Origin: Raja brachyura
Taxonomy: Eukaryota
Direction of reading: 5' to 3'
DNA length: 64,000 nt
Assembly: GCA_963514005.1 (NCBI GenBank)
Contig: OY740800.1
Coordinates: 31,000,001-31,064,000 of the forward strand
Position numbers and translations under genes: made by a program
Part shown: piece after piece, positions 1 to 64,000 of the stretch
Numbering within the stretch: position 1 is the stretch's first letter
Layout: every line of letters begins with the position of its first letter
The notes under the pieces: generated by a model
Told to the model about the DNA's origin: nothing
The model's database searches: none
Seen by the model: the letters and a program-made list of their open reading frames with translations, nothing else

Positions 1-199
1 TATGTTTGGGAGGGGAAAGAAGGATGGATGGAAAGAGAGGTTCTTGATCATTACATTCTACACATTGACGGACTTTCCAAACAGATAAATGTTCAGCATC
101 ACAAAGAAAAATGGAAACATAAGATACAAGAATCACCAGGCCATTCTATTAAGGTGTCGCAACCAGGCAGTAAGATGCATTTTCATTTAGTTTCTAATA

Positions 200-352
200 T
201 AACAACATTTAATAGACATATGTGAATAGGAAAGGTTTAGAGGGATATGGGCCAAAACGTGGGCAGGTAGGACTACTGTAAATGGGGTATCTTGGTCGGC
301 ATGGGCAAGTTGGGCTGAAGGGCCTGATTCCATGCTGTACGATGCTATGACT
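200..352 (+). mobile_element. CR1 LINE 3' end fragment
   Basis: tttagagggatatgggccaaa...gggctgaagggcctg...ctatgact tail, which recurs at many positions in the window. Confidence 0.75.
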
Positions 353-3300
353 AATTCATTTTGATGTGTTCAAATCTTAAAACGAATAGGCCCAGTTGTC
401 CTTCGGGCTCTCTCTGCCATCCATCCAAACTCATTCATGGGCACAGTAGCTGACAGAGAAGCTGACCGTTTGTTTGAACCTGTGCCAAACTCACTGGTAA
501 GATTCCAACATGGCAGAGTGGAAATCAAGTGGCCTGGAAGTCTCTCCGATATGACTGAACAAGCTCACTTCCTCTTAATTCAAACCAAAAATGATGATAC
601 ATATACAAATCTGAGAAAACGTCTCTTCAAAGACTTTAAAGTTGACAATTCAGTTAGAAATAAACATCTCTATATTGGCCCTTGATGACTGGAAACTTGG
701 TTGTTACTGGCTGAAATATCAGCAGTATTCGCCAAGATTGACAGGTTATGCTAAAAGATGGCAGGATAAATCCTTAAAGATCCCAAGTGTCACCCAAGCA
801 CAAACACTGTCCATTTTTTGGCCTATGTCCCAAATGGTCGCAGAAAACATTTAGCTCTTCACACCAAGGAGAAATGGGCTGATCCCAAATGTCACTCATC
901 TCAGTATCACACAAGACAAACAGCACAGTTGAATTGGGAAAGGGTGTACCTTTTATATCTAGTAACACAGAAAATATTTGTTTATTCTGGAACACAAGTC
1001 CCAAAGTAATTTGAGATTAACCAAAATGGCACTGTCCAGCAGACTAGTTTACAACATGGTTTTTGCCAGTGCACAATGCTATTTAATTTTGCAGTTCAAG
1101 GAATACTCTCATAATTTGCTCCTTCTATGTTGATCTATTATTCAGGAGACTTCAGTAAATGGTATTGGATCCTTCATGCCTACTTGAAACGTGGGAGGAG
1201 TATCACTCTGTGAAAAACCCTCTGAACTAGCCTTGAGCCAATTCACTTGTACACAATTCACTCAACCAAACCCAGAGAATGTAGACCGTGTATGTGATGG
1301 CATGTGATGCCTCTAGGATGTAACTACCAAGTGGGTGAGAAACAAGAAAACAAACTGCCCATGGTTAATGAATGGGACCCATTTATATACACAAGCACAA
1401 GTTGATTTTATTCACGAGACGGAAAATTACACAATAAAATCACTCAATATGGCAACTGTTAGGTGAGAGGGACAAAGTTTAAAGGAGATTGCGGGGCAAT
1501 TTTTTTTAAATATAAAGAGCGTGGCGAGTGCCTGGACTGCGTTGCAAGGAGTGATGGTTGAAGAGATACAAGTGGGATTTACAAGACTTTGGGATATGGA
1601 TTATGTGCAGGCAAATAAGATTCTGACCTGGCATTGTGATCAGCACACACACACTGTGGGCCGAACTGCCTGTTCTGGTGCTGCTTATACCTCCACAGCA
1701 TTGTAATGAAAGGCATCAAAAGCATAAAGACTGATGAGTGGAGAATGAGATTAAACCAATTCTGCCATTCGTAGGAATGAACATTCGTACATACTTCAGA
1801 CTTCTCAGTTTAATATTATGGGAGGTTGCTCACATGTAGAGGAGGCCACAAATTGGGCATTCGTAACCCAAGGGACGGAAATATTCCACCTCATTCTCAC
1901 TTGGGGTCAAACAGAACAGTGGTTCCACAAGGAAAAACTGAGATATGGGTCCCATGAAACATGATCTCCTGATATCCAAGGACATGTAGTCCTTGTCCTC
2001 ATTAACACCAAGTATGTTTGTTTTGTATCACAGGCAAATGAGCGGCTGAGATTTATTTGTTCCTCCAGGCCAAGTCACTACATGGCTACTCATTCTGTTC
2101 ACTCGTGGGGGAAGACCACTCTAAGCACGCTTGCTGTGCTGGAACCCCCAATGGCCCATTGCACAGATTCAAGTGGGATGAAGGTATAAGGGAGCAATCG
2201 CAATTCTATGAACTTCAATCTCGATGGCAAGTGAAACTTGGTAAACAAAAAAAAGACTGATAACTGACCAAAGGTGACCTGCAATGGACTTGCTTTACAA
2301 ATAAATTGTTTGCAGAAAATGTTAGCATGCAAGGCAATAAAGCTGGCATTAATCTTGCATCTTGCACATTTGTCTAAAAGGCCCTGAAAGGCAATGAAAT
2401 TACTATTTTAAGTAGCTAGAAAGCACAAAATGTGGCAACCAATTTTGAGCAAGCTTGCAGAAACAGGATATGATAATGAAATGAATCCACATCATGATGG
2501 TGTTGGGCAAAGTACAAATATGACAGAGGAACCTTCTGTCCACTTCAAAAAGCAAAAGATCTCTGGGCCCTCCCACGAGGAAAGATGGCTGATTTTAAAG
2601 CTGGCACTTCTAACCATGCATCAACCAAGATTTGTGTTCAAGTCTCTGGAGTGGGAATGGAATACAATCTTTGAATCAGCAGAAAGATTGCCACTGACCA
2701 TATCATAACTGGGAGCATCCCCCCTGATCAAAATGCAGCACAAGACACAAGCTAGAATAATGCAGTGCAGCAGTCTCCATAATGGAGAACAGTCGATTGT
2801 CCGGTTTGACAATACACTGAGGTAACTTGAAGGCCACTTACTGTGATGGAGAAGCTTCAGGTTAGATTTTCAAAACCACAGCATGGTACCAACAAATTGC
2901 CAACTCAACCAAACTATAAATACCATCCAGATGACCTCATGCCTTGCCTTCTTTGAGCTTAGGAATCAAAACCAAATAGGTTGATGAGCAATATCAGCCG
3001 TTTTGTTTCTAAGCACATGGGTCATTCATTCTAAGATTTTGAAAATAAAAGAGGAAATCTCTACATTTGAAAATATATAATAGCCATAAGTAGCACACAC
3101 TCATGATGGGGCTAAGTGAAAGCAAGAACAGTCTTTTTACACAAGAGTATTCTCATTTTACACCATTCACAATGGAGTACTTAATAAATTTAAAGTGGCA
3201 AATGTTAGTTTCCAATAGAAAGTCCCCACTCATAACATGGGATTTCACTGCTTACATCTAAAGGCAGGTGTTCATAGTCCAATCATAGCTCAACATGAAA

Positions 3301-3948
3301 TGGACATTTGCGTAGAGTTGTGTTTCTTTCTGCTCAGTCTAGCGGAACCTCTGATCAATAGGTCAACAAAGCAATAAAACCAGAGATATTGTAATTCACT
3401 TCACAGAACCTCCGTGCAGATCAATGATTGAATTTGTACCACATTCAGCAGTTCCAGTTACATTTTCTTTTGTATTTACAAGATTCTCCACATTCTTTCG
3501 AGGGTTCACAGATATTTAGATAGAACTCGCCTTTGGGCCATTGATCCTTGCCAAATCTTTGACTTTCCAACTGCTCCCCACAATCTCACAGTTTGAGATA
3601 CAAAGCCAATTCTTTTCGGGAATTAATTCATACTGAAGTGAATGCAAGGGGCTATTTCAGTAGAAATACATAATTACTACAACTAAATATGTTTATGTTG
3701 TGCGTGGCTCACATCCTTTTCAGCAGAATGTATGGGTGTGGCTTGTAAACCCCAAATAGGGCTTCAGTAGATTTTTGCGCCTCAATGTTGCCATTGAAGT
3801 TCATTGTCTCTCAGTTTGGGATTCGCCAAGTGAGGACCAAACTAGTCAGTGTAACACTGCTATCTACTATGTAATGCTCCCAAGAAAAAGCAGCATTTCC
3901 ATGACAAATAAAATTCGAGTGATGAACTGCAAAAGTCGGTATATCTAA

Positions 3949-4042
3949 AGACACAAAATGCTAGAATAACCCGGCAGGTTAGGCAGCATTTCAAGAGAGG
4001 AAGGACATGTGACAATTTGGGGTGAGACCCTTCTTCAGACTG
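3949..4042 (-). mobile_element. Penelope-like pseudo-LTR-derived short repeat
   Basis: agacacaaaatgctag...gagacccttcttcagactg; same family as 18331, 44817 and 63138. Confidence 0.65.
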
Positions 4043-4764
4043 TCTTCAGCATTTGTGTAGTAAAACTGTGAGATTTATCTGAAGGGGAAACTGAAGTTCA
4101 TGTATGGATCAACATTTGTTGGAGTGTTAAGGTAATAATGCTAGTGAATGGAAAGACAAATGAAAAATCATTTCAAAAGCATCACCGAAAATATCATGCA
4201 ACAACACTGACTGAACCCATTACAAGCCCCATTTGTAACAGACCTATACCGAGCAGGTCAGATAGATCAATTAAAAACTCTCTCTATGCAATGCACATTT
4301 GGAATGGTAAAATCGAGTAAGTGTATGTTAAAACATACCTTTCCATCACTTCCCACTGGAACCCAAGTAATCAACATCCCAACAAGTCAAACTGTGTAAT
4401 AGAGACCATGAGCCATGCACTATTTCCAGGAGTTCGAGCCAAGCAAACTCTCAGGTGGGCTGGGACTCATTATGACCTGGTTTATCCTGTCCAACAGTGG
4501 AAATCAGAGTAAGTATATCATAAATGAGGAACAGCAACATGTGGCACTCTACCTGCACAAACAATCCCTTCAACACCTGAAATTATGGAACAAAACGATC
4601 CCATGGGTATCAATTTCAAAACCAGAAATCAGAATCAATGTTGATTTTGCCAATCAGTATTATTTCATAATTTGGATGTAGTTCAAATCTGAACCACTGG
4701 ATCCCAACTGGATTGGTACAGGGGTAAAGGAGTGGGCTGAATGGAGATGATCGGTTGGCCTCAC

Positions 4765-4971
4765 CTGTTATAATTGCTGGGTCCATCCAGCTACTCCCAC
4801 TCTCCCAGTTCAGGCTGGTGCTGTTGGCTGAGGTTGTTGCTGCATGGTTCACTGAAGAGCAGGAAGCAGCATTTGGTAGTCCCCCAAAATTGATGTTAAT
4901 ATTTGGTAACAGTGCCCGTAGACCATCCTGCCACTCTTTCACATTTAAACTTGCCACATTACTGCCGCTGT
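4765..4971 (-). CDS. CNOT4: CNOT4 penultimate-type exon (DSGSNVASLNVKEWQDGLRALLPNININFGGLPN...WMDPAIIT)
   Basis: 207 nt. Long U-rich tract ending tttcag|AC, donor CAG|gtgagg. Phase 1 to 1. Carries the conserved KEWQDGLRALLPNININFG and DPAII motifs. Confidence 0.96.
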
Positions 4972-5946
4972 CTGAAAAAAATAAAATAAAATAAAAGGAA
5001 AAACAAAAATTAACTGGGCATTGCCAGATAAGTTTTGGAATTTATTGGTCTCGACTCCATGCCACTTAAGGGGATAGAACATGTTCAACAAACTGTTCAC
5101 ATGCATACAATGACTGCCTAGGTTGAGCTTGCATATACAAATTGCCATTCCTATTATAGGAGACCCTACATTTTCCTCAATGAAGCTGGCGTTCTATTTC
5201 TCTACTAATGGTTACTTGCCGGCTCAAATTGCATTTCATTGGTCTTAAAGCATCCTTAGAATCCCACCTCAAATGTAGTCACAAGGCCCATGCCTATTCT
5301 GTGAACTTGACTCAAGATCACATACTTCCTCATGTCACCCAACACCGCATGGATTGTTTTGACCGAGTGTGCATTCCACCTTCCAAAAGCCATATATGCT
5401 CATCAGTCCTACCATACACAATTCATTATGATTACAACTTATTTAACTATTACATCTGCAATTAAGTCATATGTCGAAAGTAATGCACAATCACCTTACT
5501 TGAAACTGTCAAAAAAAAAACGTGGACTGTATAAACTGCTCACTGTGCAGTTCTTAAAAAGTGTTCAACAAATTAGTTCAGAATAATCAACAGTTAACTT
5601 TATCTACCTTTACAGGCCCAAATAATTTGTCAGAGAACAATTAGTCCATGCTCAGGAGCATAGCAAACTACTATTACCTAATCTAAACTACATACCACCT
5701 GACCATAACTGCTGTGCACCCGAGCTAAGCTCATACTGTTCAACTTTGTAAACCCTAAAACTGGAGATTCCACCAACTGAACTTTCCACTTCCTTTCATC
5801 CCAGAGGATGAGAATGAATGAGCAGATATTTGGATTCCTTCAAAGATGACCTCAAGTTCAATTTACCCTAACTGTCAACACCACTATTACTTCAATGCCA
5901 ATCTGTACTGTACAAACCCAAAACTTGGACCAACAGTTAGTGTTCT

Positions 5947-6084
5947 CGGGTGGGAGAATGCAACCTTCACGTGGTCTGCCCTGTTTCAACGAATGCAATC
6001 AACCTGGCGTGCACAATCAAATAGAACAAGTTCTCCTACAACTTTAGGCTGTGCACGCCATACGCAAGAAGAAGAAGAAGAAAA
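5947..6084 (+). mobile_element. Short non-LTR retroposon 3' end with (GAA)n tail and 12-bp TSD
   Basis: Perfect TSD AGTTAGTGTTCT at 5935-5946 and 6085-6096. Ends ccatacgc(aag)5. Confidence 0.85.
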
Positions 6085-7083
6085 AGTTAGTGTTCTGGAG
6101 CAGTGATCGAAAGACACAATTTGAATAGAACGGCAACGGCACTTAAAATCAATTAATTTAATTTAGAAGCTCATCTCAGTAAACAAGCTATGTGACTACT
6201 GCATTGTCATAAAATGTTGTAAGCAGGGGAAGCCATTCCACAGGTCCACCAATGTAGTTGACGCAGCTCAAGGGCAATTAGTGATGGACATTAACTGTCA
6301 GTATTGCCACATTCACATTCTGGGAACAAATAAATCCTCACTAATTCTACACACAGGTCAGAACTCAATTGGTGATTGTGAGGTGAGGACGTTAATTAAT
6401 TGCTTAACACATTTGATTGGTTGAAAATGAACAAAATCAAGAAAGGTAGGAGATCCACTAAAAGCATGAATAAGATGGACCAAAGGGGCTCGTCTCCATG
6501 CTGTAAAGATCTGTGATCTATCCTTTTTGGCAGCTACAACAACTCCAATTATTAATGCAGATCAAGATGCGCAGTATCCCATGGTGAAAACATAACTATT
6601 CTGCTGTGAGAAATGCAGTTATAGGAACCTACACATCTGACACCAGAAATAATATTTTCGGAAACAAAGTTCTCACAAATAACCTAATAATGTCCACCTA
6701 ATAGGAAATCCGATGTGTACGGACCTCGTGATGGCTCGGCCCCACCGTAATTAACACCCATGAAAATTCTTGTCTTTTCCACCAGAAAGTTAAGGTAGAC
6801 TTGATGCGAACAACAAGTGCAGGAACCAATTGCTTGTAAAATAATGGTGTTCTTAGAGTAGAAACACACATATTTCAAGAGGCTGGGGATGGGTGGGAAA
6901 TAAACGGATGCTTCGCCATCTGAAGACAAAGGTATTTTCAAAACAATGAATAAGTATCCAATAATAAAATACAGCTGATGGGCAAAAGGAAGGTAATTCA
7001 GCTGGGACAGAGAAGCAGGCAGTGCTAGATGGAAGGGATACTTGGAAGATTTCCACAACTGAGGCTATTATGAATATCCCCAA

Positions 7084-8282
7084 CTTCCATATAAATCCTG
7101 TCATGGAGATCCGGCATGCTTGGTGCTTTTCTGAATGCTGCAACTCCATTTGGGGCATCATGGGTGCTCCAAATGTAGGAGCAGAGAGTTGATGGTCATT
7201 ACAGTTAATCAAAGCCAATGGGAAGCCTGGGCAAAAAGAGAATGCTTATTCCATCTATCAAGTACATAAAGTATTTTCATAAAATAAAAATGCAAACTCA
7301 GGCGAAAACATTGTCAATTGAGATGGATTATGAAGAATCCTTATCAAGTTTGGTTATCTCCAAAGGTTCATGAGCGTCCAATTTTTGCAACATGACGACT
7401 TGTTAATCATGATCCCAAACCACAGATATATCAGAGTGCACGATGGCTATGCCGGTCGCACCAATCCTCTTCTTGACGTTTGTTGCGATATTGCACCTTA
7501 CCTTTCACAAGCTTCCTGCTGGGGTAGAGCTAATTTAAAAGTTGAACAGGAAAATGTTCAAGCTTCATCTCGACTTCAGCACCAGGTACACCTCAGTCAG
7601 AGTTACAGTATACAATGCTTGTATGTATGTACACATTAAATGGCATGATATGGTGGACTTGTTCGCTGATCCTGACAAGAGAATGGGGGTTACACAAAGA
7701 TAGAAAGATCCTTACCACCCTGCATATATCTTACAACATCATCCCTTCTCTCCAACAACCTCCACCTTTAAAGAAACTCTGGAAAACGTGCATCACTTTC
7801 CATACCTTGAGAGCCATTTCACAGATAAGGCAGATATTGCGAAATGCACTTCAGCCAAATGAGGAAAAATATAATCGGAAACAAAGCCCTTAATCCCAGC
7901 ATTGTCTACTAAACAATGATTACTGCTATGTGGTAAACTTTGAACAATCTGCTGTTGGAATTACAAAGAGGTATCACCCTTGACTTCACAATATCTTCTA
8001 AATCCATTATCAGAGAGGTCAAGATCAAAACCTTGACCCAGGCCAATACAAAGATCTTGACTGTACTTTACCAGCTCTGCCAGATATCAGAAACTAGCAC
8101 TCTTCACCAAGCTCCATCACTCCAATATTCCACAAGAGCAGAGAGAACAAGTATACTCTCAAAATGTCTGAATAACTGTAATGGTCATGAATTCCCTGCT
8201 CTCATGGCGCCCCAAATGGAGTAGCAGCAGTCAGAAAAGCACCAAGCATGCCAGATATCCATGACAGGAGCTACATGGAAAT
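7084..8282. repeat. Long-range inverted repeat (arms about 7084-7211 and 8169-8282)
   Basis: Reverse complement of the left arm (tgattaactgtaatgaccatc...ccccaaatggagttgcagcattcagaaaagcaccaagcatgccggatctccatgacagga) aligns with the right arm (tgaataactgtaatggtcatg...ccccaaatggagtagcagcagtcagaaaagcaccaagcatgccagatatccatgacagga). Confidence 0.92.
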
Positions 8283-8374
8283 TATGAGGAAAGGCAGCAA
8301 ACAACATTTGATACAATCCACTTGGCCCATCATGTCACTTAACCCACCTACAGCAGGATTCTTAACTGTACGTT

Positions 8375-8528
8375 AGGTTGGTTTAGAGAAACTGCACAGA
8401 AACAGGCCCTTCAGCCCAACCGAGTCTGCTCCAACCAACGATTCCCACACACTAACATTATCCTACAACACTAGGGACAATTTACATTTATACCAAGCCA
8501 ATTAACCTACAAACCTGTACGTCTTTAG
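8375..8528 (-). mobile_element. HE1/V-SINE 3' part
   Basis: aaacaggcccttcagccc...ctagggacaattt...attaacctacaaacctgtacgtcttt is the reverse of the V-SINE body seen at 23770. Confidence 0.75.
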
Positions 8529-8854
8529 AGTACAGTCATACTCCTCAGTCATCTCAGAATTTACAGAAAGTATGCAATCTTTCTCCAGAAATCATTTGAC
8601 TACTTACTTCATTTTTAAATTAGTGGATGATTTCAGCTTGTCTGAATTTTTAACCATTTTATTTTCTAAAAACAATACACAGATCCTTGAGGAAGGAATC
8701 TTCAATGCTGCAGGTCAATTGCTTTTAGTTGGTTGAAAAGTCTTCCTTCTGTCTCCTCCCCCCCACCCACCCTAACTGTCCATAGCCCCAACCCTCCCCC
8801 CCCAATCCTTATCACTCAATACTAATTCAATCTTCATTTCAGAATCCATAAATT

Positions 8855-9548
8855 GGAGGTGTAAAGGGACTTAGGAGTATTGGTGCAGGATTCCCAAAAA
8901 GTTGATCTGCAAGTCGAATCAATAGTCAAAAAAAGCAAACTCAATGCTAGCATTTATTTCAAGAGGGCTTGTATACAAAAAGAGGGATGTAATGCTGAGG
9001 CTCTATATGGCCACATTTGGAATATTGAGCAGTTCTGGGCACCATATCTGAGAAAGGATGTGCTGGCTCCCAAGAGGGTCCAGAGAGATTTACAAGAACT
9101 ATCCCAGGAATGAGTAGGTTAACCTATGACGAGCGTTAGTTGGCATTAGGCCTGTACTCATTGGAGTTTAGAAGAATGAGGGGGGGGACCTCATTGAAAC
9201 ATACAGAATGGTGAAAGGCTTGAATAGGGTGGATGCGGAGAGGATGTTTCCACTAGTGGGAGAGACAGAACTACATGACGTTCTTTTAGGAAGGAGATGA
9301 GGAGAAATGTCTTTGGTCAGAGGGTGGTGAATCTGTGGAATTCTTTGCCACAGAAAGCTGTGAAGACCAAGTCAGTGGATATTTTTAAGGTAGAGAGCGA
9401 TAGATTCTTGATTAGTACAGGTTAGGGGTTATGGGGAGAAGGCAGGAGAATGGGGTTAGGAGGGAGAGATAGATCAGCCAAGATTGAATGGCGGAGTAGA
9501 CTTGATGTGCCAAATGGCCTAATTCTACTTCTATCACTTATGACCTTA
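8855..9548 (+). mobile_element. CR1 LINE 3' fragment (RT C-terminus plus 3' UTR)
   Basis: ORF 8880 includes QFWAPYLRKDVLA.KRVQR, followed by a typical CR1 3' UTR and tail. Confidence 0.88.
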
Positions 9549-12500
9549 TAGCCTTCATTTCCACACCATAATCCTGTTTATCTGGTCAAAGTAGGATTCT
9601 AAGACATTTTCATTTTGCAGCTATTTAATACTGCCAAACTTATACAACGTATAAGAAATTGAAACACAAGCAAAATAGTATTGATTACTCCAACTACCAA
9701 GAACATTGGAATGAGAGTTTGTTCCATTTCACTGGTGACTTTGTTAACGGTCAATTCTGCCTGCCCCGATCCATCTGATAATTACACTGTACACAAAGGA
9801 ACTGAATTTCAAACACAATCATTTGAAGTGTCAACATAAATCACAAGGTTACACAATGACTATAAATGCCAGTATTGCAAAGGGTAGAGATCCAGCTGGC
9901 TCTGCTGTTCGTCAAATCATTTCAAGCAACATTAATATTCAGAAATGAGAGGTGAAATAATGGCTCTAAGTTTCAAACAGCTAAGGCACTGCCAGGAAAA
10001 GTGTCTGCTCAGGAATAGGAATGTTGACTGGAGAAAAGGAGCAATAAAGGGGAGGGATGTGCAAAATTCCAGCGAATTAGACCATAGGTTGCTGTCACTG
10101 ATGCAACTGAGGAAGATTAAATAGATAAGAGGCGTAGGACTGGAGGGCTGAAGCCTGCGATATCAGTTTGCAAGAGGAATGATGAAACATAACTACTGGA
10201 TCTCAGGAAGTTGGAATGCTATGAGCTCTAACTGGGACCAAGTTGGGAGCATCGAGTGCAGTTCCTTTCACCACATTATAAGGTGATGGCTCCAGTAAGG
10301 ATAGTGAGGAGATTTGCAAAGTTGGTACCAGATTTGGAGAAGCTAAGTTATGAAGAACAATTGGTTATGCAGCTGATAAGAAAGATAGAGATGTATACAT
10401 TTATAGGGTCATGGACAGTGTGTAAAAGACCCATTTTCCTGTCAGAGCACTCAAATACATGAACATCATTGAATCAAAGCAAAGATCAAAGGGGAGTCAA
10501 AGATAAATTATGATCACAGAAATGGGGATTGAGGTTTGGAACTCGCAAGAATGGAGGCAAAATACTTTACATTTTAAATTAGTTGGATGATCATTTGAGA
10601 CATGACCTACAAGCCAGGTGGAAAGTTTTAAGTAATAGAGCTATTTGGACTAATTTTGTGATGGCATGAGAGGAAGTAGTAGCAACCCCTCAGTGTCTGT
10701 TCTGTCATTCAACAAAACCATGGTTGATGCTGTGTCTTGTCTAATGTACCCCTGTGCACTAGATCCTTGGATTTGTTTGGTGTCCAAAAGTCAATCTTAG
10801 CCTTGAAAATACTGAGTGACAAAGAATCCACATCCCTATTAGAATAGAATGCCTTTTATTGTCATTCAAACAATGGCTATTGTTAGAAGCCATTGCATAA
10901 AGTATGTTCTCACCTCAGCCATAGATGGTCAACCCCCTTAACCCAAGACTCTGCCCTCAAGTTCTCGACTCTCCAGCCTCTCTGCACATTAACTGTTACT
11001 TTCACAGAATTGTACACTGCCAATCTAATTTCCCCAATGAAATTACATATTCAATTCCAGTGACTATAGATCAACGTTACAATTTCTCCACAAAATACAC
11101 TACTCATTTTTGGAAAACAGAAGCACTGTTCAGACAGCCTGTAACGTTGATACTAGCCTGTAACATTAACTCTGATTCTTTTTCCATTAATGTTGTCTGA
11201 CCTGCTGTTTCCAGCATTTTGTTTTATTATTTCAGATTTCCAGTGTATGCAGTTTTTTGGGTGTCAATCTCATCTAATTTAATCCATCTGGGAAAAATAC
11301 TCCAGTGACTGAAGCATGCGTTCGTTCTTTGTACAAGGTGACCAAACACTGTACATATTTTAAATGAAACCCAATCAAAGTTCATTACTTTTGTACGAAT
11401 GCCTGGGTTGTAAAAATGAAGATACTTGACTTCATAACTGCTTTCAACACCTGGACTTTCACATTTTGAGAACAAGCACATCACATTACCTGTTAACTGT
11501 TATAAATCTTTACTAAATTTGTTTGCATAATTTCATATTTTCCAAAATGACAATTAATTTGCCACCTTTTTGCCCATTTGCAAATCTTCAGTTTTTCACA
11601 CCATTCTTTGAGCTGATGGCCACCTTTTCCAGCAGCAAATGTAGATACTCACTTACACACCAGTGTTCCACACCAGCGTTTTTCAGGTTTATACCTCCTT
11701 TCCTATTTTGTCCAAAGATGATTTTGTCTTTGCTTTCTGAACATCTTCTGCTTAGTGTATTCAATTCCCAACTTTGGTCATCTTGCAGCTTCAAGTCTAT
11801 CCTGCTACAAGGCGAGGAGCTTTCAGTAGCCTTGTTTGAGATATTTTCACATTCAGACACATTTCTTAAACTATGTTTCCTGTATTGACCATCAACCATC
11901 GCCTTTTTATCATGGGGCGTTCACGTGTCATTTCATTGTTGACCACTGAAGCAGATAATTTGATCCAAAATTACTTTCCTTTTTAAGACATTGAAGCATT
12001 TAATATTAATCTACATTAATAATAATCCAAAATGGACCCTATTTGGACTTTTCCCCCACAATTCATTTCACAAGATCCACCCTGCACCTCCGCCAGAACA
12101 TTGTCCCCCAAAGACAGGTCTTTCAATTAGCATTTTTTCAGGATCTGGCAGTCACAGAAGAGTGTTTGAAAATGTGCTTGGTTGCCACCTCCTTAAAACT
12201 CTGCAGTCCTTCTGAGGAAGATATTGTCACATTAGTTTGGGTAGAAGCTTCAGGATTTCAATCCAGTGACACTGAAGAAAAGAACGCATTTGGGTGCAGG
12301 ATAACCAGCCGGTTCTATTGAAGTGGCCAGTGAGAGCAATGGCATGCATGTTGTCAATGATAAACACCGCAGTCATCTTGTGCTGGAGGTGGAGGGAATA
12401 AATGTTGTGCGGGGGAATGGAGTGCAAATCAAGTGAGCTGCTTTATTCAAGCTGCACTCATCTAGACAAGTAGAGGCAATTTCCTGCAGATATAAAGTAC

Positions 12501-12599
12501 TTATTTGGTACCTTGCCTACAAGCATACATTTCCTCTGTTATCCTTGTGGTTCAACCAGCTCTCTCTCTCCTTACCCTCTTTTTAATGTCATACCAACA

Positions 12600-13650
12600 A
12601 GCCCATCTACACTAGTCCATGTACCTATCCAAATGCTTCATAAACATTGCAATAGTACCTGCCTCAACTACCTCCTCTGGCAGCCCATACACCTACCATC
12701 CTTTGTGTAAAAAAAGTTGCCACACAGGTTCCTATTAAATCTCCCCCTCCCCCCACACATTAAATCCATGTCCTCTGGTTCTCGATTCCCCTACTGAACA
12801 ATACTCAATTTACCCTTTTCTATTCCTCTCATATCTTGTACACTTCTGTATGATCCCCCCCCCCCCCCGCCCACCCTCCCTACCCCTCTCCTGCGCTCCA
12901 AGGATTAAAATCCTAACGTTTTCTTTTCGGTTTTGTACATTGTCCCATGTACAGAGGTACAGTGGAAAGCTTTTGCTGCATGCTATCCAGTCAGCAGAAA
13001 GACAATGCATGATTACAATTGAGCCAATTACAGTGTATAGATACATAAGAGAATAACCTTTAGTGCAAGGTAAAGCCAGCAAAGTTCAGATCAAGGATAG
13101 TCCGAGGATCACCAAAGAGGTAGATAGGAGTTCAGCATTGCTCTCTTGTTGTGGTAGGATGATTCAGTGGGCTGACAACAACTAGGAAGAAACTGCCCCT
13201 GAATCTACAGGTGTGGGTTTTCACACTTCAATACCTGGGAGCGGGGAGAAGCGGGAATGGCCAGGGTGCGACCCACCCTTGATTATGCTGCTGGCCTTGC
13301 CAAGGCAACGCGAGGTATAAAATGGAGTCAATAGAAGGGAGGTTGGCTTGTGTGATATGCCTGCTCAACCTATCTCTATAGCTCAGGCCATCAAGTCCTG
13401 AAAACATCCTTGTAAACCTTGTCTGCACATGTTCCAGCTTAACATCTTTCCAATAACAGGGTGACCAAAACTGAATAATACTCTACATGTGGCCTCACCA
13501 ATGTCTGGTATAACTAACATGACCTCCCAACTTCTATACTCTGACTGATGAAGGCCAATGTATTGAAAGCCTTTTTGACCAGCTTAACTACCTGTGATGC
13601 CACTTTTGAGGAACTATGTATCTGCACTCCCAGATCCCTCTGCTGTGTTC
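12600..13650 (-). mobile_element. CR1 3' fragment interrupted at about 12918-13358 by a Rex1/Babar-like LINE 3' end
   Basis: ORF 13228 includes FTRMFSGLDGLSYRDRL. The insert (gaggtacagtggaaagctttt...) is repeated at 45808-46030. Confidence 0.8.
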
Positions 13651-14467
13651 TCCAGAATGCCCTGCCATTCACTGTTTAATGTACCTATAAAAAGTCTTGG
13701 GATTTTCTTTAATCCCACCTGCCAGTTACATTTCATGGTCCCTTTTGGACCTTCTTATTGCCTACTTAAGAACTTTCCTGCTTGCTTTATATTTAAAGGC
13801 CCAGTCTAAAGGCAAGGGGCTGAAGGAAAACTATGCCAATGAACAATCTTGCAGCAGAGTATTCCAATGCCAGCAAAGGACAACCCATGAAACATAAATC
13901 AGTGAAAAGTTTCGCAGCCGTCAGTTAAATCCTCAGTTATGAGCAAGTTGGCTCCAACCTATCCTATCCGGCTAGAAAGGCACTTCTGCCATGAATATTT
14001 TGAGAATCTGTCAGTTTTGATAGAAAGCAAAACCAGTTTGTTAAAAAACATTTGTTTTGGAGCACTTGCTTATTCAGGACTGTGGTATATATATTTATAA
14101 AATAGGCATATTCAAATATAGATTAGTTAGGCTGCTGCTTTTCACATTTGTTCATGACCAAAAGGTTAGAGCTGCATTATTGAGTACAGCTCAGTAATCT
14201 TTGAAAAACACTTCAAACACGAAACAAATCACTATCCAGGTCTAAAGCCAGAATGAATCCAATTCCACTGGCTCGATACAACTGATTAAACAATGGGCTC
14301 ATGTTCTCATTCTTGAACTTTCAAGTAATAAAAACATAACTACTTAAGGGAGATAAGATTTGTACAGAGAAGATTAACAGGGTTCAGTACAGAGGCTTAG
14401 CTACCTTCAGTTAAACAGAGGGTCAAATTATATACTGTAGTCTTACATATTAGTGATACGTTCAACT

Positions 14468-14650
14468 CTTTTGCTCTGGTATTTCATTTAATACACACGC
14501 TTAATCAATAATATTTTATTATTAATGTTTAATGTTTTATGTATCATTCTTAACTGTCACTATGTCATGTTGTCACTTGCGGGCAGAGCGCCAAGGAAAA
14601 TTCCTTGTATGTGAATACTTAGCCAATAAACTTAATTAATTAATTAATTC
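14468..14650 (+). mobile_element. LINE (Rex1-like) 3' end with (TTAA)n tail
   Basis: aattccttgtatgtgaatacttagccAATAAActtaattaattaattaatt. Confidence 0.6.
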
Positions 14651-15249
14651 CATTCGTTCTTTGCAGTGAACATTTGTGCAAGACTCTTGATGTTCTGTAA
14701 GTAAAGCAGGTGTTTTCCACTCTTCCAACGCACAATAGAAATTTATCCCAAGAGACTAATTATGTCACTTACCTGATATCACGGAATTAATAACTATTTA
14801 AAATAGTGACAACTGCATGAACATACAAGACATCTCCCATTGCAGGAATCACAGCAACCACACTGAAAGGGAACATGAAAATTGCGATAGGGAGATTCTA
14901 CTCGCAATGTGTTCGAATAGAAAAGCTCCCATTCCATATTTACTTACAAAACAAACTCACTATTACACTGACTCCCATCAAGTGAAAGCCAAAGCCATAA
15001 ATGAGCAAACATTTAGCCAGTTGAAGCATTAAAAGTCGTTCAGATCAGATACAAACTCATCTCAGCATCCAAAACAATAGAGTTGAAATACTATGCAGAT
15101 CAACATCAACGCAGAAAAGCCATTCAACACCTCACCAGTATCAAGGTAACGCCACTCAATGCAATCCATTAAAACCTCACCTACTTTTAGCAGTAAACTT
15201 TGGAAAGGTTAGATACTCTGTGATCCAATTCTTTGTGGCAATTCATCTC

Positions 15250-16440
15250 GTCTGATACCAGTTTGCTTCTAGCCTTGGTGTGGTTATCACATACAAGATA
15301 CAGCAGAGATATTCACAAGATCCAGTTGGACTGTAGAGTACAACTGATATCAAAACACAAGACATGTCTGACCAAATATAATTTGTGTCAGCCGGAATTA
15401 ATTTAACTTGTCTGAACACAGGCAGCAGATTAGTGTATGGACACATTTTCACTGATTTTCTATGGTGCAAGGAGTCCGATCAATCCACCGTGAATCCTAG
15501 CTCAAAGGAAAATGTTTGTGGTGCTAGGAGGTCAACATCTCAGCCAAATGACATTGCACAGGAATCCCCCAAGGTAATGTCCCAGGCCCAATCATCTGCT
15601 TCAATGACCTTCCTTCAATTGTAAGGTCAAAAGTAGAGATGTTCAAGAGCATCCCCCAACTAACGGCAGCAAGACCTGGTCAATATCCAGGTTCAAGTTA
15701 ATCGGTGGCAATGTACATTTGTACCCACAAGGGCAATGACAATACTCAACAAGAGAAAATCCAACAAATTACCCTGACATCATCATCACTGAATCCCCCA
15801 TTACCAATATCTGGGGAGTTACCATTGACCAGAAACTGAACTGGAGAAGCCATGTAGGTCATGCGGCTGCAAGAGCAGGTCAGAGAAATAAATCTTGCGG
15901 CATGCAACTTGCTCCTCACTCCCCAAAGTCTGCCCAGCTTATACAAGGATCAAATCAGGGGTGTTATGGACTACTCTTTATTTACCTTGATTAATGTGGC
16001 TTCATCAATACTAAAGCAGCTCGGCACAATCCAGAACATCACAGCTCACATGATAGGCACCCCATCCACAATAATTCATTCGCTCTGCAACTGATGCAGA
16101 GTGGCGGCACTTTGGACAATCTGCAGCAACTTACCAAGCTCCTTGGACAGCACCTTCGCAACCCATGACCTCTTCCATCTGGAAGGACAAGATCAGCAAA
16201 GGCTTGGGACCACCACTACCTGGAAATTGTCCTCCAAGCCACACACCAATCTGACTTTGAAATACATCGCTATTCCTTCTATTCCGCTGCGTCAATCCTT
16301 GACCTTTCTCCATGATTGTGGTATATCCACACCTTCAGGACTGCAGTGGTTCAAGGCGGCAATTCACCAACACCAAACCAAATTAGGTCAAGGACGATTA
16401 AATGCTGGCTCAACGTGCAAAGCCCATCTCCCTTGGAAGA
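15250..16440 (+). mobile_element. Old L2/CR1-group LINE RT 3' fragment
   Basis: ORF 15861 includes LLTPQSL.SLYK.QIR.VMDYS. Related pieces lie at about 11950-12480 (-), 18750-19320 (+) and 58500-59640 (-). Confidence 0.65.
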
Positions 16441-16754
16441 ATATATCACACAAAAACATCTCCCAGTAGAGCAATCCCACCAGTTCCATTTGCTGATAGC
16501 TCAGTTTATTCACTCAACTCCCCTTTGACTCTTTCGCCAATTACCTCAACTGATTGGTAATTTGCAGTTGTCAATTAACCCAGCAGCATGCATTTAAGAC
16601 AAGGGTGGGAATCCATAACGTCAGTATTGAACATGGTTCCTATAATTTGAGGCAACATAGCCCATCCAGAGGATATTGCTGCTCTGATAACAGTGGTAAT
16701 TCCTTATAGAACACCCTTACAGCAGGTAATGCATGCACTTTATTTGGTCAAGTT

Positions 16755-17125
16755 AAGTAGGCTGGGGGGCAGGTGGATGTGTTGACTGGCAGATGATTGG
16801 ACCAAGGCCAGAGATAAAAAGACAAAATGCTGTGAAACAAGATATGGAGAGAGGAGGCATGAAATGCAAAACTAGAGAAAGGGATTTAAGTAGAAGGAAG
16901 CAGGAAAAATAGGGCAGATGAGGGGGAAATGGGCATACATCCAGGGAGAAGGGAAAAAAGGGGGGGGGGGGGGTCCGTCCCATCTCTCTTCCAGCTTTCT
17001 TCCCCCTGCTACAATCAGTCTGAAAAATGGTCCCGACCCCAAATGTTGCCCATTCATGTCCTCCAGAAGGCTGCCTGGCCCACTGAGTTATTCCAGCACA
17101 TTGTTTCTATTTTTGTATCTGCAGC
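16755..17125. mobile_element. Penelope-like pseudo-LTR remnants
   Basis: Purine-rich block followed by acaatcagtctgaaaaatggtcccgacc...gagttattccagc. Confidence 0.6.
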
Positions 17126-18330
17126 TCCCTGTGTCTACTTTACCTCCAAATAATTTGATCTGCAGTATTTTATTTCCATGGAATATTAAGGTTACATTCT
17201 CTGCGCCTCTGTGGCAACAATGTTAAGACCAAATAAAGCTCCTTTGTCAGTTCCTCCGTGTTTCTCTGCCACCCTGATATTGTGGAGTGATCATTTATAC
17301 CTGGCTTCCATGCCTGCTTCATTATTACACCTTTTCATTTCATCACTCCTGCCGTCTACTGCCATTTTGTTCTTATTCTGCTCACTTTTGTTCATCTCCA
17401 ACATCTTCCAAATCTGGTCAAAGGTTATTGATGAAAAGCATTTGTCACTTCTCCCTTGACTGACACCACCCAATCTGCATTATTCATATTGACAGTTTAC
17501 TTCAATTTTCAGAAAAGCCATTTGGCAATATTCTTTGGGGTGTCAGCAGACTGAGAAAATAATTGCTAACAGGAGACAAGCAGGTAACGAAGATGAAGTG
17601 CTGTCTGGATAAAAGTAGCCAGTGGAGTTTTAAGCATTGCAAACCAATGAGAATATTTCCAATGAAATGAACAGTACGTCATTCATGGGTACATTTATGG
17701 GTAATTCTGGCAAAGTTAATGACCAGAAGGATCAATGACCTACACAGTGTCTTGAGACAAATTATTTAAGTAAGATAAATATGACAGATGGATTTTAATG
17801 TTTATAACTGGCAATTGTAAACATCTGTGCAAGATAATAGTGGCTTCATTTTCCATCGCCCACTTTAAATGCAGAATGACAGCTCCCAGTATCGGCATTA
17901 AAATGACACTATTAAAAGGCCATGATAATCTAGTTATGTAGAACTGCACTTAGGCAGGCTTTGAGCTTAGCCTGGTAACGTCACTCAAAAATCATTTTTT
18001 TTAAACGAGAGCTTCACTTTAGTTCATTTCATCGTATCATGTGAAACATTCAACAGTAGAAAGAGATGTAGAAGGCAAACATTCATATCATTGAGCAAGA
18101 TTTATATATACAAGTACCTCACCAGCAAACCTACCCCAGTATCCTGTCTTTAAAGAGACTGGGCTCAGAGGAAATATTTTAAATAGAGTTCCACGAACAA
18201 GTTATGTACAAATTCTATCAATCAAGATGTAGATGAGAGATAAACAAGGGGACAGCAGACAACAAAGTGGTATGATGGCAATGCAGTTTGTACTGTTGGC
18301 TCAGTTCCAGGAAACCAAGTTGCTCCTGAC

Positions 18331-18430
18331 ATCAGTCTGAAGAAGGGTCTCGACCAGAAACGTCAGCCATTCCTGCTCTCCAGAGATGCTGCCTGTCCTG
18401 CTGAGTTACTCCAGCATTTTTTTGTCTATC
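18331..18430 (+). mobile_element. Penelope-like pseudo-LTR repeat with hammerhead-like core; a V-SINE follows to about 18690
   Basis: CTGAAGA-AGGGTCTCGACCA-GAAACGTC at 18337-18364. Confidence 0.72.
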
Positions 18431-21400
18431 TTCGACCCAAATTGGACCCTGACTTCAGGTGCTGCCTGTGAGGAGTTTACACATGGTACCATGTAGGTTT
18501 CCCCTACTTTGCACCAGTTTCCTCCTACATCCCAAAGACAGTGGTAGATCAATTGGCCACTGCAATAATCCCTTGTGTAGGCTGATGTCAAAAAAAAAAA
18601 ATCACAAGTGAAAAAGCTGCAAGGCTGCGGGGGGAATTGGGTTGCCCTGCTTGGGTGGGCGTAGGTTTGATGAGCCAAATTGACTTTTGGTGTAGTAACT
18701 AGTATTTTTCATATTGACTAATAGACCATGTTACAGGAATCGCCCCCCTATAAAATGACTCTCTGGATCTTATTGACGTAATTATCATGGATAAGTATTC
18801 ACCATCAACATCCCGAAGATCGCAACTGAGCAGAATCCTTATAACCATGGTTACACAAATAGGCGAGATCTTGGGTATCGCATAGCAAATGACTCGCCTC
18901 TTGGCACCTCAAAGTCTTTCCACAATCTGCAAGGCACATGATCTCTACTTACCAGTTTCAATGCAGTCACATTCAAGCAGCTTGACTCTCTATAGGACAA
19001 ATCAATTTTGACTGGCATTCTATTTATTGCCCCAAATATTCCTGCCCTCTACATCTTATGCACTTTGACCACAGTGTACAGCACTACAGTAATTTCCCTA
19101 GGCTACTCAGACTGCACCTCAAATTTGTGACCTCTACCACCAAGGACAAACAACAGATTCATGAAAACGCCACCTCCTTAAAGTTCCCCTTCAAACAGCA
19201 TAACATCCCTACTTGGAAACACAATCATTGAGCCTTTCATGGTGTTGGGATGAAACCCAGGAACTCTTAAGTATAATGGAAATAGTTTCACAGAAGACTG
19301 CCACGCTAAGGAATGGCCATAAATATACATACATGCCAGATAATGAAGCAATAAATACCACCATTACCGTCTGCTTTTCCCTCACTCCCAGAATTAAATT
19401 TCAAATGCCGTTATGCTTCACAGTACAAAACCCAGGGTGGTTGAAAGAAACCTGCCAACACAAGAGTGCTGAATAGTCGCTAAACTATTAGAGATTGGTT
19501 ATACTCCTGTAAATGGAAGCAGGACAGATGGCAAACAAAATCTTTGGAGAATTATCCCTCCACAAAAGACTTTCTCACACTACAACTTGACTATTAACAA
19601 GTTGCATGAGGGATTGCAGATGCTTTCAAGCTTTTGCAACACCCAACTGACAACCCAACTACTACAAAGTTTTGATATACCGTTCTGCAACACTTTTCTC
19701 TTAAGTGTTGCGCAAGTACAGGTCAGTCATTTCTTACTAGTGAACTGAAACAAGGTAACAAATTCAAATCACAATGCCACAAGGTGTGGGAAGACCAAAA
19801 TCTGTGTCAGCAGTTTAGTCCACATAGTTTATGTGTTTCTTCAAAGCAAATGGTGTGGTGAACCTATGGAAGGGACTCAAAGAGCGCTTTTGCTGAAAAT
19901 TAAAAAGAGAGGTTGAGCAACTTGCTCCCAACTCCCCAGAGACGAAGCTATTATTCCAGATATAACATTTGCAAGGATCAACTGCAATAAACTTTAAATG
20001 GCAAAGAGAAGCATAATGCAAGGGTGCCTCAAGGCAGCTTAGAAAGGTGTTCTTGCCATTGAGGGACAGTAGGAATTGTACACCAAATTGATTCTGGGGA
20101 TGGCGTGTTTGCCTGGGTCTATAATACCTAGAGTTTATTATAATAGTGGTTTTAAAGAATGAAAATATCCTATGGGACTTGATGGTATAGGAAAAAGTGA
20201 TGATGGCGTGCAAAATACCTAGGATGCAGGAGTTCACACTCCCAAAGGGTCCTACAGGACTGAGATGAGCTGAAATTGCTACACCCAGAAGATAATGAAT
20301 CTCTGCAATTCTCTACCCAAGGGGACTGCAAAGGACATTAATTGAGTAAGTTCAACACAGGATCAATAGGTTATTAAGACATCAAGGGAATCAAAAGTTA
20401 ATGAAAGGAGGGGAAAGATTAGACCTAATCTTATTGATCGGAGCAGACATGAGGGAATTAATTACTCATTTTGGCTTTTAATGTTTCTTTTCTAATGTTC
20501 AATGGATTGATACCCAGTTTTGTTAAGGAGAACATCAGGATTTTGGTGTTATTTAAATATTCCACTGGGAAACAATTTCATTAGTAGGATTTCAGCTCTT
20601 TGGTGTTCCCAACTCATTTTCAGATGAGGCAAAGCAGAAACCTCCCTTCAAATAAACTAGGAAATATTTCCCATTGATCCGAAGCTCCACTGTTAATACT
20701 GAAATGAACTTAAGAACATGTACAATAACATATTTCATTTGTGCTGAAAGAAATGGAAGATCCAGGTATTCTGAAAACAAACAATATGAATTTACCATTG
20801 TTAGTTGAGACATCATTATGCCAGGAAGAACAATTGCCAAAGACGGAACAGATGCAGAGCACAAATGATTATCACAATACTTCATAATCAAACGGCTATT
20901 TCACATAATTTGCTAACTTAAGGTTGGTTCATTAAAAACGTAAACATTTATCACAACCAAAGAAAAGCTAACTTTTTAATTCAGTTGCTGTTGTAAGAAG
21001 AGTCCACAATACTCTAACATATTTTTTGGTAACTTGTGTCTTATTTGCTTTTGTAGCCCATGTATTAATATGACTAGTCCTGTTGCATTTCTGGTGAAAT
21101 GGGGGCCCCCCCCAGGAGATAAATATTGATGGAATTTATATTCAATGGCAGGACCTTCAGGCAGGCAGTTGGATAGTTGGCTTGAAAATTTTCATTGCTC
21201 AGTACTTTTGTTAATTCTCAACCCATGTTGTCGTGGTCTTGCTGCAACCAGGCATAAACTACTTCATTTTCATGAGTCGCAAATAGAACTAAACTTTGTG
21301 CAATCAAACGTCCCCATTTCGGACATCATGGAAGGTTGGTCACTTAGAAATAGAAGGATGGTTGGGTTAGGACACTGTACTGTGCCACTGACTGAAGTGT

Positions 21401-23769
21401 GGCTTTAGGGGGTGGGATAATCTCCAACACACACCACTACTTTATGTGAGGTCTGGCCCGACCAATGAAGTGTTTATCACCTTTTGCCCAGGATCTTTGA
21501 TGCTCACTTCGTCTAATGCTGATGTGAAAGGCAGTCATACATGTCAGGAATTCACCTGTTTGAGTATGTTTGATACAAGGCCGCGCTAAGTTGTGGATTC
21601 AAATTGTTCTGGTGAAATCCAAACAGACATCTACAAGCAGGTTATAGGAAAGTGTCATTTGTTAGCACCCATGACATACTTTCAGGGAAGGAGTGGCAAA
21701 TGGGCAATTTGGTTGATGCAACTCAAGACCCGAGTGTGAGAGACATTTTCCCTTAAGAAACAAAATGAAGTATTATTCATTTATTTCATATTTAACATCA
21801 GGTGATCGAAAAAGCTCTTTAAATATCTAGTTAGTGAATGGGATAGCTTACCAGAGCTATGAAACACTGTCCATTTGTTATGTTAAAAATGGGTAACTTA
21901 TCAAGTCCAAATGCTGTTTGGATCTCTTTGGAAAAACATTACATTCAAGCTTACTCCAAGCCACTAGCAGCCTGGTTTACATTACTTCAGCAAAACTGAG
22001 GAATTGAATAGCTTGGGTACCTATTTCGTAATTGCATTTGCAGCACACCCAACCACGCAAGAAATATTTGGCTTGATGTTAAGCTGGTATGATGAAAATG
22101 GCCCAATGAACCATCACTTTTCTTGTTGGCAAGTACACAAGCAAATAGCAAAGCCAGTGCAAAGGTCAGGGCTTGAGTAACGAGCTCAGGATATTTAATC
22201 AATCTGGAAGTAATGATTAAAGAACAAAGGTGGGTATAAATATTTAGAAAGGAAGAAAAAAAGATTTAAACTAAAGGATAAACACCTCAGTAGGCAACAT
22301 CAAAATACATATCAATCGTGTCTGGCTGTACTGCGTCAAACTCGTTCATTTTCGCATGCTCTCCATTCCCTATATTACAGATTGTTTCCATCTAGTATAT
22401 TTATCCAAACTACCAGATTTTCTTCATATTTTACACTAAACTGCACCAGTTGTGTTTTCTTCTAGCTGTATATTGCATCAAATTGCACCAGTCATATCAT
22501 TATTCCATGCTGTATTTTACAAACTCTAGCACCACCTAGGTTTTCTCAGTGCTGTTAACTGCATCATTCTACGGCACTTTCAATTACGTCACATTTAATT
22601 ACAATCTTGCCAAATATTTGATATTTTAATTTTTATAATTCAAGATGCAATATGCTCCGACCCAATTCAAAGCAAATACAATTGGATGTTTTGGTATACA
22701 AAAACAAACTGGTGCTTTGCAAGGGAAAGGGGGAAAAACATGTCATATTTCAAGAACAATAAGTCATTCTTCGGTCTTTATTCCTTTGCACAAGAGATTT
22801 TAAGGGCTTTTGATAATAACTCAAATTACAATCTTAAACAAAAGTTGCTGGGAATACAAAACCTGTTAACAGGATGAAGGGAGAATTGCTTTGTATTACA
22901 TTAATCACTTATACCTTTTATCTTTGAAACAAGGCAATGATTTCACTTGGGAGTATTAGGGCTGTTTCATCATTGCCAATCCCCACCATTGCTATATTCC
23001 AATAACTGCGCCCCCCCCCCCCCCCCCCCCCGACCCAAACACGGTTTATTCTTCTCTTACACAAGCTATCATAAAGCATCTCATACAATGAAGAGATAAA
23101 TATTTGTGAAAATCTTATTTGAACAAATATTAGCAAGAAATTATTCACCAAAATTCAGCAAGGTACAGCGGTAAGAACGTACCATAGAATCCCTTTTGGT
23201 CCATGGAATCATATTGGCAAGATTGCCAATTACTTTCACTCATCTAAACTTTTCCAGGAAGCCGTCAGTTCCCTCAAGCATTCATCTGATTGATCTTGGA
23301 AAATCACTAGGATACCTTCTCTTTCAGTTAGTACATTCCATATTATAATTTTCTTCCTTCACGTTACCTTGGCTCTGTTGGCACTTACATTGTTTGTCCT
23401 ACTGGGAATCAACTCTCAGAACACTGGGAAATGGCTTTTTTGCTCTCTTGAAATAAGAAAATTAGGAGGTCAAGCCTACTCTTCCATTCACCTGGTCCAT
23501 GGGTGATTTTCTACCTTGGTTCAAAATTCCTACAATATTCCCATATCCTCGATTCCTTGAATGTCAATCAGTTTCGAATGAACTTGGACAGAGTCCCTAC
23601 GACCCTTCAATATAGAGAATTCCAGATATTCATTATTTTCAATATAAAATTGCCTCAGCTCAGACCCACATGGTCACCTTTAAATTTGAGAGTAAGCCAG
23701 AGGGAATCCAGGGGAAGCACTCAACCTGCAACCAGCACCTTGAATGCAGCTCCAGTGAATACAGGCCAG

Positions 23770-24065
23770 GGGATAGCGCAGTGGCGCAGCAGTACAGTTG
23801 CTGCCTCACAGCGCTAGGGACCCAGGTTCGATCCCGAGTATAGGTGCTATCTGCACAGAGTTTGCACGTTCTCCCCGTGACCGTGCAAGTTTTTTCTGGG
23901 TGGGTTTTCTTTGGGTGTTCTGGTTTCCTCTCACATTCTAAAGACGTGCAGGTTTATAGGTTAATTGACTTCTGTAAATTGTCCCTAGTGTCTAGGACAG
24001 AACTAGTGTGTAAGTGTTTGCTGGTGTCCGAAGGGTCAGTTTCCACCCTGTTGCTCTGAACTAAA
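23770..24065 (+). mobile_element. Near full-length tRNA-derived HE1/V-SINE
   Basis: A box tggcgcagcagt, B box ggttcgatccc, V-domain gagtttgcacgttctccccgtg...ggtttcctc.cacat, and a CR1-like tail. Confidence 0.88.
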
Positions 24066-26996
24066 TAATTCCAGTTAATCTCATCATCACCCTTGGAGGT
24101 CATTTGGGAATTTTATTCACATTCACTTTCTTGCATGTATATTCTCTCTCTCTCCCTCCAAACCCCCTCCCCTCCCAGCCCTTGGACCAGCAAATCTCCT
24201 CCAAAGTTTCTCCATTCAAAGGAAAACTAACCCAGCTTTCCCAGTATCTCCATGAAAAGTTTGACATCTGACTCCATTTCAGTACATCTCTCCCAGAGCT
24301 CCAACAAGGCTAGCACACATTTTATAAACTGTGTCCAGTTCAGGCCATAATAATATGGTCAGGAAGTAATCAGGGCTTTAAAAGGTCTATCATAATTTCC
24401 TGGCTTTTGGACCCTATATGTCTTTTAAAACCAATACTTTAATGTCACACCAACCTCAGAGATTCCAGTTTCATGACTTGTTTCTCCTCAAAATAACATG
24501 AATTAGCAGCTTGTCTCATTCTTCCTTCAAAACCACACCTGACTATATTCTTCCATCATATGTCAGGCCATTTTCCCTGGTCTATCAATGTCACTTGACA
24601 TTTGTCATCAACCTTATCAGATATAAAAAGACCAAGGAGTCTTAAAACTGAGAGTTGCAGCATTTAGTATGGCTTATTCTTTATAAGAAATGCTAGTTGT
24701 CACAAGTTACTTTGGGGAAATGACAGTTCAAAATTCACCAGACATTAGAGCATGCGAAAAGTGGTTTGGGGGGGGGGGGGGAAATAGCCGAGCACGCAAA
24801 GAGTAGACATTATGCACGAAAGACAGATCCTGCTGAACATATATTTCAATGAAAGCTGAAAACTATGTTTACAGTTGGCACCAACCCATTGATGGCTCTT
24901 TTGAAGATGTGTCAAGCTGGACCAGGGATTGCAAACAGACCTCAAACTAGTGGGACAGAACATTAAAATTGGAATGAGTTTAAGTACAGTAATTTGTTAC
25001 ATATTTAAATACAAATGGAAATACTCTTTACCCTGGTATTGGACAGACAGAGGGTGATGGCTGACCTCTGCTTACTCTAAAGGCAAACATGCAATTTGGA
25101 GATGGCACATCAAAGCAAGCCTGGACAGTTGAACATTAAGCCAACCACACTAGCCTTCAAGCTGCATATGAAAAATAGGTGTTACCACCCTCACTACTTT
25201 CTGGTGGATTCTGCTGACTGTAGGATCTGTTTCTGTTTATGTGTAGATAGACAAAGTGCTGGAGCACCTCAGGTCAGGTAGCATCTTTGGAGAAAAGGAA
25301 CAGGTGATGTTTCGGATCGGAACCTTTCCGAACAGAAATGTAATCTGTGATTGCTGGATGGCAGAAGAGCAGGCTTTGGACAAGATAAAGGATTCAAGGA
25401 TTTTGCATGTTTACTTTATCGGGTCACAATAGGGCCAATTATAAGCTAACTAACTGCCCTCACAGAATAATGAGTTAGCAAGGGTTACCCATTTCATGTA
25501 AAATGAAGAAAACACAAGACAAGCAAATTTTTAATAATGAAAATTAAGTACAAGAGGGTACTTGAACAACAAAATCTCCTTAGAAGCTACGAGGAAGGAT
25601 GTAAACTGCTGTACCCCATTGTACAATGCAGAGGTCAGTTCTGGGTATTTATAAAGACTAGACTCACTCTTTCTACATTTGCCAGTGAATTATTTTCCCC
25701 AAAAGAAATGTTACATTCACTATCTCTAACCACAAGAATCTTATATTGCACATAAACAGAACAATCAGTTACAGCTCAGTGGTAATCAGCTCAACTCTGA
25801 ATTGGCAGCATCCCATTGTGTCTTGGACACAAATTTACTGAAAAAAACACTGCAAATTTCCAAACCAGCTTGTGATCAATAATTTTCAAAATTCTCTCCT
25901 GAACAATCGCTAACACGACACAATTGGAGTCCGCTGGTGAATTCATAATGGTTGATGGGGTAAATTATCTCACTGCTTGGCAAGGAAATGTGAAAATCCA
26001 TAGATAATGCAGAGAAAATGTAATACTAAGGCAACTTAAATCATTATTAAGGCATTGTCTGTACAAACACATGGAATAAAAATCATCCAACTAAACCCCA
26101 AACTGCCTTGGCAGCTCAGTTTTTAAACCACAAAATTTATTGGCTTGACATTTGCACAAATGCATGACAGGTTTCTTAATTGAGAAAAGTCTGCTTGTCC
26201 GATTTTCACCAATCATCAAAAGTTAGAAAAGCTTTGCTCGAATTAATGACTTAATCCACGAGGTGTGTTTCAATACTTGTCCACCTTTGATATACTTGTG
26301 CACTCTATCATATGACTAGGCTAGTTTGGGTTAGATGAATAACACTTACTGTTACAATAATGAGCCACATATGGCAAAAGGGACCACTTCTCTGTTGCAT
26401 TTTGATTTTGGTTTTGGCTTTAAAATCAAAACTTACCCATTCAGTGCACGGTTCATGTATTTGAGAAGTAGCAGGAAAATAAGTTTAAAATCATGTATAT
26501 CCCACAATAAAGTAATCTGTATATCTCAACACAGCTGTGGCAATTCTTGCATTAACTCAATAAGAGGCGCATAAAGAAAATGGCACAACTCCACACAGAG
26601 CCCAATGCCCTTCAAGTATTTATCTGTTTACCGTGCATCACTGGTAAACAGTAAAACTGGATTACATTGGGATTTCCTCCAATTGTTTTTTTGTGATAGG
26701 TAGGTTAATTGTAACTCACCATAAAACTTAAAACAAAAAGTGTGAATTTGACAATGTGGGTCAGGTATTGATTGAAATCTGAGCCACAAATACTGAGGGA
26801 ATTTGGAGTGTATTAAGGAAGATGGTCAGTGAAGTAACACATAGCAAAATGCCACAGCTTATCAGGGTCAAAACATTTTTAAGGTCCTGAGTTGCAAGAC
26901 TCCTGAATCCAGCAGGTGGATCTTTACTCTTCCCTAATATAACAAAGAATCTTCACGTTAGTTAGCAAGTACAATTATCCACCAGTTACCACCTAC

Positions 26997-27494
26997 CTGA
27001 TATAGGAATTCCACCAAGTCCTGTGTTGTGCGGTGGTATATTTAAGTCCAAGAAATTACTGTTCGAGGTGGGCGTTGCTGTGTGGTTCAAGTGCATCATG
27101 CTATTATGGGGGTATGCCATCCATGGGTACCGTGCCTGACCTGGAAAACTGAACGAATTGTAGACGGCTCTGTGCTGAAAAGCTGGGAACCTCCGCGGTA
27201 ATACAGAGTTGGGAAAAGAGTTGCCAATGGAATTGGCTGTATTGGCAGAACCTGGTGTCAAGAAGCCACCAATGCCTTTGTTTGCAGTCTGCGATGGGGT
27301 CTGTAGTGCGCTGGGGGAATTGAGGCCCACGTTGGAAGGTTGGTCCTGGACTGAGAGTTCCTTCTCTATCAGGTCTGCTAAGGCTTTCCTGGTGATGTCG
27401 AACGGGTCAAAACCCAGGTCATCCTCTTGCTGTTTGGAGGAGCCAAACCCAAAAGCTGCTTGCCAGTCCGTTGATGAAGATACGGGGATTGTTT
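26997..27494 (-). CDS. CNOT4: CNOT4 exon containing the CAF40/CNOT9-binding motif (ETIPVSSSTDWQAAFGFGSSKQQEDDLGFDPFDITRKALADLIEKEL...NTGLGGIPIS)
   Basis: 498 nt. Acceptor aattccag|AA, donor CAG|gtaggt. Phase 1 to 1. The EDDLGFDPFD.TRKALADLIEKEL motif is at about 27355-27426. Confidence 0.97.
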
Positions 27495-28337
27495 CTGGAA
27501 TTTATCAAAGAAAATAAGAAATCAGTAAACATTTTAACAAATATTTAAATAAAGTGCATTGCTTTCAAACACGCCATTGACGCTTAATCTGTTTTGAGTT
27601 GGAAGTTAATGAACAAAGGTGACCCAAATTAGAACTAAATCACAAAAGGGCCCAGTTTGAAAAGTACGCAATGCCAGCTCCTTCCTTAAATGGCACTACA
27701 CTGAGAGGGAGGTTCTGTATCTATACGGGGGAAACACAGTTAATGAAAGGATTGGGAAAACATCTATAAAGGATTTAGTTGGAAATATTATTATTGGCTA
27801 TTTTCTGTTTTCTTCCTTTTGTTCCTTCTGATGAACAGATTAATGGTGGCAGTGTTTTTTTTGTGGGTATGCAGGAGACAAGGAAGAGTGGGAAGAGGAG
27901 GCGAGAATGTGAGGTTCATGTACATGGTGAGCAGAGAGACTGGATAGTGATACGAGTAAATAGGACGGGTAAGGGGGGGTAACAGATTTCAACAGGAAAC
28001 TGTGCTGGAGTCCAACCACAATGGAGCCCGAGCATAGAATTCAATTTATGAAAGGTACACTTTCTTTTTTCGTAGTAGACATGTGGGTTAACAGAAATAA
28101 CCTTTCAAATTCTACAGACAACACAAAAGAAAATTAGATATATAATATTTAAATGGACACATGGCTTTAAATTCAGAAGCTACTCGACATTGAACAAATG
28201 GCTAACTCCAATCACACAAGGGACGCAGCTATGTGCCAAATTTCTCTCGGGAATCCAGAGCACAATCACCACATTTTTAAAAGCTTAAAAACACCTTTTT
28301 TGGAAGCTGCATGCAAAGGCTCAACACCAGAGTCATA

Positions 28338-31300
28338 CAGCGCCCTTCATAATGCTTGGGACAAAGACCCGCCATTTATTTATTTGCTTCTGTACTCCAC
28401 AATTTGTAATATTAAAAAATCACATGTGGTTAAAGTACACATTGTGAGATTTTAATAAAGGCCATTTTTATACATTTTGGTTTCACCATGTAGAAATTCC
28501 AGCAGTGTTTATCCATAGTTCCCCCCATTTCAGGGCCTTTTTGAGACACAGCAATGTCATGTAAATGAAAGTAGTCATGTTTAGTATTTTGTTGCATATC
28601 CTTTGCATGCTTTAAGTCTGAGATTCATGGACATCACCAGTTGCTAGGTGTCTTCTCTGGTGATGCTCTGCCAAGCCTGTATTGCAGCCATCTTTAGTTT
28701 ATGCTTGTTTTGGCAGTTTTCTCTTTTTACTGCATCTGCCATGCATTTGCCCACTCACCTAGCCTATCCAAGTCACCTTGCAGCCTCCTAGCATCCTCCT
28801 CACACCTAACATAACCCCCAGCTTAGTGTCATCCGCAAACTTGGAGATGTTGCATTCAATTCCCTCGTCCAAATCATGAATACATATTGTAAATAGCTGG
28901 GGTCCCAGCACTGAGCCTTGCGGTACCCCACTAGTCACTGCCTGCCATTCTGAAAAGGACCCGTTTACTCCTACCCTTTGCCTCCTGTCTGCTAGCCAGT
29001 TCTCTATCCACATCAATACTGAACCCCCAATACCGTGTGCTTTAAGTTTGCATACTAATCTCTTATGTGGGACCTTGTCGAAAGTCCAGATATAACACAT
29101 CCACTGGTTCTCCGTTATCCACTCTACTAGTTACATCCTTGAAAAATTCTATAAGATTCGTCAGACATGATTTACCTTTCGTAAATCCATGCTGACTTTG
29201 TCCAATAATTTCACCACTTTCCAAATGTGCTGCTACCCCATCTTTAATAACTGACTCTAGCAGTTTCCCCACTACCGACGTTAGACTAACTGGTATGTAA
29301 TTCCCCGTTTTCTCTCTCCGTCCTTTTTTAAAAAGTGGGGTTACATTAGCCACCCTCCAATCCTCAGGAACTACTCCAGAATCTAAGGAGTTTTGAAAAA
29401 TTATCACGAATGCATCCACTATTTCTGTGGCTACTTCCTTGAGTACTCTGGGGTGCAGACTATCTGACCCTGGGGATTTATCGGCTTTTAATCCGTTCAA
29501 TTTACCCAACATCACTTCCCGGCTAACCTGGATTTCACTCAGTTCCTCCATTTTATTTGACCCTCAGTCCCCTGCTATTTCCGGCAGATTATTTATGTCT
29601 TCCTTAGTGATGACAGAACCAAAGTAGTTATTCAATTGGTCTGCCATGCCCTTGTTCCCCATGATCAATTCACCTGTTTCTGACTGCAAGGGACCTACAT
29701 TTGTTTTAACTAATCTCTTTCTCTTCACATATCTATAAAAACGTTTGCCGTCAGTTTTTATGTTCCAGCCAGTTTTCTTTCATAATCTATTTTCCCTTTC
29801 CCAATTAAGCCATTTGTCCTCCTCTGCTGGACTCTGAATTTCTCCCAGTCCTCTGGTAGGCTGCCTTTTCTGGCTAATTTGTATGCTTTATCTTTTGTTT
29901 TTATACTATCCCTGATTTCCCTTGTTATCCATGGATGCACTACCTTCCCTGAATTATTCTTTTGCCAAACTGGGATGAACAATTTTTGTAGTTCATCCAT
30001 GCAGTCTTTAAATACGTTCCATTGCACATCCACTGTCAACCCTTTAAGAATCACTTGCCAGTCTATCTTGGCCAATTCATCTCATTCCTTCAAAGTTACC
30101 TTTGTTTAAGTTCAGAACCCTTGTTTCTGACTTAATTATGTCACTCTCCATACTAATGAAGAACTCGACCATATTATGGTCACTCTTGCCCAAGGGGCCA
30201 CGCACAACAAGACCGCTAACTAACCCTTCCTCATTACCCAATACCCAGTCTAGAATAGCCTGCTCTCTCGTTGGTTCCGCTACATGTTGTTTTAGAACCC
30301 TATCCCGCATACATTCCAAGAAATCTTCTTCCTCAGCACCCCTGCCCATTTGATTCACCCAATCTATATGTAGATTGGGTGAATCTACTGAAACATTATA
30401 ACTGTTTTACCCTTGTTGCACGCATTTGTAATTTCCTGTTTGATGCCATTCCCAACTCCACTACTACTGTTAGGTGGCCTGTACATAACTCCCACTAGCG
30501 TTTTCTGCCCCTTAGAGCTTCGCAGCTGTACCCATTGACTTGGCCACTCAAGAAATGACATTTTTTTAGCTTTGAAAAACTCCTTTGTTGCTTTAACAGT
30601 ATGTTTGGGATCATTGTCTTGCTGTAGAATGAACCACCGGCCAATTAGTTTTGAGGCATTTGTTTGAACTTGAGCAGATAGGATGTGTCTATACACTTCA
30701 GAATGCATTATGTTACTACCATCAGCAGTTGTATCATCAATGAAGATAAGTGAGCCAGTACCTTTAACAGCCATACATGCCTAGGCCATAACACCCCCAC
30801 CACTGTGTTTCACACATGAGGTGGTATGCTTTGGATCTTGGGCAGTTCCTTCTCTCCTCCATACATTGCTCTTGCCATCACTCGGATATGTTAATCTTTG
30901 TCTCATCTGTCCACAAGACCTTTTTCCAGAACTGAGGTTGATCTTTTAAGTACTTTTTGGCAAACTGTAACCTGACCATCCTATTTTTGCGGCTAACCAA
31001 CGGTTTGCATCTTGCAGTGTAGCCTCTGTATTTCTGTCCATGAAATCTTCTGCGGACAGTGGTGATCCACACCCGACTCCTGAAGAGTGTTTCTGATCTG
31101 TCGGACATGTGTTTGGGGAATTGTCTTTATTATAGAGAATTTTTCTGTTGTCAGCTGCGGAGGTCTTCCTTGGCAAGCCAGTCCCTTTGCTATTAGTAAG
31201 CTCACCAGTGTTCTCTTTCTTTTTAATGATGTTCCAAACAGTTGATTTTGGTAAGCCTAAGGTTTGGCTGATGTTTCTAACTGTTTTATTCTTGTTTCTC

Positions 31301-31738
31301 AATCTCATAATGGCTTATTTGACTTTCATTGGCACAACCTTGGTCCTCATGTTGATAAACAACAATAAAAGTGTCCAAAGGTGATAGAAAGACTGGAGGA
31401 AAGACTAGGTGCTGAGCGCTCTTTTACACCTACATTAAGGAGGCATTTAAACACACCTGAGTAATTACAGACGCCTGTGAAGTCATGTGTCCCGAACATT
31501 ATGGTGCCCTGAAATTGGGGGGGGGGGGGGGGGGGGAGGACGACGACGACTATGTATAAACACAGCTGTAATTTCTACATGGTGAAACCAAAATGTGCAA
31601 AAATACCCTTTAATGAAATCTGACAATGTGCACTTTAACCAAATATGATTTTTTTTTAAATTACAAATCCCAATTATGGAGTACAGAGGCAAATAAATAA
31701 ATGATGGGCCTTTGTCCCAAACATTATGGAGGGCACTG
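28338..31738 (-). mobile_element. Tc1-like transposon copy 1 (IR/DR type, defective), carrying an internal CR1 fragment
   Basis: TIRs CAG(C/T)GCCCT(T/C)CATAATG of roughly 200 bp or more, TA duplications at 28336-37 and 31739-40. Transposase remnants run from ATG 31350 (HTH, G.PRKT, VLWTDETKI, QQDNDPKH) with frameshifts. Confidence 0.95.
28729..30534 (-). mobile_element. Internal CR1 ORF2 fragment (APE endonuclease part through RT)
   Basis: ORFs 30077, 29758, 29063 and 28759 carry [45 protein letters not shown] and KFADDTKL. Confidence 0.95.
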
Positions 31739-32009
31739 TATGACAACAGAAAGCTGGCAGCTCTTGGCAAGACATGGGATTGGAGTTTCACATAAGCAAT
31801 TATCTCCACTGGTATCAGCTTTGTCAGAATGCTGTACATTTTAAGGCAAATATGATAACCTTTAATAGATGTGTCATTCATTCAATATAAACACATGACA
31901 ATGTTTTAATTAGATTATCTAAGGTGCAGCACCTCTTGACATGTTTTGTGAGTGGTCGGGGCACTCATAGGCATCAGGTGCAATGTAAAAGATACAATAT
32001 ATAAGTAAC

Positions 32010-32146
32010 AAAACACAGTGCTGGAGTGATGCAGCAGGTCAGGCAGTATCACTGAAGAACGGATAAGTGACGTTTCAGGTCAGGACCCATCTTCAGATCA
32101 TGTCCTCCAGAGATGCTGCCTGACTCACCAAGTTACTTCGGCACTT
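32010..32146. mobile_element. Fold-back Penelope-like pLTR repeat with minus-strand hammerhead-like core (32069-32096)
   Basis: gtgctggagtga...aggcag pairs with ctgcctgactc...gttacttcggcac. The minus strand reads CTGAAGA-TGGGTCCTGACCT-GAAACGTC. Confidence 0.68.
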
Positions 32147-33114
32147 CGTTTTTTTTTTCAAGATTCCTCTTGTTGCTGCAACCCGAAAGGATAGCTTAAC
32201 CTGGAGTAATGACTTTCATTAAAGGCCGTTTTTAATATTTTGGTGAATAGAAAGTCCTTCTGAGCCACTATAAAACTAAACATGGCCATTCCACAACCAA
32301 AAGTAATCATCAGTTATGCCTTCAGCTAAAAGCAGTCAATGATTTGAAATTGTCAGTTCAGCCTCAGATAATTAATGGGAGACTACTGATGAGGCAATAT
32401 ATTTAATTTTTGGATCCTTATTTGAGAGAAAGCTGGCAGTTATTTTGTTAGTTTATGCATTACATCTTATATATCATGGTTTAAATGCACTGAAGTTACT
32501 CAAATCGAAACCTAAATATTTCAACTGATTTATTTGATAGCAGCTGGTTTTCTTCAAAGCTATTTTGTTTGTAGAACTCTTAAGAAGAGATCACAAAAGA
32601 TACAACACCACAAATTTCCTCTCCCCAACTACTTTGGAAGGGGATTCACACTGTAACATTATTGATATCAATAGCAATCAGAGAATGGGGTACCTGGTAT
32701 GAGGCAAGGCAGTGCAGGAGCAGAAAAAGGCAGGGGTCAAGGCAGAGCAAGAGAGAGGTGAACAGTTAGAACGACAAAGCATTCTTCAAGCATCTTCCAT
32801 CAAACAGTTTGAGCCTTTTAACCGGAAATAAATTCTGCAATGATCAGCATTAATCTATCAGTAAAGTGGCATAGCGGTTGGTTGGTGCTGCTGCCTCCAG
32901 AAATCTGGATTCAATTCTGACCTCAGATGCTATCAATGTGAAAACCTCACATTTCCCTTGGATGTTCCTGGCTTTGTTCCACATCCCAAATGAGGTTTAA
33001 TTGGCAACTGTAAATTCCCCCAGCACAGGTGAGGGACAGGAGGAGCAAAGAAAGTTGTGGGACAGGTGGGAGAGAATAAATCAGGGAAGTAAATGGATGA
33101 ATGGGCCGGATGGC

Positions 33115-34870
33115 AACATAGAGCACTACAGCACTGGAACAGACATTTCAGCTTACAATGTCCGTGCCAAACAGGATGCCAAGAAAAACTAATCTCCTCT
33201 GCCTGCACAGGAACCATATCCCTCCATTCCCTGCATATCCATGTGCTATCCAAAAGCCTCATAAATACTACTAACATATCTGCTTCCACCATCACTAGAT
33301 TGTTGCCCTCCTGTCTAAAAGATATATGTCCTTTAAACTGCCCTCATTACGTTTAATCTATGCCTGCTGGTCTTTCTGACATTTCCATCCTGGGAATAAG
33401 GATCTGACCATCTACCCCATTTATTCAATTTATAATTTGATATACTTCTGTCAATCTCAACACAAGATCCAACATCCCAAAGAAAATAATCTGTTTAAAC
33501 CTCTCCTTTTAGCCAATGCCCCTTAATCCAGGCAGCATGCTGTAAACCTCTTCCCATCCTCTGTCTCCACATCCTTCTTGTAATAATGTGATCAGAATTG
33601 CACACCATATGCCCAAATCAGCCTAATCGATGTCCTATGAAGCTGCATCATCACTTCCTGCCTCTTATACTCTATGCCCAGATGAATGATGACAAGCATA
33701 CATTATGCCTTCCTTACCATTCCATCTACTTGTGCAGCCACTTTCAGGAAGCTATGGACCTGGACCTGAAGATCCCCCTGCATATCAATGCTTTTACAGG
33801 TCTTTCCATTAACTATATACTCACCCCTATACCCGTCCTCCCAAAGTTCAACATGACACACTTGACCAGCTTAAACACCATCTGCAATTCCACCACCCAC
33901 TTCTGTAGCTAATCTATATCCCACTGTCTATTTTGACAGCATTCCTAGTGGTCCCAAATTCCAGCAATCTTGGTGTAGTCTGCAAATTTACAAACTAACA
34001 AATCTATACTTGCGTCCAGGTCATTTAAGTATCAGAGGTCCCACCAAAGACCCACTCCAAGCGGAACTCCACTTGCCACTGACATCTACCCGGAATACCA
34101 CAACCCTGGGTTCTATGGACCACTAATCCCATGAATCTTAATCTTCTGGATCAGCCTACCATGAGTGATTTTATCAAATGTCCTACTAAAATCCATGTTG
34201 ACTAAATTCACTGCCCTATTCTCATGGATTACCTTTGTCACCTCAAAACAACTCGATAGAATTCCTAAAGCATGCCCTACCACGCATAAAACATGCTAAC
34301 TGACCCCAATTAGCCCATTCGCTCCCAAATGAGGATAAATCCCAATCCCAAAGAATCCTTTCCATTGGCACCGACGGGAGGCTCACTGGCCTCCATGGAT
34401 TTTCTCTACTTCCCATCTCCAGGAACAACATTGGCCAGTTTCTAGTTCTCCAGGACCTCTCAAAGCTAAGTTCTTCATCAAGACCCATGCAATGCATCTC
34501 TTGCATTTCTCAAAAACCTGGGATAGATCCCGTTAGGCCCTGGAGATTTAACAATCTTAATGCAAGAAGCCGAACACCACCTCCTCGATCTCAAACTGTC
34601 CTTGCATACCCTATTCTCCACACTGTCACTTTCCTCTATGTCCTTCTCCTTGGTGAATACAGATGGAAAGTACTCATTGAGTACATCGTCCACATCCTCT
34701 GACTCCCACCACAAATTCCCTCCTTTATCAAACCTAGCTTCTTCCTAGCGAACCTCGTCTTTAAGGTACGTATAAAAAGCTGCGAGATTTATTTCAAAGG
34801 TATTTTATAGCCCCTTTTGGCTCGAATTGCCTGCTTGAGTTCTTTCCTACTTGCCTTAAATTTCTCAAAG
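33115..34870 (-). mobile_element. Degraded CR1 LINE (RT to 3' end)
   Basis: ORF 34478 includes LNEYF.SVFTKE and KSPGPNGIYPR.L; CR1 3' UTR lies near 33120-33420. Confidence 0.85.
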
Positions 34871-35419
34871 GCCCAGTAGCACTACGAATAATGGCCTGCC
34901 TTGATGAAAATAGGATGATGAATTGAAAAGTGCCGCAGTCTATACAATTTCTATATAGAACCATGGAGATGAATGAATCAATTTCGTTTAATGTGGCCGG
35001 TTGAGTAATTTGTTTTTGATCATCCATAAGTAGTTGCTTGAGGATATTCATTGTCATCAGAACAAATGGTTGTCCATTTCAGTCTGATTCACCTCCGAAA
35101 ATAAATGGGGGAACATTGTTATCTTTATAAATACTTGCTGTACCTGCATACATATACTAACGCGCCCAAATCCCCATCCAGCTCTTAAGGCTAATCTCTC
35201 ATTTTGGTATTATACTTCCAGTTTTCCTGCAAAACAGCCAATTCCCCATTTTCACATATTGTACTCCATTTAGCAGTTATTTATTTAACCTAGTTGTGCC
35301 CTTCACAGTCTTGCTTCCTTCATACGCCCATAACCGGCGAATTACATAACTAGGGCTGTAGATGGGGCTTTAATTTAAGAAGATTTTTTTTGGGGGGGGG
35401 GGGGGGGGGGGGGAAGAGA

Positions 35420-38140
35420 AGGGTTCCTACACATTACAAAAGTATGGATAATGGGAAGGAGAGGATACTGAAGACTCCAGAATACAAAATGAGACAGGAA
35501 GTTAAGAAAGGGACAAGAGTCTAAAATTAAGCAACATGGGGATCAATTTGAGAAGAGGGGCAATGAAAACAAAATTAATATTTGAATGCACGCTGTATAC
35601 GAAACAAGGTGGATGAGACATAGCAAAATTCAAAATTGGCAGGTATGATATTGTGAGCATCAGAGTCGTGTCTGAAAGAGGATCAAATCTGGAGGCTGCA
35701 CATCAAACGAGATGCATCCTATCGAAAAGACAGGCAGGTGGGCTGAGAGTGTGGGGTGGTTCTGTTGGCAAAGAAGGATGTCCAATCCTTAGCAAGAATT
35801 GACAGGATTGGATGATGTGCAATGCTTTTGGGTAAAGTTAGATATTTGGCCTCCAAATATTGCCCAGGATGTAGCAGACAAATTACATCAGGAGATAGAA
35901 GATTTTAGATTTGGTGTTCTGCAGGGGTCAGTGCTGGGTCTGCTACTGTGCCCTCCATAATGTATGGGACATAGTTTATTTATTTGCCTCCGTACTCCCC
36001 AATTTGAGATTTGTAATAGGAAAAAAAATCACATGTGGTTAAAGTGTACATTATCAGATTTTAATAAAGGCCATTTCTATACATTTTGGTTGTACCATGT
36101 CGAAATTACAGCTGTGTTTATACATAGTTCCCCTCATTTCAGGGCAACATAATGTTTGGGACACATGACTTCACAGGCATTTGTAATTGCTCAGGTGTGT
36201 TTTATTGCCTCCTTAATACAGGAAAAAGAGAGCAGTCAGCACCTAGTCTTTCCTCCAGTCTTTGCATCACCTTTGGAAGCTTTTATTGCTGCTATCAACA
36301 TGAGGCCCAAAGTGTACCAAGGAAAGTCAAAGAAGCCATTATGAGATTGAGAACCAAGAATAAAACTGTTAGAGACATTAGCCAAACCTTAGGCTTACCA
36401 ATATCAACTGTTTGGAACATTAAGAAGAAAGAGAGCACTGGTGAGCTTACTAATCGCAAAGGGACTGGCAGGCCAAGGAAAGCCTCCACAGCTGACGACA
36501 GAAGAATTCTCTCTATAATTAAGACAAATCCCTGAACACGTGTTCGACATCAGAAACACTCTTCAGGTGTGGATTTGTCAATGACCACTGTCTGCAGAAG
36601 ATTTCATGAACAGAAATACAGAGGATACATGGCAAGATGCAAGCCACTGGTTAACCACAAAAGTAGGATGGCCAGCTTACAGCTTGCCAAAAAGTACTTA
36701 AAAGATCAACCACAGTTCTGGAAAGAGGTCTTGTGGACAGACGAGACGAAGATTAACTTATATCAGAGTGATGGCAAGAGTAATGTACGGAGAGAAGGAA
36801 CTGCCCAAGATCCAAAGCATACCGCTTCATCTGTGAAACACGGTGGTGGGTACCTTATGGCCTGGGCATGTATGGCTGCTGAAGGTACTGGCTCATTTAT
36901 CTTCATTGATGATATAAGTGCTGATGGTAGTAGCATAATGAATTCTGAAGTGTAGACATATCCTATCTGCTCAAATTCAAACAAATGCCTCAAAACTTAT
37001 CAGCCGGTGGTTCGTTCTACAGCAAGACAATGATCCCAAACATACTACTAAAGCAACAAAGGAGTTTTTCAAAGCTAATAAATGGTCAATTCTTGAGTGG
37101 CCAAGTTAATCATCCAAATGCTGATGAGAAAACTGAAGGGGACTAGCTCCCCAAACAAGTATAAGCTAAAGATGGTGCCCTGAGACACAGAGGCAAATAA
37201 ATAAATGATGGGTCTTTGTCCCAAACATCATGGAGGGCACTGTATGTTTTAATGTTGTATGTTAATGATACGGATGATGAAATTGATGGCTTTGTGGCCG
37301 GGTATGTGGACGATACGAAGATAGGTGGAAGGGTAGGTAGTGCTGAGGAAGCAAGGAGTCTGCAGAAGGACTTGGATAGGTTGGGATAGTGGGCAATTAA
37401 AAGGCAAATGAAATACAGCATAGCAAAGTGTATGGCCATGCACACTGGTAGAAGGAATACGGGTGTGGACTGTTTTCTAAATGGGGAGAGGATATAGAAA
37501 TTGGAGGGGCAAAGGCATTTGGGATGCTGATGCATGATTCCCAAAAGATTAATTTGCGGGTTGAGATAGAATGAAAGGCAAATCCAATGTTGGTATTCAT
37601 TATAGAGGACTAGAAAATAAAAGCAAGGGTGTATTGCTGAAGCTTTATAAGGAGTTAGCCAGACCACATTTGGACTATTACGAGCAGTTTTCGGCCCCAT
37701 ATGTGAGGAAGGATGCACTGGCGTAGCAGAGGACCAGAGACTTAGGAGAATTATCCCAGAGATGGTTAGGTTAAAGTACGAGAAGTGTTTGATGGCTCTG
37801 GGCCGAAGGATGGGGGGAATCTTGTGAAACCTACCAAATAATGAAAGGTCTAAATAAACTGGATTTGGACAATGTTTCCAGTAGCAGGAAAGTCTGGGAG
37901 CAGAGGCACAGCCTCAGAATAAAAGGACACACCTTTAGATTGGACTTGAGGATGAATTTTGTCAGTGTGGTGAATCTGTGCAAGGCCAAGTCCATGGGTA
38001 TTTTTAAAGTCAAGATTGATAGGTTCTTGATTCGTATGGGCGTCAAAGGTTATGGGAGAGCGGAGTTGAGAAGGAAATATAGATCAGCCATGATCAATGG
38101 GGAGCAGACTTGATGGGCCGAAAAGCATAATTCTGCTTCC
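35420..38140 (+). mobile_element. CR1 LINE pieces split by Tc1 copy 2
   Basis: GV.QGSVLG sequence (35911-35943) continues after 37244 into LYVND...DDTKIGG and on to the CR1 3' UTR. Confidence 0.85.
35946..37242 (+). mobile_element. Tc1-like transposon copy 2 (internally deleted)
   Basis: TA|CTGTGCCCTCCATAATG...CATCATGGAGGGCACTG|TA. ORFs 36152 and 36569 encode HTH, GRPRK, WTDETKINLY and VKHGGG. Inner DR is near 36141-36164. Confidence 0.95.
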
Positions 38141-38584
38141 CTGTCTGCGAACTCTCTACCAGTAATGGCTGTGCATAGTAATGTGATTACCATGAACTTG
38201 AAAAACAGATAGCAATGTTACAGATTCCTGCACAATAACACAAAGAATCTGCACTAATAAAACGTGGAGAAAATCAGACAGGAACTCAGTGGTTTTTTTT
38301 TTAACAAACTAGTGTGGGAAGTGGAGAGTTGTCAGGGAAGTTCTTTGCACACACAAACAAGCAGCGTGCATTTATATTGACTGGTCCAATCAGATGATTT
38401 TTGGTAAATGTGTGGGAGATAAGTGTATTCATGGTAATCTTCTTTCTCAGAACATCATGGAACAAACGAAGGAACGGGCTATCTTAAATCTACTATGCCA
38501 TGACAGAAAGTTAATGAATAACTTGGTAATTAAACGTCTGCATGACTGATCATAATATGATTGTCATACTGCAGTGAGTCATAC

Positions 38585-38895
38585 TGCTCAGAAACAAGCC
38601 CTTTGGCCCACCAAGTCCATGCCAATCATTAAACACTCATTAACACTAACCCCATCTTTTATTCTTTCTGCACTTTCATTAATTCTCCCAAGATTCTACC
38701 ACACACCGGCACACCAGGGGCAGCCTACAGGGCCAATTAACCCCCCAACCCACACGTCATTGGGATGTGCAAACATTCTGGAGAAAAGCTACACAGTCAC
38801 AGGGGCAATGTACAAATTCCACAGACAGCAGAGGTCAAGAGTGAACTTGGGTTTTGGAACTGCAAGGCAGCCGGACAACGGGCCGAGTCACTGGG
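38585..38895 (-). mobile_element. V-SINE, diverged
   Basis: gaaacaagccctttggccc...ccaattaacc...cacacgtcattgggatgtg. Confidence 0.65.
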
Positions 38896-41800
38896 CTGTT
38901 CATCTTGCGAGTCAGCAACACACAGAATGCAGTTCACAAATCCGGTCAAACCTAAAACTGCAGCTTTGAAGGCGTCTGCTAATGTAGATCGGAGAAACTA
39001 GATTAAAATATATAACCATGCAAAAACCATCATGACGAATTCATCATTTAAAAATGTCTCTAGCTTCCAAGGTATTCGAGGGAGGCTCAACAGTGGCTAC
39101 TGAAAGTAGTTAAATGTCATTAGATGAAACAAACAGATTTTAAAGCTATCGAGTTGAGCCTAATAATTGAAAGAAACATAGAATTTAGATCAAGAAACTG
39201 GAAAAAATAGAAGATTAAACTAGCTTCAGAAAACAGCCTGCAAAAGCTTTTAGAACCATGCAAAATGGAAAAGACATCTTTGTTGCTTTGTGACAAAGCA
39301 TTCCTAAAATATTAGAAAACTGGTGGCCACTGAAAGGAATTAATCGGAGAGATTAATGAGACAAACTCCCACATCCTCAAGATTTGATGGGCGGCAGCTG
39401 AGAGTTTGGACAAGTGGCTGGAAAGAAAATGAATGCATTGGTGTTGACCTTCCACAGTTCTTTAGAATATACAATGGCTCGTGTAAATAAGGAACAAACC
39501 CAACCACCAATGGAGAGAGTTAACAGGGAATGTAGACCAATCAACTGGACTAAAAAAAGGGAGACAAATTACCACTTTGATAAGAAAAACAATGAAGTTG
39601 GAACATTGGTAGAGAAACATAGGTGTGATAATGCTCATATACGATCATACCACGGTGAAAACTATCAACATTTGCTTTTATTGCAACCAGTTTGGAAGTT
39701 ATTACCACAGCACCGGTAAGGTTATATCTGTTTAGTTCTTAAATGGAATAAAACATTGGCTTTGAGTAAAGCAAAGCTTCTATTGGACTGACTTCTGGCA
39801 TCAGAGGACTATAGCTTGAAGTATTTACTCCCTGGAGTTCAGAACAATGAGTAAATCAAAATTGTCAGAGAGAATAACAGGGAGGTACTGGGATTTTATT
39901 TTGTCTGGTGGGGGGTGGGGTGGGGGGGGGGGTGTTGGAATGAGGAGGGGGGAAAAGAGAGGTCATTGTGAGATTGTGGTGTCAGAATGCGAGTGGCAAA
40001 TTTAAAGGCTTGGCTTTATGATTATGTGTTTCAGAGATCAGTAAATATTCCGTTTTTCAGTATGCCCGCAGTGGGGTTAGATGGTTGCATTAAAAAAAAT
40101 ATATATTATTTTTTAAATTGGGAAGGTAGACTAGAAAAAAAACAGCCATGATCTTGTTCAATAGCAAATGCAAAGAAATTAATGCTCTGCTCCAGTTCCT
40201 ATTCCTCTTGTTCTTAAGAAATGTAGTTAGAGATTAGGGCTGATTAAATCACTCAAACTGGAAATTCAGGAGCAGATCCATTTAGGTGGGGCACAGTTGG
40301 ACAATGAAGACCATGACTACACACAGTACAAAATTAAAGGATAATATAATCAGAGGTTGTGAGTATCAAAAGTAACGCCACTGAACAAGCGGGTTCAAGG
40401 ATGAGAGATAATCTGTTAAATGCATTAAAATGAAGTATTTTCGTAAGGTAGATAGGTAAAGAAACTGTAAAATGGCAGGAGAGTCCAAAAGTTAGAGTAC
40501 AAAATTAAAAAAAACATTATTAAAGTCACAGGATTTCACAAGGAACTTCATTTCTAGTGAATGCTGAGCATATGAAGTTGACTTTTCCTTTGAGTGGTTT
40601 AAACAGATAATCTGGGTTGATTTAAGGGAAACTCCAGCAGATAGAGACATAAGTGAGAGATTTGAGAAGTGGGAGCAAGTTCATCAACAGCATGACATCC
40701 AATTTAGGTTGTTAAGATGAATAATCCGTTTCTTCTGTAATTTTTCCCTTTGATTATAAATACTCAGTCCTGGGTTGATGGCCTGGCTCAATTCCTTTCA
40801 CCATAACAATCTACCTGGAACAAATGTAATTCTTTATACCACATAGGACATCTACCCTAAGCCATGGATCTGTAATATCTCTGAAAGAGGGATCATTCAT
40901 CACAGGCGTAATTTACTTGGAGCTCGAAGATAGTGTATTTCAGTGAAGTGAGGTGAGAGCCATCCTCCACCTCAACTACTGCTCTTCTCCCATGCAAATA
41001 ATGGGAAATTTATAATCCTCTGCAATATTTGCACATCCCCAAAGCAGTCTTTGCACATCCCCTAAGCCTTACCACTCTTCATTTTATGTTCATGTTTCAT
41101 GTATTTTGTGTTTTTTTATGACTGTTGGCAAATTAATTTCCCTCCTGGGATAAATAAAATTCTATCATATTGTATAACAAATGCCCAACCTTAAGAATTA
41201 TAGGACCAATTTAACTCGGTCAACAAGAGTCTCATTATTTACAAGTGGCCAAGTTAACGTTATTTCAAGATACAGCCCCAAAGACAATGCTTCCCGAATC
41301 ACATTTTAATGTTGTGGATATGATGGCCCCGCAAAAGCTGAAGATAGACTTTGAGTTGTGGGAGAGACCAGATTCAAAACTCAAACTTTATTTTTAGTAG
41401 GCTGAAATATGTACAAATTAATGGAATTAGGATTAAAATGCAAATCCTTCCTCCAACTATGTCACGCCCATTAAGTCACATTTATGCATTCAGAAATGAA
41501 CTTCTCACAATGATGTTTAAAATTACACTTTTGAAAACTCCTGCAGTCTTAACAGAACAAAGCAACATCAGCAAAAAAAAAAGAGAATGCTGGAATTACC
41601 CAGCTTGTCAGACTGCATCTGTGAAGTGAAAAAATGTTACTATTTCAGGTCGATGACCTATTGTCAAATGAACGCATCAGCTTTGGTAGTAATCTGATAC
41701 AAAAGGAGAAACATGCCTTTGGAATTAATTATACTGCAAGCAGAGCATCGAGTTTATTATGTTATCTCCAACGCAAGCACTGAATCTATTGAATTGGTTG

Positions 41801-42381
41801 CACAATGACTTGTATTAGCAGGAACTTTATATCAATGTTGACTAGTTGGCATCATCTTAAGGCAATCTCATCCTAATTCTGCATCAAGGCAGCAACAAGT
41901 CAGCTGTGCTAGCAGAGTAAGCCCTCTTAAGATACAACTGGCTCACCTGCAACTCTGCATGGGTGTAAACTTGGATTGGACCTCATTTTATAAAGTACAT
42001 CTGCAAAATAAGTGCAGCAAAAATAAAGTTTGTATTGCCTTACCACATTTGCTGATCTTTGTTTAATCACAGCAGTTTACAAATAATTGGAAATAAAATT
42101 AACAGTGCTTTGCCAAAACAGACATTATAGGGTGAACCCCTCCCCCCTCCCACAATACGTAACTGCAAGCATTAGGCACACTGCCCTAAGATCAGTTATA
42201 ATATTTAAATCTAACCATTCATTATGCTGTTCCAAGTCACATGCATGCTTTTACAGCGCTTCATCTTTTTCCCCCCAATTCGTGGATTTGTGCATTTGAC
42301 CGACATAATGGGTCTCAAGTAATAAAGTACCAAGTATGGCCCCCCCCACATCCACCGGTATACTGCCAAAAAGGTACATAC

Positions 42382-42634
42382 CTGATGTGAAAAGACTCTG
42401 TGGTTCTGGTGCTGTTGGCCAGTCGTGTGTTGATGGCGATGAAGTGGGATATAGCAGGCTGTTGGGGAGAGGGTTGGGGTGTCTGAAGTTACTGTTATCT
42501 GAAAAGAGGGACTGGGATTCTGCTGCAGCGCCTTCAAAAGGAGACCGCGCATTGTGATTGGATGAACTAATTGGGACAACTGGGTTGGGTTTTGTTAAAC
42601 CTGGCGGTGGTGACGGTGTTTCACTTGGAGGGAT
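42382..42634 (-). CDS. CNOT4: CNOT4 exon, Pro/Ser-rich (IPPSETPSPPPGLTKPNPVVPISSSNHNARSPFEG...DWPTAPEPQSLFTS)
   Basis: 253 nt. Acceptor tgtttacag|ATC, donor CAG|gtatgt. Phase 0 to 1. Lies inside ORF 42251..42688. Confidence 0.96.
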
Positions 42635-43084
42635 CTGTAAACAGACAAACGGAATATTAGTCTTTACAATATAGATGAGACCATCCATCCACTAAAGTGC
42701 TTCCAACCATGCTTGCACAGCAAGCTTGAAATGCGTTGCACCCAACACTGAACCATTTACACCATATGTGGAGGTTTACTCAAGTTGAATTTAAAATAAA
42801 TATTTTCTCATTTTTAAAAAAGGTCAATAAGCCTATTTTCTTCACAAAATGAGATGGTCAATCCGTTCCACCATTCTAGTTCAATTAACTAATCATAATT
42901 CTTGTCGATTTCAAATGATGTGCGAAATCAAGTTACAATTTCTGTTATTAGAAACCATCATTCAATCCTTAAATGGTCATGTTCTCATTTTGATTGTTCC
43001 CACTTGCTCTGTGATTACTTGACAACAGATTTTTTTTAATGCAGCCCCTTTGAATATTTTTGTTTTATGTGCGGTCATAATCCC

Positions 43085-43788
43085 CATGCCAACCCATCGA
43101 AAACACGTCTGTGCATTCCACCTGAGGAACCAAGAGGCTAACCATCAACTACACGTCACATGGTCTGGAGTCCCACTAACACATCGTCCAAACCCAGTCT
43201 ACCTTGGAGTCCACTCGACCGCTGCTTAACATTCAAAGCACATGTGGAAAAAAATGAAAGCAAAGGTGGGCACCCTAAACAACATATTGAACAAACTCAC
43301 CACCACCAAATGCGGTGCCAACCCAACAACAGTACGTACTAAAGCCTTAGTACGCCTGCCCTGCTTGGGAGAGATCTACACATGCAAAGATAGACTCATC
43401 CTTGAGTGCTAGCTGCCGCAGCATCACTGGTTGCCTTCGATCTACAGACATAAACAACGTCTACCTACTGGCTGGCATTGCCCCCCACCAGACATCAGGA
43501 GAGCTGTTGCAAGTAGGACAGAGCATCTGAAACTGACGGACAATAGACACCCATTACACAACCACGTGCCCCCTCCTAGGTGGTTAAAATCCCGTAAGAG
43601 CTCCCAAACCAGCGTCACCCCATTGGAAACAACACCAACTGAAGCTCGCCTCCAGATGAGAAAGACCAGACTAGCCACTGTCCCTATTTCCACCGTGATT
43701 GGCATACCAGCAGCAGAGCGCTTACCACCAGGTGCTGATGAACACTGGCTGAACTGGAGATGTCTCAACCGACTGCGAACCAGAGAGG
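43085..43788 (+). mobile_element. Non-LTR retrotransposon ORF2 C-terminal fragment (Ingi/Vingi- or RTEX-like)
   Basis: Frameshifted motifs YLGV.LDRCLTFKAH, YACPAWERS.H and PPGADEHWLNWRCLNRLRT. Clade assignment is from memory of motifs. Confidence 0.7.
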
Positions 43789-43789
43789 G

Positions 43790-44815
43790 TACAGATCAGA
43801 AACACTCTTCAGGAGTCAGGTGTGGATTTGACCGCTGTCTGCAGAGGACTTCATGAACAGAAATACAGAGGCTACACTGCAAGATGCAAACTACTGGTTA
43901 ACCACAAAATTGGGATGGCCAAGTTATAATTCGCCAAGAAATGCTTAAAAGGGTAACCACAGTTCTGGAAAAAGGTCGTGTGGACAGATGAGACGAAGAA
44001 TAACTTATATCAGAGTGATGGCAAGAGCAAAATATGGAGTAGAGAAGGAACTGCTCAAGATCCAAAGCATACCACCTCATCTGTGAAACAGTGGTGGGGG
44101 TGTTATGGCCTAGGCATGTTAGCTGCTGAACGGACTGCTCACTTCATTGATGATACAACTGCTGATGGTGTAATGAATTCTGAAGTGTAGACACATCCTA
44201 TCTGCTCAAGTTCAAACAAATGCCTCAAAACTCATCGGCCGGCGGTTCGTTCTACAGCAAGACAATGATCCAAAACATTGATCCCAAACATTCCATAAAG
44301 CAACAAAGGAGTTTGTCGAAGCTAAAAAATGGTAAATTCTTGAGTGGCCAAGTCAATCACCCGATCTGAACCCAATTGAGCATGCCTTTTATCTGCTGAA
44401 GAGAAACTGAAGGGGACTAGCCCCCAAAACAAGCCAAGCTAAAGATGTCTGCAATACTGGCCTGGCAGAGCATCACCAGAGAAGGCACCCAGCAACTAGA
44501 TGTCAATGAATCGTAGACTTCAAGCAGTCATTGCATGCAAAGGATATGCAGCAAAATACTAAACATGACTACTTTCATTACATGACATTGCTGTGTCCGA
44601 AACATTATGGTGTCCTGAAATGGGGGGACAATGTATAAACACTGCTGTCATTTCTACATGGTGAAACCAAAATGCATAAAAATGGCCTTTATTAAAATCT
44701 AACAAAGTGCACTTTAACCACATGTCAATTGTTCTATTACAAATCTCAAATTGCAGGGTACAGAGGCAAATAAACGAATGATGGGTCTTGGTCCCAAACA
44801 TTATGGAGGGCACTG
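43790..44815 (+). mobile_element. Tc1-like transposon copy 3 (5'-truncated, right TIR intact)
   Basis: WTDETK, QQDNDPKH and SQSPDLNPIEHA (about 44351-44386). Ends CATTATGGAGGGCACTG. Confidence 0.93.
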
Positions 44816-44816
44816 C

Positions 44817-45039
44817 AGACACAAAAAGCTGGAGTAACTCAGCGGGACAGGCAGCATCTCTGGAGAGAAGGAATGGGTAACGTTGTGGGTTGAGACCGTT
44901 CCTCAGACGGAGTCTGAGGAAATGGCTCAATCCGAAATGTCACCCATTCCTTCTCTCCAGAGATGCTGCCTGTCCTGCTGTTACTCCAGTTTTGTGTCTA
45001 TCTTCGGTTTAAACCAGCATCTGCTGTTCCTTCTTACAC
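44817..45039. mobile_element. Fold-back (hairpin) Penelope-like pLTR element
   Basis: Arms of about 90 nt, agacacaaaaagctggagtaac...cctcagac and gtctgagg...gttactccagttttgtgtct, around a 3-nt loop at 44909-44911. Confidence 0.85.
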
Positions 45040-46070
45040 AATAGTGTATAGAAGTTGGAATGTCGTGTTACAGTTGTACAAGACGCTGGCAAGGCAGTGA
45101 TGGGAATATTATATTCAGCTTTGGTTGCTCTATTGTAGGAAAGGTGCCATTAGGCTGGAAAGAGTGCAGAGAAGAGTTACAAAGGTGATGCCAGGACTCT
45201 GGGATCTGAGCTACAGGGAGAGGTTGGACAGGCTAGGACTTTTATTCCTTGGAGTGCAGGGTGATTTTATGGAGGTGTATAAAATAGTGTTTTTCCTAGA
45301 GTCGGGAATCAAGAACTCGGGCAAGGGCTCCCAACTTGGGATAAATTTATCCCCGGGGGGGGGGGGGGGGGGGGGGGGGGTAGATTTCACCTACCCTGGG
45401 GGTAAATTTGTTGATTCTGGATTTGTACATATTTTTTTCTCATTGACTGACTGTGTTTGATTCTGGTATACCGCTATCCGATCATCATTAGTTGCTTATA
45501 AATAAATGAAATAACATTGTTATTATGTGCTATTAAAGTTGCCAGTGGTGAACGTGACGAAAAAGGTTGGGAACACCTGAACTAGAGGGTATAGGTTTAA
45601 GCTGAGAGGGTTTTTTTAAAATAAGATTTAATAAGAATCTGATGGGAGATGTTTTCCACACAGAGGCTGGTGGGTTAAGGCAGGTAGGAAAACAACATTT
45701 GAAAGGCATTTGGACAGGTTCATCAATAGGAAAGGTTTATAGCAATTTGGGCTAAGCAGGGGCAAATGGGATCGGCTGGACTGGGGCATCAGGGTGAGCA
45801 TGGGTGAGTTTAGTTTATTGTCATATGTACTGAGGTACAGTGAAAAGCTTTTGTTGCGTGCTACCCAATCAGCACAATACATAATTACAATCGAGCCATT
45901 TACAGTGTATAGATACATAAGGGAATAACGTTTAGTGCAAGGTAGAGCCAGTAAAGTCCGATCAAAGATAGTCTGAGGGTCACCAATGAGGTAGATAGTA
46001 GTTCAGGACCACTCTCCAGTTGTGGTAGGAATTGGGCTAAAGGGCCCAGTTTCCATGTTGTATGACCATG
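45040..46070 (+). mobile_element. CR1 3' fragment with nested hAT MITE and Rex1-like 3' end (45808-46030, minus strand)
   Basis: ORF 45125 includes LERVQRR.TK.MPGL..LSYRERLDRLGL. Confidence 0.85.
45322..45579. mobile_element. hAT (Charlie-like) MITE
   Basis: TIRs CAAGGGCTCCCAAC and GTTGGGAACACCTG. Imperfect 8-bp TSD aactcggg/aactagag. CR1 sequence is contiguous across the insertion. Confidence 0.82.
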
Positions 46071-46263
46071 ACAATACATGTTTCAGGCTTGAGCAGTGGC
46101 TTTTACTGTGTCTGTTAAAGTCTTGCATCTCTCCGCAGCTGTCTTGTTCCATTACGTTAATATGCTAGATCCAAAGCAGATACCTGCCACATCACTTTTA
46201 CACAATTTATTCCATGACTTTTTATGCCCTCCACATGGCTTGTACCACTTAACCCGTCACCTT

Positions 46264-46562
46264 CATAGAAACATAGAAACTAGGTACAGGAGGAGGCCAT
46301 TCGGCCCTTCGAGCCAGCACCGCCATTCAATATGATCATGGCTGATCGTCCGATATCAATAACCCGTGCCTGCCTTCTCCTCATATCCCTTAACTCCACT
46401 AGCCCCTAGAGCTTTGTCTAACTCTCTCTTAAATCCATCCAGTGATTTGGCCTCCACTGCCCTCTGAGGCAGGGAATTCCATAAATTCACAACTTTCTGG
46501 GTAAAAAAGCTTTTTCTCAGCTCAGTCTTAAATGACCTCCCCTTTATTCTAAGACTGTGGCC
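46264..46562 (-). mobile_element. Young CR1 3' end
   Basis: (catagaaa)2 tail followed by aggaggccattcggcccttcgagcc; CpGs retained. Confidence 0.85.
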
Positions 46563-47743
46563 TAATGAACCTAATGAAGTCCTGAAACCTCATAAAATAC
46601 ACCTAAGGCCCTAATGTATGTATGGACACCCCATCAACTAAAATTTAAATATTTGAACCACATCCTCACAAATAATTCCCAGTGCATCTTGCAGTATTTA
46701 TCCTCAGGAGGGAAGTTCATGGGTACATAAATAGAATTGTACACATTCCAATGACAACTACTTCCAAACCAACAATATTTTCCATCTACAAAGAACTTGA
46801 TTCACGTTATAATGGTGTTTTCTTCCGCCAAAAGTATTGGGAAAATAATGCACAACATGGACATGATTCCTTCATCAGATTCAGGTCACAATTCTGTAAC
46901 AGTCAGAACAACATTTTGAGAACATCTTCAACACCCATGTAGCAGGTTGACCATTCACCAACAACAACTTAGCAACACCTATTAATAGATCTTAAATGCC
47001 AACCTTGTCACTGTTGTTCACATTCCAATAATGGGCGTAGGATGCGATAGTGGGAAAACATAGAACTAGTGTAAGGATGGTCGATGTTGGTGTGCACTCT
47101 GTGGGCCTCGGTGCATCTCTAAATTAAAGCTAAACACTACGCCACCTTCATCAGTTCAAATGTCTTTTGACCAGTGTCAACCATTGTGGCGAGGATTTAA
47201 ATTATTCTATCAAAGGACGAGGAAAACAACTGGCGCACAAGAACATTTCAACTGATCCAACACAAATATTCTCATACATTTCAATATCAGAGCTTGAGTC
47301 AAGACTTTAAAAAAACCCTCAACCATGTGTCTTTTCATGATGTAGTTGGGGAACATAGACATTTAATTTGCCTATTTGAAAGCTCCGTAGTGGCCTGGAC
47401 GAGGTCGGGAAAAGGCCAGATGCCAGGCAGGTTCAGAAGTCCTTTAATGAATCATGGCAAACACACAGAACGCCCGCGAGCAGGCACCCAGGAAACCACG
47501 CAGGCAGACAATCGTCCCTGTCCCTCAAGAGCCGAGGGGGATGACCCAAGGAGTGGGCTAACCCCCAGGGACCGCCACAGCACGATCTGGGCAAATAAAG
47601 TGATTTGCCAATGCTTAGATTATATTGATCATTCACGGGACAGGCAATGAAGTGGGAGAAACAGTTAAATAATAAAGCACTTGCTTATGGCGAGGTACTT
47701 AATTAACTAGAAATATTTGATAGAAAATCCAAATGTGACTTAC

Positions 47744-47801
47744 CTGTTGTAAATTATCACCATTTCCTAAACTGAGTGTTTCAGGTGGTTTATCCACTGG
47801 C
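47744..47801 (-). CDS. CNOT4: CNOT4 58-nt exon (PVDKPPETLSLGNGDNLQQ)
   Basis: Acceptor tgttttgcag|G, donor CAG|gtaagt. Resembles vertebrate PIDKPSDSLSIGNGDNSQQ. Phase 2 to 0. Confidence 0.95.
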
Positions 47802-49506
47802 CTGCAAAACAAACAAATTGCGACAAGTTGATCATTTGATCTCAGTTGTCCTTGGTGTACATGTGTGGTTGGTTTCAATAGCTTCTTTAAAAGAAACAAG
47901 AAAAAAAGGGGCCAATGCTTACAGTGGACCCCACCAACACTTAAGGAAGCAAAATGACAGGTGTGGAAAAATATAAAATCAGTGGGAGTGTGTTATGCTT
48001 ATGCTCTTTAAACAAGTTAAAACAGCAATAAACAACCAACAATGTGCCTGACTCATCTGTAATTTGGTTTGTAAAGTGCGAAAGTTGATAAATGGCATAA
48101 AGAGGAAAAGATTCCAGCAGCACCGTGCACTTCAGGTATCTGATTTTGTTTGAATTTTACTTTAATTACTTAACAATTGGCACTTGATACATTTTGTTTA
48201 AGGTAAATAAATAGTGTGTCACTGATCATACCAAGCAAGCTGCAAGACTTGGATAGATGGAGACTGACCGGCTTTAATTCAAGTTTATTTATTGAAGAAT
48301 TCATCCACATCCTTGAAGAATTCATGCAGGTTTTGTTCCTTTTCACACAAGTGATGACCAACACAAAATAAATCTAATTAAACTAGAATCTGAGGCTTCA
48401 CTGAATATTCAGATAGTTACACCATATTTATTCTTCCTCTGCTTGCAGATGGAAGCATTTACATCTTTTACTGACAATAGAAATCATGATATTGGATCAT
48501 TTCAATTCCATTCTCTATGATCAATACATTGATCGTTCAAGATTTCAAGAGGGGTTATTTGTCATGTGCATATATGTCATATCAACCAGAACAATGCAGC
48601 AGTTCTGTAGGTGCATTAGATGCAACAACTATTTCTAAACAATAGGACAAAAACCCAATGTGAATCAACCATGTTAGTGCAAAGTCCACAGCGGCTCACT
48701 GGTGGGATAAGGTTATGTGAAGTATTCAAAGCTCTGTTCACAGATTATGCTGTCTAAAAGGAACGGTACATAAATGCACAATAAACAGGGTTTGTGAACA
48801 CAAAACAACATATTCTTTGCAACTTTGGGAGCAAAATCCAAAACGAGGATGAGTGCAGGTGGGGAGAGGGGGACATCAAAAGGCATGCAGTCTCAATGGA
48901 TGAGTGAAAATTGTTTCAGGAGACTTCCGTTTTTCCATTGAGCTCATGAGCTATAGGTCCAAAGACACTGCCAGCTCTTCGCACCTCAATTAGATGGCTA
49001 CTTTTCAAGTGGAAAATGTGTTTTGGAGACTATCACGGAGTGCCACAGTGGCCCCATCCAAAATACTGTTCTTGGTCAATATTCAAATATGAACTACATA
49101 GTAGGTGCGACTTCCTGGCTCCAAGAAACTGGAGAGAATTGATAGTTGGCCAGATTTGCTGCGATATCAGCCAAGAATGAAACCCAAGACATTCAAATTA
49201 GTGTAGCTTTCTCGCATAACCAACGAGCGATCGAGAAAATCTAATGTTTGGCAGAGAATCCTTCCTCGTCAGAAGAAGGTGGCATTTTTATCTGACAATA
49301 TGTTGTTGGGAGTTCAAAATGATTCAGACTTGATGTTAAAAGTTACACGTTATAGGAACAAGTCGTGAGAAAACAGATTATGACTCTTTGATTAACGTTC
49401 TCCCAAACATATGCAGCACACAAAGCTGATTTGAACTCGTGGACTACTGGGCCTTGTCAAACAAAAATGATTATGTTGACCCTCCATCATTCTGTAACAA
49501 AATGTA

Positions 49507-50086
49507 CACTGTCTAATCTTCCTGAAGACTTTTGAACTTGTCCGGAAATTAAAAATACTTCCATAAGCACTTGGCAAGCATTTAGGATATCCAGTTTGTA
49601 TGTGCATGTTGGTCTGGTGAGAAAAAAACATTTACAATGTTAAGCCTGATTTCTGAAAGGTTATGATTATAAACCCAAAGGTACTATGTACTTCACTTCT
49701 CCCTCCTTCTTCCTGGCATAGACTACATGTTCTCCTGCAGTTCAATAATGGATGAATTGAATCCCCCATTGTGGCTATTGTCACGTAACTGGCTGGTAAG
49801 GATACACAATGCCAACATTACATTTTTGACTGATCCCCTTTGGAAACCACTGTGAAAAGTATCTCTGTGATGCTGAAACTTATTGTTGTCAGTTTGGTAA
49901 ATGCTCAGTATTTCTGCCGTTCTTCCTCCTTGCAGACCCTATTATAAATTAATAAAGATTTTTTCACCAGACCAACATGCACATACCAAGGAACATTACT
50001 GGACATCCTAAATACTTGCCAAGTGCTTTTGGAAGTATTTTTTATTTCAGGACAAGTTCAAAAGTCTTCAGGAAGAATACACAGTG
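49507..50086. repeat. Inverted repeat, arms of about 120 bp (49507-49628 and 49959-50086) with a spacer of about 330 bp
   Basis: Opposite-strand ORFs 49392 and 49977 translate near-identically. By eye the arms differ by about 7 substitutions and one indel of about 10 nt. Confidence 0.95.
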
Positions 50087-50329
50087 TTTCTGGTTTTCAA
50101 TCGAACAAACAAGAGTCCTGGTTGATGAATGTCACAGAATAGGTCCCGCGAAACAATATTCACCCGTTTCATGGCGACTGTCCCCTGTTCCCTGGACATG
50201 CCAATTTAATCAGATTCACAAGGCTATTGTGGAAGATTGCACAACATGCAGAGTTATTATTTCAGGTTTAAATTTTATACCAAGACAAACACCAAATGAA
50301 CTGTATATCTCATCATGATTTAATGGATA

Positions 50330-51430
50330 GATAAAAAGAGACAAGGGGCATCGATCCATTCTCAAAGAATCAAGTAAATATTCCAAGATATGAAATTGTA
50401 AAACAAATTGATAATCTGATTAAGTTTTGCATGCATGCAGGACGCTACATAGATTTCACTGAATTAGCATTTCATTGAAATGTAAAAAAACTTAATGGGA
50501 AATCTATATATCGAGTTCTCCTTCTGTACGACCAGATAATCAACAGCAAGTCATTCGTTGGTTATTTTTTTAAATTTTTTTTGCTTATGTCATCATGTAT
50601 CAAGTTTGCTGCACACAAATTCAATACAGCATCGTAACCTTCTGCATCATAGCTGCTCTGGCCAATGCAAGAAAAATCATTCATCTCTCTTAGTGATTCA
50701 GTATTAATTTCAGGAGGGCAGAGGAAGTTTGGAATTTTCGCAACATGGCTGTCTTCATCATCAAATGTTACCATTGCTCTCAACTAATGGCCAACTGAGA
50801 AAGAGGGTGTCAAATACCATGACTCAAATCAGACACAAACTCGTGTTCTCCTTCACAGCATTGATCCAGTGCCTGCACAATCCAAAGGCATGGATTACCT
50901 GTAGAAGGCACGTATCCACGTTGAAACATTGGATATGGCCAAAGCTGTTCTAGCAAAATCCTCTAATGGCAGGATAATATTCAGCACCATCAAACCAAAA
51001 TCCTCTACATCAAGACATTGACTATACAAACAGTTCTAGCTGTTGGACCCCATTGCCGACATGCCTAAACCAGTCACTCAAAACAACCACTCTTCGCCAG
51101 GGACCAAAATGGAAATGAACCATCAGGAGGAAACAAAAATATCTTTAAGGATGTTCACAAAATTTCCTTCCAAGAGGTAATACTTTAAGCAACACATGGC
51201 AATCCCTGTCTGGTGACTCAAAATGGACTCAAAAACGTCCAGGAAAGCACCAACTTACTTTTCCATGACAAGAGTCATGCGACCAAATACAATAAATAGA
51301 AAGAGAGCACAACATTCTGAAGAGAGCCCCATCTGCTCCACCTATGAAAGAATCTGAAGATTCATCTACCTCAGAACTAGAGTGGAAACCAACCTTGACC
51401 CCGAGGGACTGCTCAAGAAGAAAAAAAAAC
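50330..51430 (+). mobile_element. Degraded RTE-like LINE 3' portion
   Basis: Ends agagtggaaacc...gaccccgagggactgctcaagaagaaa, a typical RTE-like tail. The upstream body is heavily decayed. Confidence 0.55.
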
Positions 51431-51878
51431 AGGAAGTTAGAAGCACAAAATAAAACATGCCCATTGTATTCTAGAGCAAAAACTGCAGTTCAATGAGAAG
51501 TCACTTTGTTTTGGAGAAATCTGCTTTAGTATATTTGTAAAAAGTTGCCTCAGTTAATCTAAGAAATGATGTCTATATACTGTCGACTTTTTTCAGTAAA
51601 AAAAAACAATTGCTTCGTTTTACACTAAAGTGCTTTACATTCTATAGAATTGACTGAATAATCTGGTTCAAAAACAACTTCAATACATCTTTAGTGGTGT
51701 GTGAACCTGGTCCAGGTGCTACTCAAAACAAATTCCATGAGAAAGATAACCTAATTTGTGTCTTGATGACCCAGGCTGAAAGCCATACTGTCAATCAAAA
51801 ATCCTGACAAACTTAAAATGGACGATTCCTCAGATTTGCAAAAGCTTAGGAATTGTCCACTTGGAAGATAGTAGCTTG

Positions 51879-52024
51879 AGATTGTTTGTTATGGTCAAGT
51901 GTCTAATACTTCCACTTAGTGACTGGAATTACAAAAGGAATGCTATTATAAGATTGTTTGTTATGGTCAAGTGTTTAATACTTCCGCTTAGCGACTGAAA
52001 TTACAAAAAAAAATTGCTATTATA
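51879..52024. repeat. Tandem duplication of a 72-74 bp unit
   Basis: agattgtttgttatggtcaagtgt...tgctattata at 51879-51950 and 51951-52024. Confidence 0.93.
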
Positions 52025-52683
52025 ATAGTATTATCCTCGGAGGAGTGCTCATAGCTACACTTCCCGTCATGAAAATGAATAAAACTTCCATAAGCCTACA
52101 AAAGCACAGCAAAGTACAGCTGGTAACGCAACTTGCCTAAAGCAAAACATATTTTTCAAAAATGCAATTTAACGTGGTCAATGCTTACAATACCTTCAGG
52201 CTCCTTTCACAAGTGGCATGGAAAGAAATATTGTGGGCAGCAAGAGCAGCGCCAACATTTCACAGCAGCTCATAACTGTAATAAAAATGCTCATGAGGTT
52301 TTTATGTGTACTTTCTCATATGAAATTCACTGCTAAGTGAATAATATACCAAATTGTAGAATTTGGCTTTTCTTTTTAAAACGGACCAAATTGGCCAGCA
52401 GCTGCAGTGAGATATTAATTGAATTAACAAGATGGCACATGGAATTCATTCTAGATGTGCATTTGGCCAAAGCAGGCTAAATAAATAATTGAGGCATAAA
52501 GAGACACAAAACGTTTGTGATGTATATAGATAGATTATTTGTAGAAACCAAACAGATAATCTAAATGGCTACTTTCATTAGCTGAGGAGTAGAACAGAGG
52601 TAGGGAGGCAATATCTGAACTGTGTGGAGCATAGATGGTCACTACATGCAGCAAGCATATAGTGACAGTTTTATGCATGAATA

Positions 52684-54862
52684 CAGAGACTGCAGATGCT
52701 GGAATCAGGATCAATCAGTGGAGGAACCCACAAAGTGGGTTGGCCAGCTTCTGTGAAGGGTTGAGGCCCTGCATCAAGACTGAGACCAGAGAGACAATAG
52801 GCAGTATAAAGAGGAGAGGGGGAGTGGCGAGTCAGAGGCGGGAAGGTGATAGATGAACCAAGGAGGAATGAGGGATGAAGGGCAGGAGTCGGTTGGGGGA
52901 AGAAGAAGGTGGAGACACAGACTGGACAGCGACAAATGGGAACAAAATAAGTTGATAACGGGAATCATTCAAGGGCGGGATGGGCAGATGGAACCACGTG
53001 GGGAAGGGGATCGAGTGTATGGATAAGAGAACAGAAAAGGGAGGGCCAAGTATGGATTGGAAAGGGAGAGGGGGAAAAAAACCCCACAGGGATTAATGTT
53101 GACCTAATTTGGAAAATATAACATTCATAACATTGGGTTGTAGACTACAGAGGCAGAACACAAAGTGCTGTTCCTCTCATATACATTTATTCTCACCCTG
53201 TCATTAGAGAAGGCCGAGGATAGACAGGTCGATGATGGAATGGAAAGGGAAATTCAAATGGCAAGAGCTCAGGATGGCCGTCGTCTAATCTGCATTTGAT
53301 CTTGCAAGTGTCGGGAAGGCCACACCAAGAACGGCATATGCAATAAACGAGGTTCGAAGAGGTTGATGCAAATCTCTGCATCACCTCAAGGAGCAGATTC
53401 AGTTCCTGATGTTGGCATGATTGAAGTGTGGGAAATAGTGGTGTACCTCCTATGATTGTGGAATCAAGTGCTGTGGGCCGGCTGAAGAGGGATTTGATCA
53501 TAATGGAATTTCAGGGAGAAATTGCATTCTGTGCAGAAGACAGAAAGGGACCGGGTATGGGAAGATACGACGTGGTGGGATCCCATTGCAGCTGGCAGAA
53601 ATGACCATGGCTTATGTGGTTGATGCAGTGGCTTGTATGGAAAAAGGTGAAGAGGTGGCATGAGAGCACAAGTCTTGGAAACAAAGTAAGCTTGAGAGAT
53701 GGCTCCATCAACCACAATAAGCCACATTAAGGAAATATGACATTTTGGATGTCCTGTAATGAAAGGCCTTGTTAAGAGCAGAGATACACGCAGTGAAAGG
53801 AATCCCGGTGAGCCGCAGCTGTATCCCAATGACCGGCCTGACTTGCCTCCCGCGGAACCCGTCTGGAGAGAGAAGCCCAGCGAGTCAATGGCAGGTCAAA
53901 CTTGCACACTGTGGAACCGGAAACCTGCTCAGAGAGGATATGGGGGAGACTGCAGCGGACACTGGGTAACGAACTCAGCAAGAAGAAACGGGGGGGGGTC
54001 TTACCTCCTGCGCCCTCAAGTTCAGCTGCGGGAGGCACCCCCAAGGAACAAGGGTTGAAGAGGGCCGGAATTGAGGCGATGGCTGTAATAGGCCTTTGTG
54101 GCCAGCTGCAGCCGAGACTGCAAAAAGGTGCCTCTTGCTCATAGTCTCAATGGGCTGCTCTGTACTTATCGGGGGATTGTGCTTATGTATGGTGATGGTC
54201 TTGCTGAGATGTCGCAAAACAAGTATTTCACTGTACCTTGATACAGAAATCATTGAACCACAGTAGAGATGGAGAAATGGTTGGCATCCTTACAAACGAC
54301 AGGATGGGAAGTGGTGCAGTCAGTGGGGTTACAGTGAATTCCGTGGATAGTTTGCCTCCTGTGATGGAAACAGGTGTATAAAATGTAGAGAAGTGCCGCA
54401 ATGGGTCCAAGTGAATTTGGGAGCATTGTGATTGTAAGTAGCAAAATAATAACATTGGCAAGTTTTACAGAGTGTAGTAAGCAACAACAATGCAGTTTTT
54501 GTAATGGAGAAAGAGTTGGAGTGGTATCAAAGAATAGGAAGAGGGGCTGTTTCATGTAGCCAATGAAAAGACCGGCATAGCAGGGTCCCAGATGAGTATC
54601 TGGATGCGAGAGGAATCAAAAGAAAGATGTCCAGGGCAAGAACAAGTTTTGCCAGACAAATTAGAGTGCTGGCGGAGAGGAATTGGTTGGTTATTTGTTG
54701 CAGAAAGCAGAGGACTTGAAGAGATTCCTGATGGGGCATAGAAATGTAGAAGCACTGGAGATCTACAGTGAAGATGAGGCATTGGAAGGCAGGAGATCCA
54801 TAGTTGTTAAAATGATGGAGAATATGTGCGGTGTCCTGGATGTAGGTGGGAAGAGACATGCA
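52684..54862 (-). mobile_element. Decayed Penelope-like element (RT, GIY-YIG remnant, pLTR), interrupted at about 53760-54258
   Basis: ORF 54527 includes SLPTYIQDT and IFTVDLQ.FY.SMPH (RT). ORF 53193 includes TSSNLVYCI...CGL (GIY-YIG region). pLTR-like sequence lies at 52684-52790. Confidence 0.82.
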
Positions 54863-55263
54863 CTTTAGGGCTGGGGAATGGTAGTCCTGAGGAAAACTGA
54901 AAAGATCAGGATTGTTTACTTTGTATTTGGATACAGCAGAATATTTATAAGGCCTATAAAATTGAATGGTCAGTTAACATACATGTATATCAGCTGGGCA
55001 GCTAATAATCAAGGACATCATATAAATTAGTTGGTTCAAATTTGAAAGAAAAGATGGTAAAACCTATTTAGCAAGATGGAGGTGAAAGCATGGGACTCAC
55101 TATTTAGAAAAGGATTAAAGGATTGTTTGTAGACAAATATGCTGGAGAAACTCAGCGGGTGAGGCAGCATCTATGGCGCGAAGGAAATAGGCAACGTTTC
55201 GGGTTGAAACCCTTCAAAATGTGAGGGGGTGGGGGAAGAGATTGATTTCCTGGTTTCTACTTA

Positions 55264-55753
55264 ATGGCCTGTCCCACCAGCATGTGATTGCATGCGGCTA
55301 GCGCGACCTAACGTGGTCGTTCGAACCGTATGGCCTCACGGTCCCACTTCGATCGCCGGAGGTGTATGGAGTTGTGCGGGGCTGGTCCCGACATCGCACG
55401 GGGCTCCGAAAAACTGACACTGTTCAAAAATCCCGCGCACCAACGGCCTGTTGGCCCGCAGCCGCATTGAAGACGTACGCAGCGTCTCTACGTCGTACGC
55501 AGAGTCTTGACGGCGTACGCCTAGCACGTGGCGTTTCGCGATGACGTCACCAGCCAACGCCGTGCGACGTCCAAATTCAGTCGGCCCGCCTCCTGCCCAG
55601 CTGATTGGCGAGTATGATGTCGGAACCAGCCCCGCACATCTCCATACGCCTCCGCGGTTCGAATTGGGACCATCCCCGCGAGACCGTACATTTCAAGCGA
55701 CCACGTTTGGTCGCGCTAGATGCATGCAAACGTATGCTGGTGGGACAGGCACT
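55264..55753. mobile_element. PIF/Harbinger-like MITE, GC/CpG-rich, long TIRs
   Basis: TTA|ATGGCCTGTCCCACCAGCAT...ATGCTGGTGGGACAGGCACT|TTA. TSD is TTA. Inverted arms are about 135 bp. Confidence 0.88.
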
Positions 55754-56339
55754 TTACACACTGGAAATGAAGTGCCTTAATCTCCAAAGCTAAAATTGGG
55801 ATGCAATTTCTTTCCTACCTCCCCTTACCCCACATACAAACAAAATGCACTAAAACAATATATTTTGTAAATGCTATGATTCTGTGAAACTAAACATTAC
55901 ATAAACTTGGCAGCTCTTATATATTTAAAGGCTTATATAATACAACATGAAACGCATCTGCACGGCTCATGCATCTCCCTAACATCAGAAAGTTATCAAA
56001 CCGTCAGAACAAAAGGACAGTTATTATTTCCATGTAACACAAGCCGAGTGGAGTTAGAGACATAACAGGAACTCTCTCCACTGAGTATCAATAGCGTTAA
56101 GGAAAGAAGAAATTGTGGCCAAATAAAAGCTGCCAGTTCTGGTACAGCCACTTGTACAAGATTTGCATCATACTGAAGTCTTCCCTGCAGAATTAACACT
56201 TTGGTTGCACCTTGCTTATGGCAATAACAGGACAGTTAAGCTGTAATTTAAGGTACAGCTGCAACTTATGTATAGCATTGGTTTGCAATGAGACTTCATT
56301 GTACATCAAGCAGGGAAAAAACACCAGCTCAAAAATAGG

Positions 56340-57290
56340 AAAGTACAGCACAGAAACAGGCCCTTTGGGCCCCGTGTCTGTTTCACACCCGATGCTAAAC
56401 TAATCTCTGCCTGCACGTGATACACATTCCTCCATATTCATGTACCCATCTAAAAGCTCTTAAACACCACTATGGTATCTGGCTCCATTATCATCCACAG
56501 CTAAACGTTCTAGTCAATCACCACCCCCGGTGTGAAAATACGTGACCCGCATATATCCTATAAACTTTATTTCCTTATCACCTTTAAGTTTTTACCTCTA
56601 GTCTTTGACATTTGCACCCCGGGAAAGAGGTTCTGACAGTCTACCCTTTCTAGGCTCTGGGTATATAAAAGTATTTCATATACTTCTATCAGGTCTCCTC
56701 TCAACCTCTGGCGTTCCAGAGAAAACAATCCACGTCTGTGCAACTTCTGCTTATAGATAATCTTCTCTAGTCCAAGCAGCATTCTGGTAAATCCTCTCCA
56801 AAGCCTCCACATTCTTACTGTAACGGGGTGCCCAGAACTGTACACAATACTCCAAATACAGCCCAACCAAAATCCTCTAAATTTGCATCATGACTTTGTG
56901 ACTCTTGAACTGAAGGCCCTGATTGATGAAAGAAAGTAGATCACATACCTTATTTACCAACTTGTAGTGCCATTTATTAGGAAGTTATGGGCTTAAACTT
57001 TAAAATCCCTCTGTACATCAATGGTGTTTCCATTAACTGCATACACACCCTTTACATTTGACCTCCCAAAGTGCAGCACCTCACACTGTTCTGATTAAAC
57101 TCTATCTGCCATTTTTCTGTCCATTTCTGTAGCAGAACTATCTCTTGTGGCACACGTTGACAACATTCCCCACAGTCCTTAACTCCAGCAACCATGGTGT
57201 CACCTGCTAACTTATGAACCAATCCCTTTATATTTATGTCTAAGTTATTTATATTTACATCACAAACAGAGGTCCTAATACAGAACCCAA
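56340..57290 (-). mobile_element. CR1 LINE 3' fragment
   Basis: ORFs 56567 (GLFSLERQRLRGDLIEVY) and 57052 (KLAGDT, KWQIEFN). Confidence 0.88.
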
Positions 57291-57514
57291 ATGGCCACAG
57301 TGATCCAGCCTGTGCAATCCCCACATTTCTGTTACATTGTCCTTTCCAATTTGCTGTAACAAGTGGAAATCTCAACATTGAAGGAGAAAGGATTATGGTT
57401 CAGACAGAGAGTGCTTTGCCATAATTTGTGGTAAGGAGAGCAGAAATCAAACAAGAACTATGGCCTAACAGAATCCACAACATCAGCAGTATCAGTTATC
57501 TACAATGCCAGTTG

Positions 57515-57797
57515 TCCCGCCGCAAATTGGAGGAGCAGCACCTCATATTTTGCTTGGATAGTTTACACCAGAGGTATTGACTTCTCCAATTTCAGGTAGT
57601 CCTTGCTTTCTCCCTCCTTCCCCTCCCCAGCTCTCCCACTGTCTCCACCTCTTCCTTTCTTCTTCTTCCCCTCCCCCACCCCAGTCTGAAGAAACTTCAC
57701 CTGTTCCTTCGCTCCATAGATGCTGCCTCACCCGCTGAGTTTCTCCAGGATTTTTGTCTACCTTCGATTTTCCCAGCATCTGCAGTTCTTTCTTAAA
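57515..57797 (+). mobile_element. Penelope-like 3' end (GIY-YIG C-terminus plus pLTR)
   Basis: KLEEQHLIFCLDSLH...IDFSNFR*, then a pyrimidine-rich pLTR ending gatgctgcctcacccgctgagtttctccag. Confidence 0.78.
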
Positions 57798-58042
57798 CAG
57801 TTGTCTATCACAATCAGGTCAATTTTTTTTTTTTTTTTTTTTAAACAGATCGGACCAGTTTATAAATTTAGGAATCATAAAAAGACACTTTTATCACATA
57901 GTTTAGGGTAAAGTGGTGTACTTAAGTCAAGACTGAATTGGACCAATGTATCTGAGCAGGAAAGGAAGGAATGCTTGTGGATTAACATAAATATAAAGAA
58001 AAAAAATGCAGGCCATTGCAGCCTGGCCAGTACTGTACTTAC

Positions 58043-58176
58043 GCATCATACCTCTGCTGTGTAACTATTTTGTTCTTATTTTTGTCGACTGTGCTGGACG
58101 ACTGGTGTAAAAAGTTGGGATTCATTTTATAAAGTTCTTGGAGCAGCTTCTGTTCATATTCTTGATGTTTCCCTGC
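58043..58176 (-). CDS. CNOT4: CNOT4 exon (AGKHQEYEQKLLQELYKMNPNFLHQSSSTVDKNKNKIVTQQR[YDA]); alternative donor ends at 58052
   Basis: Read manually, not in the ORF track. Acceptor ctctgcag|GCA. Two donors 9 nt apart: AG|gtatga (end 58052) and GC|gtaagt (end 58043), both phase 2. Confidence 0.95.
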
Positions 58177-60179
58177 CTGCAGAGGACATTAAATGTAAAT
58201 TAAGAAGTGCAAGGACAGTAAAATAGCACAAAGCACACGAGCATTCATACCCATGATTAAGATGATGAAGTTACGTGTGCGTGTGTGTGCGCGTGTGTGG
58301 ATTTAACTCCCCACCCAAGAATGAAAGGATCATATCAAGAAATTAATTGGAAGAGGAATAAGCTCTTTCAGCTCAAAAAGTATTCACTCAGTTTAAACTG
58401 ATTTTCTAACCAAACTGCTTTCCACAGCACTCCAAAATCTTCAAGAGCTGCTAAGTCTTCATTCCATCCACTTGATACATTTGATAATTAAACTTTTCCA
58501 TTGGCATTGTTAGTGAGGCTGGAATTTAATCGCTCATCACCCATTGACCTGAAGGTGGCAGTAGTGATCCACATTCTTAAATAGCTCCAAATAGTCAAAC
58601 TGATATATGTTATAGCTCCAGAATTTGCTGGATAAAACCCAATTACAGTGAACAAACAAGATGAGGTTTCTAAGTCAGGATGGGGTGAGACCTGATGGAC
58701 AACTTTTAGGTAGTGGCATTGCCATGGACTTGCTGTAATTTCACTCGAGTTTGTGGGGTTTGTGGTGTGGGGATACTTCCCCAGGCTTTACAAACTGTAC
58801 ACTCCATTCCTCATATAGTTTGAGGTGCACTCAAGGCAAATGATGGTCACAATCCTGACAGCTGCCTTTCCCTTAATGGAAAGGTTTGAGAGTCAGGTAG
58901 TCAATCACTTTGCAGAATACCCAACTACCGAATTGCTTGCCTGGCAGCTCAGAGTTCATAATTGGGCCACTGGTAACACTAATTTATGAGCGTGGGGAAT
59001 ATAGCAAGAGGAAAGCAAGTGCATATCATCAATGGTGCCAACACTAATGTATTGCTCATAGTTACAGCCTGGGATTGGTAAAAGGCTAAATATTGCCTTG
59101 GTTATTACAAATTGTGTTATCAGAGTTTCAAATGTTAATGCAAAGCTCAGTAAACTTCATTTCAGATCTTGTAACCAAAAATATCTCAATAATAACAAAT
59201 TAAAGACAATATGTACTTAGCCACTGCCCTGACCAACTCATGCCATGCTGATCATATCAACCAATGACCACAATCATTTTCCTTGGTGCGTTGTACGACT
59301 AGTTTTACCTGGGCTCTTGATCTCGTCTGTGGTCAAATACTGCTTTTGTGTTAAGGACATTCGCTCATTTCTGGAACCAAGCAAGTTGGTCATCATTGAG
59401 ACCAAGGATATACTGAGATAAAGTCTGGAATAAAGTGATCTTGGTGGAATTGAAATCTTGGGCGAGTCTCATTTGGTAGTACAATTAACTACAATTTCCA
59501 TTACTTTGGAAATAACCTTATAGATTCATTACATTATTGACGATGGGCAATAAACACCGACCTTGCAGACATATCCACATCCCCAAAAGAATAAAGAGCA
59601 ATGGCAATTAGTTGGGTTGGATTTGTCCTAATTTTTATGGTGCTGTTCATTAAACACCAGTAGTGTTTATCTCCTTGAGAATATACATCCCATCCATGGT
59701 AAACGCAAAAAGCTGGAGTAACTCAGCGGGTCAGACAGCATCTCTGGGGAAAAGGAATAGGTTTTGGGTCACGACCCTTCCCATCCATGGTATGTGGCAA
59801 ACATGATGCTTCACTAGAAATAAACCAGCTCTGGAAACAATAACTGTTCATCTTGGTTTGTGCTGAACATATGCCCAAGTGACTCAACTCTTGTTTGTGT
59901 GCGTGAAGTACACATCCAGACCCAGTCACTGCTTGAAACCATAAATGTGGCCTTCACTTTTAGTATCAGTATTTTCTATTATTGGCACTCATACCAAGAT
60001 ACAGTGAAAATCTTTGGGTTTGTGTGCTGTCCTGGTAAATTATACCAGACACAAGAACATCAGTAGCCCAGAAGTAAAAATAAACAGTGCACAATGGTGT
60101 TACAGAAAATTAAAAAGTACAGATGAAGTGTACAAGGACTACACCAAGGTAGATTGAAAGATCGGGGAGTCATCCTTAG

Positions 60180-61325
60180 CATTTGGAGCATAAAATTATT
60201 AGAGGCATACACAGGGCAGGCAGTGAAAATCATTTTAGTCCAGGATGGAAATGTCAAAGGCTGGAGGGCATAGCTTTAAGGGGGAAGGGACAAAATGTAA
60301 ACAGTCGTGGGTGCCTGGAACACGCTTTCATGGATTTGATAAGGTGCATCACCAGAGGCGACACAAGGCCTATGGTACTGGAAGCAAATTACTAGCATGG
60401 ATTGAAGATTGGCTGACTAGCAGAAGGCAAGAGTAGGAATAAAGGGTTTTTTTTCTGGTTAGCTGCTGGTGACTAGCAGTGATCCACAGGGGTTGGTGTT
60501 GGTGTTGGCGTTGGATTCACTACTTTTCACGTTATATGTTAATGATCTGGATGATAGCGTAGCAAATTGTACAGTTATGCACTTTGGTTGGAGGAATAAA
60601 GGCAGCTGGTGAGGCTACATGTGGAATATTGTGAGCAGTTTTGGGACCCATGACTGAAGAAGGAAGTGCTGGTGTTGTAGAGGGCCAGAGGAGGTTCACA
60701 AGAATGATCCCAGAGTTAACATGTGGAACATTTGATGGCTCTGGCCGTACTCTCTGATGGTTTAGAATGATGAGGGGAATGTCATTGAAACCTACCAAAT
60801 AATGAAAGGCCTAGATAGGATGGACGTGGGAAGATGTTTCCAGTAATGGTAGAGTTTAGAACTAGAGGGCAGAGCCTCCGAATAAAAGGATGTACATTCA
60901 AAATGACGATGAGGAAGAATATATTTCGCTGGAGGGTGGTACAACTGTGGAAATCATTGCTACGGTGTCTGTGAAGGCCAAGACACTTGGTATTTTGATA
61001 GGTTGATAGGATTGATAGGTTCTTGATGAGCAAGGGTGTCATAGTTTACAGGGATAAGGCAGGAGAATGTGGTTGAAGGGCAAAAAGATCAGCCATGATG
61101 GAATGGCAGGGTAGACTCAATGGGCCAAATGGCCTAATTCTGCTCTCATGTCTTATTGTCGTGGAGGCAGATACTCTGTATTTAAGAAGCTTTTAGATAA
61201 GCACATGGATACGCAGGTAATCGAGGGATATGGATCAAGCACACAGGGAGATTAACTTAAATTGGCACCATGTTCAGCACAGATATTGTGGACCAAAGGA
61301 CCCGTTCCTGTGCTGTACTATCTTA
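60180..61325 (+). mobile_element. Nested CR1 fragments
   Basis: FDKVHH, LAWIEDWLTSRRQ and two CR1 3' UTRs. Confidence 0.8.
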
Positions 61326-62409
61326 TGTCAAAAGAAGCTCATCCACTTGAAGTGAAAATATACAATACAGTTTGTAAATCTGACACGTACATCAATCAAA
61401 GAAAATAATAAGCTAGTTCCAACATGCACTGAAGGAATTTCGATTCACATCTCAAATCAAGAAAGCATATTAATCTGCAACAGCTAACATTAATTCAAAT
61501 GTTCTCAAATTTGTAAATGTACACCCCAAAAACAACAGTTAAACAAGATGATCTGAATATGCATTGCCTTGTGCTTTAAAAAAAATCTACGCACAGAAGA
61601 CTGATAAAAATGAAATACAGGTGTCCACTTGAGGGCACTGGTCTAAATTACTTATCAGAGGATAATAATCATAATTCTCATGAGCAAGTATGACCTATTG
61701 CTTACACTTCACATTCAAATCTGAAAGATGGCTTTGAAAGCAATTCTAAACCAAAATTGATAAACTGCAATTTATTATAAATTGACATCAGGGTCATTCT
61801 TTGTTTTACCAGAATAAATCCCAAGCAATGTAAAAAATAGTTATTTAAAATCAATAAACATATTTTTGTCTGGAGGAAACAGTTCACCATTTACTCTAAT
61901 TTTGAAAGATACATTATTTAATTGATAAAGGATTATATTATTGCAGAAAGACACATTTTAAAAGAAATAAAGGATGTGAAATTCAGATTTAACTGATTTT
62001 GCAGGGTGAGTAATCTCATCATTTTCTTAGATAGCTCACTAATCCTTTATTATATACAGAACAGCATACAATTCTAAGCCTCACATTGTTCGTTGAACTT
62101 TACATATGATGGATAAAAGTTCAAATGTTTTTCCTACAGTAAATTAAGATAATGACAGAAATACAATACTTTGTTTAAAATTTCAAAACAGGGACCTTGT
62201 CAGACAAATACTTGCCCTGAAGAAATAAAAACATGGCTGGAAACGCTCAGAATCTGATATTGTGATACTTTCTCTCTCCCGCCCACACAGGTGCTGCCTG
62301 ACCTGCTGCATATATCCCCACCATTTCAGACTGCCATCACTTGAAATGTTCTGATTTTTAGTGGACTTCATGAGAACGTCGCCCATTTTCTTAAAGATGG
62401 TGAACCTAC

Positions 62410-62535
62410 CTGCATCTCTTCTTTCGTAAAGCTGGCTGCTTCATCCCCTAGCTCATGCAAGTACATACAGTCTGGTTTAGGACATTGCATGTTCTTTAGG
62501 AAATAACTGCAATATTTTGTTGTGCCTAAAGATGC
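62410..62535 (-). CDS. CNOT4: CNOT4 exon, end of RRM plus C3H1 zinc finger (ASLGTTKYCSYFLKNMQCPKPDCMYLHELGDEAASFTKEEMQ)
   Basis: 126 nt, 42 codons. Acceptor ttctcccaag|GCA, donor CAG|gtaggt. Carries the C-x8-C-x4-C-x3-H zinc finger typical of CNOT4. Confidence 0.97.
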
Positions 62536-62649
62536 CTTGGGAGAAAGAAAAATGAAGTCAGTCATTGTAGACGCGTCAACACTTAATTATTCTTACCCAG
62601 CTGCAACTCTTACATGATTAAGATCAATCAAGAAACAGCTACAGTTTAA

Positions 62650-62924
62650 GAAAACGGGGAAAGCCATTTAGAACGGAGACGAGGAAACACTTTTTCTCAC
62701 AGAGTTGTGAGTCTGTGGAATTCTCTGCCTCAGAGGGCGGTGGAGGCAGGTTCTCTGGTTGCTGTCAAGAGAGCTAGATAGGGCTCTTAAAGATAGCGGA
62801 GTCAGGGGATATGGGGAGAAGGCAGGAACGGGGTACTGATTGGGGATGATCAGACATGATCACATTGAATGGCGGTGCTGGCTCAAAGGGCCGAATGGCC
62901 TACTCCTGCACCTATTGTCTATTG
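62650..62924 (+). mobile_element. Young CR1 3' end
   Basis: gagttgtgagtctgtggaattctctgcctcagagggcggtggagg...cctactcctgcacctattgtctattg. Confidence 0.87.
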
Positions 62925-63137
62925 CTATTAAATTGCATCATTTTTACTGTGTTGACAGGTTTGCATTACTGGTATTTGTTTGGTATAGGGTTAATAGTTT
63001 TCAGTTACGCAGCTGCTTCGAGGTTCAGTGCTTGCCAAGAGATGCATGCTGATTCTACGGACGAGAGTTGATCATCATAACACTATTCCCCCATTGGGCA
63101 CAGGTCAAGCAAACTGACCAGTGACTTGGCCGAAGGT

Positions 63138-63218
63138 AGACACAAAAAGCTGGAGTAACTCAGCGGGACAGGCAGCATCTCTGGAGCGAAGGTATGGGTG
63201 ACGTTTCGGGTCGAGACG
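63138..63218 (-). mobile_element. Penelope-like pLTR repeat, truncated
   Basis: Near-identical to the left arm of the 44817 element. Confidence 0.75.
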
Positions 63219-64000
63219 GCCGTTTTCATTTTAGCAAAAACTATATTTTTAGGAAGATGTTTTTTCTTGCGCAGAACAAGAGACTGAACCATATATAACG
63301 CAGATTTGGGTTTTGATGCAAAATCTTTATTTGAACATGCAAATACCAAATTCATATGACTAAAAACAAATTGAAAGGATACTTTGACAGCGCAGTTCTT
63401 CCTTCACTTAAAATAAAAGCTAGACTAACTCATAACAGCTTCTAACATCTCAAACAGATGTTAGGAGAATTAATCTTTTAACATATTAACAGTTTATACA
63501 TATGATTTACATAGAATTCTAAAACTTTCAAAAGTGAATTGGATGAATACCTGAGGTTGTACGGCCTTGGGGAAAAGTGGCATCTATTGGTGTTCTATTC
63601 CATGATACTCTACAGAAACGTAGAGACTTATGACTAACTTACATGGGTAAATTTTATCGACATATCAATTTACAGTGCTTTGTAAGTAATATTCTGGAAA
63701 TTATTTCAATAGCCAGCGATACAACTGGCAATTTATCTTTTATGAGCACCACAGGATACTCAAATAGTGCTCACAACTCAAAGCGGACAATTGTGCTTTG
63801 GCAATGATGTGTGTACATAAATCTTTATTGGAAACCATTCTGCTCTTTTCCATATGGCCTTTATCTCAGCGACTGCATGGTTGCTTATTTATTTCACAAT
63901 TTGATAGTTCATTTTGCGTTGGGTTGTTTGCACTGCAGTTATACAATACAAGGACCCTTGCAGATCTGAAAACATAGCATGCATTAATGTTCAAAGCAGG

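Follow-up and report, generated by a model that had tools for sequence, protein, structure and literature searches.

Is a pair of long, mutually complementary sequences in an intron of a skate gene there for the sake of splicing, or does it merely record how the DNA of the intron arose? The question is raised by a 64,000-nt stretch of the Raja brachyura genome (assembly GCA_963514005.1, contig OY740800.1, positions 31,000,001 to 31,064,000 of the forward strand; hereafter the window, to which all positions refer unless another locus is named), where two inverted arms lie beside a sequence that resembles a 3' splice site. A preliminary description, made from the letters of the window, took the arms for an RNA duplex that gates splicing at the 3' end of CNOT4 and named an old non-autonomous transposon as the alternative.

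The CNOT4 intron and its inverted arms

The 3' half of CNOT4 lies in the window, on the minus strand. Gene identity is supported: the exon at about 27.0–27.5 kb encodes protein that is 100% identical to Leucoraja erinacea records and 99% identical to those of two other skates, and the 707-aa CNOT4 isoform maps to six stretches of the window plus a last exon in a neighbouring locus (L004). The cassette exon at 4765–4971 is truly alternative: listed isoforms measure 707 aa when they include it and 638 aa when they skip it. The arms sit in the 22-kb intron preceding this exon, which follows about 2.25 kb downstream; isoform mapping and this distance confirm the gene, the strand and the cassette exon some 2 kb away that had been read from the sequence. 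Between cassette and last exon, L004 contains a candidate 21-nt micro-exon (about 6250–6272 of that locus, minus strand) with AG before it and GTATGT after it. Its peptide matches a 7-residue insert that is annotated in isoform P0027 (Narcine) and, in altered form, in P0038 (Scyliorhinus), and the micro-exon is possibly conserved across sharks and rays. The features on which the analysis turns are the following.

26997–27493 (start approximate), minus strand: CNOT4 exon upstream of the 22-kb intron
4765–4971, minus strand: CNOT4 cassette exon of 207 nt (69 codons)
7226–7240, minus strand: acceptor-like site with pyrimidine tract and CAG/G; AG at 7228–7227, cut between 7227 and 7226
6853–7227, minus strand: open frame of 124 codons following the acceptor and keeping the phase of the upstream exon
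7082–7211, minus strand: left arm, an inverted copy of the 3' part of a LINE relic, with weaker similarity to about 7256
7163–7177, no strand: 15-nt bulge in the left arm
7313–8308, plus strand: decayed non-LTR reverse-transcriptase relic, antisense to CNOT4, which occupies the spacer and extends over the right arm
8169–8283, plus strand: right arm, which lies inside the LINE relic, in its C-terminal coding part, with weaker left-arm similarity from about 8140
8378–8531: short SINE-like repeat close by the relic on its outer side, high-copy (depth above 10^5)

The two arms (7082–7211 and 8169–8283) are separated by 957 nt. Positions 7082–7162 pair with 8283–8203, and 7178–7211 with 8202–8169, across the bulge at 7163–7177; within the bulge, 7165–7175 is the reverse complement of the adjoining 7147–7157 at 10 of 11 positions. 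The arms are 85% alike with two indels between them, and arm-versus-arm BLAST within the window returns E = 2e-24. On the minus (transcript) strand 98 of the 115 columns are Watson–Crick pairs, six are G–U and 11 are mismatched. Homology continues weakly on the inner side, where 7256–7237 and 8140–8159 are identical at 15 of 20 positions (p = 0.0045 with short windows and 0.06 with windows of 100 nt); the corresponding test of an outer extension gave p 0.30. Inversely complementary arms of about 115–130 nt, about 950 nt apart, with fainter similarity beyond them, are therefore an accurate account of the geometry.

A genome-wide BLAST for copy number, proposed in the preliminary description as a check, finds the arms to be single-copy: the left arm returned two matches, the two arms themselves, and the spacer matches itself only. 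The genome search skips very common words, a gap that contig depth covers; over both arms depth was flat at 80% likeness in four of four runs. By these two approaches no third arm copy at 80% likeness or above was found in the genome, and genome searches with arm and spacer, together with contig depth, revealed no multi-copy family with the same two ends. That the arm sequence is absent elsewhere in the window holds for close copies, but a distant homologue lies at about 51,110–51,320. The outer arm ends show no target-site duplication, in agreement with the first reading. A check for a 3' tail and target-site duplication at the relic found its ends eroded and the high-copy repeat beginning at 8378. 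Rfam gave no match in the window.

To gauge how common such pairs are we used a pool of 494 kb, comprising the window and 43 stretches of 10 kb, and recorded pairs of at least 60 nt lying within 3 kb. The pool contains 70 inverted pairs, of which three have no other copy in it: the CNOT4 arms at 7082/8283, a pair at 49506–50087 in the same gene, and a pair in L100. The second CNOT4 pair (49506–49625 and 49959–50087) is 86% alike over 129 columns, has arms about 330 nt apart and is single-copy in the genome; its predicted energy is −182 kcal/mol against −188 for the 7082/8283 arms. The L100 pair (6073–6179 and 7300–7406 of that locus) is 93% alike over 107 nt. With 70 pairs in 494 kb and a second unique pair in the gene, potential for double-stranded RNA is therefore common in CNOT4 pre-mRNA.

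The window contains further elements of this kind. A low-copy inverted pair (55267–55395 and 55616–55750; 81%, four other copies in the pool) is possibly a small DNA transposon. Transposase-like relic copies at 30534–31740 and 35944–37110, in opposite orientation, and also at 43791–44357, are 85% alike over about 1,200 nt and offer potential duplexes far longer than that of the 7082/8283 arms; from their motifs we presume them to be Tc1/mariner-like. Reverse-transcriptase fragments of a LINE-like element of another family occupy 28759–30081 on the minus strand.

A reverse-transcriptase relic in the spacer and right arm

Frames of the spacer, used as protein queries against the genome, led to decayed reverse-transcriptase loci. 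One such locus falls in an abundant younger family, to which 150 of 150 scored candidates are related. L014, a member of the abundant family, retains a 526-aa frame with Pfam RVT_1 (E 9e-29), and this frame aligns in order to 7455–7838 on the plus strand (28% over 137 residues; tblastn E 5e-8). Six of six older relics tested match 7313–7853 at 60–76%. Related copies are dispersed in the genome, and by these alignments the element at 7313–8308 is heavily decayed and comes from an older family than the abundant one.

We take the relic to be RTE-like from its diagnostic motifs. When the relic was translated across its stop codons and searched as protein, no named relative came up; a further search gave unnamed RVT_1 clusters, mostly chordate. 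Ten of its short frames yielded nothing credible in Pfam. Searching at the DNA level with L010 brought up an unrelated short repeat. The RTE clade is named among vertebrate non-LTR retrotransposons (PMC4350176). The skate element resembles these in having a reverse transcriptase and a C-terminal coding region in the expected order and many related copies, but differs in its decay and in the greater age of its family, and its RTE label comes from motifs, not from a tree.

The 3' coding region of one relic, L008, was chosen by eye, and two more relics (L082 and L083) were found with it; L082 independently matches the L014 frame (E 5e-8). Among 1,276 stretches of the window scored against these three relic 3' ends, the left arm (minus strand) ranked fourth and the right arm (plus strand) fifth, the top three belonging to a second relic at 51.0–51.5 kb. 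This second element, likewise decayed and RTE-like, lies at about 50720–51400 of the window, on the plus strand and antisense to CNOT4, and served as a reference. Positions 7770–8308 are colinear with 50720–51316 of it (329 of 510 aligned positions, z 6.8, reached by none of 200 shuffles). The right arm alone gave z 5.2 (none of 500 shuffles), with homology crossing both arm boundaries, and the left arm a weaker match (44 of 61, p 0.028). Against L082 and L083 the values were p 0.006 and 0.002 for the left arm, and 0.06 and 0.034 for the right.

Other comparisons were negative. DNA profiles made from 30 younger copies and from the three relics did not report the arms, whole-locus alignments of the arms to 11 loci gave no z above 3, and the arms compared singly with L008 gave p 0.076 and 0.5, and with L014 about 0.5. 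Left of 7082 no retrotransposon homology was detected (best z 2.1 of 12 tests; p 0.43). On these comparisons, the signal linking the arms to retrotransposons is what one sees with an old relic: the right arm and spacer show it most strongly, and in several tests it is weak. As judged by homology, spacer and right arm form one colinear decayed reverse-transcriptase relic, and the left arm is the reverse complement of its 3' part.

Origin of the inverted pair

The best explanation, and one that we consider fairly probable, is a decayed retrotransposon with an inverted copy of some 130–175 nt of its 3' part, a copy that was likely made locally and is likely neutral. An old LINE would have inserted in the CNOT4 intron and decayed. 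After insertion, a template switch during replication or repair would have copied part of the relic backwards about 1 kb away, and both arms would have drifted since, to stand 15% apart with two indels. A local inverted duplication is likely because the identity of arm to arm (85%) exceeds that of the element to other relics (60–76%). The 15-nt bulge, with its near-perfect reverse complementarity to the adjoining sequence, would fit a further short-range template switch. As to the 18-nt gap that holds the acceptor, pairwise and multiple alignments differ on which arm is ancestral.

Template switching is a documented source of reversed copies of nearby sequence (PMC7954356). The likeness to mutations of this type consists in a local, inverted, single-copy duplication and in a 15-nt insert that is reverse-complementary to its neighbour. 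The difference is one of scale and age, the copy measuring 130–175 nt, lying about 1 kb from its template and being old.

It is also conceivable, though unlikely, that the inverted piece arose at insertion, by fold-back, or as a second short insertion of the same family, with gene conversion later keeping the arms alike and the pair again non-functional. The inverted piece does lie close to the point where the relic becomes recognisable at its 5' end (7313), no more than about 60 nt away, and since the mutual identity of old relics varies widely (60–76%) the order of ages is not fixed. A second insertion or fold-back sits less well with the absence from the genome of a third copy at 80% or above, and with the fact that the homology of the left arm ends where arm-to-arm homology ends (the outer extension noted above, p 0.30), retrotransposon signal being absent further left.

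Long inverted repeats flanking about 950 nt are also what an old non-autonomous DNA transposon, with the arms as its terminal inverted repeats, would present. To this origin we assign a very small probability: no target-site duplication is seen, there is no multi-copy family, and relic homology continues past the right arm on both sides, so that this arm is not a terminal repeat. A DNA transposon or MITE with terminal inverted repeats is thus largely refuted, the right arm being internal to the relic. The transposon alternative of the preliminary description was the closer of its two readings in placing the origin in a transposon, but the element is a LINE relic, part of which was likely copied locally in inverted form, and not a non-autonomous element bounded by terminal inverted repeats.

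Pairing, the acceptor-like site and CNOT4 splicing

There remains the pairing itself. Transcribed into pre-mRNA, the arms are predicted to fold together as a long, imperfect duplex of −188 kcal/mol (about −190), so that the feasibility of an intronic duplex, checked by folding prediction, is supported. The duplex can probably form, and ADAR could edit it incidentally, as it could the many other inverted repeat pairs in the genome. The pyrimidine tract and AG at 7227–7238 had been placed in an unpaired gap of the duplex. The minimum-energy fold agrees, setting them between helices; over the ensemble, however, the AG opens only in part, and the unpaired probabilities for A and G are 0.44 and 0.08 with the partner arm, and 0.06 and 0.02 without it.

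Selection for an RNA duplex should favour G–U over A–C on the transcript strand. Transitions on that strand comprise six G–U and five A–C (p 0.5), the 81-nt core helix alone five and one (p 0.11), and the arms of a close relative (organism B) six and three (p 0.25). Three of 230 arm positions differ between the two organisms where 3.4 are expected, a comparison of low power with one relative at a background of about 1%. Two of these three differences turn an A–C mismatch into G–C and one breaks a terminal pair; neutral change in either lineage also gives A–C to G–C differences. The proposed search for compensatory changes yielded no two-sided change against this one close relative, at a divergence (about 1%) that affords low power. 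The piece holding the duplex has 34 differences from organism B in 2,361 positions, compared with 166 in about 15,760 over all eight listed pieces. Within the spacer, the 494 nt at 7273–7766 contain a single difference (p 0.06 after allowing for the scan, post hoc), which may be chance. We detected no sign of selection on pairing, with neutrality tests that are weak at about 1% divergence.

The acceptor-like site was scored with a simple pyrimidine filter, not a trained model. It is one of five sites that pass among the 1,370 AG dinucleotides of the intron, and one of two with CAG/G, which upholds the candidate 3' splice site near the left arm as a consensus. Homologue searches gave no credible relative of the 124-aa frame that follows; its sole match, a bacterial protein made of fibronectin-III repeats, owes its score to the sum over four of them and was attributed to chance. 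Within 900 nt of the acceptor there is no donor better than six of nine consensus positions, and one ATTAAA, with a U-rich stretch behind it, occurs at 6162, 1,064 nt beyond the acceptor. Neither the intron nor the new tail is matched among the 120 CNOT4 proteins listed (575 found), lists in which transcripts degraded by nonsense-mediated decay would not appear. Most likely the acceptor at 7226 is cryptic, and either silent or rarely used.

Could the duplex have been exapted as a switch, controlling either use of the 7226 acceptor (for a poison exon or an alternative last exon) or whether the cassette exon 2.25 kb downstream is included, with ADAR editing as a possible means? A strong acceptor in a gap between helices, the in-phase 124-codon frame, the ATTAAA with its U-rich stretch and the two pair-restoring differences in organism B are what such a switch might show. 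There is also precedent: inverted intronic Alu pairs form edited duplexes and can shift the splicing of a nearby downstream exon (PMC2533698), and editing drops as the distance between repeats grows (PMC526178). We nevertheless judge the switch decidedly unlikely. Constraint or wobble bias was not detected, the acceptor is used in none of 120 isoforms, the frame has no homologue, no donor within 900 nt is better than six of nine positions, predicted accessibility of the AG changes little with the partner arm, and an equally stable unique pair lies at 49.5–50.1 kb. Regulatory gating of CNOT4 3'-end splicing, as initially put forward, is thus unsupported, given arms that are retrotransposon debris, no detected constraint or wobble bias, and an acceptor unused in the 120 isoforms.

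In its working the skate pair would resemble an inverted Alu pair. In both, a single intron carries two segments derived from retroelements, oppositely oriented and about 1 kb apart, with a predicted long imperfect duplex, a cryptic acceptor adjoining one arm and an alternative exon downstream. The skate arms differ in being LINE coding debris, in their lesser length (115 paired columns), in being single-copy at high identity, and in not being two independent insertions of a high-copy SINE; by these marks the pair is not of the inverted-Alu class in origin.

Conserved long-range splicing duplexes and editing-site complementary sequences are intronic complementary regions near splice sites. The skate arms share this setting, but differ from conserved long-range splicing duplexes in their retrotransposon origin and in showing neither conservation above background nor a compensatory signal against one close relative. 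Literature searches on CNOT4 editing, isoforms, long-range structure, poison or last exons, and editing in sharks and skates turned up no paper on the arm pair, although supplementary lists of complementary regions or editing sites could include it; what came up on CNOT4 and editing treats CNOT4 as a binding protein. We conclude that the arm pair is a real feature of ordinary origin, and that splice gating is unsupported.

A bolder version of the exapted switch, slightly less probable again, is that the backwards copy of LINE debris created both an acceptor and the duplex that presents it. This would yield an editing-sensitive alternative last or poison exon in skates, removing the C-terminal 98–167 residues of CNOT4: exon birth in the manner of inverted Alus, from a single old LINE. 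The C-terminal region of CNOT4 carries contacts with the CCR4-NOT complex (PMC12746107).

The locus carries a caution: a repeat origin can underlie even a single-copy inverted pair beside a good splice site, and counting copies by nucleotide search overlooks that origin. If the acceptor were used, and its use depended on pairing, then this would extend the control of splicing by retroelement duplexes to cartilaginous fish and to CNOT4.
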